Below are positions 1 through 64,000 of a stretch of 64,000 bases of DNA, one piece after another. The stretch covers positions 265,918,001 through 265,982,000 of the forward strand of contig OZ024742.1 in assembly GCA_964016885.1 (NCBI GenBank), read 5' to 3'. The translations under genes and the position numbers were made by a program. Below the pieces are notes generated by a model. It worked only from the letters and a program-made list of their open reading frames with translations, did not search any database and was not told the DNA's origin. How positions within the stretch are numbered: the stretch's first letter is position 1; each line of letters begins with the position of its first letter. This DNA is from Eledone cirrhosa (taxonomy: Eukaryota).

Positions 1-590
1 GTCCTTCATCAGAAAATTACAGTATATAAGGAAAATGGATCATGGTATTATAAGTGATCATTGTTTATGTGGTAGGGTAATAAAACTAAAAATATAAAAC
101 CAAAGTATGAAGAAATAAGTAGTAACTTCTATAGAGATAAAGGTAGGGAAGGTAAGCTGCTGGTGTAAGTCCAGGTCAGGAAAATAAGGACAGACGAAAT
201 GAAGATATCAAATTACAGCAGTTAGTGGCTATAAGATAGCTAGAGTAGAAATTCTAGTGATTGGCTATAAGATAGCTAGAGTAGAAATTCTAGTGATAAT
301 AGTGGAAGAGAGATATAATATTTTAAGAATATTAAAACACCAAGGTATTATAATATTTTAAGAATATCAAAACACCAAGGTATTAAAAAGGAAACCCAGA
401 AACGGTATATGGAGAAATGATGAAAAACAGGAAAAAACTCTATATAGATACATAGACTAAAAGAAAAGGATGAAGAAATAAGTAGTAACTTCTATAGAGA
501 TAAAGGTAGGGAAGATAAGCTGTTGGTTTATGTCCAGGTCAGAAAAATAAGGACAGACGAAATGAAGATATCAAATTACAGCACTTAGTT
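1..590 (-). mobile_element. PLE-type terminal-repeat remnant with internal duplications; hammerhead 5' half cut by the window edge
   Basis: The reverse complement of 1-16 is TTTTCTGATGAAGGAC, matching the core and helix II start of the hammerhead at 53453. About 108-222 is repeated at about 469-582, and there are short tandem duplications at 226-390. Confidence 0.45.
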
Positions 591-595
591 AAGGG

Positions 596-1059
596 CTAGC
601 TGAAAAAGATTTCCCTGTAATGGGAGTGGAAGGGAAGTAACGTGAAACAGACACTATACTAATTCTATTGAAATTATATTAAATTAAAGAGAGAATTTAC
701 TAATTCTATTGAAATTATATTAAATTAAAGAGAGAATACTAATTCTATTGAAATTATCTTTAATTAAAAAAATTTCACACTCGCTCTTTCACTCACTCTT
801 TGTCTATACGTTGATTTCTCTTTCTCCGTTTATAGCACTCTCTCTTTGTCTATACGTTGCTCTTTCACTCTCTCTTTGTCTATACGTTGATTTCTCTTTC
901 TCCGTTTATAACTTTAGAGACAGTCTAATATAGGGAGTGGTTCAAAGCAGCCAGACTACTCGCTCTTTCACTCTCTGTTTGTCTATACGTTGATTTCTCT
1001 TTCTCCGTTTATATCTTTGGACAAACAAACAAACATACATTCATTTTTATATATATAGA
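596..1059 (-). mobile_element. Non-autonomous Helitron-like element
   Basis: The minus strand starts TCTATATATATAAAAATGAATGTATGTTTGTTTG and ends with a TCCC-attaca-GGGA hairpin shortly before CTAG. It contains internal 30-40 bp tandem repeats. Confidence 0.6.
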
Positions 1060-1103
1060 TTATGGAATACTGTTAGCTTCTCGCTACAATTTCTATACTT
1101 TTC

Positions 1104-1158
<55 letters not shown>

Positions 1159-1303
1159 GGTGTGTGTTGGTTAATTACCGACACTTCAGTATGCAGGTTA
1201 GAGCACTCAACGAAGTGCGCAGGTGGGTCTGTTTACTCCGGAGTAATTTAAAAACAGATATGTTAGTCAACAGGTTAAAATTAACTTCGTTTATTCATAT
1301 TCA

Positions 1304-1361
1304 CTGTTATATATATAGTTGGTGATAACCATTATTCAACAGCTATGACCTCATCAGACAG
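1304..1361 (-). ncRNA. Degenerate type I hammerhead ribozyme
   Basis: Minus strand: CTGT-CTGATGA-GGTcATAGCTGTT gaat AATGGTTATcACC-AA-CTATATATA-TA-ACAG. Helices I and II pair, but GAAA is reduced to AA. Confidence 0.45.
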
Positions 1362-1484
1362 CTAGAACTTGAACAGAAAAAAACAGAAAAACAAAATGAT
1401 AGAATAAAGTTTACTTCTATTATTTCGATCATTTGATATGCCCAGTCCCAAAGTATGGTGTTGTTTTCTCAAAGAACTGGTGGA

Positions 1485-1620
1485 GTTCTTGTTGCTGTAG
1501 CTGGCTGCTATTTCTGCCGTTGTTGCTGCTGTTGCTACCGTTGCTGCTGCTGTTTCTGCCATTGTTACTGTTGTTGCTTCCGGTGCTGCTACTGTTATAA
1601 CCATCGTCCTTTTTGTTACT
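1485..1620. repeat. Degenerate (TGC/TGT)n trinucleotide repeat
   Basis: Visible runs of ctg/ttg/tgc, which explain the Cys-, Ser- and Asn-rich ORFs here. Confidence 0.8.
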
Positions 1621-2436
1621 TCGATGATTTGATAGGCTGTTATATTGGCCATAAGTGTAACCAGTGATACTGATAATAATGGCTGCCTGACTAATTATAA
1701 AAGTAATTATAATTATAACAGCTATAGTAATAATAATGATACTAAACATCCTGGTATTGATGGAAAAATATAATAATATAAGAATATAGTAATATATAGT
1801 ACATATAATATTGCATAATAATCCATATACATACATGCATACATATACGTGTGTATGTACTGACACAAGTGGATGGTTGCATACAGAACAGGAACAGGCT
1901 GGGATGCGACCGGGAGATTAATACCTGACAGTGTTTAAATAAGTGTTTAAAAAATATATATAGCGGCACTGCCGTGAATGTTACAAGTAAAATTACAAAT
2001 AGGTGTCTATAGATTATCTATAAAGGAGTAGCACTGATGTGGAAGAATTCTGTTGAGCTTTCCTAGTTGCGTAGTTTCGCTACTATGAGGTATATGAAAT
2101 GCACAAATAGTGGTTTCAGCCTCCTTAGTGAGAGGATACTGGGATAATTGCTGGCCTTGTGCTAAAAGTAGAAACAATTATTTGATAAATTTATACTCCG
2201 TCACTCATTATCACCTACCTGGGATAAACTACTGACGTGTGGTGCTTTGAGTCGCTAGGAGCTGCTTATTCTCTGGAAGTTACGTCGTCACAACCAAGAC
2301 AAACAACACTCTTCTGTAATATAAATATTATAAAAATAACAGGAGGCTGGACTGGTGTACTTCCTTGAAAGGTTTATTACACTATGATCATTTCAATGAC
2401 CGGTTCTACCCAGTGGTAAACCAACAAGCCTAAATA

Positions 2437-2478
<42 letters not shown>

Positions 2479-2497
2479 ACAACTAGAAATTGATTAA

Positions 2498-2670
2498 CAT
2501 AAACATATGAAACAATCACAGGGGATAATTTTTACAAGTGTGTAAGCACACATAGCTAGGTAGGTAACTAAATAAAGTTAACTAGAACTTCAAAAATAGA
2601 TACCTTATATTATGATTAATCTTCCCTGTATATATTCCATTAAAGAAATATATTTCACCAATATTAATCA
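2498..2670 (+). repeat. Dispersed repeat, second copy at about 29859-30025
   Basis: Both copies share near-identical AACAYATGAAACAATC...CACACATAGCTAGGTAGGTAACTAA...AACTAGAACTTCAAA...ATATTTCACCAAT. Confidence 0.75.
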
Positions 2671-2810
2671 ATTTCTAGTTGTTATAAAATGCTCGGACCT
2701 ATTCATTAGAATCTTAGAGCTTATTTTACGGGTGATATGGCGCATGCCTTTCTGACATGACACCCATAATTTTGATTCAGATTAAATTCATTTTGATTTA
2801 TCTTAATTTT

Positions 2811-2866
<56 letters not shown>

Positions 2867-2999
2867 TTAGGTTTGTTGGTTTAGACACGCGTTTACTGTG
2901 TTTACTTCTACACATTAACATTATAATGCTCAGCATTTATACTTTGAGCTTGTTAATTGCAGGGTATCTATATGAGTTAATAACTCTATATTTTATTTG

Positions 3000-3032
<33 letters not shown>

Positions 3033-3163
3033 GGATACTATTTATAGTTATGTATATTTTAAACTATAAACAGGGAAGGTCAATAATTTTTTACTACCTT
3101 ATTACCAGTAAGATAAATAGCTCAATGTAAGAACATCAGTTGTTCTACAGAGCAGTTATACAG

Positions 3164-3302
3164 AATTCACAAGGATCAAAGCTATGTTCAAAGCATTAAT
3201 TCACTTACAAGCATTGAAAAATGCTCCGAAGAATCCAAGCCTAGGTTTGGATGAAACAATTGTAAGTGAATAAATGCTTTGAACATAGCTTTGATCCTTG
3301 TG

Positions 3303-3306
<4 letters not shown>
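3164..3306 (+). mobile_element. Fold-back element: 47 bp inverted arms around a variant hammerhead
   Basis: 3164-3210 is the near-perfect reverse complement of 3260-3306. The centre reads CCGAAGA-ATCCAAGC CTAG GTTTGGAT-GAAA-CAATTG-TA (core U4>C, palindromic helix III, GUA site). Confidence 0.65.
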
Positions 3307-3354
<48 letters not shown>

Positions 3355-3664
3355 GTATCACCCTTCATCAGTACAACTCACTGTTCACCTGCCAAACTGT
3401 CAGAGCTAGTGAAAAGATATGCTATTTTCAAAAATACATAGTGACTGATCGGCCTGATTTGCATATTAGCTGAATGGCTGATCAGTCAGATCTGCATATA
3501 AGCAGATCCACTGATCAACCAGATTTGCATATCAGCAGACTGGCCAGTCAGTTTCCTGTATACGAGCGATAAATGGCGGGCTTTGCCAAATTCAAATAAA
3601 AAATAAAATGTTCGCTCTACATGGCTGAATACAATAAATGTAATCTGAGTTTTTCGAATATTAT

Positions 3665-4655
<991 letters not shown>

Positions 4656-4735
4656 AACGCGCGTCACCTATCAATAAATGCAATGAAGGAATGATCAATC
4701 GTCCTTTTTATCCTCTCTCTATATAGCTATATATG

Positions 4736-4825
<90 letters not shown>

Positions 4826-4862
4826 TATATCTATATATATATATATATATCTATATATATAC

Positions 4863-4902
<40 letters not shown>

Positions 4903-4914
4903 GTATATATATAC

Positions 4915-4962
<48 letters not shown>

Positions 4963-5039
4963 GTATATATATATATATATGTATACGTATATATATATAT
5001 ATATGTATACGTATATATATATATATATATATGTATACG

Positions 5040-5102
<63 letters not shown>

Positions 5103-5184
5103 GTATATATATATATATACGTATATATATATATATACGTATATATATATATATATATATATATACGTATATATATATATATAC

Positions 5185-5240
<56 letters not shown>

Positions 5241-5303
5241 GTATATATATATATATATACGTATATATATATATATACGTATATATATATATATACGTAT
5301 ATA

Positions 5304-5404
<101 letters not shown>

Positions 5405-5409
5405 GTATA

Positions 5410-5451
<42 letters not shown>

Positions 5452-5606
5452 CGTATATATATATATATATATACGTATATATATATATATACGTATATAT
5501 ATATATATATACGTATATATATATATATATATACGTATATATATATATATACGTATATATATATGTATACGTATATATATATATATACGTATATATATAT
5601 ATATAA

Positions 5607-5667
<61 letters not shown>

Positions 5668-5669
5668 CG

Positions 5670-5707
<38 letters not shown>

Positions 5708-5709
5708 CG

Positions 5710-5745
<36 letters not shown>

Positions 5746-5747
5746 CG

Positions 5748-5781
<34 letters not shown>

Positions 5782-5782
5782 C

Positions 5783-6156
<374 letters not shown>

Positions 6157-6186
6157 GTATATATATATATATATATATATATATAC

Positions 6187-6230
<44 letters not shown>

Positions 6231-6256
6231 GTATATATATATATATATATATATAC

Positions 6257-6332
<76 letters not shown>

Positions 6333-6389
6333 GTATATATATATATATACGTATATATATATATATACGTATATATATATATATACGTA

Positions 6390-6508
<119 letters not shown>

Positions 6509-6714
6509 GTATATATATATATATATACGTATATATATATATATATATATATACGTATATATATATATATATATACGTATATATATATATATACGTATAT
6601 ATATATATATATACGTATATATATATATATATATATACGTATATATATATATATATACGTATATATATATATATACGTATATATATATATATACGTATAT
6701 ATATATATATATAC

Positions 6715-6773
<59 letters not shown>

Positions 6774-6775
6774 CG

Positions 6776-6811
<36 letters not shown>

Positions 6812-6813
6812 CG

Positions 6814-6849
<36 letters not shown>

Positions 6850-6850
6850 C

Positions 6851-6892
<42 letters not shown>

Positions 6893-6916
6893 GTATATAT
6901 ATATATATATATATAC

Positions 6917-7001
<85 letters not shown>

Positions 7002-7003
<2 letters not shown>

Positions 7004-7123
7004 AACCAGTAAGACCCCGACAGCTGAGCTCAAGCCGTTTCGACGGCTAATTCTGGACTCAGAATTCAGTCCCGAATTAGCCGTTGAAACGGCTTGAGCT
7101 CAGCTGTCGGGGTCTTACTGGTT

Positions 7124-7125
<2 letters not shown>
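7002..7125. repeat. Second copy of the 124 bp palindrome (2 substitutions in the right arm)
   Basis: Same sequence and loop orientation as 5974-6097. The right arm has GTCCCGAATT and CCGTTGAAAC. Confidence 0.9.
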
Positions 7126-7172
<47 letters not shown>

Positions 7173-7203
7173 GTATATATATATATATATATATATATAT
7201 ACG

Positions 7204-7237
<34 letters not shown>

Positions 7238-7299
7238 ATATATACGTATATATATATATATATATATATACGTATATATATATATATATATATATATAC

Positions 7300-7365
<66 letters not shown>

Positions 7366-7395
7366 GTATATATATATATATATATATATATATAC

Positions 7396-7465
<70 letters not shown>

Positions 7466-7539
7466 GTATATATATATATATATATATACGTATATATATA
7501 TATATATATATATACGTATATATATATATATATATATAC

Positions 7540-7599
<60 letters not shown>

Positions 7600-7641
7600 G
7601 TATATATATATATACGTATATATATATATATATGTATATAT

Positions 7642-7732
<91 letters not shown>

Positions 7733-7742
7733 TATGTATATA

Positions 7743-7842
<100 letters not shown>

Positions 7843-7844
7843 CG

Positions 7845-7891
<47 letters not shown>

Positions 7892-7892
7892 G

Positions 7893-7939
<47 letters not shown>

Positions 7940-8066
7940 GTATATATATATATATACGTATATATATATATACGTATATATATATATATACGTATATATA
8001 TATACGTATATATATATATATGTAAATATATATATATATATATATACGTATATATATATATATACG

Positions 8067-8108
<42 letters not shown>

Positions 8109-8215
8109 TATACGTATATATATATATATATACGTATATATATATATACGTATATATATATATATACGTATATATATATATATACGTATATATATATATA
8201 CATACATATATATAT

Positions 8216-8371
<156 letters not shown>

Positions 8372-8458
8372 CTTTGAAATGTAACTTTGAAATGTTTTGG
8401 CCAGTATCGGCCCAGGCCATGTCTAACTTAATAGCACCACCTGGCGAAGTCTTTCAAT

Positions 8459-10354
8459 TCAGGATTTGGGCACCATGGCCCATTCGAGAAGAGAATTACT
8501 GTTTGCGGAGACATATCCGGGTGTGGGTGGTTTGTCCGGGATTACTTGGAGGAATTTGTCCAAAGACTTCTTGAATTTTGAGTGGTCAGTTTCTGTTTTG
8601 ACGTGTCCTGGTGTGATGTTGAAGAGAGCAGGGCCGATTGAGGTGAAATAATTGTGCCGTATTGTTGTTATGAGTTGCGATTTAGATTTTTGAATGGGAC
8701 GGATAGCACGGGGCCCAAGCCTTGGGTGTATCTTGAAGGCGATGCCAACATCATTTGGGCAGTGATGATGGAACATTTTCCACATCATGCAGATAATATA
8801 ACGCTCACGGCGACGTTGGAGTGAGTAAAGTTTCAGGTTTTCCAATCGACCCCAGTAGTCAAGGTCTGACATGCCATCTATCTTTTTCGTGATTGCCCTT
8901 TGAGGAGCTTCAAGTTTCATGATACTTTGTTTCGTGTGGGGAGACCACAGTGGACAACAGTATTCAAGGTGTGGTCGGGCGAAAGTAGAGAAGAGAAGGA
9001 TAATGGTGCGGGAATCTCTCGACTGGAAGGTTCTGAGGATCCAGGAACACATTCTGCGGGCCATGTCAACTTTGCTGCTTATATGCGTGGTCCAGCTTAT
9101 GTTGCTGTCCACGGTTACTCCCAAGTCTCTTCCGGGGGGAAGGGAGTACGGGAGTTTCAGAGCATCCTCTTTTCCAAAGTGGATCAGTTCGAATTTGTCC
9201 TCGTTCAGTAACATGTTGTTCTTTTCTGCCCATTGGGTAACAGCCAGTAGGTCTGACTGAAGGCTTATCCGGTCATCCACGCCATTGATGACCTTTTGGA
9301 GCTTGGAATCATCAGCGAAAATTTTAATGTTGCTGTGTTTGATGATGTCAGTGATGTCATTAATATAGATGATGAAGAGAAGTGGGCCCAACACAGTGCC
9401 TTGTGGGACTCCACTACTGACTTTGGCTGGGCTTGATTTGACTCCCTCAACTACAACATGTTGGGTTCTGTTTGACAGGAAGCTCTTGATCCACTGCAGC
9501 AGCTTTCCAGTGACACCAATATTGGACAGCTTTCTCAGTAGAATGTTATGATCAACCCTGTCAAAGGCCTTGCTGAAATCAAGGTAGATAACATCAGTGT
9601 TGGAACCCTCTCCCAAGGCTCTCAAAATGTCATCAAAGTGATGCAGTAGTTGCGTCAGGCAATCCCTTCCATTACGGAATCCATGCTGGTTGGAGTTCAG
9701 CATATTGTTACTCTCAAGGAAGTGGGTCATTCGCGATCTCACCACTCGCTCAAATACCTTAATGATATGAGAGGTGAGTGAGATTGGACGGTAATTCACG
9801 GCAAGGGATTTGTTTCCCTTTTTGAAAACTGGGACAACAGACTGGGATAGAAGGTTTTCTGGCACATATCCAGCATCCAGTGAGTTCCGCCACAGATTGG
9901 CAAGAGGAGAAGCAAGTTGGTGTTGACACGCCTTCAGGACACAAGCAGGGAACCTATCGGGACCTACTGCTGAATTATGCTTGATTTCCTTTATTGCCGC
10001 CAAGACATCAGGGGCGCCAAACGTTATGTCCGATAAGGTGTAATGGGGAGTAACATCGCCGATACAGCCCAGATCGGCCATATCAGGATTGCTGAAAACA
10101 GAGCAGTATTGTTTCTGCAGTATCTCACCCATGGTTTTAGCATTGTCTTGAAGAGTGCCATTTTCATCAATTAGAGGGCCAACAGTAGAGCCAGTGATTT
10201 TGTGTTTTTTTGCAAATGAAAAGAACACTTTGGGATTGAGTTTGGTCTTCTCAATGGCCCAGGCCTCTTCAGCTCTTCTCTGATTGTTGATGAGGGACAT
10301 TATGTTGTTTTGGAGGTTATGTTTTTTAATCTCTAGTGATGAAATGGCAGTCAA
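8459..10354 (-). pseudogene. LINE ORF2 reverse transcriptase region
   Basis: Motifs NYRPISLTS, QHGFR, YLDFSKAFDRVDH, SGVPQGTVLGPLLF, FADD, RDLGV and SLQRRRERY. Confidence 0.92.
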
Positions 10355-11420
10355 GTTGATGTGTTGCTGCTGACAGTATTTCAGCTTGTTGATTTTTTTT
10401 GTTCGTTCTCTTAATTTTTCTGATGAGCGTTTTTCTATTTCTAGGGATTCTGCTCTTAGATTTGTTTATAGTTCTTAATGGGGTGTGTTTATCACATATG
10501 TTTGTAACAGTGTCCACAAATGTCTGCCAGGACTTTTTGATGTTAGTGGGTGTATGAGTGTGCGTGAAGGACCAGTCGACATGTGCAAGATCATGACTGA
10601 TCGCTTCCCAGTTTGCATTGTGGAAATCCATAGCGTCAAACGGATGGACAGGAGAGATGACATTGGGTTTGTATATTGGACGGTGGAATCTCAGATCACA
10701 GAGATCCATGTCATGATCAGAGAGTAGAGTTTTCTCCACTGCAATATTGTGGATATTGTCAGTGTGATTGCTGAAAATTAAGTCTAGGACGTTTTTGTGG
10801 CACCTCGTTGGTTCGAGCACTAGTTGGGATAGGAAGAAATCATCCATGAAGTCAAGAAGTGATTCCACAGCTTCCCTGTCAGAGGTTGAGGCAGAAGAAC
10901 CTGGTGGCAGGGTGTTTGTGGACCAGTCAACTCCGGGGAGGTTGAAGTCCCCCATCATTAAGATGTTGTCAGGGTGACACTCTTGGATGAAACACTTTAT
11001 GCTGTTGAGGCATTCCTTGAAGCATGGTACAGGCGTTTGGGGTGGCCTATAGAGCCCAACTACTAATAGGTTGTTGGTTTGACTGAATACAGTGACTGCC
11101 TCACAGTATCCATTAGTGAATATGTTCATAGCCTCTGTTGAGAAAGAATTATGGACATAAATGGCAGTTCCGCCCTTTCTTCTGCCAGCGCGATCAGCAC
11201 GGATGGCTTTGAAATTTTTCACTTTCACCTCGGCTTCCAAGTGGAGGTTACTGAGATGGGTTTCAGTGAGGACGAAGAAAGGGATGTGGTTTGGATGGAC
11301 ATCAATCCAGTCCTCCAGGAATTTGATCTTCCATTTTTGAGTATTGGTGGAAGGGCTGATGCCTTGGGCGTTAAGCAAAAATGTAGAGGCGAGAGTGGAT
11401 GGTTTTAATTGTTTTGGTGT
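10326..11420 (-). pseudogene. LINE ORF2 apurinic endonuclease region (frameshifted relative to RT near the poly-T at about 10393-10400)
   Basis: Motifs LNAQG, LTETHL, DR...[25 protein letters not shown] and SDH. The I/Y-rich N-terminus of the listed ORF is microsatellite. Confidence 0.88.
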
Positions 11421-11570
11421 GTTGTTAATTTGTTTGTTTGTTAATGGCAGCAATGGGAGTTTGTGCAGTGGGGTGATAGTGGAGGGTGGTGCTGGGTGAT
11501 AGCTCGAATGTTTTTTTCCAGTTCTTTTGCCAGATTCATTATGGCTAAAAAAGAGGAAGAAGTTTCCTTT

Positions 11571-12107
<537 letters not shown>

Positions 12108-12332
12108 AATTAAGTTTAAAAAAAAATTACATCTACGTATGCATACTGAAATACTAGTGTGTATATGAATACACACACGTATACATATGTATATGTAACA
12201 AGTCTTTCACTGGTTGCTTTACTGTGAGCACCCAGCTATTCTGTATGTAAACACACAGACAAACCGGTTTTTAGAGTCACACTGGTTTTTGAGGGAACAC
12301 CTTCCCTCTATTCTCCAGAAAGCCAGACAAGG

Positions 12333-12377
12333 AATATTGAACTAGTTTCGTTGTTGTTACAACTCATCAGCAATATT
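12333..12377 (-). ncRNA. Type I hammerhead ribozyme, canonical core
   Basis: Minus strand: AATATTG-CTGATGA-GTTG taacaa CAAC-GAAA-CTAG-TT-CAATATT. Helix I has 7 bp, helix II has 4 bp, helix III is the palindrome ACTAGT, and the site is GUU. Confidence 0.85.
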
Positions 12378-12418
12378 TACCTATCTACCGGCGAAATTTA
12401 ATTTCGTTTCGTCATTTG

Positions 12419-12795
<377 letters not shown>

Positions 12796-12938
12796 TGCTA
12801 GGGAAAGGATCAGGGGTGTATAACACTCCACTTATCCAGCAGGGATGAGTCCCACTTATAGTGTGGATGAAACAATGTTAGCAAGTAAAGATATGCATAT
12901 GCTATATGCGTTCTTTGTTATTTATTTATTATATTTAT

Positions 12939-13012
<74 letters not shown>

Positions 13013-13013
<1 letters not shown>

Positions 13014-13066
13014 AAAAATAAAAATAAAAATAAAAATAAAAATAAAAATAAAAATAAAAATAAAAA
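13013..13066 (+). repeat. (TAAAAA)n hexamer repeat
   Basis: About 9 units, read directly. Confidence 0.95.
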
Positions 13067-13201
13067 TTAACTATAGCTTTGTAGAATTAGCTTTTAATGA
13101 ATTCCCTTTTCTATCAACCAATGACCTGCACCCATCCAACTCCCCACCCTCTCCTACCACTTGTAGAGACCTATAAATACCATATTTATTTTTTGATACC
13201 C

Positions 13202-13252
13202 AGATTCCTGATGATTTCTAATGAATGAAACAGTTCTAGTCCTGTAGAATCT
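13202..13252 (+). ncRNA. Type I hammerhead ribozyme, canonical core
   Basis: AGATTC-CTGATGA-tTTC taat GAAt-GAAA-CAG ttctagtc CTG-TA-GAATCT. Helix I has 6 bp, helix III is ACAG/CTGT, and the site is GUA. Confidence 0.8.
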
Positions 13253-13335
13253 CATCTATATTAAAACTGTTATACTCTGCTATGTATTGAGTACCTTACT
13301 TACGGTGGTTACCTCCGATTCAACCCGGAATAACG

Positions 13336-14120
<785 letters not shown>

Positions 14121-14126
14121 TTAAGT

Positions 14127-14408
14127 GGAGGCACGTGGTCTAGTAGTAAGGGTGTTGGACTTACGATCATAATGTCGTGGGCTCGATTCCTGGGTTGCGT
14201 GTTGTGTTCTTGAGCAAAACACTTCATTTCACGTTGTTCCAGTATACTCAGCTAAAAATGAGTACCAGCAATAGCTGGACGTTTAACCCTGCGGTGGACT
14301 GGCGTCTTGTCCAGGAGGGAGTCTTGTACTCTCAGTCGCTTCACGCGATGAAACCGGGATAAGCACCGGCCAAATGAGCCTTCTGGCTTAAGACAGACTT
14401 TAGACTTT
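14127..14408 (+). mobile_element. tRNA-derived SINE, family A (resembles Meta-domain SINEs)
   Basis: A box TGGTCTAGTAGT and B box GGCTCGATTCC, followed by GTGTTCTTGAGCAAAACACT and a CCTGCGGTGGACTGGCGTC...GAAACCGGGATAAG body. Several copies occur in the window. Confidence 0.8.
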
Positions 14409-15905
14409 TTTTTTATATATATATATTTAAAGTTTACTGTAAGTAGATTCTTTAAAATGTCTGGACAAGAAATAGTTCAATAAACAAAATGTTCATACAG
14501 TTAATTATGTCTAGCACATCAATTATCGGCGACAGTTTGTTGTGTTAAAACGAGACACAGTTTAAATAAACAAGTGTGCATGTGAAAGAAGATATTGTAT
14601 GAAGCAAACAGAAGGAACACTCCATAATGTGTAATAAAAAAAAATGTGCAGCTTTTCACCAACCGACATGGAATTGTGTACGAATGAGAATAACTTTGTT
14701 GGTGTAATTATGAAAAATGCAATAATTTTAAATGTAGAATAATATTTAACATAAAATAAAAGTAGAATTTGTATGAGAACTTTCAAATTCTATACTTGTC
14801 CTAATTAAGTGCAGATCAATAATTATTTGATCATTACTGGTATGATATCCACCTATAATTTTCTTTAATAGTTTGTTTACTTCATCGTAATGTATTGTTG
14901 TGTTTTTTCCTTGGATAGCCATCAATACTACCAGCCTCTTGTTCGATAAATACCTCACGTGCATTTAATTGTTTTCAAGAGTTTACGTAATGCAGAACCT
15001 GTAATAGCAACGCGTTTACTAAACGCATTGTACCAATCTTCAATACTATTTTGTTACGTGATTCACCGTTCACATACATTCCACCATCGCATTGAAACTT
15101 TTAATTATTTTGTCCTACAAGCCCAATCAAGATAAAAAGGATTTAATAAGAAAAGCACATTGCGAATTAACTCCTGAACTTTATAATCCAGAAACTATTT
15201 CAAAATGGAAAAAAAACAGCAACCTAAAATATTTGCTGTGGGGGAAGTGATTTGAAAACGTTTTAATTGAGCAAACAAGTCTTTGGAATACCAAAAATAT
15301 AAAGACCATTTTCATCATCCTCTTTCATTACAAATTATTCTCCTCTGGTTACACGTAGCTTGTCTATATGATCTTCATCACGTTCAGGATTTTCGCACTT
15401 TCATGAGTCATGTGGTGTAATTTAAAAGCAGCAATTTTTTCCATTGTCCGTTGTAATATGTTGTATACCCTCTTCAACCCACCTCTCGTTTATAAATAAC
15501 TTCATTTTGTCCATACCAAACGTTTTATAACAGCTAAGAATTATCATCATTATTATTGTTTTTTGTCTCTGAACGATACGCCACGCCTGTTTATACTCCC
15601 GGGTTTTTGTTTGTATATATCCTTTTATAATGTTTGTTTGTTTAATGCTGTTACAAAGTGGGTTTAAGGCTTTAGTTATTGTCCTGAACAAGAGACTCCT
15701 CATAATAGTTGAAATTGTGCTGTAAAATGTTTTGGTTTTTTTTAAAGAATGAAGGTTACACCCAACTCCTACTCCTGCCAAAGAGGTAAAATTGTGGAAA
15801 AAAGAATGCGTCAAGAAAATGATTCGGACGGCGATCTGAAGAGAAACAAAACCAATGTCACCACCACTACAGATATCACCAAAAACGTTGCCGACGTCAG
15901 CAAAA

Positions 15906-16025
15906 GCAGCAGCGGTGGCAGCGGCGGCAGCGGCGGCAGCGGCGGAAGCGGCTGCAGCGGCGGCAGCGGCGGCAGCGGCGGCAGCGGCGGCAGCGGCGGC
16001 AGCGGCGGCGGCAGCGGCGGCAGCA
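15906..16025 (+). repeat. (GGCAGCGGC)n GC-rich 9-mer minisatellite
   Basis: Read directly. It gives the GSG- and RCR-repeat ORFs. Confidence 0.92.
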
Positions 16026-16039
16026 GATCCGTGAGCTGT

Positions 16040-18230
16040 GTGGTCGGCTTAGATAGGCTTCATAGACAGGGACCCGGCTACTGGAACCTAAACGCAACTC
16101 TAACAAGACACAAAGCCTACAGAGACCGTATTAGTGAACTAGTTAAGCGGGCGTTGGCGGGGTCATCGTCAACAACTAGTGGTGGTTTGTTCTGAAAAGA
16201 GCGATTAGAATAGAATCCATTAGGTTTAATAAGGCGGTAGCGCTGCTGAGAAATGAGCCGAACAAGGGGGAAAACAGATAATTTCAGGGCCATACCTCTG
16301 CTAAACGCAGAGTTCAAGATGTTTGCCAAGGTGCTAGCAAAGAGGTTAGCGCTTGTCGTCGGTGGTCTTGTGGGAGAGATGCAGACATGCGCCATTCCAG
16401 ACAGATCCCTCCACAACAACCTCCACCTTATGCAATACATCGTGAAGAGGGTAGCTAATAAACCTGGCACGGATGGGTCCTTGATCAATTTAGATCAGTC
16501 GAAAGCCTTCGATAGGGTCGATCATCGTTATCTGGGGCCGATCTTGAGGGCGGCCGGCTTTGGTGAGAGTGAACGGTCACCTCTCGGAACCGTTCAACAT
16601 CACGCGCTCGGTCCACCAAGGATGTCCCCTCTCGTCCCTGTTGTAGGCATTGACTGCACATACTGGAGACGTTGAGGGGCGTCCTGTGCGAACCGTGTCA
16701 GTATATGCCGACGACGTCACCGTAGTGGTGTCGAGCGTCAAACACATCGAAGCGATCGGCGCTACTCTAAGAGAATACGAAGCGGTGAAAGGAGCAATAA
16801 TTAACCAGGAAAAGTCGGTGGGCCTGCGGATCGGCACCTGGAGAGACAGATCCATGCCGTCCAACAGCGTCGTCGGACAACCAATTAAATTGCTAGGAGT
16901 CTGGTTCGGTCCGGACCTCCAGACAGACAAACGCTGGGACGAGGTGACTAGCAGAGTGGCCTCCCTCATCTAGAAATGGGCCGAAAAGAAGCTATCCTTG
17001 AAAAGTCGAGCGGCGGTGGCGAATGCGTACATCACGTCCGTCGTCTACTACCGCCTGACCGTCATGCCTTGTTCTAAGCCTCACCTGACTGCGCTGGAGC
17101 GTTTGCTCTTTCGCTTTTTGTGGAAGAGACGCTCCGATGGTCAGGTGGTCCATCTGCTGTCAACACCCGCTACGTGGAGGGCTGGGTATACCGCGGCTGG
17201 TGATGTGCAAACATGCGCTCATGCTACGGCATCTCTACCTCTTCCTCGACGGTGAACGGGTGTGGTAGCCGTTTGCTAGACGCGTTTTTCGCCCAGCTCG
17301 TCTCCTTGGCGACGCTGCAATCCTGGATCAAGCGAAGACCGAGCGCGAGCGCTTGGCATTTGGAATGTCTTCAGGCGCTCACAGCCCTCGATCCATCGGG
17401 AAATGCGATCGGTGGAAACTCCACCTTGGCGTTCTATAGAGGGTTAGTGGAGGGCAAGAGCGACGACGTACTTGGGGAGACTCTGGGCGTCGACGAAAAT
17501 CAACTAGCCACTTCCTTCGGGAGAACTTTCGTGTCAGGCTCTATGGACAATATTCAGAAATCCCTGGCCTGGCAGTGCTAACGTGGAGCTTTGCTAGTTC
17601 GGGATAAACTCTACAGGCATGGAAGTGCCGTCAGCCGAGCATGTCCGAGATGCGCGCAGGGCGACGAAACCGTCTTACACGCACTCGTCCCGTGTCCGAG
17701 CATTGCTAACTTGTGGGTTTATGTCGAACACCTGCTGTCGCGTGTATGACGAATCTGGCTATCAGCTGAGTTCATCGTGAGGATTTCCCCGCCGCCTTCC
17801 TTTAGCTAGGTTTTTACCTGCCTGGTGACCATGTCGAAAGAGATCGTGTGGTGGACCCATTTGATAGGGCTGAAGACGAGCACTTACTTCTTCGGCGATG
17901 CCCTGATTAACTTTTTCAAATTTCATTTGAAACGGAAAATCAGGATGAAGAGGGAAGTGCTCGCTTCCCAGCAATTTGTTGAAAGATGGGTGAGTGAGGC
18001 AAGCATGGCCCGAATGAACGGGCCTGCTCTGAGTATGGGCCTGTAGATTGGAGGTGGAAAACTGGAAGAGGGCACTTGCCCTGATGGTCAGTGTTACCGT
18101 GGCTTTTTGAATGGGCTTTCTCCACGAGTGACCCTCGGAAGTCTTCCCTTATTGGGGATATTTCCTTTGTTTCATTTTTTGGCTATTTCCTTTGTTATTG
18201 TTTTTTTCTTTACACGCAGAAATGCCCATC
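16040..18230 (+). mobile_element. Degenerate Tx1-like (L1 group) LINE ORF2 and 3' UTR
   Basis: Motifs GPGYWNLN, NFRAIPLLNAEFKMFAKVLAKRL, LDQSKAFDRVDH, YADD, LLGVWFG and the zinc knuckle CPRC...ETVLHALVPC. There are many stops, frameshifts and deletions. Confidence 0.88.
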
Positions 18231-18899
18231 TTTTACTAGTGCTACAATCATAGCAAAGTTCCTGGAGGGAAATGCCAAGAGAGCCAGAAAAATACAAATC
18301 ATTCCTAACATAAATTTTCAAAAATGTCTGCGGCGAATCTGATACAATGTATATTTTGGCATCAGAGCCAGGCAATATGGCAGTTTCTCGGTAGAGTTCC
18401 CCGCTGAGAAATTGATTAAGAGACACGTAACCGTCACATGGAGGAGTGAGGACTTTATTCTCGCTCCAATTTATTTAGGTAAGCGACGAGCATGAAAATG
18501 TATATTATCTCACCAGAATTGAACATATGGTGGGCTCTGGCATTAGTAATCATAGTAGTAAGGGGCGTGCTGTTGTAGATGAAGAAATATAGACAGTTGA
18601 ATGTGATAATGGAAAAAGACCACATGACCAGTGGCCATGACATATTGTAGCTCAAGCTACACGAGGGCCTTCTGTCCACAAATGTGTATAGTGACTAATA
18701 GAAGGCTCTCTTTCCTACTAAGATCATAACCACAGCAACAACAAAAACAAAAACAGCAACAATAACAAAAAAAGCAGTAGTAGCAATAACAACATCAACA
18801 ACTACTTGCAGCAGCAGCAGTAGACGAAGAAGAAACCAGCACCATACCTCCGGAAAAATCCTTAAGCTCCCTCCCACGAAAATACGACGATACACTATC

Positions 18900-20090
18900 A
18901 CAAAGATTAAACCACTTATACCCCAACAATTTTGCCATTACCCTTAGACTCTGACCTCTCATCACTGTCGATGAAGAGAGCTTCCTTTCGTCGAAAGAGT
19001 CCAGTCCCAGAATGTAAGTTGTTTTTGCTGGCTGTGGGCAGACCCGATAAATATATCTTTAAACTGGTAACTGACCCCTGGCTGGCGGAGGTTAGACGGA
19101 TTTCTTTAGACACCTCAAGGTTTTCCTTTAACGTTCCCCTCTTTGGCGGTACCTGGATATTTCTACAGCCTCTTAGACATACAATGGGATTGTGCGGGCT
19201 TAGCCCATATGAGGAATGGAAGATGCAGCCTTACGAATCTTTCAGACTGTCTGGCAGGTACTGACTGGGTTGTCGACATGTTCTTGTGTAAAAGTGGAAC
19301 AACTACAATAGGTCATCCATATTGTAACTAGATAATGTGTGCTAGACCAGCAGATATGAATGGAGTATCGTATCTACAATTCAAACTAATCGGCTACACA
19401 GACCACAAATTCGTGATCTATGTGGTCGACCTAGTTGGAAGCCATAGAGAATAATCCAGCCAGATGAACGTGTCATCTCCAGTACGCAAGGTCTACACAA
19501 ATGTGATTGGTGGTTTAGTTAAGAGGGAACAACACTCTGATGAAAGATTATAGAGTTGAATCGATAAAATTTAGTAACGATAAGGACAGTTCTGTCTGCG
19601 ATACTCATGGTGATGAAATTATTCTGCACACACTCGTTTAACTTCCGGGCATTACAGATATGTTGTGTTATGGCCAACAGCTACTGTTGAGTGGTGACGA
19701 ATGGATCCGCTTATCGACCGAGACCATCATGAGATTCGCTCCACCACCTCTTGTAACAGAGAAGCGCAGGCAGATGTTCTGTGTGGTAGTTATAACAAAA
19801 GAAGTCATGGGGTTGAGAGGACCGTCATTTTCCTCTTCGAAGGTGGAAAAAGTGATGCCCAGCTCCAGTGAATTTTATAAAAGGTAGGTGACTGTAGCGA
19901 AAATGAGACAAGTGAATGGTTCTACTCTCAGCTTGAGACTCAAGGTTGGTTAAAGTAAAAATTGTAAGCGAACTCACGCGTGCTGGCCAGTGACCATAGA
20001 TCGGTGGATTTTCCAAAAGTAACTTTCAAAAGTAACTTTCTCCTGGGAGAACTTTTCTTCTTGCCACTTTTTTGTTATTCTTTTTACAGG
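18900..20090 (+). mobile_element. Older, heavily decayed Tx1-like remnant
   Basis: The 19660-19887 peptide WIRLSTETIMRFAPPP...KEV resembles the C-terminus encoded at about 17750-17900. Boundaries are uncertain. Confidence 0.4.
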
Positions 20091-20280
20091 TTTTCAAGTA
20101 AATTTACATTGTATCATCTTGTATCGTTTGGCCTGTCTTTGATTGTTATTATTATTTATATTGAACTCTGCCTGTCATCTTTACGGGGTCAATAAAATGA
20201 ACTAGTAGTAACATACTGGTGTCGATTTAATCGACTTTCTCCTCCCCAAAATTGTTGGCCTTATGCTTAAATCAGAAACA

Positions 20281-20299
20281 ATTATTATTACTATTATTA

Positions 20300-20340
<41 letters not shown>

Positions 20341-20341
20341 G
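20281..20341. repeat. (TTA)n microsatellite at the 3' junction of the Dong/R4 element
   Basis: Read directly from the sequence. Confidence 0.9.
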
Positions 20342-23300
20342 TTCTTTGAGTCTCAGTCATTGATGTTATTTAACTGGAAAGTTTGTTGAAATGAATATCA
20401 AGCCGCTACCTGCAGCCTCAGATATTCAGCACGTATCGGAGGGTTCTTGCTGTTCCCAGCAAACATGCCTTTTGAAGTGTTCCAAAAAGCGGAGCTGAAC
20501 TAATCTTCTTTAACCATCTTTGGAAACTCTTTGAGATAGGACCTAGTGCGCCTATGACAATCGGGACGACCTTGATTTCATGGCAGTTCCAAATCCTTTT
20601 TAACTCCCACTTTAAGTCCTGGTATCGGTTAATTTTCTCCCTCTCCTTTTCTTGCACTCTCGTGTCAAATGGGCAGGCTAGATCTACAATCAGGCACGAT
20701 CTTTTTTGTCCAAAACCACCAGGTCAGGCCTATTGTGTTCTAATTACTTGTATGTCTTTATCCTAAAATCCCACAGCACCTTCACCTGATCGTTTTCTAT
20801 CACCGACTCTGGCTTATGCTCATACCACTTCTCAGAATGTGGTAAATTGTTTACTTTGCATAGATGCCAGTGGATCACCCTACCTATCACATCATGTCTC
20901 GAGCCTTTATAGTGAGTCTGGGCTAAGTGTTTACACTCGGATACAATGTGAGCCACAGTCTCCTCTCTCTCTCTCTCCACAGATCCTACACAGTGGGCTA
21001 GCCTCCTCCTTGTAAATATGGTGTTTCACCCACTTCGTTCTGGGGGCTTGCTCTTGTGCAGCCATTAACATTCCTTCTGTAGCTTTTTTAAGGTCTCCTC
21101 TTTTTAACCAGTTCCATGTCTGTGGATCTCTAAATTCAATTTTCCTAAAGAAGGTACTATGAAGGGATTTTTCATGAAGGTTGCTCCTTCTCCTTGTTGT
21201 TATTTCCTCCTTGGTCGTCCCCTGGTCTATTGTCTTCTCCTTCAGTACAATTTTGAGCATTGGCTCCCTACTGTCAGTCACGTATTTGTGCAGGTTGTTT
21301 TTCTCCATCTGAACACAGTCCTCTATGCTGATAAGACCTCTTCCACCTTCAGATCTCTTTAAGTAGAGTCTATTGACATCACTCCTCTTGTGGAACCTGT
21401 TGTAGATAGTCAATAGCTTCCTAGTCTTCCTATCCATTTCTTTTTGTTCAGCAACATTCCATTTCAGAATTCCCGCGCTGTACCTAATAATAGACACAGC
21501 TCGGGAATTCACTGCACTTATGACATTCCTACTATTTAGATGTGATTTTAATACGCTCCTTACTCTCCTTATATACTCAGATCTTGTCAATTCCTTCATT
21601 TTTTTGTTCTTGATGTCATCTGCCTCCAGAACACCTAAATATTTGCATTCCTCCTCAGTGTCAATTTCCTTTATCATCTCACCTGTTGGTACCTGGATTC
21701 CGTTGCTTCTGCTCAATTTACCCCTCTTCATCACTAGGACTCCACACTTATTAATACCAAATTGCATACATATATCATTGCTGAAAATACGGACAGTGTC
21801 AACAATACATCCAACTCCTTCTCACTCTTCCCAAAGAGTTTAAGATCGTCCATGAAGAGGAGGTGGTTGATGGTAAGCTCTCCTTTTCCCAACTTGTATC
21901 CTGCTCTCACTTTTCGCAGGGCAAGGACAAACAACAGAGGGGACAAACTATCTCCCTGGAAGATACCTCTCTTGATCTTCATGCCTCCAAAGGATTCTCC
22001 ACCCGATGTTAACTCTGTTTCCCAGGACTTCATACTTTTGCTCAAAAACTGTATGATGTTATTGGCCACCTTGAAAATCTCTAGGCTTTTGGTTATCCAA
22101 GAATGAGGTACCATGTTTTGTAATCTATCCATCCCATGGCAAGATCACTGTGCCTCCTCTTGCAATTCTTCATTACCATCTTATCAATAAGTAACTGATC
22201 TTTTGTACCACGGGACTTCTTTCGGCATCCTTTCTGTTCGTCCGGTAACAAGTTGTTTATGTGGAGGTGATGGTAGATTTCCTCAGACACAATGCTTGTT
22301 AACAGTCTCCACATTACGGACAGACATGTGATGTGCCTACAGTTGGTAACATCATTACCCTTGATTCGGTCTTTCATTACCAGAACTGTGGTACCTTTTT
22401 TGTCAACCACTCTGGTACCTCACCCAACATCAAGCACATTTGTCAGTTTCGGGTGGAGGGATGTTATGTTTTTAATCTAATACCCTTGCACACCATCTGG
22501 GCCTGGTGATTCCCAGTTGGTTAGTTTTTTGGCCTGCCCTTTAAGAGTTTCAACTGTGATACTCAAATCAGGTTGTTGGTGTTTACTAATCTCCTTTTGA
22601 ACTGTTTCAATCCAAACTGCCTGACCATCATGTTCAATATCCTGCTCCCATATTCCTCTCCAGAATGTCTTAGTCTATTCCACCTCAGGGAACACTTCGT
22701 TGCCTCTTTCTTTTCCTTCAAGCTGTCTAAACAACATCTTCTGGTGTTGTTAAACATGCGGTTCTGTCTATACTGACTGACTCTGTTCTTATACCGCCTA
22801 ATCTTTGCACTTTTTGCTACAATGCGTTGCTTCAGTTCCTCTCTGATAATATTTAGCTTTTTCCCCCTAGTTTTGTATTTTATTTCCAATCTATCTTTAG
22901 TGTCTATGTTTTGTAATGCCCCATTCAGTAAGGACTCAAGCTTTCCAATGTCTTTTCTCATTTCCTTGATTTGACCATTCAGTCGTTTCTTCCACCAAGG
23001 TTATGATCTTTCTTGTTTGTTGTTTCCTCTCGTTTTTATGCCAAGTAATTTCCTCACCGCATTTGCGGTTGCTTTGAGGATATTGTTGCATTGGTGAAGG
23101 TTCCTCGCCTCAAGGTATGGGATGACTTTGTTTACCTTAGCTGTTGTTTCTTTTAACTTTTTCCTGTCTACAAATCTTAGGTTCATAGGTTTTCCACTAT
23201 CATTGTTCCTTTCATCTACCACTAAGTTCAGGATATCAACCAGATCTTGTCCTAGCCAGTCAGCATTCATTTCCTCAATGGCCGTATCTTTGTTCCAGAT

Positions 23301-23895
23301 TTATTTCAGCATTCAGATCATTGTCTGCTTCGGATGCTTCCGCTGGTCTCTCAACCTCTTCATCTTCATTTCCCACTAGCTCGTTTGCCTGATATACTCC
23401 ACTCTCCATTTCCAACTTAATCTCTCTGCTTAGTTCCTCACGTTCCAACTTGCTTATCCATCCATTAGTTCTTATTACCCGAGCCTGCCCGGCCAATTTT
23501 TGTTCATCTAATTTAAATAGACCAATCTCGTTTCAGATGTTATGCATCTGTTTCCTATAGCCTTTTTCCATGGGGTTACTCTTCAGGTAACATTTCATGA
23601 CAGTTCTATTCAATTCTTTCATCCAGTTGGTTCTTGTCCCTTTCCTTCTTCTTCTTCCTCCAACACCAGCAGTATTTGGATGACAGCCAAGTCCCTGCTG
23701 CTGGGCCAGGGAGCACTTGCTGGGTGAGAGTCTGTCACATGACGTTCTAGTCTCCTTTTCACCGTTATTCGAACTGTTTAGGTTCGACATTTAAACACTC
23801 ATATCGAGGATCGGTGAATGTATGGTTACATAACCACCGGTGATTTCATCACCCCCGATGATTTTAGCGTGGCACCATCACGCTGTAGACGAACA
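20342..23895 (-). mobile_element. R4-clade (Dong-like) non-LTR retrotransposon, about full length but disrupted; RT + CCHC + restriction-like endonuclease
   Basis: Motifs EQKGCRKKSRGTKDQLLID, GIFQGDSLSPLLF, HLLFMDDLKLF, CRIC...ETVAHIVSEC...RHD and KINRYQDL...VPIVIGALG. The 3' end abuts (TAA)n, the known Dong target. Confidence 0.9.
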
Positions 23896-24299
23896 TAAAT
23901 AAATAAACAAATAAATAGATAAAAACTTTTAAAAAATAAACATAAGTTTCATTGTAATGTTTGAATGTCTGACTTATATTTTTGGGATTTTTTTTTCCCC
24001 TTTTGTTTTTCAAGGCCATTAACATCGGTTATTAGTGTTGTTGTTGTTGCTGTTGCTGCTGTTTTTTTTATTTTAGCTACGAGGGATGTAGGTGTTGTTG
24101 CGTTCAAAACTTTTGAAATTTGTTTTTCTTTTGCTGTTGCGTTTGTTTTTGTCTGTGTTCTGTTCTGTAATTTTTCGACTTGTTGCTTATCATTGTTATT
24201 ATTATATTATAGTTTAGATTTGACATCGTTTAAACTAAACATTTTGAGAGAGTTTAGAGATACAACAACAATATTTATTATTATTATTACGCTGAGTAT

Positions 24300-24612
24300 A
24301 TGCCTGTAAATTGAATGTGAAAACTTGGAGAGAACACTTGCCCTGGTGGTCAGGATCACCGTGGCTTTTTTTAATGGGCTTTCTCCACGATGGCCCTCGG
24401 AATTCTCACCCCTATTGGGGAATTTTTCATTGTTCCTTTATTACATCCTCTGTTTTGGGGGTTTTTTTACACGCAGAAATGCCCATTTGTACCGTCCTGT
24501 ATTGTCCTGTACTGTCCTTAATGTCTACTTTATGTAAACCCTTGTGGTTAATAAAGAAAGCATTATTATTATTATTATTATTATTATTGTTATTGTTATT
24601 AATATTATTATT
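24300..24612 (+). mobile_element. 3' UTR fragment of the Tx1-like LINE with (TTA)n tail
   Basis: 24333-24425 matches 18072-18165, followed by AATAAA and then (TTA)n. Confidence 0.75.
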
Positions 24613-24912
24613 GGCCCTAGAGGCCAATAAAGAAACCATTATTATTACTGTTGTTGTTGTTGTTTGTGTTAATATTATTATTAACATTAATATGTTTACT
24701 ATTTGGTTCCGGTTATTTCATACGTTTTCATGTTTCAGATATTTGTTTTTATCTTTGATTTTTGTTATTATTTTATTTTTTCCTCTTGTTTTATGAATAA
24801 ACCTCAGCAGGACATTCCAAACATTTTCTGATAGTGACTAGATGGCGCCACTATTGGATGCCAAACTGAGCTGTTTTCAATACTGAATATAGACACACGC
24901 ATACACACACAG

Positions 24913-24948
<36 letters not shown>

Positions 24949-24949
24949 G

Positions 24950-24995
<46 letters not shown>

Positions 24996-25014
24996 TATAG
25001 ATATATATTTATGT

Positions 25015-25057
<43 letters not shown>

Positions 25058-25079
25058 TAGATATATATATATATTTATG

Positions 25080-25116
<37 letters not shown>

Positions 25117-25188
25117 ATATACAAATATAAATATACATATATATATACATGTATATATGCATATATATATATGTATATATACATATAT

Positions 25189-25258
<70 letters not shown>

Positions 25259-25354
25259 TTGTGTTTATTGTATATACATCTATAGGATAAATGTACATGT
25301 TCTTATATAAAGCTTTGCATGTATGCACACATGTACATTAGATATGTATATATG

Positions 25355-25450
<96 letters not shown>

Positions 25451-25691
25451 TGTATGTCTGTGCTTGTATGTACTTCGTTTCCATAAATATGTATATATTT
25501 AAACATTAAAAGTTTGTAACACTTATATCACTCCCTTTCTTACATACGCATAAACCCAATGACAAACATAGACCCACATACAAAACAAACACACATGTGT
25601 GTGTTGTGCAGAGATGAGTGTATGAAAAAGAGATAGAGAAAATGTGCGAGTACACACACACATGCATACGCGTAGAGTTTGTGTATATTTT

Positions 25692-25823
25692 TATATCAAT
25701 ACATATTATATAACCACTTATGCAAATAGAGATTCCTTCAGGTGCATATATATATATATGTATATATATGCACCTGAAGGAATCTGCATTTGCATAAGTG
25801 GTTATATAATATGTATTGATATA
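25692..25823. repeat. About 130 bp hairpin with a TA-rich centre
   Basis: TATCAATACATATTATATAACCACTTATGCAAAT...CCTTCAGGTGCATAT is mirrored downstream. Confidence 0.85.
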
Positions 25824-25833
25824 TATATAAATG

Positions 25834-25918
<85 letters not shown>

Positions 25919-25922
<4 letters not shown>

Positions 25923-26208
25923 AGTACATCTACCAACATATGTGTACAGATGTACACTCATGCTAGCAAATATATAAGTTATGTCTTAGTACCTATGTGG
26001 TTCTATGCAGGTGAATGCAGAACAATTATATGAAAGACGTAAAATAAGAAAATTTTAAAAATTAAAAATCAACTTACTAAAATTTTCACTCCAACTAATT
26101 AGTTTCTGTAATGAATTCTCTATAGTTATATATATTATGTAACTATATTTATCCCATTACAGAAACTAATTAGTTGGAGTGAAAATTTTAGTAAGTTGAT
26201 TTTTAATT
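25919..26208 (-). mobile_element. Family-F non-autonomous element, folded back at hammerhead helix II
   Basis: Homologous to 28303-28500. The inverted arms are 26060-26113 and 26155-26208. Confidence 0.8.
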
Positions 26209-26380
26209 ATACATGTATATATATATATGTATATTTATATTTGTATATATACATATAAAATAAATAAATATATATATATATATATTTTAATAAATATTTG
26301 CTCTACGGTTCTTATATATTTGATATATATTTATCCTTATCGAGCCCTTTTTGGATTTTAGTCTTCAAATTTATTATTAT

Positions 26381-26494
<114 letters not shown>

Positions 26495-26496
26495 GT

Positions 26497-26615
26497 GAAG
26501 GCGTGTGGCTGAGTGGTTAGAGAATTGGATTCGCAATCGTAAGGTTGTGAGTTCGATTCCTGGACCAGGCGATGCGTTATGTCCTTGAGCAAGACACTTT
26601 ATTTCACGCTGCTCC
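26497..26615 (+). mobile_element. SINE family A-related 5' part (tRNA head)
   Basis: TGGCTGAGTGGTTAG A box and GTTCGATTCC B box, followed by GTCCTTGAGCAAGACACT. Confidence 0.7.
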
Positions 26616-27344
26616 TTCTACCTGGAGTTGCGACCGATAGATAGTATTAGCAATTGGAAAGACCACGGAAACATTGTTCCCTCGGTCCGATTTGACGAAA
26701 GTCGATCGTTCCTATATATATTAGACGACGTGTATTTGTGTATTTATGACTTGGAAAAATATTCATAAGAATACGAATGGCTGGTGCGTGTTTGTAAAAT
26801 CAGCTCCAAGAAAAATGCGTGTTGTCGCTCTGCATTTTTTTTTTGCCGGAGTGTCTGTGTTATTTTTATGACGTCCGTTTGTAACGTCCGTTTGTGATGT
26901 CAGAGCTATCACACCACAGGTGTCGCTTCGCTACAATATTATACATATATATATATATATCTTGGAGTTGTACGTGTGTGTTATATAGTTATAGAGGTAA
27001 GTATATACATTTTAATTTATATTTTTAATTATTGTATGTCTACCCTGCCTTTCATAGGTTATAGATTCCATACACTGGTGGTTTTTCCCTGTTTTATGGA
27101 TGGCGCACTATCTCTCTCTCTAGTGTGTTACCTTTTCAACATATTGTATTTTAAAGAGCTCAGGATTCCTTTTCCTTTGAGCACATTATTGACAGGGAAT
27201 AGCGAGAGTCTTGGCTCCGTTAATTTATCGGCATATATACATATATAGAGGTAAAAACAAAAAACAAAAACAATAACGAAGAGTGCAGTACGAATAGTGT
27301 TGGTATTATATATATACACACACACATATATATATATATACATA

Positions 27345-28032
<688 letters not shown>

Positions 28033-28058
28033 TATATACAGATATATATATATATATA

Positions 28059-28124
28059 GGGCGGTGCCCCAGCATGGCCTCAGCCGGATGGCTGGAGCAG
28101 GTAAAATAGTAAAAGAGTAATATA

Positions 28125-28198
<74 letters not shown>

Positions 28199-28255
28199 TC
28201 TTTTACTCTCTTACCTGTTCCAGCCATCCGGCTGAGGCCATGCTGAGGCACCGCG
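28059..28255. repeat. Inverted pair of a roughly 60 bp repeat around (TA)n
   Basis: GCGGTGCCCCAGCATGGCCTCAGCCGGATGGCTGGA...AAAAGA at 28060-28118 is mirrored at 28197-28255. Confidence 0.85.
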
Positions 28256-28302
28256 CTATATATATATATATATATATGCATGTGTATATATATATATATA
28301 AA

Positions 28303-29007
28303 AATTAATATATCTACTGACATGTGTATACAGATGCATACCTACGCTAGCAGATATATATGTTTTGTCTTAGTAACTTTGTAGTTCTATGCAGGGGAAT
28401 GCAGAACAATTATATGAAAGACGTAAATAAGAAAGTTATGAAAATTGACTTACTTACTAAAATTTCACTCCAACTAATTAGTTTCTGTAAGGGGATAAAT
28501 ACAGTTATGTAATACCTGTAGAGAAGCCTTACATCATCAGGGAGTCTATTCTCAGCTAAGCCACCAGGCAATGCGGGGACACTGGAACCTTATATAACAA
28601 TAAATCAGTGGATGGAAAAAAGCGAAAAAATCGAGCGGGGCTAGATTCTAAGCACTGAAAAATTCGCTGCCTCCTTGGTCAAGTGGCAAATTCAAAAGAA
28701 TTAATCACGTGACACTGAGGTTAACCAGCTTGGAGTGGGGGTGCTATTAAGACAGAGCCTAGCCACTACTATCAGTCACAGTAGTAATTTGGCAAATTTT
28801 GCTCAACAAATAATTTGGAGAAGAATATAAAGAATTAATATATCTACCGACATATGTATACAGATGCATACCTACACTAGCAGATATATATATGTTTTGT
28901 CTTAGAAACTTTGTAGTTCTATGCAGGGGAATGCAGAACAATTATATGATTAGTTGGAGTGAAATTTTAGTAAGTAAGTCAATTTTCATAACTTTCTTAT
29001 TTACGTC

Positions 29008-29015
<8 letters not shown>
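28303..29015 (-). mobile_element. Family-F non-coding element: 530 bp hammerhead-bearing unit, partial tandem copy and inverted tail
   Basis: 28303-28418 is repeated at 28833-28949. 28949-29015 is the reverse complement of about 28411-28478. (TA)n flanks both sides. Confidence 0.8.
28467..28545 (-). ncRNA. Type I hammerhead ribozyme, canonical core, large loop II
   Basis: Minus strand: ACTCC-CTGATGA-TGTAAGG[loop]CCTTACA-GAAA-CTAATTAG-TT-GGAGT. Helix I has 5 bp, helix II has 7 bp, helix III is palindromic, and the site is GUU. Confidence 0.85.
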
Positions 29016-29052
<37 letters not shown>

Positions 29053-29069
29053 CGTGTGTGTGTGTGTGC

Positions 29070-29129
<60 letters not shown>

Positions 29130-29262
29130 ATAATAATAAAAGACGGCTCGATAAGGATAAATATATATCAAATATATGAGAACCGTAGAGCAATAGTTTC
29201 AGAAGATCCCGTTAAGAGTGAAAGCAGCGATTCTTTGCTTAAACTTTAATCTGATATTTTAA

Positions 29263-29344
<82 letters not shown>

Positions 29345-29641
29345 AGAGTATACCTAAATATATTCTTACATGAATATATATCAGGCTTCTACATAAACTG
29401 GAAATATTCTCCGAATTTGTAGAAAACTTATAATGAAACAATTGTTTGGAAAGAGAGATATATTTTAACTTTAATTATATCTCATAAAATAATACAACTG
29501 GCTTTTCCACATAATACATATTGTTAGCACCCCAAACACTTAAATTGGGTTTATATTAAAATATAACCTAATGTTTGTTGAGTGAGATGGTTACCAGTCA
29601 AAGATTAGCTTTAAACTATCTCTGTTATTGTATTAATTATA

Positions 29642-29725
<84 letters not shown>

Positions 29726-30199
29726 TATATATATATATATATATACAAAATTAAATTAAGGTTGTCATCACTGCAGAATAAGCTCAAAGAATCCAATGAA
29801 TAGATCTGAGCATTTTATATCATCTAGAAGTAGATTGACACATATATATATAATATAAACACATGAAACAATCTCAGGGAATAATTTGTAAAGTGTGTAA
29901 TCACACATAGCTAGGTAGGTAACTAATTAAAGTTTAACTAGAACTTCAAATATAGATACCTTTTAAAATGATTAATCTCCTTTGTATATATTTCTTTAAA
30001 TAAAAAATATATTTCACCAATTAACCAGTAAATCACAGCGGTCAAATCCTGGATGGTCACCAAAGAAGAAGATCCAATCATATGTGTTTACACATCAAAT
30101 GCAAATCTATATATATATGCATGTATATATATATGTATGTATATATATAATACCAACACTATTCGTATTGCATTCTTCGTTATTGTTTTTGTTTTTACC

Positions 30200-30239
<40 letters not shown>

Positions 30240-30327
30240 ACATATTCATTTGCATATTCACACATAAGTTTGAATAATCCCTAATATAAATATGGTTTTA
30301 TAAATATAGTTTCCATTTATTTAATAC

Positions 30328-30365
<38 letters not shown>

Positions 30366-30608
30366 TTGGTTAGCACAGGCTTGGTTCGATAAATTCATTC
30401 CAACTTCATTGTGCGTGTAATGTGTGCAAGCGAGATTAAAGATGATACTATAACCTCGTCAACATATATATATGTTTTGATAATTTGCCTAGTGTATGCA
30501 AAAATATTTGCTCAACAGGTTTATATACACATATATATACAACCTTTATCGAGATCGAGTCCTCCTTGGATTTGGTATTTGTGTTTATTATTATTGTATA
30601 TATATTTA

Positions 30609-30803
30609 GGGCGGTGGATTGGCAGTATCGGTAGAGGGTCGGACGCCATGCTTTCCAGCATAGTTACGTCCCTTTACGATCTGAGTTCAAATCCCGCCGA
30701 GGTTGACTTTGCCTTTCATCCTTACGGGGTCGATAAAATAAAGTACCAGTAATGCATTGGGTAATTGCTGACCTTGTGCCTAAAGTAGAAATAATTATTA
30801 TTG
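30609..30803 (+). mobile_element. SINE family B (Nin-domain-like)
   Basis: B box GAGTTCAAATCC, then GAGGTTGACTTTGCCTTTCATCCTTACGGGGTCGATAAAATAAAGTACCAG, with tail AGAAATAATTATTATT. Confidence 0.8.
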
Positions 30804-30846
<43 letters not shown>

Positions 30847-30939
30847 ATATACATAGAGAGCTGAGATAGAAAGATAGAGAGAGAGAGAGAGAGAAAGAAA
30901 GAGAGAGAGTGAGATTTCCACAGCAAATTAGCAAACCAT

Positions 30940-31650
30940 ACTCGAGGACGCGCATTTCACCCAACGGTAAAAAGTCGTTGACCTTTAAGCGATCGTCCAT
31001 GAAACTAGTAAGCCACATATGGTCACTCAGAGATGCAGACCTTGATTACTCCATTCAATGGAAAGTTCTGACCAAATCTAGGCTATATGGAAATGGGAAT
31101 TTGTCTTGTGGGTTGTGTATCGATGATCGAATGAATATCTTGCAGAAATTATATAATAGTGCTTGTCTCAATACAAGATCCCACTTTTTAATCGCTTTCC
31201 CGACGCTATGAAATACATGTTACGTAACTACAAGGACCCAGGATACATTTTATCTGGAATGAATTAACTCAAACGTAAATTCTCTCCCATCACCAGTCTA
31301 ATTTGAGTTGTCTCGCTTGTAGACGTCCATGCACAGAAACCAGTCAGCTCATATACACTTCCGTTTTCAGTACATCGCTCGAGTTGAGAATCCGTTGTGC
31401 GTCCTCGAGTATGGTTTGCTACTTTGTTATGGAACAAATTCTATAGCGAACTCATCCGAAATCTGAACTTCTCCAAGCTAATGAAACACATACCCCTCAA
31501 AAAACTAAATTTGATGTAATCAAGTTGAACTCTCCATATAGCTTCAATATAAATTCTTATATTGTCAAGAATTTCCGAAATCTAATCCAGAAATATTTCT
31601 CCTCACAACACAAATATTCAAAGTTAGCTACAGTTACATGACTAATACGG
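30940..31650 (+). pseudogene. Rearranged Naiad-type PLE fragments
   Basis: LVSHIWSLRDADLDYSIQWKVL...CGLC...LNTR matches the GIY-YIG C-terminus. NSPYSFNINSYIVKNFRNLIQKYF...HKYSK resembles the thumb/linker of 39566-41314. Confidence 0.65.
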
Positions 31651-31726
31651 GGTACATAATAACAGGTAGTGAGTATTCCAGCCCACCCAATGGGCGCCGC
31701 ATGATCGTATTGTTAAATAATTTTGG

Positions 31727-31981
31727 GTGTTTCGAATATGTTCTAACAATAGGAAGAAAGGTTACCTGAGATATGTAAATAATAGGAGTGCAGTGACATT
31801 AATATCAATTGTTCAACAACGTGTTGCTCCAGGAGCGAAAGTGGTCACGGATGAACGACGTGCATATAATGGATTCGTTGCATATAATTATCAACAACTT
31901 ACGGTTAATCATTCTCGTGACTTTATTCACATTACTGGTGCGTGTACTATCAATGTTGAAGCATTCTCTCAAAGGTATTAA
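31727..31981 (+). pseudogene. Merlin (IS1595/ISXO2-like) DDE transposase fragment
   Basis: VNNRSAVTL...VAPGAKVVTDERRAYNG...VNHSRDF...TGACTINVEAF. Confidence 0.8.
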
Positions 31982-32212
31982 AAACCATTCAATAAGATCA
32001 GTGTCAACCAGGGAGAATTAAAATACATGTATAGGCATTGAATTTCGTGAGTTTGGTTAAGTTCATACCCATGAGGGGTAGAGTAGAATCCTGACGTCTC
32101 ATACACATGCATGCTTGTGTCTATATGTAGGGTGGGTGTATACCTATTATACACACACACATAGACACACACACACACACGCACACACACATACACACAC
32201 ACACACACACAC

Positions 32213-32273
<61 letters not shown>

Positions 32274-32432
32274 ATTAATATTGTAAATATATATATATTG
32301 TAATATATATATATTGTAAATATATATATATACAATGTTAATATTGTAAATATACTCCAAATATTTGTCGAGTGCTTTTATATCAGTTATAAATATTTAC
32401 TAGTTGTAACCCAACAATTTTAAATATAACTT

Positions 32433-32498
<66 letters not shown>

Positions 32499-32796
32499 CT
32501 GTACGTCCGTGAATTCACGGGCGCACAGAATACATACAATAAACACAAAGTCGGTATACTGGAACCTTTTCATCAAAGAATTCTGTGATGTACACTTTGC
32601 ATTGGTTTGAAGTGATACACTTCAGAAACGAAAATCTTGAGAGGTCTAAGATTTCAAATAGAATTGTTTTTTATTATAAACAATTGTAGCCGTCGCTCAA
32701 GTCATCTTGTTCATATAGACAATCACGCCTTCTGAAAAATATGTTCTATGAAGAATTACAAGATGGCAAAGGTAATGCTTCGAAACCAATGCTCAA

Positions 32797-32986
32797 TGAT
32801 AATAGTTTCTTATATAGGCACAAGGCCAGCAATTTTTTTTTTGGGGGGGGGGGTCGATTAAATCGACCCCAGTGCATGACTGGTACTTTATTTTATCTAT
32901 CCCGTAAGGATGAAAGGCAAAGTTAACCTCGGTGGGATTTGAACTCAGATCATAAAGGGCCGCTGATACTGCCAATCAACCGCCCT
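32797..32986 (-). mobile_element. SINE family B
   Basis: Reverse complement of the 30609 family. Confidence 0.78.
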
Positions 32987-34436
32987 CCAAAGCTCAATGA
33001 TAATGATTGTTTAAAATCCTATCTAGGAACTATTTTAGATGATTGGGAACATCGTGTAGAATATAGAGATGGTTTTAGAGAAAGTTTTAGGGCGGGGGGG
33101 GGGAGAAAAATAGTACAACTGTAGAAGCTCAATGATTTGAAAATGTCGTATTGGTTTTGCTTCATAGAAACAAGTGTTCTGTTCGAAAAGTTGAGTTGTT
33201 CTACGTGACAATATTATTTAGTACAAGTGTGATGTTTGTGGTAGAGATGTTTTTCTCGCTGGCTGCACGACAGGCCATTTGCGTAAACGTGAATGAATCT
33301 CAAGAAAACTCTACATATCATTTACATAAATGCAACTGACCGGTATGGAAGAAAGTATTCTACTCATTAATGTGTTTATGAAGTCACGTTGGGGTTCATG
33401 AGTCGTAAGAACGACTGACATAAATATCATATACGAAATTGAGAGGAAAACTAATATGTGTGTGTGTGTCGGTGTGTGTGTGTGCGTGTGCGTGTGTGTG
33501 TGCGTGTGTGTAAGCATGCGTGCGTGTATGCCTGCGAACGCATGTGTGTAATTTATTGAAACTTGAAACTTAAAATACCTTACGATAATTGCAAAATCTT
33601 CTGAAATTGATTATTTTAAAATGTAAATATTTTGTTGTGTTTTTTTTGCTCGTTGTTACCAGGCAAATAATATGCTTGGTTAGTGAATAGATTTGTACCA
33701 TGTCATCATCCGCATGCTTTTGGTTGGGCACTTCTCTTAGAAAGTAACGAGATACAAACTACCCAAATAAAGTGGCAGCTAGTAAACCACACAGTTTGCT
33801 CCCGTATTCAATCAAGATTGTGGAACCTCTAAGCATTTAATCCATACGTTATCAAAACAGCCAAATCTTTCCTGAACACCCAAACTGCCATGTGCTATTT
33901 AGTTCCATCCGATTATATCCTCCGTTCAAAAAAGTCAACTTTGCCCAGCAACCATCTTGGAGGTGGGATCGATAAAATAAATATAAGTCAATATTGCATT
34001 GATTCCATTTACTGCAACACCCGCTCAAAGAATATGTCACTTTGTCCTAAAATTAATAATCGATATAATATATCATATGTTGATTTGGGACGAAGAGACA
34101 CACTTTTTTTTATAAAGGCGATGTCAACTCATCAGTTGATACAGTAGTTAGGGTGTCGGGTTGAATTCCTTGCGACAATTGATCCGGTTCTCTACAAATT
34201 AAGTTCAAACCACGACAAGGTCAAGTTTCTTTTTTAAACTTTCGGGGTTCAATAAACAAAATACAATCCAGAGTGTTGGTTTGGTGGAACTGTTAAATCT
34301 TCAAAAGAAGTGCTTTGCAGTGCAATCTAAGTTTTTCAATACCGCTCTTTGTCATCGAAATATGGTGACATGATAGGACTGTAGCATCAAGAAACCATTG
34401 GGATAGAGCTATAACAACATTTTACTTTATAGATTA

Positions 34437-34685
34437 CATGGCCTAGACGTTAAGGTGTCGGGCTTACGATCATGTCATAGGTTCGGTTCTTGGACCGAGT
34501 GGCATATTAAGTTCATTCGTAAAACACTTCATTCCAGGTTACTCTAATTCACTCAGCTGTAGCTGAAGGATAAGCCTGCGATGGATAAGCGTTCTATCCA
34601 TTCTTGTACTCTCAGCCGCTTATCGCCAGTAAAACCAGGATAAAGTCCGGCATGATCAGCCTCTTGGCTTTGGACAGACTTTAAC
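34437..34685 (+). mobile_element. SINE family A (diverged)
   Basis: Similar to 14127-14408 throughout. Confidence 0.7.
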
Positions 34686-35217
34686 CTCTTATTTCAGAAA
34701 CTTTGCTTTTTAACAAACAATTGTTAAATCAGCAACTGTTAACTTTCAATTCAAAGTTTGATTACCAAGAGTATTTTTTGATATTATGAAAGAAAATTAA
34801 TAGAGTCTTAGTTCTGATGTTTTTTTTTTCTTTTAAATTAATTTTTTTCTGCTGTTTCGTATCAAATTAGAACATTCTTAATATATGTCAAAATAATTCA
34901 ATTCTCCCCACCCAAACCTTTCATTTTTTAGGCTTAAAATCCTATCGTCAATAATAAGATTTTGGTTTCAGTTATATTGCAACATTAGTCAAAGTACTTT
35001 CCCGTGGTGTGTCTATCATTAGATTCAGTGGTTATGTCACTTTGTAAAGGCTTTGTGCTTAAACATGTGGTAAACATTATATAGGTTTTAATAGCTAACA
35101 CTGTTACAACTTCCTCTACACCCACTAATATTACTGTCTCAACAACGCACAAAACATCATCGTCATCCTTATTGTGATCATGATCATCATGATCCTCATC
35201 ATGTTGATGATGATGAT

Positions 35218-35612
35218 AATAATAGTTTCTACTATAGGCACAAGGCCAGCAATTTGGGCAGAGAGGAAAGTCGATTAAATCTACCCAGTACTTTATTTAT
35301 CGACCCCGTAAGGATGCTAACCTCGGCGGGATTTGAACACATACCGTAAAGGGCCGTAACTCTATACTGCAAAGCATGTTGTCCAACACTCAACCGATCT
35401 GCCAATACCCGCCCCCAAATAACAAAAATAATAATAGTTTCTACTTTAGGCACAAGGCCAGCAATTTGATGGGCAGAGGAAAGTCGATTAAGTCGACCCT
35501 AGTGCGTTACTGGTGCTTTATTTTATCGAGCTCGCACGGATGAAAGGCAAAGCTAACCTCGGCAGGATTTGAGCTCAGAACGTAAAGGGCCGTAACTCTA
35601 TGCTACATGGCA
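35218..35612 (-). mobile_element. Two adjacent SINE family B copies
   Basis: The tail ATAATAGTTTCTACT..AGGCACAAGGCCAGCAATTTG occurs at about 35219 and 35432, each followed by the family body. Confidence 0.78.
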
Positions 35613-35634
35613 TGATGAAGAAGAAGAAGAAGAA

Positions 35635-35667
<33 letters not shown>

Positions 35668-35899
35668 AAGTTTCTTATGCGTAGCCATTGGTATGTTGAC
35701 TGTGTCTAAGCAGGTTGTACAGGTCAATTATTTTGGTTTGTGTAACAACTTACACCAAGCCTTTCGGTTAAGCTGATCAAAATTCTATCTAAGTACGATT
35801 TGATGAACCGCTGTGGTCTAAATCCATATTGAGGCATTAGAGGAATCCAGTCGATACCCGTTACGGTATTAGAACTGTTTTAACAGGTATGTGTGGCTT

Positions 35900-37100
35900 G
35901 GCTTTTATAATCATTTCTCTTAACGTCTACTCATATACAATCCATACGAACGTTTAAAGAAATCCGGCCACTAAATTGCTGACAGTGCCTATATGGCCAC
36001 TTTTCTGATGGCACCAATATCCTACTCCCTTCGGGTTACTGCCAGAGCCACCGACTTTCCATCCGCATCGTCGTTTCCTCGTACTCTTCGACCATTTGTA
36101 GCATTCTGGCATGGTCCTTGTGGGACGGCACGTTGGTAATCCTGACATTTATCTCCCGCCGTCTCATATACAGTGAAATTAAAACGAACTTTTGGGACAT
36201 TCATATAGTTGTGACCATTGTCACAACATTGCTCTTGCTGCAATGGCTCTCAGTGTCTCGTATAGTTTCAATTTAGATATGTAGGCATTTGTATAAAATT
36301 GTTCGTAACGATGTTCTTTTTAACTCATTGGTGGGGGTTGTCATCACACAGTGTGTACAATACCGGTTTTTATTTTATTAAAATACTTTCTACATTTTCC
36401 TCGAGTGTATGGATTACCCATTGCCCAAACTGCTTGTGTAAAACAGCAATATTTGTAGGTTTTTCATTGTTGTTTCCGTCGTTCTGTTTTGTCTTCTTTT
36501 TCACCGGTGTTGTTCGTGTCGTTACTGCTGTTGGTGATATCGTCGTCGTTGCCGTTGCCCCCACTGCTACGGTTGCTACAGTTATTCTTGTCATAAAGCT
36601 GTCATGTCAATACGGCAGACGACATCGCTGGTAATGGCGTCAAAGTCTGATATTGCCATAGAGGTCATAACAATGGCTTTCTTCCTTCTAAAATTAAGGA
36701 ACACTTTTCTTCCTTTATATTGAAACCTGATATAGCCCCAAGGCACCTGCAAACATATTCTGCGTGGGACGCGGCAAATAGTATGCAACGTTCTCCGATA
36801 AATGTTGCTTCATGGTATGATAGGTATTTTGTATGGTATTCACTAATATCCTAAAGCATGAGTATCTTTCAGAATCCTCATTATATTTCCACATCCCCAA
36901 CCAGCATATCACCCTTATAATCAATCTTTAGAACAATCAGCTTTGTTTTCAGATAAATGTTGTATATCAAAGACCGTCATATGCTGCTTCAGTTCAGGCA
37001 CACTGTTTTTCTTCTGTTTCTTTTTATTTATTTTCCATTAAATAGACAACAAAATCATAACTCTCTGCAACTAGATTTCATTCAAATTCTGATTACGTAC
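35900..37100 (-). pseudogene. Possible heavily decayed PLE coding remnant
   Basis: A chain of short minus-strand ORFs with weak resemblance to the PLE thumb (FRRKK) and a Cys-containing linker. No intact catalytic motif. Confidence 0.25.
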
Positions 37101-38147
37101 ATGTCAAAAAACAAAATTGAGCTAACCCTAGTCCTAATTCTCATATTTCGACCCTATTGGAGCTCGTCTGTGAACAATAGACAAGAACTCGATTTATTAA
37201 AACATTATTTTTTCGCATACAGGAAGAGATACGAATACTTGTTGGCGAACCATGGTTTGTTTTACGAAATGATCTAAGAGAAAAACTACATTAAGCCAAC
37301 TGTATCAACTGACATAAATCTGTGCGCATGATATATCGTATGGTGTACATAAAAACAACCATATTAATTGAATTCAGTTGAGTTCATGTTGTCTATGATT
37401 TGTTAACGGGCTCTATTAAGGTTCAAGGCTCTTATTTCCTAATTTATTTGTAGGGGCAACGTCCTGACACGCGGCGTGTCATGGGCATTTTAAGTATGGT
37501 GGAGCCCATCCCTCTTCAGATAGGAACACAGCAGATTTCTCCTAAAGAAAGAAGCGACCTCAGCTCTGCATTGGTATTTTATTCACCGAGCTTGAACGTT
37601 TGAAATGTAAAGTTGACCTCGATAGCATTTGAACTTAGAGTGCACTTAGTCGAAACAAATACTGAAGTATTTTTGATTCGATGCTCTAATGACACTGCCA
37701 AATCATCATCTTGAGATCTCATAAGGCCGTAGCATGTCTACTGCTGTTACCGCCCGCTCATAGACAATTTTTCTTTTAAGTACGGGGAGTAATTTTTCTA
37801 AATTAATAATAAATTTATTGAAATTATCTTCCATCTTCTTCGTAAAGCACTAAGTTTCTGTATACTTTCTCGATCAAAGAGGAGAGCTTAAATTTATTCA
37901 GGTTTTTGTGTTCTTTCTCTTAATATTCTACATTTTTTCATGTAAATACAGTATATATGTAAATATATAAATTAACGAGATATCGTTTAAGGTAATCCAA
38001 GTAGAGGTTATGAGTACTCTGTGTAATTCATCGAGTGACGCAGCTTCTGGCGATCAGCGATTTTTAAATACACCGGACTAATGAAACAATTGTTAATATT
38101 TTGAATAAACCTTATTGTACAGCCGACCACGTTATTCTTCACTCATT

Positions 38148-38233
<86 letters not shown>

Positions 38234-38265
38234 AGATCAAAAGATGGTTAAAGGAGTTCAATATA

Positions 38266-38332
38266 TTTTATTATGCGCATTTCAAAAACAAACATCATCA
38301 AACAATAATATTTGTGTTTTCATCAGATAAAA
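38266..38332 (-). ncRNA. Type I hammerhead ribozyme (3' terminal-repeat copy)
   Basis: Mirror copy of 42043-42109. Confidence 0.75.
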
Positions 38333-39074
38333 CAGGAGAACATGATATGAAGGCTAAAAAAAACACTTGTTGATAGTGCAGTTTTAAATCAACATATGAA
38401 AAGTGGTTTTAGATTGATGTGTGATATTGGGAAAAATATTTTATTTAGAGAGGGGGGGAGAGAAAAGGATGAAAAGGGAAGGAGATGAGAGGGAGAGATG
38501 GGTGATAGAGAGAAAGAGATAGTTTTTATAACAGAGAGGAGATATATTTTATATAGAGGGGTTGAAAACCGTTGGAAGATACTGTATAAATTAAAAATTT
38601 TGAAAATTAACGAAGGGAGGATATGTGCGAGGAAAAAATATATTATATTTAGGGAGGGGTGGGGGTGGAAAGGATGAAAAAAAGGGGAGGAGATGAGAGT
38701 GAAGGTGGAAAGGGAGAGATGGGTGATAGAGAGAAAGAGATAGTTTTTATAACTGAGAAAAAGATATAATGTTTTAATATAGAGAGGTTGGGAACCGTTG
38801 GAAGATAATGTATAAATTAAAGGAATTTGAAAATTAACGAAGAGAAATTATGTATGGAGATAGAGAGAAAAAAATAACGAAGGGAGATTATGTATGGAGA
38901 TAGAGAGAAAAAAAATAATAATTGTGGGTGAATATTCAAAAGGAGAAATGTAGGAATTTTAAAATTAGCAAAGAGAAAAAGTTTATGTATAGGATTTGAG
39001 AAAAATAATGTGAAGTTAGAGTTTTTATATTGAATTCATATGTATTAATAATGAGTTCGTTGATGGGGAGAAAA

Positions 39075-39512
39075 AAATAATAATAAATTAAGGATGAAAT
39101 TGAGATTAAAAAGATTTATGATAGAGAGAAAAAATAATAATGATTGCGGATGAATACTCAAAATGTCAAAAACAAATGTTATTGTTTTACGAGGAGATAT
39201 AATGAGGGTGATGAGTAAACGGGTATTATAGAGTGTATAATGCCCTTTAAAGTAAGGTAGATGGGTATATTTTAAAGAATATATGAGTATATATTAAAAA
39301 AAATATATAATAATAAATTAAGGATGAAATTGAGATTAAAAAGATTTATGATAGAGGGAAAAAAAATAATAATGATTGCGGATGAATATTCAAAATGTCA
39401 AAAACAAATGTTATTGTTTTACGAGAAGATAGGATGAGGTAAATGAGTAAACGAGTACTATAGAGTGTATAATGCCCTTTAAAGTAAGGTAGATGGGTAT
39501 ATTTTAAAGAGG
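39075..39512. repeat. About 233 bp imperfect tandem duplication in the PLE 3' UTR
   Basis: TAATAATAAATTAAGGATGAAATTGAGATT...GGGTATATTTTAAAGA occurs twice. Confidence 0.85.
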
Positions 39513-39565
39513 TGTATGTATATGTGCCTTTGAGAAAAGATTCTAAATTGATAAAGAATTGAATA

Positions 39566-41376
39566 TTAACTGTATACTTTGTGAAAAGTTCTATGGAATT
39601 TATGCAGGCAGATGGAAAACAAATCCGAGCGTCTATTTATTATGGATTCTAGGTTAGAGATAATGGTAAATTTTTCATTTAGGCAGAGATTACAGATTTT
39701 AGATAGAGAACTGTTCAAGTACGAGGATGCAGAAGAAATCTTTTTCCAAAAGATGTTATATTTAATGTTTTTGTCTTTTAAGGACCATATGAGTTCTGAG
39801 AGAGCAGTGTTAGTTCTTTTAAGTTTGTATTTGAAAGATGAATGATGATTATAGAGACGAGCTTTAAAAGAGGTGGAAGTGGAGCCAAAATAGGTGAAGG
39901 AGTTGGTGCTAGTTATAATTTTACATTCATAAATTAAGTTTTTATCGAGGCAATGGTTGTTGAGAGGACATTTATTTTTAATGCGGCAGTTGCAATTAGA
40001 GAGATTATTAATGAGTGATCTAGTGTTATCTATAGAAGGAATTGGATTGGAGAAGTTGTTTGCGATAGGAATAATAGGAATAATAGTTTCTTGATTTAGA
40101 GTTGGATTATGAACATTTAGCGAAGTTGTGTTTGACGTTGCATTTGGGTTTACAGAAGTTAGCCTAGGGTTTACAATGACGTCAGGAGTACTATTATTGT
40201 TATTATGAGATTCAATATTGGAAGGAAGAGATTTAGTATTTAATATTTTGTTGTTGTGTTTAGAAATGATGTTGGAAATATTGGAGGATGTAGAATACGA
40301 AAATTTAATGGTGTGTTTGTTAAATATTTTACTATAGATATGTGAGGGAGGGAAGCATTTATTTAAGGCACTAAAAAATAATTTAGGAATATTGTTATTA
40401 ATAGAGATGGAGAAAGGAGCATTATACCAGATTATGTTTTTGTATCTAGGTCTTTTATTAAAATTATTGGAATGGTTATGATTAAATATTCTACTGTAAG
40501 TTTTCCTAGAATTTGTTTCTTTATTATATTTGATTTTATCTGGATAGCCGGCTTTAGAAAGTGCGTTATTATAGTAATTGGCGTTAGCATCAAAGATGTT
40601 TTTATTAGAAGATATGTTAGATATTCTATTTCCAATATTATTAACTATAGCATTCTTGATATTGGTAGGATGGTTAGATTTAAAGTTAACATAATTAAGA
40701 TTCTCATTGTTTTTATGGTAAGGGTAATATAGGCCAGTGTCAAGATTAAGAGATACATCCAAGAAATTAGCTAGTTTGGTACTATTATCAAATTCAATTT
40801 TTAGGTTATGTTGGTTAAAGAGATTACGTATATTGTTCTTAATAATATTAAGTTTAACTATATTGCAATTTAGGATAGTAAAGAGTCCATCGTCACGATA
40901 AATTCCACCGCGAAGTTGAGGAATTTTCCGACTCAAAGAGTTCAAAATGAAGATACCAATTAAATCAGTCAATTGGGATGAATCGGATGCTCCCATTGTG
41001 ATGTCGAAGTTGTTAGAGGTATCGGCTCTGGTCCAATATTCGTTGTTGAACTCTAGGATGGTTTTACGTGCGGTGAGGATGATGTGAAGTTCATCTGTGG
41101 TGATGTCAGAATATTTAAGTGCGAAAGATAGAGCATTATTGAGAAGTGAAGGCGAAATGGAGGAATAGTAGCTGGCAATATCGAATTGAATAAATTTTAG
41201 TTTGTTTTTATTATCCAATTTGTTGAACCAGCCAATCACTTCAGAAGTACCAAACCATAAATTTAGGTTTAAAGAAGAGCAATTAGAACTAACCTGTGGG
41301 ATAATCCTATCCAAGATGGCTTTACTAACAACCCCCAGATCAGATTTAGAGGGGGCGATTAATCTAACAGGTAGTT
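39566..41376 (-). CDS. PLE RT + GIY-YIG endonuclease (open frame, N-terminally truncated)
   Basis: PVRLIAPSKSDLG lies upstream of the listed ORF. Motifs FIQFDIASYY, ITMGASDS, IYRDDG, FLDV, CNCR...CPL...C, LIYEC...YFGST...FKARLYNH and CNLCLNEK...INRRS. Confidence 0.9.
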
Positions 41377-42042
41377 AAATCCTATACATAAACTTTTTCT
41401 CTTTGCTAATTTTAAAATTCCTACATTTCTCCTTTTGAATATTCACCCACAATTATTATTTTTTTTTCTCTCTATCTCCATACATAATCTCCCTTCGTTA
41501 TTTTTTTCTCTCTATCTCCATACATAATTTCTCTTCGTTAATTTTCAAATTCCTTTAATTTATACATTATCTTCCAACGGTTCCCAACCTCTCTATATTA
41601 AAACATTATATCTTTTTCTCAGTTATAAAAACTATCTCTTTCTCTCTATCACCCATCTCTCCCTTTCCACCTTCACTCTCATCTCCTCCCCTTTTTTTCA
41701 TCCTTTCCACCCCCACCCCTCCCTAAATATAATATATTTTTTCCTCGCACATATCCTCCCTTCGTTAATTTTCAAAATTTTTAATTTATACAGTATCTTC
41801 CAACGGTTTTCAACCCCTCTATATAAAATATATCTCCTCTCTGTTATAAAAACTATCTCTTTCTCTCTATCACCCATCTCTCCCTCTCATCTCCTTCCCT
41901 TTTCATCCTTTTCTCTCCCCCCCTCTCTAAATAAAATATTTTTCCCAATATCACACATCAATCTAAAACCACTTTTCATATGTTGATTTAAAACTGCACT
42001 ATCAACAAGTGTTTTTTTTAGCCTTCATATCATGTTCTCCTG

Positions 42043-42109
42043 TTTTATCTGATGAAAACACAAATATTATTGTTTGATGATGTTTGTTTTTGAAATGCGC
42101 ATAATAAAA
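42043..42109 (+). ncRNA. Type I hammerhead ribozyme (inverted terminal-repeat copy)
   Basis: TTTTAT-CTGATGA-AAACA[...]TGTTTTt-GAAA-TGCGCA-TA-ATAAAA. Helix I has 6 bp, helix III is the palindrome ATGCGCAT, and the site is AUA. Confidence 0.75.
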
Positions 42110-42924
42110 TATATTGAACTCCTTTAACCATCTTTTGATCTTATATTATGCATACTCCAGTCCCACAAACTGTAGAGTGCTTCTTATCCGATATCTGCAT
42201 TGCTTTATTGTACTACAATAAAACTCACCTCCTACATATATATATATATATATATTTAGAATGTGTGTGTGTGCGTGTGTATGTAAAATATTTTATTATA
42301 TCAAGATTTCGTTTTCTGAATACACCTGTTTCCCTTGGAGGAACCTTTCAGATTATCATTGGGGCCATATTAAAATGAACTCTGGTATTTTCCTAGTTCT
42401 CCTTTTTCTAGGTGTTGCGTATGTTAAAAATCTACAAATGTTAGAGGAATAATCTGTAAAAGCGGGAAGGAGGGGTGAAGAGCAAAACAAGTTAATAGAC
42501 ACTCTACACAACTTAATAGACGCTCTAACACTTGTAGATATTTAATATACGCAAAATTTAGCTTCCTATAAACTATAAATATAACATAAGTTATCTCCAT
42601 GCACGTGTAATTTTAAATTATAAAATAAGGGGTTATCCCCCTTTACACTCCTTCTACACACCTAACCACTAATAATTATTGCTCTTTTGCTGGGGAACTC
42701 TACAAAAAAAAGCAAAGAAAAATGAAGTACTAAGCAAATACCAGAGTTCATTTTAATATGGCTGAACTAATGAATTGAGAGAGTCTATTCAGATCATCCT
42801 AGTGAAAACGGGCATTCGAAAAATGTAATGTTGGATCAATAAAATATTTCATATAATACAAATCCCTCCTCGAATTGAATGTTCTACCTACTTGGATACT
42901 TACTACGAAATTTAACTACACACT

Positions 42925-45243
42925 TGTAGTGACCTACATTCCGCGGGCTCACATACATTCTCTGTGCGTGATTTGGCTCAGTTCAGCCAATCAGCGCCAG
43001 TAGAAGAGGATGTATCCCTACGCGCCCTGAGGAAGAAATTCACCGCGTAGATTTGAAGAATCTCTAGCTTGTACCAGAAACTTTGAGCCATCAACACGCA
43101 TAATGTAACAGTGAGATATTGCACCACTAGCCTCGCCGGCTTAACGGCGCAATGGCACATTCCATTTTTGTAACCTCTTTGTATCTGTAACTTCAACCAT
43201 ATAAATAAACAAACATTTCATCTCTAATTACTGCGGTTGAAGTCGTTATTATGTTACTCGTGTCTCGATAACATCTACAACTAATACTGCTAAAGTGGTG
43301 ACCGACGTAAGAATATCACGCAGCCCTTCTTATTCATTCAGTTTAACTTTTATTGCCACGTCGCAACTTGCGAAAATCCAGAATATTCCTTTTAAGATTT
43401 TTGAAAAATTAGCAGTATTTCAAAAACTTTTTCGCCACGAAAAAATTTCAAGATGGCTACCGACATGTCATGGCTACGCTTGACAACAACAATGACAGCA
43501 GCAGCGACAGCGTTGTTTAACCTCTGACCAATACAGGGAACAGTGAGTGGCAGCTTCATAACCTTACCAACGCCAACCACCACACATCGGAAATTTCAAA
43601 ACGGCTTGTAACTTTACCGACGCAACCACCATACCTTCTGTCTCGTTACCACAGGGACGCGAGAAATTGAGACAGTAGTTTTCTCACCATTATGGCGTCA
43701 GACGTGACTGCCATATTTGGTGACTCCTACTCTACAGAAGATTCTTTGACTTTGCTTTAACAATAAGCAACACAACCGTGTGGCGGGACGGGAAAATGGC
43801 CACGAAATCTCACAAAAACACCATACATCTAACCCCTAACGGCATTAACAAACTTCTTTTTCAGTTTTCAGATAGAACTAGTGTCTGTACACTGGTGATG
43901 TGTGAACTATTTGACTTTGAAAAACTTTGAACTTATTGAGCAATTTCTCTGCTCCCCTAGATTGACTTTGAATTATCAGTTTGTTACATTCACATATTTC
44001 TTTGTAGAATGCATTTACTTGTTTTGTGCTCTTTTGCTATTTGCTTGCTCATGGTTTTTGTTCATTCACATTCTTTGCTGTTTTACATGCCTGCATATGC
44101 ACACATTTTTTTATCACACACCAACATGTTGTTCTTGGTATATGTTCTTCAAACGTAATATTCTGCGAGTCCCTTTTCACCTGGTTGAGATGCTGGCAGC
44201 TCACAGAGCTTAATCCACTGGATTCAAACAGTTACCGCAACACGAGAATACTAATTGCCGCTGAACTCAAACAGCTTCGCATCTCGTTGCACACTGATCG
44301 TCCATGACGGCCATCCGTCTTGTTGTTTTTGCCCGACTCGCTGGGAAAGCAACAAATTGAACTGGACTTGTTAGCATTTCGGCCACTTCTGTGGATTCGC
44401 CCGAATTATGGAATTTACACTGCAACCCACCTACGAATTAAACTTGCCTTTTGTTCTTTACAAAGCAACCAGCCATTTTTTCCTGGCTCCACAGCACATT
44501 CGACAATACATCTGGGGGGCCATCATTTTCTCGCCAGCACTGGTAAACTACCATAATAGCTTCGTTCACAGCTACTGGTACAACGCTTACCATTAACATT
44601 TAATGCAAGAACAGCAACCTCGCCCATGTCAGACTTTATCCGTTTTTTGTTAGACCTTTGGCGGTCACGTATAAACAACAAAACAACTGGTCATTTGACA
44701 CAGCGGCTCAACACGGCCCGTAGCGCCTCATTTTTTGTTCTTGCATGCAACCTTCTGCTCAATTATTTTTTCACTGATGTGCTCTTTCAGCATTTGTTCT
44801 TGCTGATTTAATAATATGTGGATCCTTGGTTTCTTCGTTATCGATTTTCGGCTGAAAATCTGGTTGGAGGTGATGTAGTGACCTACATTCCGCGGGCTCA
44901 CATACATTCTCTGTGCGTGATTTGGCTCAGTTCAGCCAATCAGCGCCAGTAGAAGAGGATGTATCCCTACGCGCCCTGAGGAAGAAATTCACCGCGTAGA
45001 TTTGAAGAATCTCTAGCTTGTACCAGAAACTTCGAGCCAGCAACACGCATAATGTAACATTAAGATATTGCCCCACTAGCCTCGCCGGCTTAACGGCGCA
45101 ATGGCACATTCCATTTTTGTAACCTCTTTGTATCTGTAACTTCAACCATATAAATAAACAAACATTTCATCTCTAATTACTGCGGTTGAAGTCGTTATTA
45201 TGTTACTCGTGTCTCGATAACATCTACAACTAATACTGCTAAA
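42925..45243 (+). mobile_element. Non-autonomous Gypsy-type LTR retroelement (370 bp LTRs, about 1.58 kb internal region without recognisable coding)
   Basis: LTRs 42925-43294 and 44874-45243 (TGTAG...CTAAA) with TSD CACT. PBS TGGTGACCGACGT at 43296 resembles tRNA-Trp. GGTTGGAGGTGA precedes the 3' LTR. Confidence 0.92.
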
Positions 45244-45245
45244 CA

Positions 45246-45348
<103 letters not shown>

Positions 45349-46340
45349 AGATAAAAATTGAAAATGCCTCTGAAGCCTTTAAATAGATACATTTACATTA
45401 ACTTAACCGGTTTCAAAATTTGATTTTCAAAGTTTCAGTAAGCTTGGCAGGTCATCGAGCTATGCCGGAAATCTTGCATCATCATCATAAACGGCAAAAA
45501 CATCACGCCCAAAAAGGAATGACTTAACCTTAACCTTAACTAGTGAAATAGTTACGGCACAGCTCTACATCCCTCCATTCCACTTAACATTTGAAAATCA
45601 TGATAATCTGAAACCAGTTAAGTTGTTCTAAGTAAATCTTCTTAATGAAGTGCATGTTAAACTTGTTTTGTTTATATATACGTATATGTAGGGGGTGTGT
45701 GTTGTGTATGTATATACACACACAGATATCTATATATACATACACACATACACACACACATATATATATATATACATACATCTATATATATATGTATATA
45801 TATATACACAATACATATATGTATATATATATGTATGTGTATGCATGCCTGGCTTTATGCGTGTGTTTGTGTATGTGTATTTCTGGTTTTGTTTGTGTAT
45901 GCGTGCCTATATGATTCTACTTGTAATTCAGCCCGGGCGGACACTGCAAATGGAAAAAGGAATAAAGATAAAGTAAAACTATATTTAAAAAAACACAAAA
46001 ACAAATCAAAATTATCAAAATATAGTATCATTTTTTAAAATTCGGAAATATCTGGAAACTAGATATATTTTAGAATTGAGGAGTTTGTTTTTTAAGTGGT
46101 GTCATGATAGGGTGAGGTAAAGATACCCGCTGGGAATCATACCTTTAGAATTTGGTTTAGAAATTCAAAGAAAAAAATTCTAAATAAAATATATAATGTT
46201 TTAGAAATATTTCGTGAATTTAATATCATATTCAGTTGGTTTCCATTCGTGGCAGAATTATTAAAGAGGTGGATAGAAGGCTTTACTCTAACTGATCCTG
46301 CATTCTGCGTTCTGAATTCAAATCCTATATATTATATATA

Positions 46341-46626
46341 CAGTTTTTCCCCGGTATTCGCGGGGGTTACGGTCCTAGAGCACCACGAAGAGTGAAAAAC
46401 CGCGAATATAGGACGTGGTCCATAAAAATGCCTATAAACGTCAAAATATAACGTAAAATATAATAAAAAAGAGGGACCATCTTATGCGAAGGGGCGTCCA
46501 ATAGACCGGCAAATACGGTATATTGTTATTAATAATTTAGCGTTTAATAGATATATATTGCCATAAAAAATCCATTAAAAATCGCAGAAGATATGCACGC
46601 TTCCGCGAATACGGCGGTTTCCACGA
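46341..46626. mobile_element. Possible Tigger/pogo-type MITE
   Basis: TA|CAGTTTTTCCCCGGTATTCGCGG at the left end and an imperfect inverse CCGCGAATACGGCGG near 46603. Confidence 0.45.
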
Positions 46627-47051
46627 AGAATTATTAGTTAGGTTCCAAGGAAAGTTCCGGAAAGGAGACCAGAGTTAAATAAAACACTCGATACATTAGT
46701 CGAAAAGGTACATATTTATTTCACATAGAAATAACCTCCATAAGATTAGAATTGTAATTCTGTCTGATTGATATATAAAGGCAAAATTGATCTGTTTCAC
46801 ATTGGTATAATAGTAGCACAGCCTCACGGTATACGGTAGAGTGAGTTCAAGTACCACAGTTGACAATGTCTAGTTTTTTTGCGTCCAGGGGTTTACGTGC
46901 CCAACTTAGACTAATTTTCATAGTCAAAAACAGGCGTTGAAATTGTTAATTTTAAGTTAAATTTAAACTCAAAATTTTCGTAACTCGTTCAATGTTACTG
47001 ATAATAGACTTTTTCTCTTTCTCTCTCTCTTTCTCCCTCAATATATGTATG

Positions 47052-47109
<58 letters not shown>

Positions 47110-47111
<2 letters not shown>

Positions 47112-48579
47112 AGTGGTTACACAGCAGTTAGTTCACCATACCGAGAATAATTGTTTCACCTTAGCGGATCCTCAGTTCGTAATGGACATGGTTATACGGA
47201 ACAGCAAGGACAACCGTACGAACGCGCATGCGCAGAAACGATCACTTCACACAAGCAATACTAAATTGCGTGCGAGAAGTGTAAGGGAGATAACTGCGAA
47301 AGTCCGAAAGTTTCTAGTTGATAAGAAAATTAGGATGTTGTTGTAATTCAATCAGGAGATTTGTAGTTATGTAAGAGGTGTTTCCAGACGTGTGGACAAC
47401 GTGTGAAGAATTCAATTCTTGAGTTTAGGCAATCACTATAGTGTAATCTCTTTAGAATATTTATTCGTTCATCAATACATAGTCCACAGGACTCATGCCA
47501 CCCTCCCACTGTTTTTAGAAACTTCGTAAATAATATCAGTACTAGAATCTCAAACTTCTCCTCTAATAAGGCTATCTTTGACAGAGCGGCACCCTACTAT
47601 AACACAGCGCTAGCTAACAGCGGCTTCTCGCAACCTATCACTTACTCCCCCACTAACAACATCAGAAATAAGAAAACAAAGCGTAACAATAGACAAACTA
47701 TCTGGTTCTCTCCTCCCTTCTCACTCAACGTTAAAACCAATGTAGGCAAAAAATGTCTATTCCTCTTAGATAGGCACTTTCCCATAGGTCATAAATACCG
47801 CTCCATCTTTAACCGACACAAAGTAAAACTAGGATACTCCTGCGCTAAGAACATGAAGGCCCACATCACCAACAGCCCTAAGAGCAACACCCCACCAGGG
47901 TGCTCTTGCCGTAAGCCCGAAGCTTGTCCCCTTCAACAGCAATGCAACACACCCGCTGTAGTTTATGAAGCTGTGGTCACTTCCAACCGACTAAATCAAC
48001 CACAGGAGGTCAAATCATATGTGAGTATGGCGGAGGGACGATTTAAGGAACGCTTCCTGAACCACCAGTCGACTTTAAGTACCCGGACAGACGTTCATCC
48101 ACGAAACTCACAAGCCACGTATGGTCCCTCAATGACTCAAGTATAGACTACTCCATTCAATGGAAAGCCATCACTAAATCCAAGCCATACACAAGGGGCA
48201 ATCCGTTGTGTGGACTATGTATTGATGAACGAATAAATATTCTAAAGAGATTACACAATAGAGATTGCATAAACTCAAGGAATGAATTCTTCACACGTTG
48301 TCCACACGTCTGGAAACACCTCTTATATAACTACAAATCTCCGGATTGAATTACAACATCCTAATTTCCTTATCAAAACTTTCGGACTTTCGCAGTTATT
48401 TCCCTTACACCTCTCGCTCGCAATTTAGTATTGCCTGTGTGAAGTGATCGTTTCTGCGCATGCGCGTTCGTATGGTTGTTCTTCCTGTTCCGTATAACCA
48501 TGTCCATTACGAGCTGAGGATCCGCTAAGGTGAAACAATTGTTCTCGGTATAGTGAACTAACTGTTGTATAACCACTTC
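47110..48579 (+). mobile_element. Naiad-type PLE 3' fragment with about 375 bp tail-out inverted repeats
   Basis: 47110-47488 is an imperfect reverse complement of 48208-48579. Coding motifs IWFSPPFSLNVKTNVG, IFNRHKVKLGYSC and CSCRKPEACPL...VVYEA...FKERFLNH, with a frameshift. Confidence 0.88.
48510..48547 (+). ncRNA. Minimal type I hammerhead ribozyme (mirror copy 47142-47179 on -)
   Basis: CGAG-CTGAGGA-tCC gctaa GGt-GAAA-CAATTG-TT-CTCG. Confidence 0.75.
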
Positions 48580-48660
48580 TACCTAACTCGTCCCATGGAC
48601 TGAGTGCTCTACCACTACGGATATTACCTTCCAGTGTTCTACCACTATATATATATATAT

Positions 48661-48736
<76 letters not shown>

Positions 48737-48737
<1 letters not shown>

Positions 48738-48954
48738 TAATTTAATATATCAACTAACATAAGCGCACAGATGCACGCCCATGCCAGCAAATACACAGGT
48801 TATGTCATAGTACCTAGGTGGTTCAATGCAGGAGAATGCAGAACAATAATATAAAGGACGTAAAATAAGAAAATATTTTTTTTAAAAAAATTAAAAAAAA
48901 AAAAAAAAAATTTTTTTCTTACTTAAATTTTCACTCCAACTAATTAGTTACGTC

Positions 48955-48960
<6 letters not shown>
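48737..48960 (-). mobile_element. Diverged family-F copy truncated at hammerhead helix III
   Basis: Shares GAATGCAGAACAAT...GACGTAAAATAAGAAA...TTCACTCCAACTAATTAGTT, followed by a short inversion ACGTCCTTTATA. Confidence 0.7.
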
Positions 48961-48989
<29 letters not shown>

Positions 48990-49117
48990 TATGTATATAT
49001 ATGTATATATATATACATATAAATGTATATACAGAAGCGAAAACCAACCAAACAGTGAGTGTGTTCTGTTATTAATTCTGGCAATACTATTACACAAATA
49101 TGACCCTCCCCAAATAT

Positions 49118-49150
<33 letters not shown>

Positions 49151-49203
49151 CATATGTATACATAAATACATATATATACATATATATGTATATGTATATA
49201 AAC

Positions 49204-49269
<66 letters not shown>

Positions 49270-49291
49270 TATTATATATATTATTATTATT

Positions 49292-49334
<43 letters not shown>

Positions 49335-49499
49335 TTATATATATATATATATTTATTATTATATATATATATATATATATATATAGTAATAAATATATAT
49401 ATATATATAATAATAAATATATATATATATAATAATTATATATTATTATATATATATATATATATAATAATATATAATAATAAATATATATAATAATAA

Positions 49500-49538
<39 letters not shown>

Positions 49539-49544
49539 TATATA

Positions 49545-49640
<96 letters not shown>

Positions 49641-49690
49641 GTTTATATACATATTCATATATATGTATATATATGTATTTATGTATACAT

Positions 49691-49736
<46 letters not shown>

Positions 49737-50097
49737 TATGGTGGTGGTAGTTGGACTAGTTTTATCCTAAATATGTGATCATTGCATTTTCGGTATCACT
49801 TTCCTTTTATTCTGTAACAGTTTGATCTAAGCATGACATTCCTGTCCGAACCAACCACACCCTACATAATAAGCTGGTAGCTAAAGAAAGGAGTGGTGAC
49901 TTCCTTTTGAAAGACTTTAACATCATGCATAGCCACAAACATGCCTGCACACACATACCAAAAATACACGCAAACACATGTACACACACGCACAAAATAT
50001 AAACTCCAAATTATATATTTACAAGCCGAATCAACGTATCCTTCGTTTACCTGACGATCGCATTATGAATTATACCGAAGGAAATTAGGGTGAAAGG

Positions 50098-50135
<38 letters not shown>

Positions 50136-50779
50136 GAGGGGAAACAGGGTAAGTGAGAGGTGTGTTTTTTTGCGTGGTGGGGGGGGGTCGTGAAAATAAG
50201 TGTCCAGCAAATATATAAAAAAATTTGTTATATCTCAAAACAATAAATAAAAGATTCAATCGAAATCAATATATTCAGATTTAGAGCGAATATATGTATT
50301 GAAATATGGTGAAAAGCTAAAAAGACAAAACAATGGAAAATATATACCACCGCAAGACGACAGAACCTGACGTGGCCCAGGAATTGGAGTTAGGTAAGGC
50401 TGATGGGACAGACGAAAGTCTTTCCGTTCTCCATTGTACCGATGTCCAACGTAACTTGGATGACGTCATGTGCAACACCGCCTTCAAGTGGATCAAATCA
50501 GGGACCAACACCGCCTTGCCTGCCTATACTCTGCCTCGCATCTAAACAGTGGTGCTTGGCTTCGTTCGGTGCCTTTCTCATCAACCGGTACCCTTCTTGG
50601 TGAGTAGTGCTCCCGCATTGGAATGGCACAGTAGCTCTGCCTCCACATGTGCGAGCCACACAGATACCGTTGTGAAGCAGTGGGCGACGAGTTCTGTTTG
50701 TACCCCTTTTCTTGCAACCTGGTTGCAGGCCGGCTCCCCCCCCCCCCATCTATTGAGCAAGTGTGCCTACATAAGACAT

Positions 50780-51610
50780 ATTAGATCATGAGAGTTAGGA
50801 AGAAGCTCCTTGCGAAATGCTCCCTGCATGATAATCAAAACTCACATCCAAGGAAATTTCCCAGCAATACTGCAGTGAGTCCATGGATGAAAAACTGCAC
50901 GCTTATCAGCAAAAAATTATGCATGGATATGTTGCCAGAAAGCTCCAGAGTGAGAGTAATATAGATAAGCAAAGTAGTCTATCTTGGACCAACAAACGCT
51001 ATATTGGCTCTCTCTTTGAAGGATATGCTTTTGCAATCCAAGAACAGGAAATCAATACAAAATACCTGATTCAGAAAAGAGATAGGGATGCAGGCAAAAC
51101 ACCTAGATGTGTCAAGTGCAGACTCTGCAGAATTAACATCGAAGAAGTCACTTATGTCATAAACAGCTATCCAAAGATGTCATCACGGTACTATCTACCT
51201 ATGAGACATGATATACTGGCCAAAACACTATAGAATGCAATCCGTAGAAAAGATGGCCCCGACAAAAAACATTAAAAGCTACAGCAATGTGGAAGACACA
51301 CATATACATAATATGAAAGAGTACTGGTGGAATGTTCCAGGCAAAACCCCAATAAAATGCAAACATAAAAGACCTGATATAATGATATGGGACAGGGAAA
51401 AGAAGGCTTGCACAGTAGTGGAAGTTAGCTGCCCAGCAGATGTCAATATAATATTAAACATTAACGAAAAGGAGAACATCTATGCAGAACTAATGAGAAA
51501 TCTGCAGATACTCCACACTGTCTATGCCTCGGTAGAAATCTTGAGAAGCTGGACTTCATAGAATGAGAAAGAACACAACTAATTAGGAAGTTACAAGTAA
51601 AATCCATCCA
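50780..51610 (+). pseudogene. R4-like non-LTR element C-terminal remnant (zinc knuckle + restriction-like endonuclease)
   Basis: Motifs MHGY, FAIQEQEINTKY, CRLC...EEVTYVIN...MRHD and KRPDIMIWD...VVEVSCP. Confidence 0.82.
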
Positions 51611-51883
51611 ATACTCTATATAATAACTGCATATACACAGATGGAAAAGCAAGAAACATTATAAATTTACACAATTAATGAAAACAAATCTGTCCTCATC
51701 AAGAGGACTATCGTTCGAGAAAGACATGGTCTGATATGGAATAAATGAATTTAAAAAATTGAAATAAAGGCATACTTCTTGTGATTATTTCTGGCAGCGA
51801 CGGGTTACTCAGCTGGTATGTATATATAAAGAAAAGATGTTTAAAATGCTTTTGAAACTTAGATTCATTATTTATATTTCAAG

Positions 51884-52080
51884 TGCGGTGAATTGGCAGT
51901 ATCGGTAGAGGGTCGGACATGCTTTCCAGCATAGTTACGTCACTTTACTCCCTTTACGATCTGAGTTCAAATCCCGCCGAGGTTAACTTTGTCTTTCATC
52001 CTTACGGGGTTGATAAAATAAAGTACCAGTAATGTACCGGGATAATTGCTGGCTTTGTGCCAAAAGTAGAAACAATTATT
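51884..52080 (+). mobile_element. SINE family B
   Basis: Near copy of 30609-30803. Confidence 0.8.
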
Positions 52081-52287
52081 TATATTTCATGATTTTCAAG
52101 AGTAGTGTAACATGGATGTGGAGCTATTCCGGAAATAACATGCTAGAAGGTTACGGCATAGCTACACCTCCCTCCAGTTAACGCTACTTTTAAACGTCGT
52201 GAAATTATGAAACCGGCTAAGTTAATGTAAATGAATCCTCTTTAAAGTGCATTTTCAAATTCTTATCGTTATACGTCTACGCGTGTA

Positions 52288-52336
<49 letters not shown>

Positions 52337-52339
<3 letters not shown>

Positions 52340-52975
52340 AAGTCGGATGGGGCTAAATCGGGACTGTAAGGTGGGTGTCGGATGATTTTCCATGAAAGTT
52401 CGCGTAACACAGCTCGTGTAACCGAGCGTCGTGAGCCGGCGCATTGTGGTGGTGGAAGAGGACATACTGACGCAGCTTCCCCGGGAGTTTTTTCTGCGAT
52501 TTTCTTTGACAGTTTTCTCAAAACGCCTTCGTAATGTGCAGCTGTAATTGTTCTCTTGTTCTCGAGGAAGTAAAATCCCGTCTGCATCCCAGAAGACAGT
52601 GGCCATCACCTTCACTCTTTAACGTTCGGATTTTGCCTTGACTGGCCCACTTCCATCCTTGGGCAGCCACTGCTTCGATTGAGTTTTGTAATCATGATCA
52701 TACTGGTAGAGCCACGTTTCATCCCCTGTAACATTTCTCTGCAGAAAAGCTTCAGGGTCTTCATCAAAATATCTATCATTGTTTGCTGCTGATCTGGCCG
52801 CAATAGCTTTGGGATCCATCGAGCGGAAAGCGTGCTCAGCCCCAAACTCTCCACCAGAATAGCCTGTGTAGAACCCACAGTAATGTTGAGTGTGTCGGCT
52901 ACTGATTCAGTGATTATTCGCCTATCCTTTTCAATTAAGTCGCGAACAACATCGATGTTTTCCACAGACATATAC
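52337..52975 (-). pseudogene. mariner (Tc1/mariner) transposase remnant
   Basis: Motifs SARWIPKLL, VTGDETW, KVMATVFWD and HPPYSPDLAPSDF, with frameshifts. It is cut by (TA)n. Confidence 0.9.
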
Positions 52976-53452
52976 ACCATTGCCACACACTCACAATGGC
53001 ACACTAACCCATAACATTCATATACACACCACTCACTCGTCTGTACGCACTTTTAACAAACGTTCGCATGCACTCGCTTCTTTTGAGACACACATACGTA
53101 CATCCATACACACACACACACACTCACGTTTACATATACACACACATCTTACCTTTCACCATCCCCTCCTAGACTTTGAGTATTTTGCTTCCCCATCCAC
53201 CCCCCTCTCCCCAATCCTCCCTTAACCCACTCACACACACTATCACACCCATTCGATCCCACCACCCACCCCGTACCTACACAACCCCCTACCCCCTTTA
53301 TTGTTACATTAAATTTTTGTTTTTAATTTTGTCATTCATATTAATTTTTATTTTTATTTTTCTCTTCATATAGTGTTTTTTTACTTTGTGACTTCCCTCC
53401 TTAAAATTCTCCTTACTCCCTCTCGGAGTCCCTGTTCTTCCCCAATCCGAAC

Positions 53453-53488
53453 TTTCCTGATGAAGGACCTATGTCCGAAACGTTGAAA
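53453..53488 (+). ncRNA. Minimal type I hammerhead ribozyme in a PLE terminal-repeat remnant (about 52990-53570)
   Basis: TTTC-CTGATGA-a-GGAC ctat GTCC-GAAA-CG-TT-GAAA, with palindromic helix III ACGT. Confidence 0.75.
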
Positions 53489-53563
53489 CACCTGTTCCAC
53501 TTCCACCAAGCGTCAACCTAATATAACTGTGCAATTGCCTCCTGTGTTTTGTTCGTTCATTTC

Positions 53564-53634
<71 letters not shown>

Positions 53635-53637
<3 letters not shown>

Positions 53638-53841
53638 AAAGAGTCAGTGCCCCGACGGCAGAGCTCAAGCCGTTTGGACAGCTATTTCTGGACTAGTTAG
53701 TCCAGAAATAGTTGTCGAAACAGCTTGAGCTCTGCCGTCGGGGTTCAGACTCTATTCCTATTACCCACTCTACTACCCAAAGTATCGAGTACTCTGGTGC
53801 GTTATAGTCCACCTGGTTCCTTACCACACTTCCTTCGTTAT
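53635..53841 (+). mobile_element. Diverged member of the palindrome family with an 83 bp 3' tail
   Basis: The imperfect hairpin at 53635-53758 is homologous to 5974-6097. The tail TATTACCCACTCTACTACC...CCTTCGTTAT is shared with 62740-62824. Confidence 0.85.
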
Positions 53842-53865
53842 CTATATATATATATAAACTACCAC

Positions 53866-53992
<127 letters not shown>

Positions 53993-54073
53993 TAAGAAGA
54001 GCAGAACAAACAAACATTAAAGAATTCTTTTTAAAAATTTAAGAAATAATTTAAATATTTACCCGTTCATAAT

Positions 54074-54149
54074 GCTATTACCGGCGGTTTCGCTTTACAA
54101 AGGGTTAGAGATTCGGAGAATTTCTAAAAAGTAAAGTTCATCAGATAGC
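54074..54149 (-). ncRNA. Type I hammerhead ribozyme, canonical core
   Basis: Minus strand: GCTAT-CTGATGA-aCTTTAC[...]GTAAAGc-GAAA-CCG c CGG-TA-ATAGC, with a GUA site. Confidence 0.78.
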
Positions 54150-54608
54150 TATTTCCATACAGTAGAAACTAATCCCACAATCTGTAAATATATTGCCAAA
54201 TACCAGCTGGTATGAGTAAGACCGTTAAAATGACCCACACATGAACTGGGCACTAGAAAAAGCGGGAAATATTACAGGCGCGTTGATGGTTATTCTGCTA
54301 AAAAAATAGCAGTAAGTAGCAACGAATTTTTTTCTCAACATAGATCGGAGAATTCATAAAATGAGGTAAATATCTCTCTGAGTACTAAGTACCCATAGAG
54401 ATATATAGTGTGTCTATAATATAATTGTTGTTCAATGGTACTAATTCGAGATACCAGAACTATGTGGCCAGTTCATCTGTGGGTCATTTTAACGGCCTTA
54501 CTCATACTAGCTTCTTAATTTTTATAGTTCTGGTATCTCGAATTAGTACCATTGAACACCAATTATATTATAGACACACTATATATCTCTATGGGTACTT
54601 ATATTACC

Positions 54609-54679
<71 letters not shown>

Positions 54680-54682
<3 letters not shown>

Positions 54683-57005
54683 GGTAATATCAGCAAGAAA
54701 ATTGTTGATCGAATCATTCCGCAAATTAGAAAATTTGTAACACTTACATTATGGGATAACACTTCCCAGGTTATTGAATGGTTCACTAACATCGAGAATA
54801 AAAACTCAGATTCGTTCATACAATTCGACATCGATTCTTACTATTCTTCGATTTCTCCAATTCTCTTAAACAAAGCACTGATCTTCGCCAGAAATAGATC
54901 GGATTTATCTATTGAGGAAATCAACTTCATAACTCACGCTAGAAAAACCTTACTAAACTTCCAAGAAGAACACTGGACAAGAAACACATATAATAACTTA
55001 TTCGATATAACGATGGGATCCATGGACTCTGCTCCAGTTACAGACCTCGTTGGACTATTTCTCCTCTATAATATTCATTCCTCCTTTCCCTACCTCAAAG
55101 GTGGTCTTTATCGGGATGATTGTCTATTGATATCTAACAATCTTAGCAATTCTAATATAGAGAAAAACAAAAAACAAATTAGAAAATTCCTCAAGAACTA
55201 TTACAACCTTAACATCACCTTTGAAAACACCTCAAAAGTAGCTAACTTCCTTGACGTTACCTTAGAACTCTCTACGAATATTTATCAACCTTACCACAAA
55301 CCCAACCAGAATCTACACTATGTACATTCACGCTCTAACCACCCTGGCTCTATACTCAAAAACTTAGTATACAACATATCTCTTAGACTTTCTAAATTAT
55401 CTTCCAATGATGATATATTTTATAAACATGAACCCTTCTACAACGAGGCCCTAACTAGAACTGGATATAAAGAAAAATGTTCATATATCCCCAACACTAC
55501 TATGGACCAAACTACAAAACCTAGCAAAAACTACAAACACCAAAACATACCATCGAAACAAATGCCTAATGGAGTAATTCCTACCACACCAAACAACCGA
55601 AAAACCACAACAACTATTACTACACGATCTATGACCAATGTTATCAACTCACATATGACTACCAAACATTCAACCTCTCATAATCTACCCAATAATAACA
55701 CCAAATACAACCACTGCAATTTACCAAATTCCACAAATACAAATACTAACCATAGGAATTCTTCTAGACCACAGCACATTAATATAAGTGGGAATAATAA
55801 CTTAACTAAACACCGCAAAATAAACATAACATGGTACAACGCACTCTTCAACCTGCAAACTATTGGACAAATCCCCAAAAAATTCTTCGAAATTCTACAT
55901 AAACATTTTCCACCAAACCACAGATGCCACCAAATATTTAACAGATATACTGTTAAATTCTCATACTCTACATCAAACAATCTCCAGCAAAAATTAAGCA
56001 ACGACAACATTTATAAATTTAAAAATAATATGGCCACACCACCACAACATAATTTAAATAAGACTGCACCTTTTAAATGAACAAATAATACAATCCTTCA
56101 ACCTGGAAAACGCAACCATCCAAATCACCAACACAAAAACAACATAACACAAAATCACAATACAACCCTAGCACTAAACCACCCACAAAGCAGCATTCAT
56201 TCCCTCGCTAACATTAATTACAATAAGAATAGCTCAATTATTAATGGGAATTATGTAGGTTGTAATTGCAGAAATAGGAGCGTTTGCCCCTTAAATGGCA
56301 ACTGTTTGATTAATAATGTAATATATAAATGCACTGTGTCTACTACTGACTCCAACAAAACATATATAGGATCTACATCGAACACATTTAAGAAAAGATA
56401 TTACGCACACTCTTGTAGCTTTAACAATACTAAACTAGCTAACACCACATCTTTAGCTGAAGCAGTAAATAACTATAAAAAGAAGAAAAATAGATTTCAA
56501 GCTATCGTGAGATACCATTCTGCAAAGAACTCCATATCTTGGGAACAGGAGAGAATGCAGATTATGTTTCGGGGAGATCTTGGAAATTACTAAATCTAAG
56601 GACGATTTATTGAATAAAAGACAGGAACTGATTATAGCTTGTAATCACCGTATACGAAAAACATTTAAGTACTATAAACCTAATTAAATATTCTAAATAG
56701 CAACTCACTATAATTCTATGTAACGTACCATTTGTTAGTATCCCCTTCCCCTAATTATACGCCTTCCTGCTTATTTTTTTATTTTTTAACCTTTTAATTG
56801 TTTAGCTTCCATAGATTCATGCGTTACTAACTAAGGGCAACAAGGTATAACCACCTGTAATTGCATGGGTATACATGTATCTGTGTATGTATGATATGAG
56901 AATATATATATGTGTATATATATATGTGTGTATATTGTATGTGTGTGTATATGTGTATGTACATGTATGTGTGTGTACATATATATATATGTATGTATAA
57001 GTGTG

Positions 57006-57086
<81 letters not shown>

Positions 57087-57717
57087 GCTGGCGTTGTGCC
57101 TAAAGTAGAAACAATTATTTTATATTATTATATTTTATTATCTTATTATAATTTTCATCTTTTAATATACTATCCTTCCTAATTATGACCATTATTTTAC
57201 CTATCTATATTTATCCTGGTTATCTCTGTATATTTTATATTTACTTATTTATATTCACCTAAAAATTCCATACAACACAACTCAACATTTAATTTTTACA
57301 TTCCTTTTTAAACTTAACTCCACCATCTACATTCAACTATCAATATAACAATCCCTTTTTCTTCATAGGTTCCTTATAGTAATTATATTTTTAACGCCAT
57401 TCAACCATTCCTTTCAAAGGGTCATTACCTCAACTAAAGTGAGTTATTTTTCATCTTAACATCATATGGGGAAAAAAGAATTTCCAAATAAGGTCATAGA
57501 ACTCAATTTACTATTGATTTTGAATAAAATTCTCATTGCTTTTGACAACGGTTGATGATATACATGTAAGTAAATATATTCCTTATCTGATATTTTGTAA
57601 CTAACTCTACATAGATCGATAAAGAAATATGCGTACGATGTATTATTATCACCTAGAAACGATCGTAAAGCAGTGAAGTATATTTCTAAGATTTGAATTT
57701 TTATTTCATTGTTTTAA

Positions 57718-57720
<3 letters not shown>
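54680..57720 (+). mobile_element. Naiad-type PLE, 5'-truncated at (TA)n; RT + GIY-YIG with one in-frame TGA and a late frameshift
   Basis: Motifs ISKKIVDRIIPQI, FIQFDIDSYY, ITMGSMDS, LYRDDC and FLDV. After TGA (56078-56080) the same frame gives CNCRNRSVCPLNGNCL...VIYKC...YIGSTSNTFKKRY. The 3' boundary is approximate. Confidence 0.88.
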
Positions 57721-57771
<51 letters not shown>

Positions 57772-57997
57772 GTGGTAGTTTACTTGAAGCATTGAGAAAT
57801 ATGGGATCCAAATACAAATAGGAAATAAATTTGGTTATTTGCAAGCCCGACAATGAGTGTTTGGTAAAAATGAGAAGATAATAAGAAAGAAGAAGAAAAA
57901 AGAACACAGTGAAATACAGTTAAAGAGTGTATTTGGGAGCATTAAAAATTGCAATTTTTAATGCTCCCAAATATCTTCGGATTTGCCATCCATTATC

Positions 57998-58238
57998 ATA
58001 GTGTGTGACTTACGACCTTAATGTCGTGGGTTCGATTCCTGAGCTGGGATGTGTGTTGTGTCTTGAGCAAACCACTTACTCCGCTAAAAATGAGCTCCTG
58101 CAATAGCTGAGAGGTTAACTCTGCGATGGACTGGCGTCCTTTCCAGGAGAACTCTTGTACTCTGTCGCTTCACGCCACGAAACCGGGATAAGCACCGATC
58201 TGACGAGTCTCCTGGATTGAGATACAATTTAGACTAGA
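57998..58238 (+). mobile_element. SINE family A
   Basis: Similar to 14127-14408. Confidence 0.75.
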
Positions 58239-59006
58239 CATCCATTTGGACAAGTTATATTAGCCTCTGAGTCGCATTACTTTCCATTATATTATAAATG
58301 GGGTGCTTTAGTTGCTTAATCATACATGAACAGACTCGAACGCTGAGTACCCAGCTTCTGCAACACCTATGCATTCTTCACTAGATGGGTGGATGGTATA
58401 CTCATCCTCACATCCTCCTGTCAGAATGCCAATTGGATATTGGAGTCTTGCAACAACGCTGACGGAAACATCAGGTTCAGTGTGGTACATCCCTCCGACT
58501 CCGGGTCTTCCGCTCTGCTCCACTTCAGACTGAACATCACCGAAATCGGGGAAATCAACACCGATTTCTACCTCAAAATGCAGCGACGCTACAAATAAAG
58601 CCACCCATATCAGATGGTTCCACAGGGTGTTAAATATCAATGGCTACCCAGCTTCTTTCTCTATCCCACACTGAAACCCCAGACCTAGAGTCTGGACATT
58701 CGCAAACAATAGTTGCTTCCTCAAGATCCCACATCTCAACGAAGAGACTACCAAGGCTATACTCAGAGCTATCAGGAGAGAGGGCCTCAATATCAGGCTG
58801 GTTCACTCGGAAACTTGCCTACGAAGATGCCTATCAACAAGACAACCCCCAGTGAAGATATCAGATGCACCCTATGATAGATTATTGGGAACAGTGACTT
58901 CAAGACAAACTTATAAACTCCAATGAAACATGTAAATACTAGAAATAAATCCTACTGTATTGCTAATACGTGTAAATCTTTATTTATCTATTTGTATATA
59001 CGTATA

Positions 59007-59235
59007 TGATTGAGGAAGGAGCTAATGACGTCACACACTAGATGATTGAGGAAGGAAGGTGCGATGACATCACGCATTAGAGATAACTGAGGGGGGAAGG
59101 GTGATGACGTCAGGCACTACAGATGACTGAGGAAGGAAGGGATGATGACATCACGCACTAGAGAAGACTGAAGAAGGAAGGGTGGTGACCTCACGCACTA
59201 GAGATAACCGAGGAAGGAAGGGGTGATGACAAACT
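59007..59235 (+). repeat. About 39 bp minisatellite, about 6 units
   Basis: Approximate unit AGATGACTGAGGAAGGAAGGGTGATGACATCACGCACT. Confidence 0.85.
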
Positions 59236-59684
59236 ACAGAAAACAGCGTCCAGCATTCACTACAATTGTGTGTATTATCTACATACACACACGCACACAC
59301 ATATACACATACACGTCAGCGTGTTGAAGAAAATTCTAGAATATATATATTAAGGTTTTGGCTCCAGCATAGCTGTATACATACACGTATGTAAAGTTTG
59401 TATATCGAATGATATGCGATATCTTTACGAATAGACATTTGAAAGCCTTTACCTATGAATTTTAAAGGTGATGACGGCGCTATCTACTGAGTTACAGCGA
59501 AATCAAGGGGGTAGGAAGTAGGCGACAGGTGTTTGTGCTGGCTGTTTGACCACTGTGAAGACTGCGTACCCTTTACCTCACTTCCTACTGGAACTCAAAT
59601 AAGCCGTAATATATATATAGTTTTGTATTTGCTTGGCAGATTCTTGATGTAAAATGGTGCGCTGAAACAATTATTTTGGGCGGA

Positions 59685-60392
59685 TATTATTGCTTATAAA
59701 AGCACACGCACACCAGTTGAGTTCCACTTCAGTTTATTATTAGTTAGGTAACTAATTAGTTCAGTAACCGAGTGATTGTTTAATTGTTAATTGTCAAAGC
59801 TTTCGTCACACATCCTGTGACCTTCTCTGCCTCTGCTTTATTCTTATTGTGTTTTATTTACTCCATCTTGTTCTTTTGTGATGTTAATGTTGTCTGTGCA
59901 AGTGTGTATGTATGCATGCAGTGTTGTGTGCTGCTACTTCTACGAGCTTCTGTTTTGGGCATGTGTATGCATGTTCATGTATATATGTGTCTGCGCATGT
60001 ATGTGTGTCATTGTGTTCTGTTTCTCCTCCACGATTTTGTGCGTCTGTGTGTGTCATTTTTTTCTTTTTTCTCATGTCTGTCTCGCCGGTTATTGGGTAT
60101 TTGCTATTCTATTTTTGTATTCTGTTGGAGGATGTGTTATGTCCGTCTCTGTATTATTTTAGATATTTTCATGTGGGTCCAATTATTGTCCCCAGTCGCT
60201 AGATTGTGGGATTGTTTTTATTCCATTCAAACTTTCTATTGAGAATAGGCTTACATTTTGGTGGATGTGTGGCTTCCTTAATCTGTCTGAGCAAATCACC
60301 CGGTTACTAAACTAACAAATGAATGGGTTAGTTACTTGACTAGAAAAAAATGAAGTGAAACTCAACTGATGCATGTATTTTTATTGGCAGTA
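59685..60392 (-). mobile_element. Old PLE-like remnant with diverged inverted termini and a decayed hammerhead-like motif
   Basis: About 59690-59777 is imperfectly mirrored at about 60293-60392. The minus strand at 59790-59830 reads ...GAGAAG-GTCACA ggatg TGTGAC-GAAA-GCTT. Confidence 0.45.
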
Positions 60393-60415
60393 AAAGCTTC
60401 TCAGAGTAAAACTAG

Positions 60416-60507
<92 letters not shown>

Positions 60508-60511
<4 letters not shown>

Positions 60512-60720
60512 AATTAGTATATCTACCAACATATCTATACAGATGTATACCTATGCTAGCAAATATATATGTCATGTCTTAGTAACTTTGTGGTTCTATG
60601 CAAGGGGATGCATAACAATTATATGAAAGACGTAAAATAAGAAAATTTATAAAATTAACTTACTAAAACTTTAGTAAGTAAGTTAATTTTATAAATTTTC
60701 TTATTTTACGTCTTTCATAT
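60508..60720 (-). mobile_element. Family-F copy ending in a roughly 100 bp fold-back
   Basis: Homologous to 28833-28949 and 28411-28460. 60621-60666 is mirrored at about 60670-60720. Confidence 0.8.
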
Positions 60721-61019
60721 ATATATATATATATATATTCTATCAATCAGTCGACGGAACAGCCCGCTCGTGGAATCAATGTGCAAGTGGCTGAATATTC
60801 CACAGTCACGTGCATCCTTAACATAACTCTCAATAAGAATCAAGTGTGACAACGCTGGGCTTTTTTGTGCAACTTTGTCTTTTGTTCTTGTTCTTGTTTT
60901 TTTTTTTTGCGGCTGAGTGGACATAAGCAACAAAAAGAACACAACACACTATCGGGAAACGAACTTTTAGCCTTCCGATCGTGAACCGAACACCCTAACC
61001 ACTAAGCCACGCGTCTTCA

Positions 61020-61275
61020 CACATACATACATACATACATACATGCATACATGCATACATACATACATACATACATACATACATACATACATACATACAT
61101 GCATGCATACATACATACATACATACATACATACATACATACATACATACATACATACATGCATGCATACATACATACATACATACATGCATGCATGCAT
61201 GCATGCATGCATACATACATACATACATACATACATACATACATACATACATACATACATGCATACATACATACA
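61020..61275. repeat. (CATA)n tetranucleotide repeat
   Basis: Read directly. It lies next to a SINE head at 60969-61019 (-). Confidence 0.97.
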
Positions 61276-61534
61276 TGTGTGCATACATTACACACAAAGT
61301 AGCGGTGTGATCAAACGTGGTATATACGGGTAGGTAAACAGATAGCTGTATCACCCTCACCACACTAGTTCCCCCCTCCGTTGTAGTTAGCATCCCACCA
61401 CCACACCGTCTCTAACTACCCCAACCTGTACTCTTCATTTTTACTGTTTATTTATAGTTATCTGTGTTTTTGCTACATTTTTCTTATTTCTTCGGATTTA
61501 TTTATTTCTAACGTTGTTATTTATGTGAGTGTTT

Positions 61535-61635
61535 TGTGTGTCTATGTCTATGTGTATGTGTATGCGTGTGTGCACGTACGTGTGTGTGTACACGTACGTG
61601 TGTGTGTGTGGGTGTATGTGTGGGTGTGTGAGTGG

Positions 61636-61727
<92 letters not shown>

Positions 61728-61747
61728 ACGTACGTGTGGGTGTGGGG

Positions 61748-61787
<40 letters not shown>

Positions 61788-61812
61788 ACGTACGTGTGTG
61801 TGTGTGTGTGCG
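61535..61812. repeat. (TG)n compound microsatellite
   Basis: Read directly from the sequence. Confidence 0.97.
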
Positions 61813-61991
61813 TGCGTTGTGTTTTGTTGTTTCAATAAATCTTCATGTCAAAAGCTAAGTGTCACACAGCTATCCATTTCAGTGACCTCCTAACTGTCTT
61901 TTGACATGAACCACTCAATATATACATATATATATATATGCACACATACACACACACGCACGCATGCACACACACACACACACACACACAT

Positions 61992-62065
<74 letters not shown>

Positions 62066-62106
62066 GTGTGTATATATTTATGTGTGTGTGTGTGTGTGTG
62101 TATTAT

Positions 62107-62212
<106 letters not shown>

Positions 62213-62273
62213 TTATACACATATAGACATACATACATACATACATACATACATACATACATACATACATACA

Positions 62274-62304
<31 letters not shown>

Positions 62305-62640
62305 GTATGTATAGGTGAGGTGTCGGGGGGATGGTACGATGACAAAATGTGACACTGATCTTTTAACATGAACTGCTCAATATATATATATATATCCACC
62401 CGAGTCGAGGTGTCGGGTGGATGGCACAATGACAAAATGTGACACTGATCTTTGACTTTCACTCAAACTGATCTCATATTGCAACATCTCTTTATCTTTG
62501 CCTACGCATCAATCAATCTGTCGGTCAATCTATCTATTTATCCCTCTATTTGGCTATTTACCTATACGTTTATCTATTATCTCTCTGCTAACCTACCTAT
62601 CTGTCTATCTGTCTACCTTTCTTTCCATTCTTCGTTCACC

Positions 62641-62677
<37 letters not shown>

Positions 62678-62679
<2 letters not shown>

Positions 62680-62820
62680 AACGAGTAGGACCCCGACGGC
62701 TGAGCTCAAGCCGTTTCGACGGCTAATTTTGGACTCGTTCCTATTACCCACTCTACTACCCTAAGTATTGAGTCCTTTGGTGCGTTATGGTCCACCTGGT
62801 TCCTTACCACATTTCCTTCG

Positions 62821-62824
<4 letters not shown>
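62678..62824 (+). mobile_element. Palindrome-family member with a single arm joined to the 3' tail
   Basis: The left arm GGAACGAGTAGGACCCCGACGGCTGAGCTCAAGCCGTTTCGACGGCTAATTTTGGACTC is fused via ACTC to GTTCCTATTACCC... It lies within (TA)n. Confidence 0.85.
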
Positions 62825-62856
<32 letters not shown>

Positions 62857-62990
62857 ATCTACCTACCTATTTGCTTATCTATCTAGTTAACTAGCTCTGT
62901 TTGTGTATTTACCTATCTGTTTGTCTTTTTATTTTATATGTATAAACGCGCACATACACACATACGCACACGTGCATATACACCTATATA

Positions 62991-63091
<101 letters not shown>

Positions 63092-63098
63092 TTTTATA

Positions 63099-63830
63099 TT
63101 AGCAGAAGATCTCCTGGAGTTGCCCGGGTAATGAATATACAGAAACATTGTTTTTGTGAAACGTAAACGATTCAATAGCAACTTTTAGGTACACTTCTTT
63201 ATTTTTGTAAAGCATGTATACATTTGAAGATTTTCAGTCTTCTATTATGTGTGAAGCTTTTAAGAATGTGATAATTGTTAATTTTAATTTTATTGCATAA
63301 GAGAATTATATATTTATTTTGTGTTGTGTACGTTATCTTTTATGTCTACATTGATATGGCACACATAAAACAGAATCATTTCTATCAGAAATGATTATTA
63401 GTCAGCAAAAACCCTAGTTTAGACAGCATTTTGTTTTCTGTGGTTTGGTGTTCTGATGAAAAGATTGATGCTTACCCCAAAAAGTGAGCGTATAATATGG
63501 AATTAAATGTGTGAAACATGGACTCATCAGTTCAATTCCGGCAACCTTAACTGATTGTCTCTGTGACGTTTTGATGGTCATAGAAAATAACAGTATCACA
63601 GAAAAGTGGAGGCGCTTGAATTGAAATGGTATATTTGGTGGGATGAGAAGTCATGGAATGAAACCAAGCAGTTATAATGGTGACTTTGATTATATAGGAT
63701 AAAGGATTTTTGACAGCTAATCTTATACCATTACAGACTTCAGCTACATCTACATCCCGTAACAAGATTTTGATATGGATCACCAATAGGTTTAAAAGAA
63801 TTGAGAAAATCCTTTGAATAGTTGATATCA
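63099..63830 (-). mobile_element. Helitron 3' remnant (Pif1-like helicase C-terminus and terminal hairpin)
   Basis: Peptides LLRDVD...CNGIRLAV and FSMTIKTSQRQSVKVAGIELMSPCFTH. The end reads ACCCGGGCAACTCCAGG...CTGCTAAT. Confidence 0.8.
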
Positions 63831-64000
63831 TTAACCCCAGCTACTGTCCCAACTAATTTGTATTTCTGAATTTGTTTGTCAGAATTTGTTTGAAGGTGGT
63901 ATTAATACCATGTAATTTTAGGAAGCCAAGATAACACGCGTAGAAAGCCATTCATGGTTTTTGCGATTATGTGAGAGGTTAGGATAAAGTTTCAATAGCC

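Follow-up and report, generated by a model that had tools for sequence, protein, structure and literature searches.

A perfect palindrome at hammerhead helix II in Eledone cirrhosa, a two-arm copy of a non-coding tandem element

The stretch of DNA analysed here (the window) comprises 64,000 nucleotides of Eledone cirrhosa contig OZ024742.1 and contains, at positions 26060-26208, a perfect inverted repeat with arms of 54 bp each and a loop of 41 nt (26114-26154). Folding of this segment gives z = -22, with none of 200 shuffles equally stable. The original prediction placed a fold-back exactly at helix II and loop II of a hammerhead ribozyme, and the structure is real: the two arms overlap across six helix II bases, and the loop and right arm are homologous to the intact hammerhead at 28467-28545 on the minus strand (92% over 64 nt in a formal alignment). 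As had also been described, the CTGATGA core is missing and its place is taken by the reverse complement of the downstream sequence, so the 26060 copy alone cannot form a ribozyme. The family sequence of the left arm runs on past the palindrome for ~140 nt, to ~25915, where (GA)n and (TA)n begin. Unit positions given below refer to a natural 537-nt unit starting at CTGATGA, with helix II at 9-14 and 56-61 and the predicted cut at 76|77; hammerhead numbering follows the type I consensus (see also PMC4209133). The insertion is composed of the following parts.

25915..26113, minus strand: long arm, unit positions 56 to ~264 by mapping onto the unit, with its end at fixed site 2, next to (GA)n/(TA)n.
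26108..26208, plus strand: short arm, unit positions 9-113 by mapping onto the unit, ending 28 nt before fixed site 1 and followed by TA-rich DNA.
26108..26113, no strand: six-base junction microhomology GTAATG, which in the right arm is the 5' strand of helix II and in the left arm is its 3' strand in reverse complement.
26114..26154, plus strand: native loop II of subfamily B with its inner stem, by alignment and folding.
26155..26181, plus strand: hammerhead 3' half, read from the sequence as CATTAC-A-GAAA-CTAATTAG-TT-GGAGTG, with the predicted scissile bond at 26175|26176.

Both arms have exact counterparts elsewhere in the genome. The right arm (26108-26208) matches loci L032-L034 at 101 of 101 positions and the left arm (25919-26113) matches locus L039 at 195 of 195, which indicates that the copy is young and that its arms are perfect for this reason; homogenisation of the arms after insertion is not needed and was dropped as an explanation. 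The palindrome belongs to subfamily B of its family and the copy at 28467 to subfamily A, the two being ~83% identical, so the latter is a cousin and was rejected as the source. A second palindrome (25700-25815, centred on a TA run) adjoins the insertion on its left. Scanning of the whole window for inverted repeats yields output dominated by TA arrays.

A search of the 3.0-Gb genome with a 531-nt query returns tandem and inverted pieces at many loci (in the best 40 of 2,245 candidates scored), and exact matches to a 30-mer of the ribozyme 3' half put the number of ribozyme copies genome-wide at 5,882 or more. Measured core to core, the units are 525-571 nt long and non-coding, and they fall into four subfamilies (A-D) that are 76-87% alike; 280 loci contain 50 natural core-to-core units, arrays of several units among them. 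Non-LTR retrozymes are defined by tandem units that are non-coding and that each include a complete type I hammerhead, an arrangement also present here. The unit length exceeds the ~170-400 nt generally expected of these elements, so that the family is at most a long member of this group. An open reading frame with reverse transcriptase and GIY-YIG endonuclease domains, as an autonomous Penelope-like element (PLE) would have, is found neither in the family unit nor in the 26060 insertion, and a comparison of the family sequence with the coding elements of the window gave no match; no coding partner was found. Further family copies lie in the window.

28296..28949, minus strand: long arm of a subfamily A insertion, 1.2 units, ending at site 2 and holding the intact hammerhead 28467-28545.
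28949..29016, plus strand: short inverted arm of the same insertion, ending at site 1 before (TA)n, with a junction overlap of 1 nt.
48727..48960, no single strand: subfamily C copy, a minus-strand site-2 arm with a stub of ~10 nt ending at site 1 (the stub read by eye).
60500..60721, no single strand: two-arm copy with its junction at the AAAATTTT hotspot (positions 83/83).

Intact copies such as 28467-28545 (minus strand) have the sequence features of a type I hammerhead, namely CUGANGA...GAAA...NUH with predicted helices I-III; a search of the whole window with Rfam at the gathering score gave no match. In 150 of 157 distinct intact motifs helix II consists of 6 bp closed by a C.A opposition. 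The original prediction had read the strands as TGTAATG and TGTAAGG, of which the six inner pairs hold and the seventh, a T-A, lies outside helix II: at 28533 it is a private change present in 1 of the 157 motifs, and at 26107, where intact copies read C before GTAATG and the 26060 copy reads T, it is part of the inverted arm. Pair 2 is TA in 91 motifs, CG in 39, AT in 23, and other in 4, and pair 5 is G-C in 87, T-A in 65, and other in 5, counts that reflect four related subfamilies and thus few independent events. The commonest types are all fully paired: GTAAGG/CCTTAC (50), GCAATG/CATTGC (35), GTAATG/CATTAC (23), and GAAAGG/CCTTTC (17). The T-A versus G-C replacement proposed as compensatory is therefore genuine among intact copies, because those of subfamily B read CTGATGA-C-GTAATG...CATTAC-A-GAAA; the 26060 copy cannot itself bear on the matter, because its helix II 5' strand lies within the palindrome.

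Within loop II, an inner stem has three pairs changed on both sides, in an alignment of 24 intact rows chosen by helix II type plus the fold-back copy, where related rows inflate the counts and the 100% pairing of helix II is a selection effect of that choice. With compensatory changes at two helix II pairs and three inner-stem pairs, the claimed ribozyme fold gains support, and predicted helix II covaries across the four subfamilies. Helix III is palindromic in intact copies, an arrangement that fits type I motifs acting as dimers (PMC4209133, available text). Predicted self-cleavage may be affected by the additional C.A that closes helix II at its base; a mismatch at the same place is also known from an axolotl retrozyme family (available text of PMC7229834 and 10.64898/2026.07.22.740005).

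The outer ends of the arms fall at two fixed unit positions, site 1 at ~141 and site 2 at ~261, with TA flanks. Exact site-1 ends running into TA repeats number 2,038 and 1,189 for the two patterns searched, both of which required TA, so that the counts cover TA-flanked ends only. The sample examined, from contig C1, was defined by a site-1 end with a TA run and takes in the first 100 listed of the 2,038 matches and 80 of the first 100 listed of the 1,189. Among these listed matches, 178 site-1 ends have an inverted partner in 118 cases, none detected in 53, a direct piece in 6, and no mapped arm in 1; the partner thus forms, at 118 of 178, the inverted 5'-truncated copy, head to head and with a one-sided tail, that characterises PLE-type insertion. 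Once six partners that run off the locus are set aside, 112 remain among the matches listed, 100 of which end at 250-266 (site 2), one at site 1, and 11 elsewhere. Forty-nine junctions from loci not chosen by their ends agree: 43 have one end of each kind, none has the same end twice, and six have an odd end. Two loci (L254 and L257, G000:C1 near 139513390 and 142713895) have two site-1 ends tail to tail across a short TA run. Hairpins just beyond sites 1 and 2 are not significant by folding alone (z -0.2 to -1.1).

The junctions between arms are rich in microhomology. Among the matches listed, 67% of the 66 insert-free junctions overlap by at least 2 nt (random joins: 18%) and 18% by at least 6 nt (random joins: 0.3%), and inserted bases occur at 34 of 100 junctions. 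In 42 of 100 listed insertions each arm has sequence that the other lacks, which rules out self-copying for either. Asymmetry exceeds 10 nt in 78 of 100 listed junctions, and near-symmetric junctions are also in excess in this set (14 of 100 within 3 nt versus 3.2 expected, and 22 within 10 nt versus 7.6; permutation, p = 0.0002), suggesting that fold-back or coupled stopping probably explains a minority of insertions. Divergence between the arms of 45 insertions, relative to that from the nearest other copy, is lower in 23, equal in 3, and higher in 19, a result that does not separate one-template from two-template models.

Joins at helix II are rare. A genome-wide search with the helix II junction pattern of subfamilies A-C gives four matches. 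Two of them, the 26060 locus and L064, join cleanly through 6 nt; L061 carries an insert of 9 nt, and L062 is an unrelated rearrangement. Comparable exact patterns, which undercount all classes, match 6 times for the helix III palindrome, not at all for helix I, and 82 times for the AAAATTTT palindrome at position 83, which adjoins the ribozyme on its far side. L061 (G000:C2:43333513-43336534) is a near-perfect palindrome centred on loop II, with arms of ~660 bp. None of the 99 sampled two-arm insertions among the matches listed is joined at helix II. Each unit contains 101-161 inverted matches of at least 6 nt, and 4 of the 99 sampled junctions among the matches listed use such a match outside positions 82-118; scaled to ~1,800 two-arm insertions, this predicts ~1-1.5 helix II joins, compared with two to three observed. 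Helix II is no hotspot and is used about as often as six-base inverted matches predict. Helix II or loop II as the favoured centre of fold-back was accordingly abandoned, with its two clean joins and one with an insert set against 82 at AAAATTTT, an outcome that the original prediction had itself named as refuting.

A different position attracts arm ends. Per base copied and among the matches listed, 5' ends lie in unit positions 77-95 3.7 times as often as elsewhere for site-1 arms (33/171) and 5.7 times for site-2 arms (21/100), with p = 3e-9 in both cases, and on a second pass over 77-95 the excess is ~4-fold. When a 19-nt window is slid along the unit, the maximum lies at starts 76-77 (52 ends, p = 2e-15, among the matches listed); the best window outside 55-120 falls in loop II, at 2-fold (p = 0.002, uncorrected). 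Each subfamily group has the excess (2.3-8.3 fold). The pile-up as a mere effect of the AAAATTTT palindrome was considered and dropped, since a weaker excess persists in non-symmetric junctions (2.3 and 3.0 fold; p = 0.018 and 0.005) and in single arms (2.7 fold; p = 0.02). Among listed two-arm insertions, passes stop in 77-95 in 20 cases of 120 and in 20 of 95, and the others read through. On the 3' side of the predicted scissile bond, then, there is a preferred stopping zone (0-18 nt), which suggests run-off on putatively self-cleaved RNA or stalling at helix I. The modal end at position 83 (13 ends among the matches listed) lies immediately 3' of helix I, where an A-run also begins, so that run-off with trimming, stalling at helix I, and microhomology choice look alike in sequence. 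In the open-access main texts covered, no paper was found that maps retrozyme junctions or arm ends to the cut site.

These observations bear on how the palindrome arose. It is a copy of the non-coding hammerhead tandem element, and its head-to-head arms were probably made at both cut ends of a TA repeat by a reverse transcriptase of the Penelope type and probably joined by annealing of six complementary helix II bases. A borrowed RT/GIY-YIG protein would cut both strands of the repeat, and each 3' end would prime cDNA at one of the two internal start sites. The site-2 cDNA would have ended at, or been trimmed to, the helix II 3' strand, and the site-1 cDNA would have crossed loop II; GTAATG/CATTAC pairing could then have joined the two cDNAs before fill-in. 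What is seen directly is two arms, two fixed outer ends, TA flanks, microhomology-rich junctions, and a loop carried on the short arm. Counting against this origin is the near-symmetric excess of junctions, which is what fold-back would be expected to leave in a subset of insertions. So does the search for a coding partner of the family, which yielded none. The short arm of the 26060 copy ends at 113 and not at site 1, implying an atypical start or a loss of 28 nt.

In L1 twin priming, two target ends prime cDNA and the inverted junction is joined by microhomology. In the present family, by contrast, neither start point varies, and the two arms often have hundreds of bases in common.

The snap-back originally proposed, in which a single cDNA extended through loop II, folded back at helix II, and served as its own template, would account for a junction lying exactly on helix II with perfect arms, and symmetric joins are in excess across the family. 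Its difficulty is the loop (26114-26154), which is in sense orientation on the short (101-nt) arm and antisense to the long (~200-nt) arm. A self-copying cDNA keeps the loop in its own orientation and its partner is never the longer, so the 26060 arms are not self-copies: the loop belongs to the short arm, and the other arm is ~140 nt longer than the short arm could have templated. In L064 and L061 the loop-carrying arm exceeds one unit and the geometry would allow self-copying, and L064 has arms that differ at 2 of 196 bases and by two gaps, which speaks against it. Rescue of the 26060 case by a later flip of the loop or deletion in the right arm, for which the atypical short-arm end leaves room, requires a second event in a copy with zero substitutions relative to its relatives. 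The long arm, moreover, ends at site 2 like 100 of 112 ordinary listed insertions, and helix II joins number two to three genome-wide and none in the 99 listed samples; a snap-back origin is unlikely. Overall, the ribozyme fold of the original prediction is supported, and snap-back and a loop II hotspot are not.

Equally improbable in our estimation is self-priming on an antisense template, the model put forward for rotifer Penelope elements, in which the resulting hairpin DNA is resolved by the endonuclease at two fixed sites and then inserted. The available text of PMC3846280 reads head-to-head repeats with junction palindromes in this manner, that of PMC8557442 attributes the tail to endonuclease resolution, and the observed loop orientation would follow if synthesis switched to an antisense molecule at helix II. 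Both tail boundaries are, however, reverse transcriptase start sites in vitro (PMC11167929). The asymmetry of 78 of 100 listed junctions and the inserted bases at a third of them do not favour a hairpin, and arm ends gather at the point on sense RNA at which a polymerase travelling 3' to 5' would encounter the ribozyme first.

Template switching is known to use short inverted repeats. A replication template switch at the helix II quasi-palindrome after insertion, or an assembly artefact, is nonetheless very improbable: public contigs matching 25915-26215 are short and none crosses the junction, but the independent locus L064 has the same junction between a site-1 arm and a site-2 arm, and the layout is that of the family's ordinary two-arm insertions.

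Comparable anatomy occurs in other elements of the window. The hairpin at 5974-6097, for which the 26060 palindrome had been offered as an internal control, belongs to another family (47,796 exact motif copies) and cannot be so controlled: it has no native loop II, its centre being the loop II 3' side plus an 8-nt insert, and both of its arms stop at site 1. Intact members of that family have the core TTGA-N-AA in four of the loci examined, which we take to be a U3-A8 variant. All 18 two-armed insertions among 24 assessed by eye have one arm end of each kind, and none has site 1 twice; the 5974-6097 hairpin may be a true fold-back. It recurs at 7002-7125, ~1 kb apart, inside long TA arrays, and further copies with one site-1 and one site-2 arm each lie at 53636-53842 and 62678-62822.

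A coding Penelope-like element at 38226-42240 contains a 602-aa open frame (39566-41374, minus strand) whose nearest clusters are RT/GIY-YIG. It has a 773-bp inverted arm that is 99.9% identical; each arm contains a hammerhead (38326 minus, 42049 plus), and one of the two carries a tail of ~90 nt. This is the same anatomy as in the retrozyme insertions. Pfam searches with four PLE-like frames return no family for three and one GIY-YIG match below the curated cut-off (E 0.0004). At 47200-48600 there is a PLE-like fragment that has inverted copies at its termini and, at 47442-48146, a GIY-YIG-like frame. Hammerhead-like motifs of unrelated families occur at 53449-53495 (plus), 54100-54150 (minus), and 12340-12378 (minus), with such a motif at 54144 near a broken PLE-like frame (54680-56593). 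LINE-type reverse transcriptase and endonuclease frames are present at 8459-12206 and 20931-23000, one interrupted by TA arrays.

Self-cleavage may shape the insertions of this family. A wider reading, which we put forward tentatively and with some doubt, is that the genomic copies record hammerhead self-cleavage in vivo. About one-fifth of cDNAs per pass would run off at the 5' end left by the cut and be trimmed by a few bases to microhomology, with the remainder reading through uncleaved or re-ligated RNA. Together with priming from both target ends at two fixed sites, a single mechanism would then yield the inverted repeats, tails, and truncation points of PLEs, and animal retrozymes would integrate via PLE machinery. 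The value of the material lies more in the family-wide statistics of arm ends than in the 26060 locus, which in itself is unremarkable as the product of a known process. The family offers a large natural data set on how the tandem and inverted structures of PLEs form, and it bears on a second question open in the literature, the role of the hammerhead in the PLE cycle.

The family resembles metazoan non-LTR retrozymes, as described in the available text of PMC7229834 and 10.64898/2026.07.22.740005, in its non-coding tandems with one type I hammerhead per unit, palindromic helix III, low GC, and thousands of dispersed copies. It differs from them in unit length (525-571 nt here, ~300-390 nt there) and in a loop II of 34-41 nt with a covarying inner stem. 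The term "inverted" leads to no passage on insertion structure in either source, its one match being in a reference list. Inverted copies and one-sided tails are already known from PLEs, and with endonuclease-containing members, on the available text of PMC8557442 and PMC3846280, the family shares partial tandems, an inverted 5'-truncated copy, a head-to-head junction, a tail at one end, (TA)n targets, and a hammerhead near the end. Unlike those elements, it has no open reading frame and a tail of ~120 nt instead of 30-40; its tail sits on exactly one arm in nearly every complete two-arm copy, and its junction positions have been located and concentrate at the ribozyme's 3' foot.

The closest biochemical parallel is the PAc protein of anole Poseidon, which in vitro cleaves both DNA strands, extends each of them, and begins synthesis at two sites within the RNA that delimit the tail (PMC11167929); two such start sites, the use of both strands, and AT-rich targets are common to the two systems. 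The rule of one arm end of each kind links this in vitro result to real insertions and ties the retrozyme to PLE integration by anatomy, not phylogeny. Ribozyme cleavage is dispensable for Poseidon PAc in vitro, where no RNA reads end at the cut (PMC11167929), whereas genomic arms in the present family end by the predicted cut ~4x more often than elsewhere.
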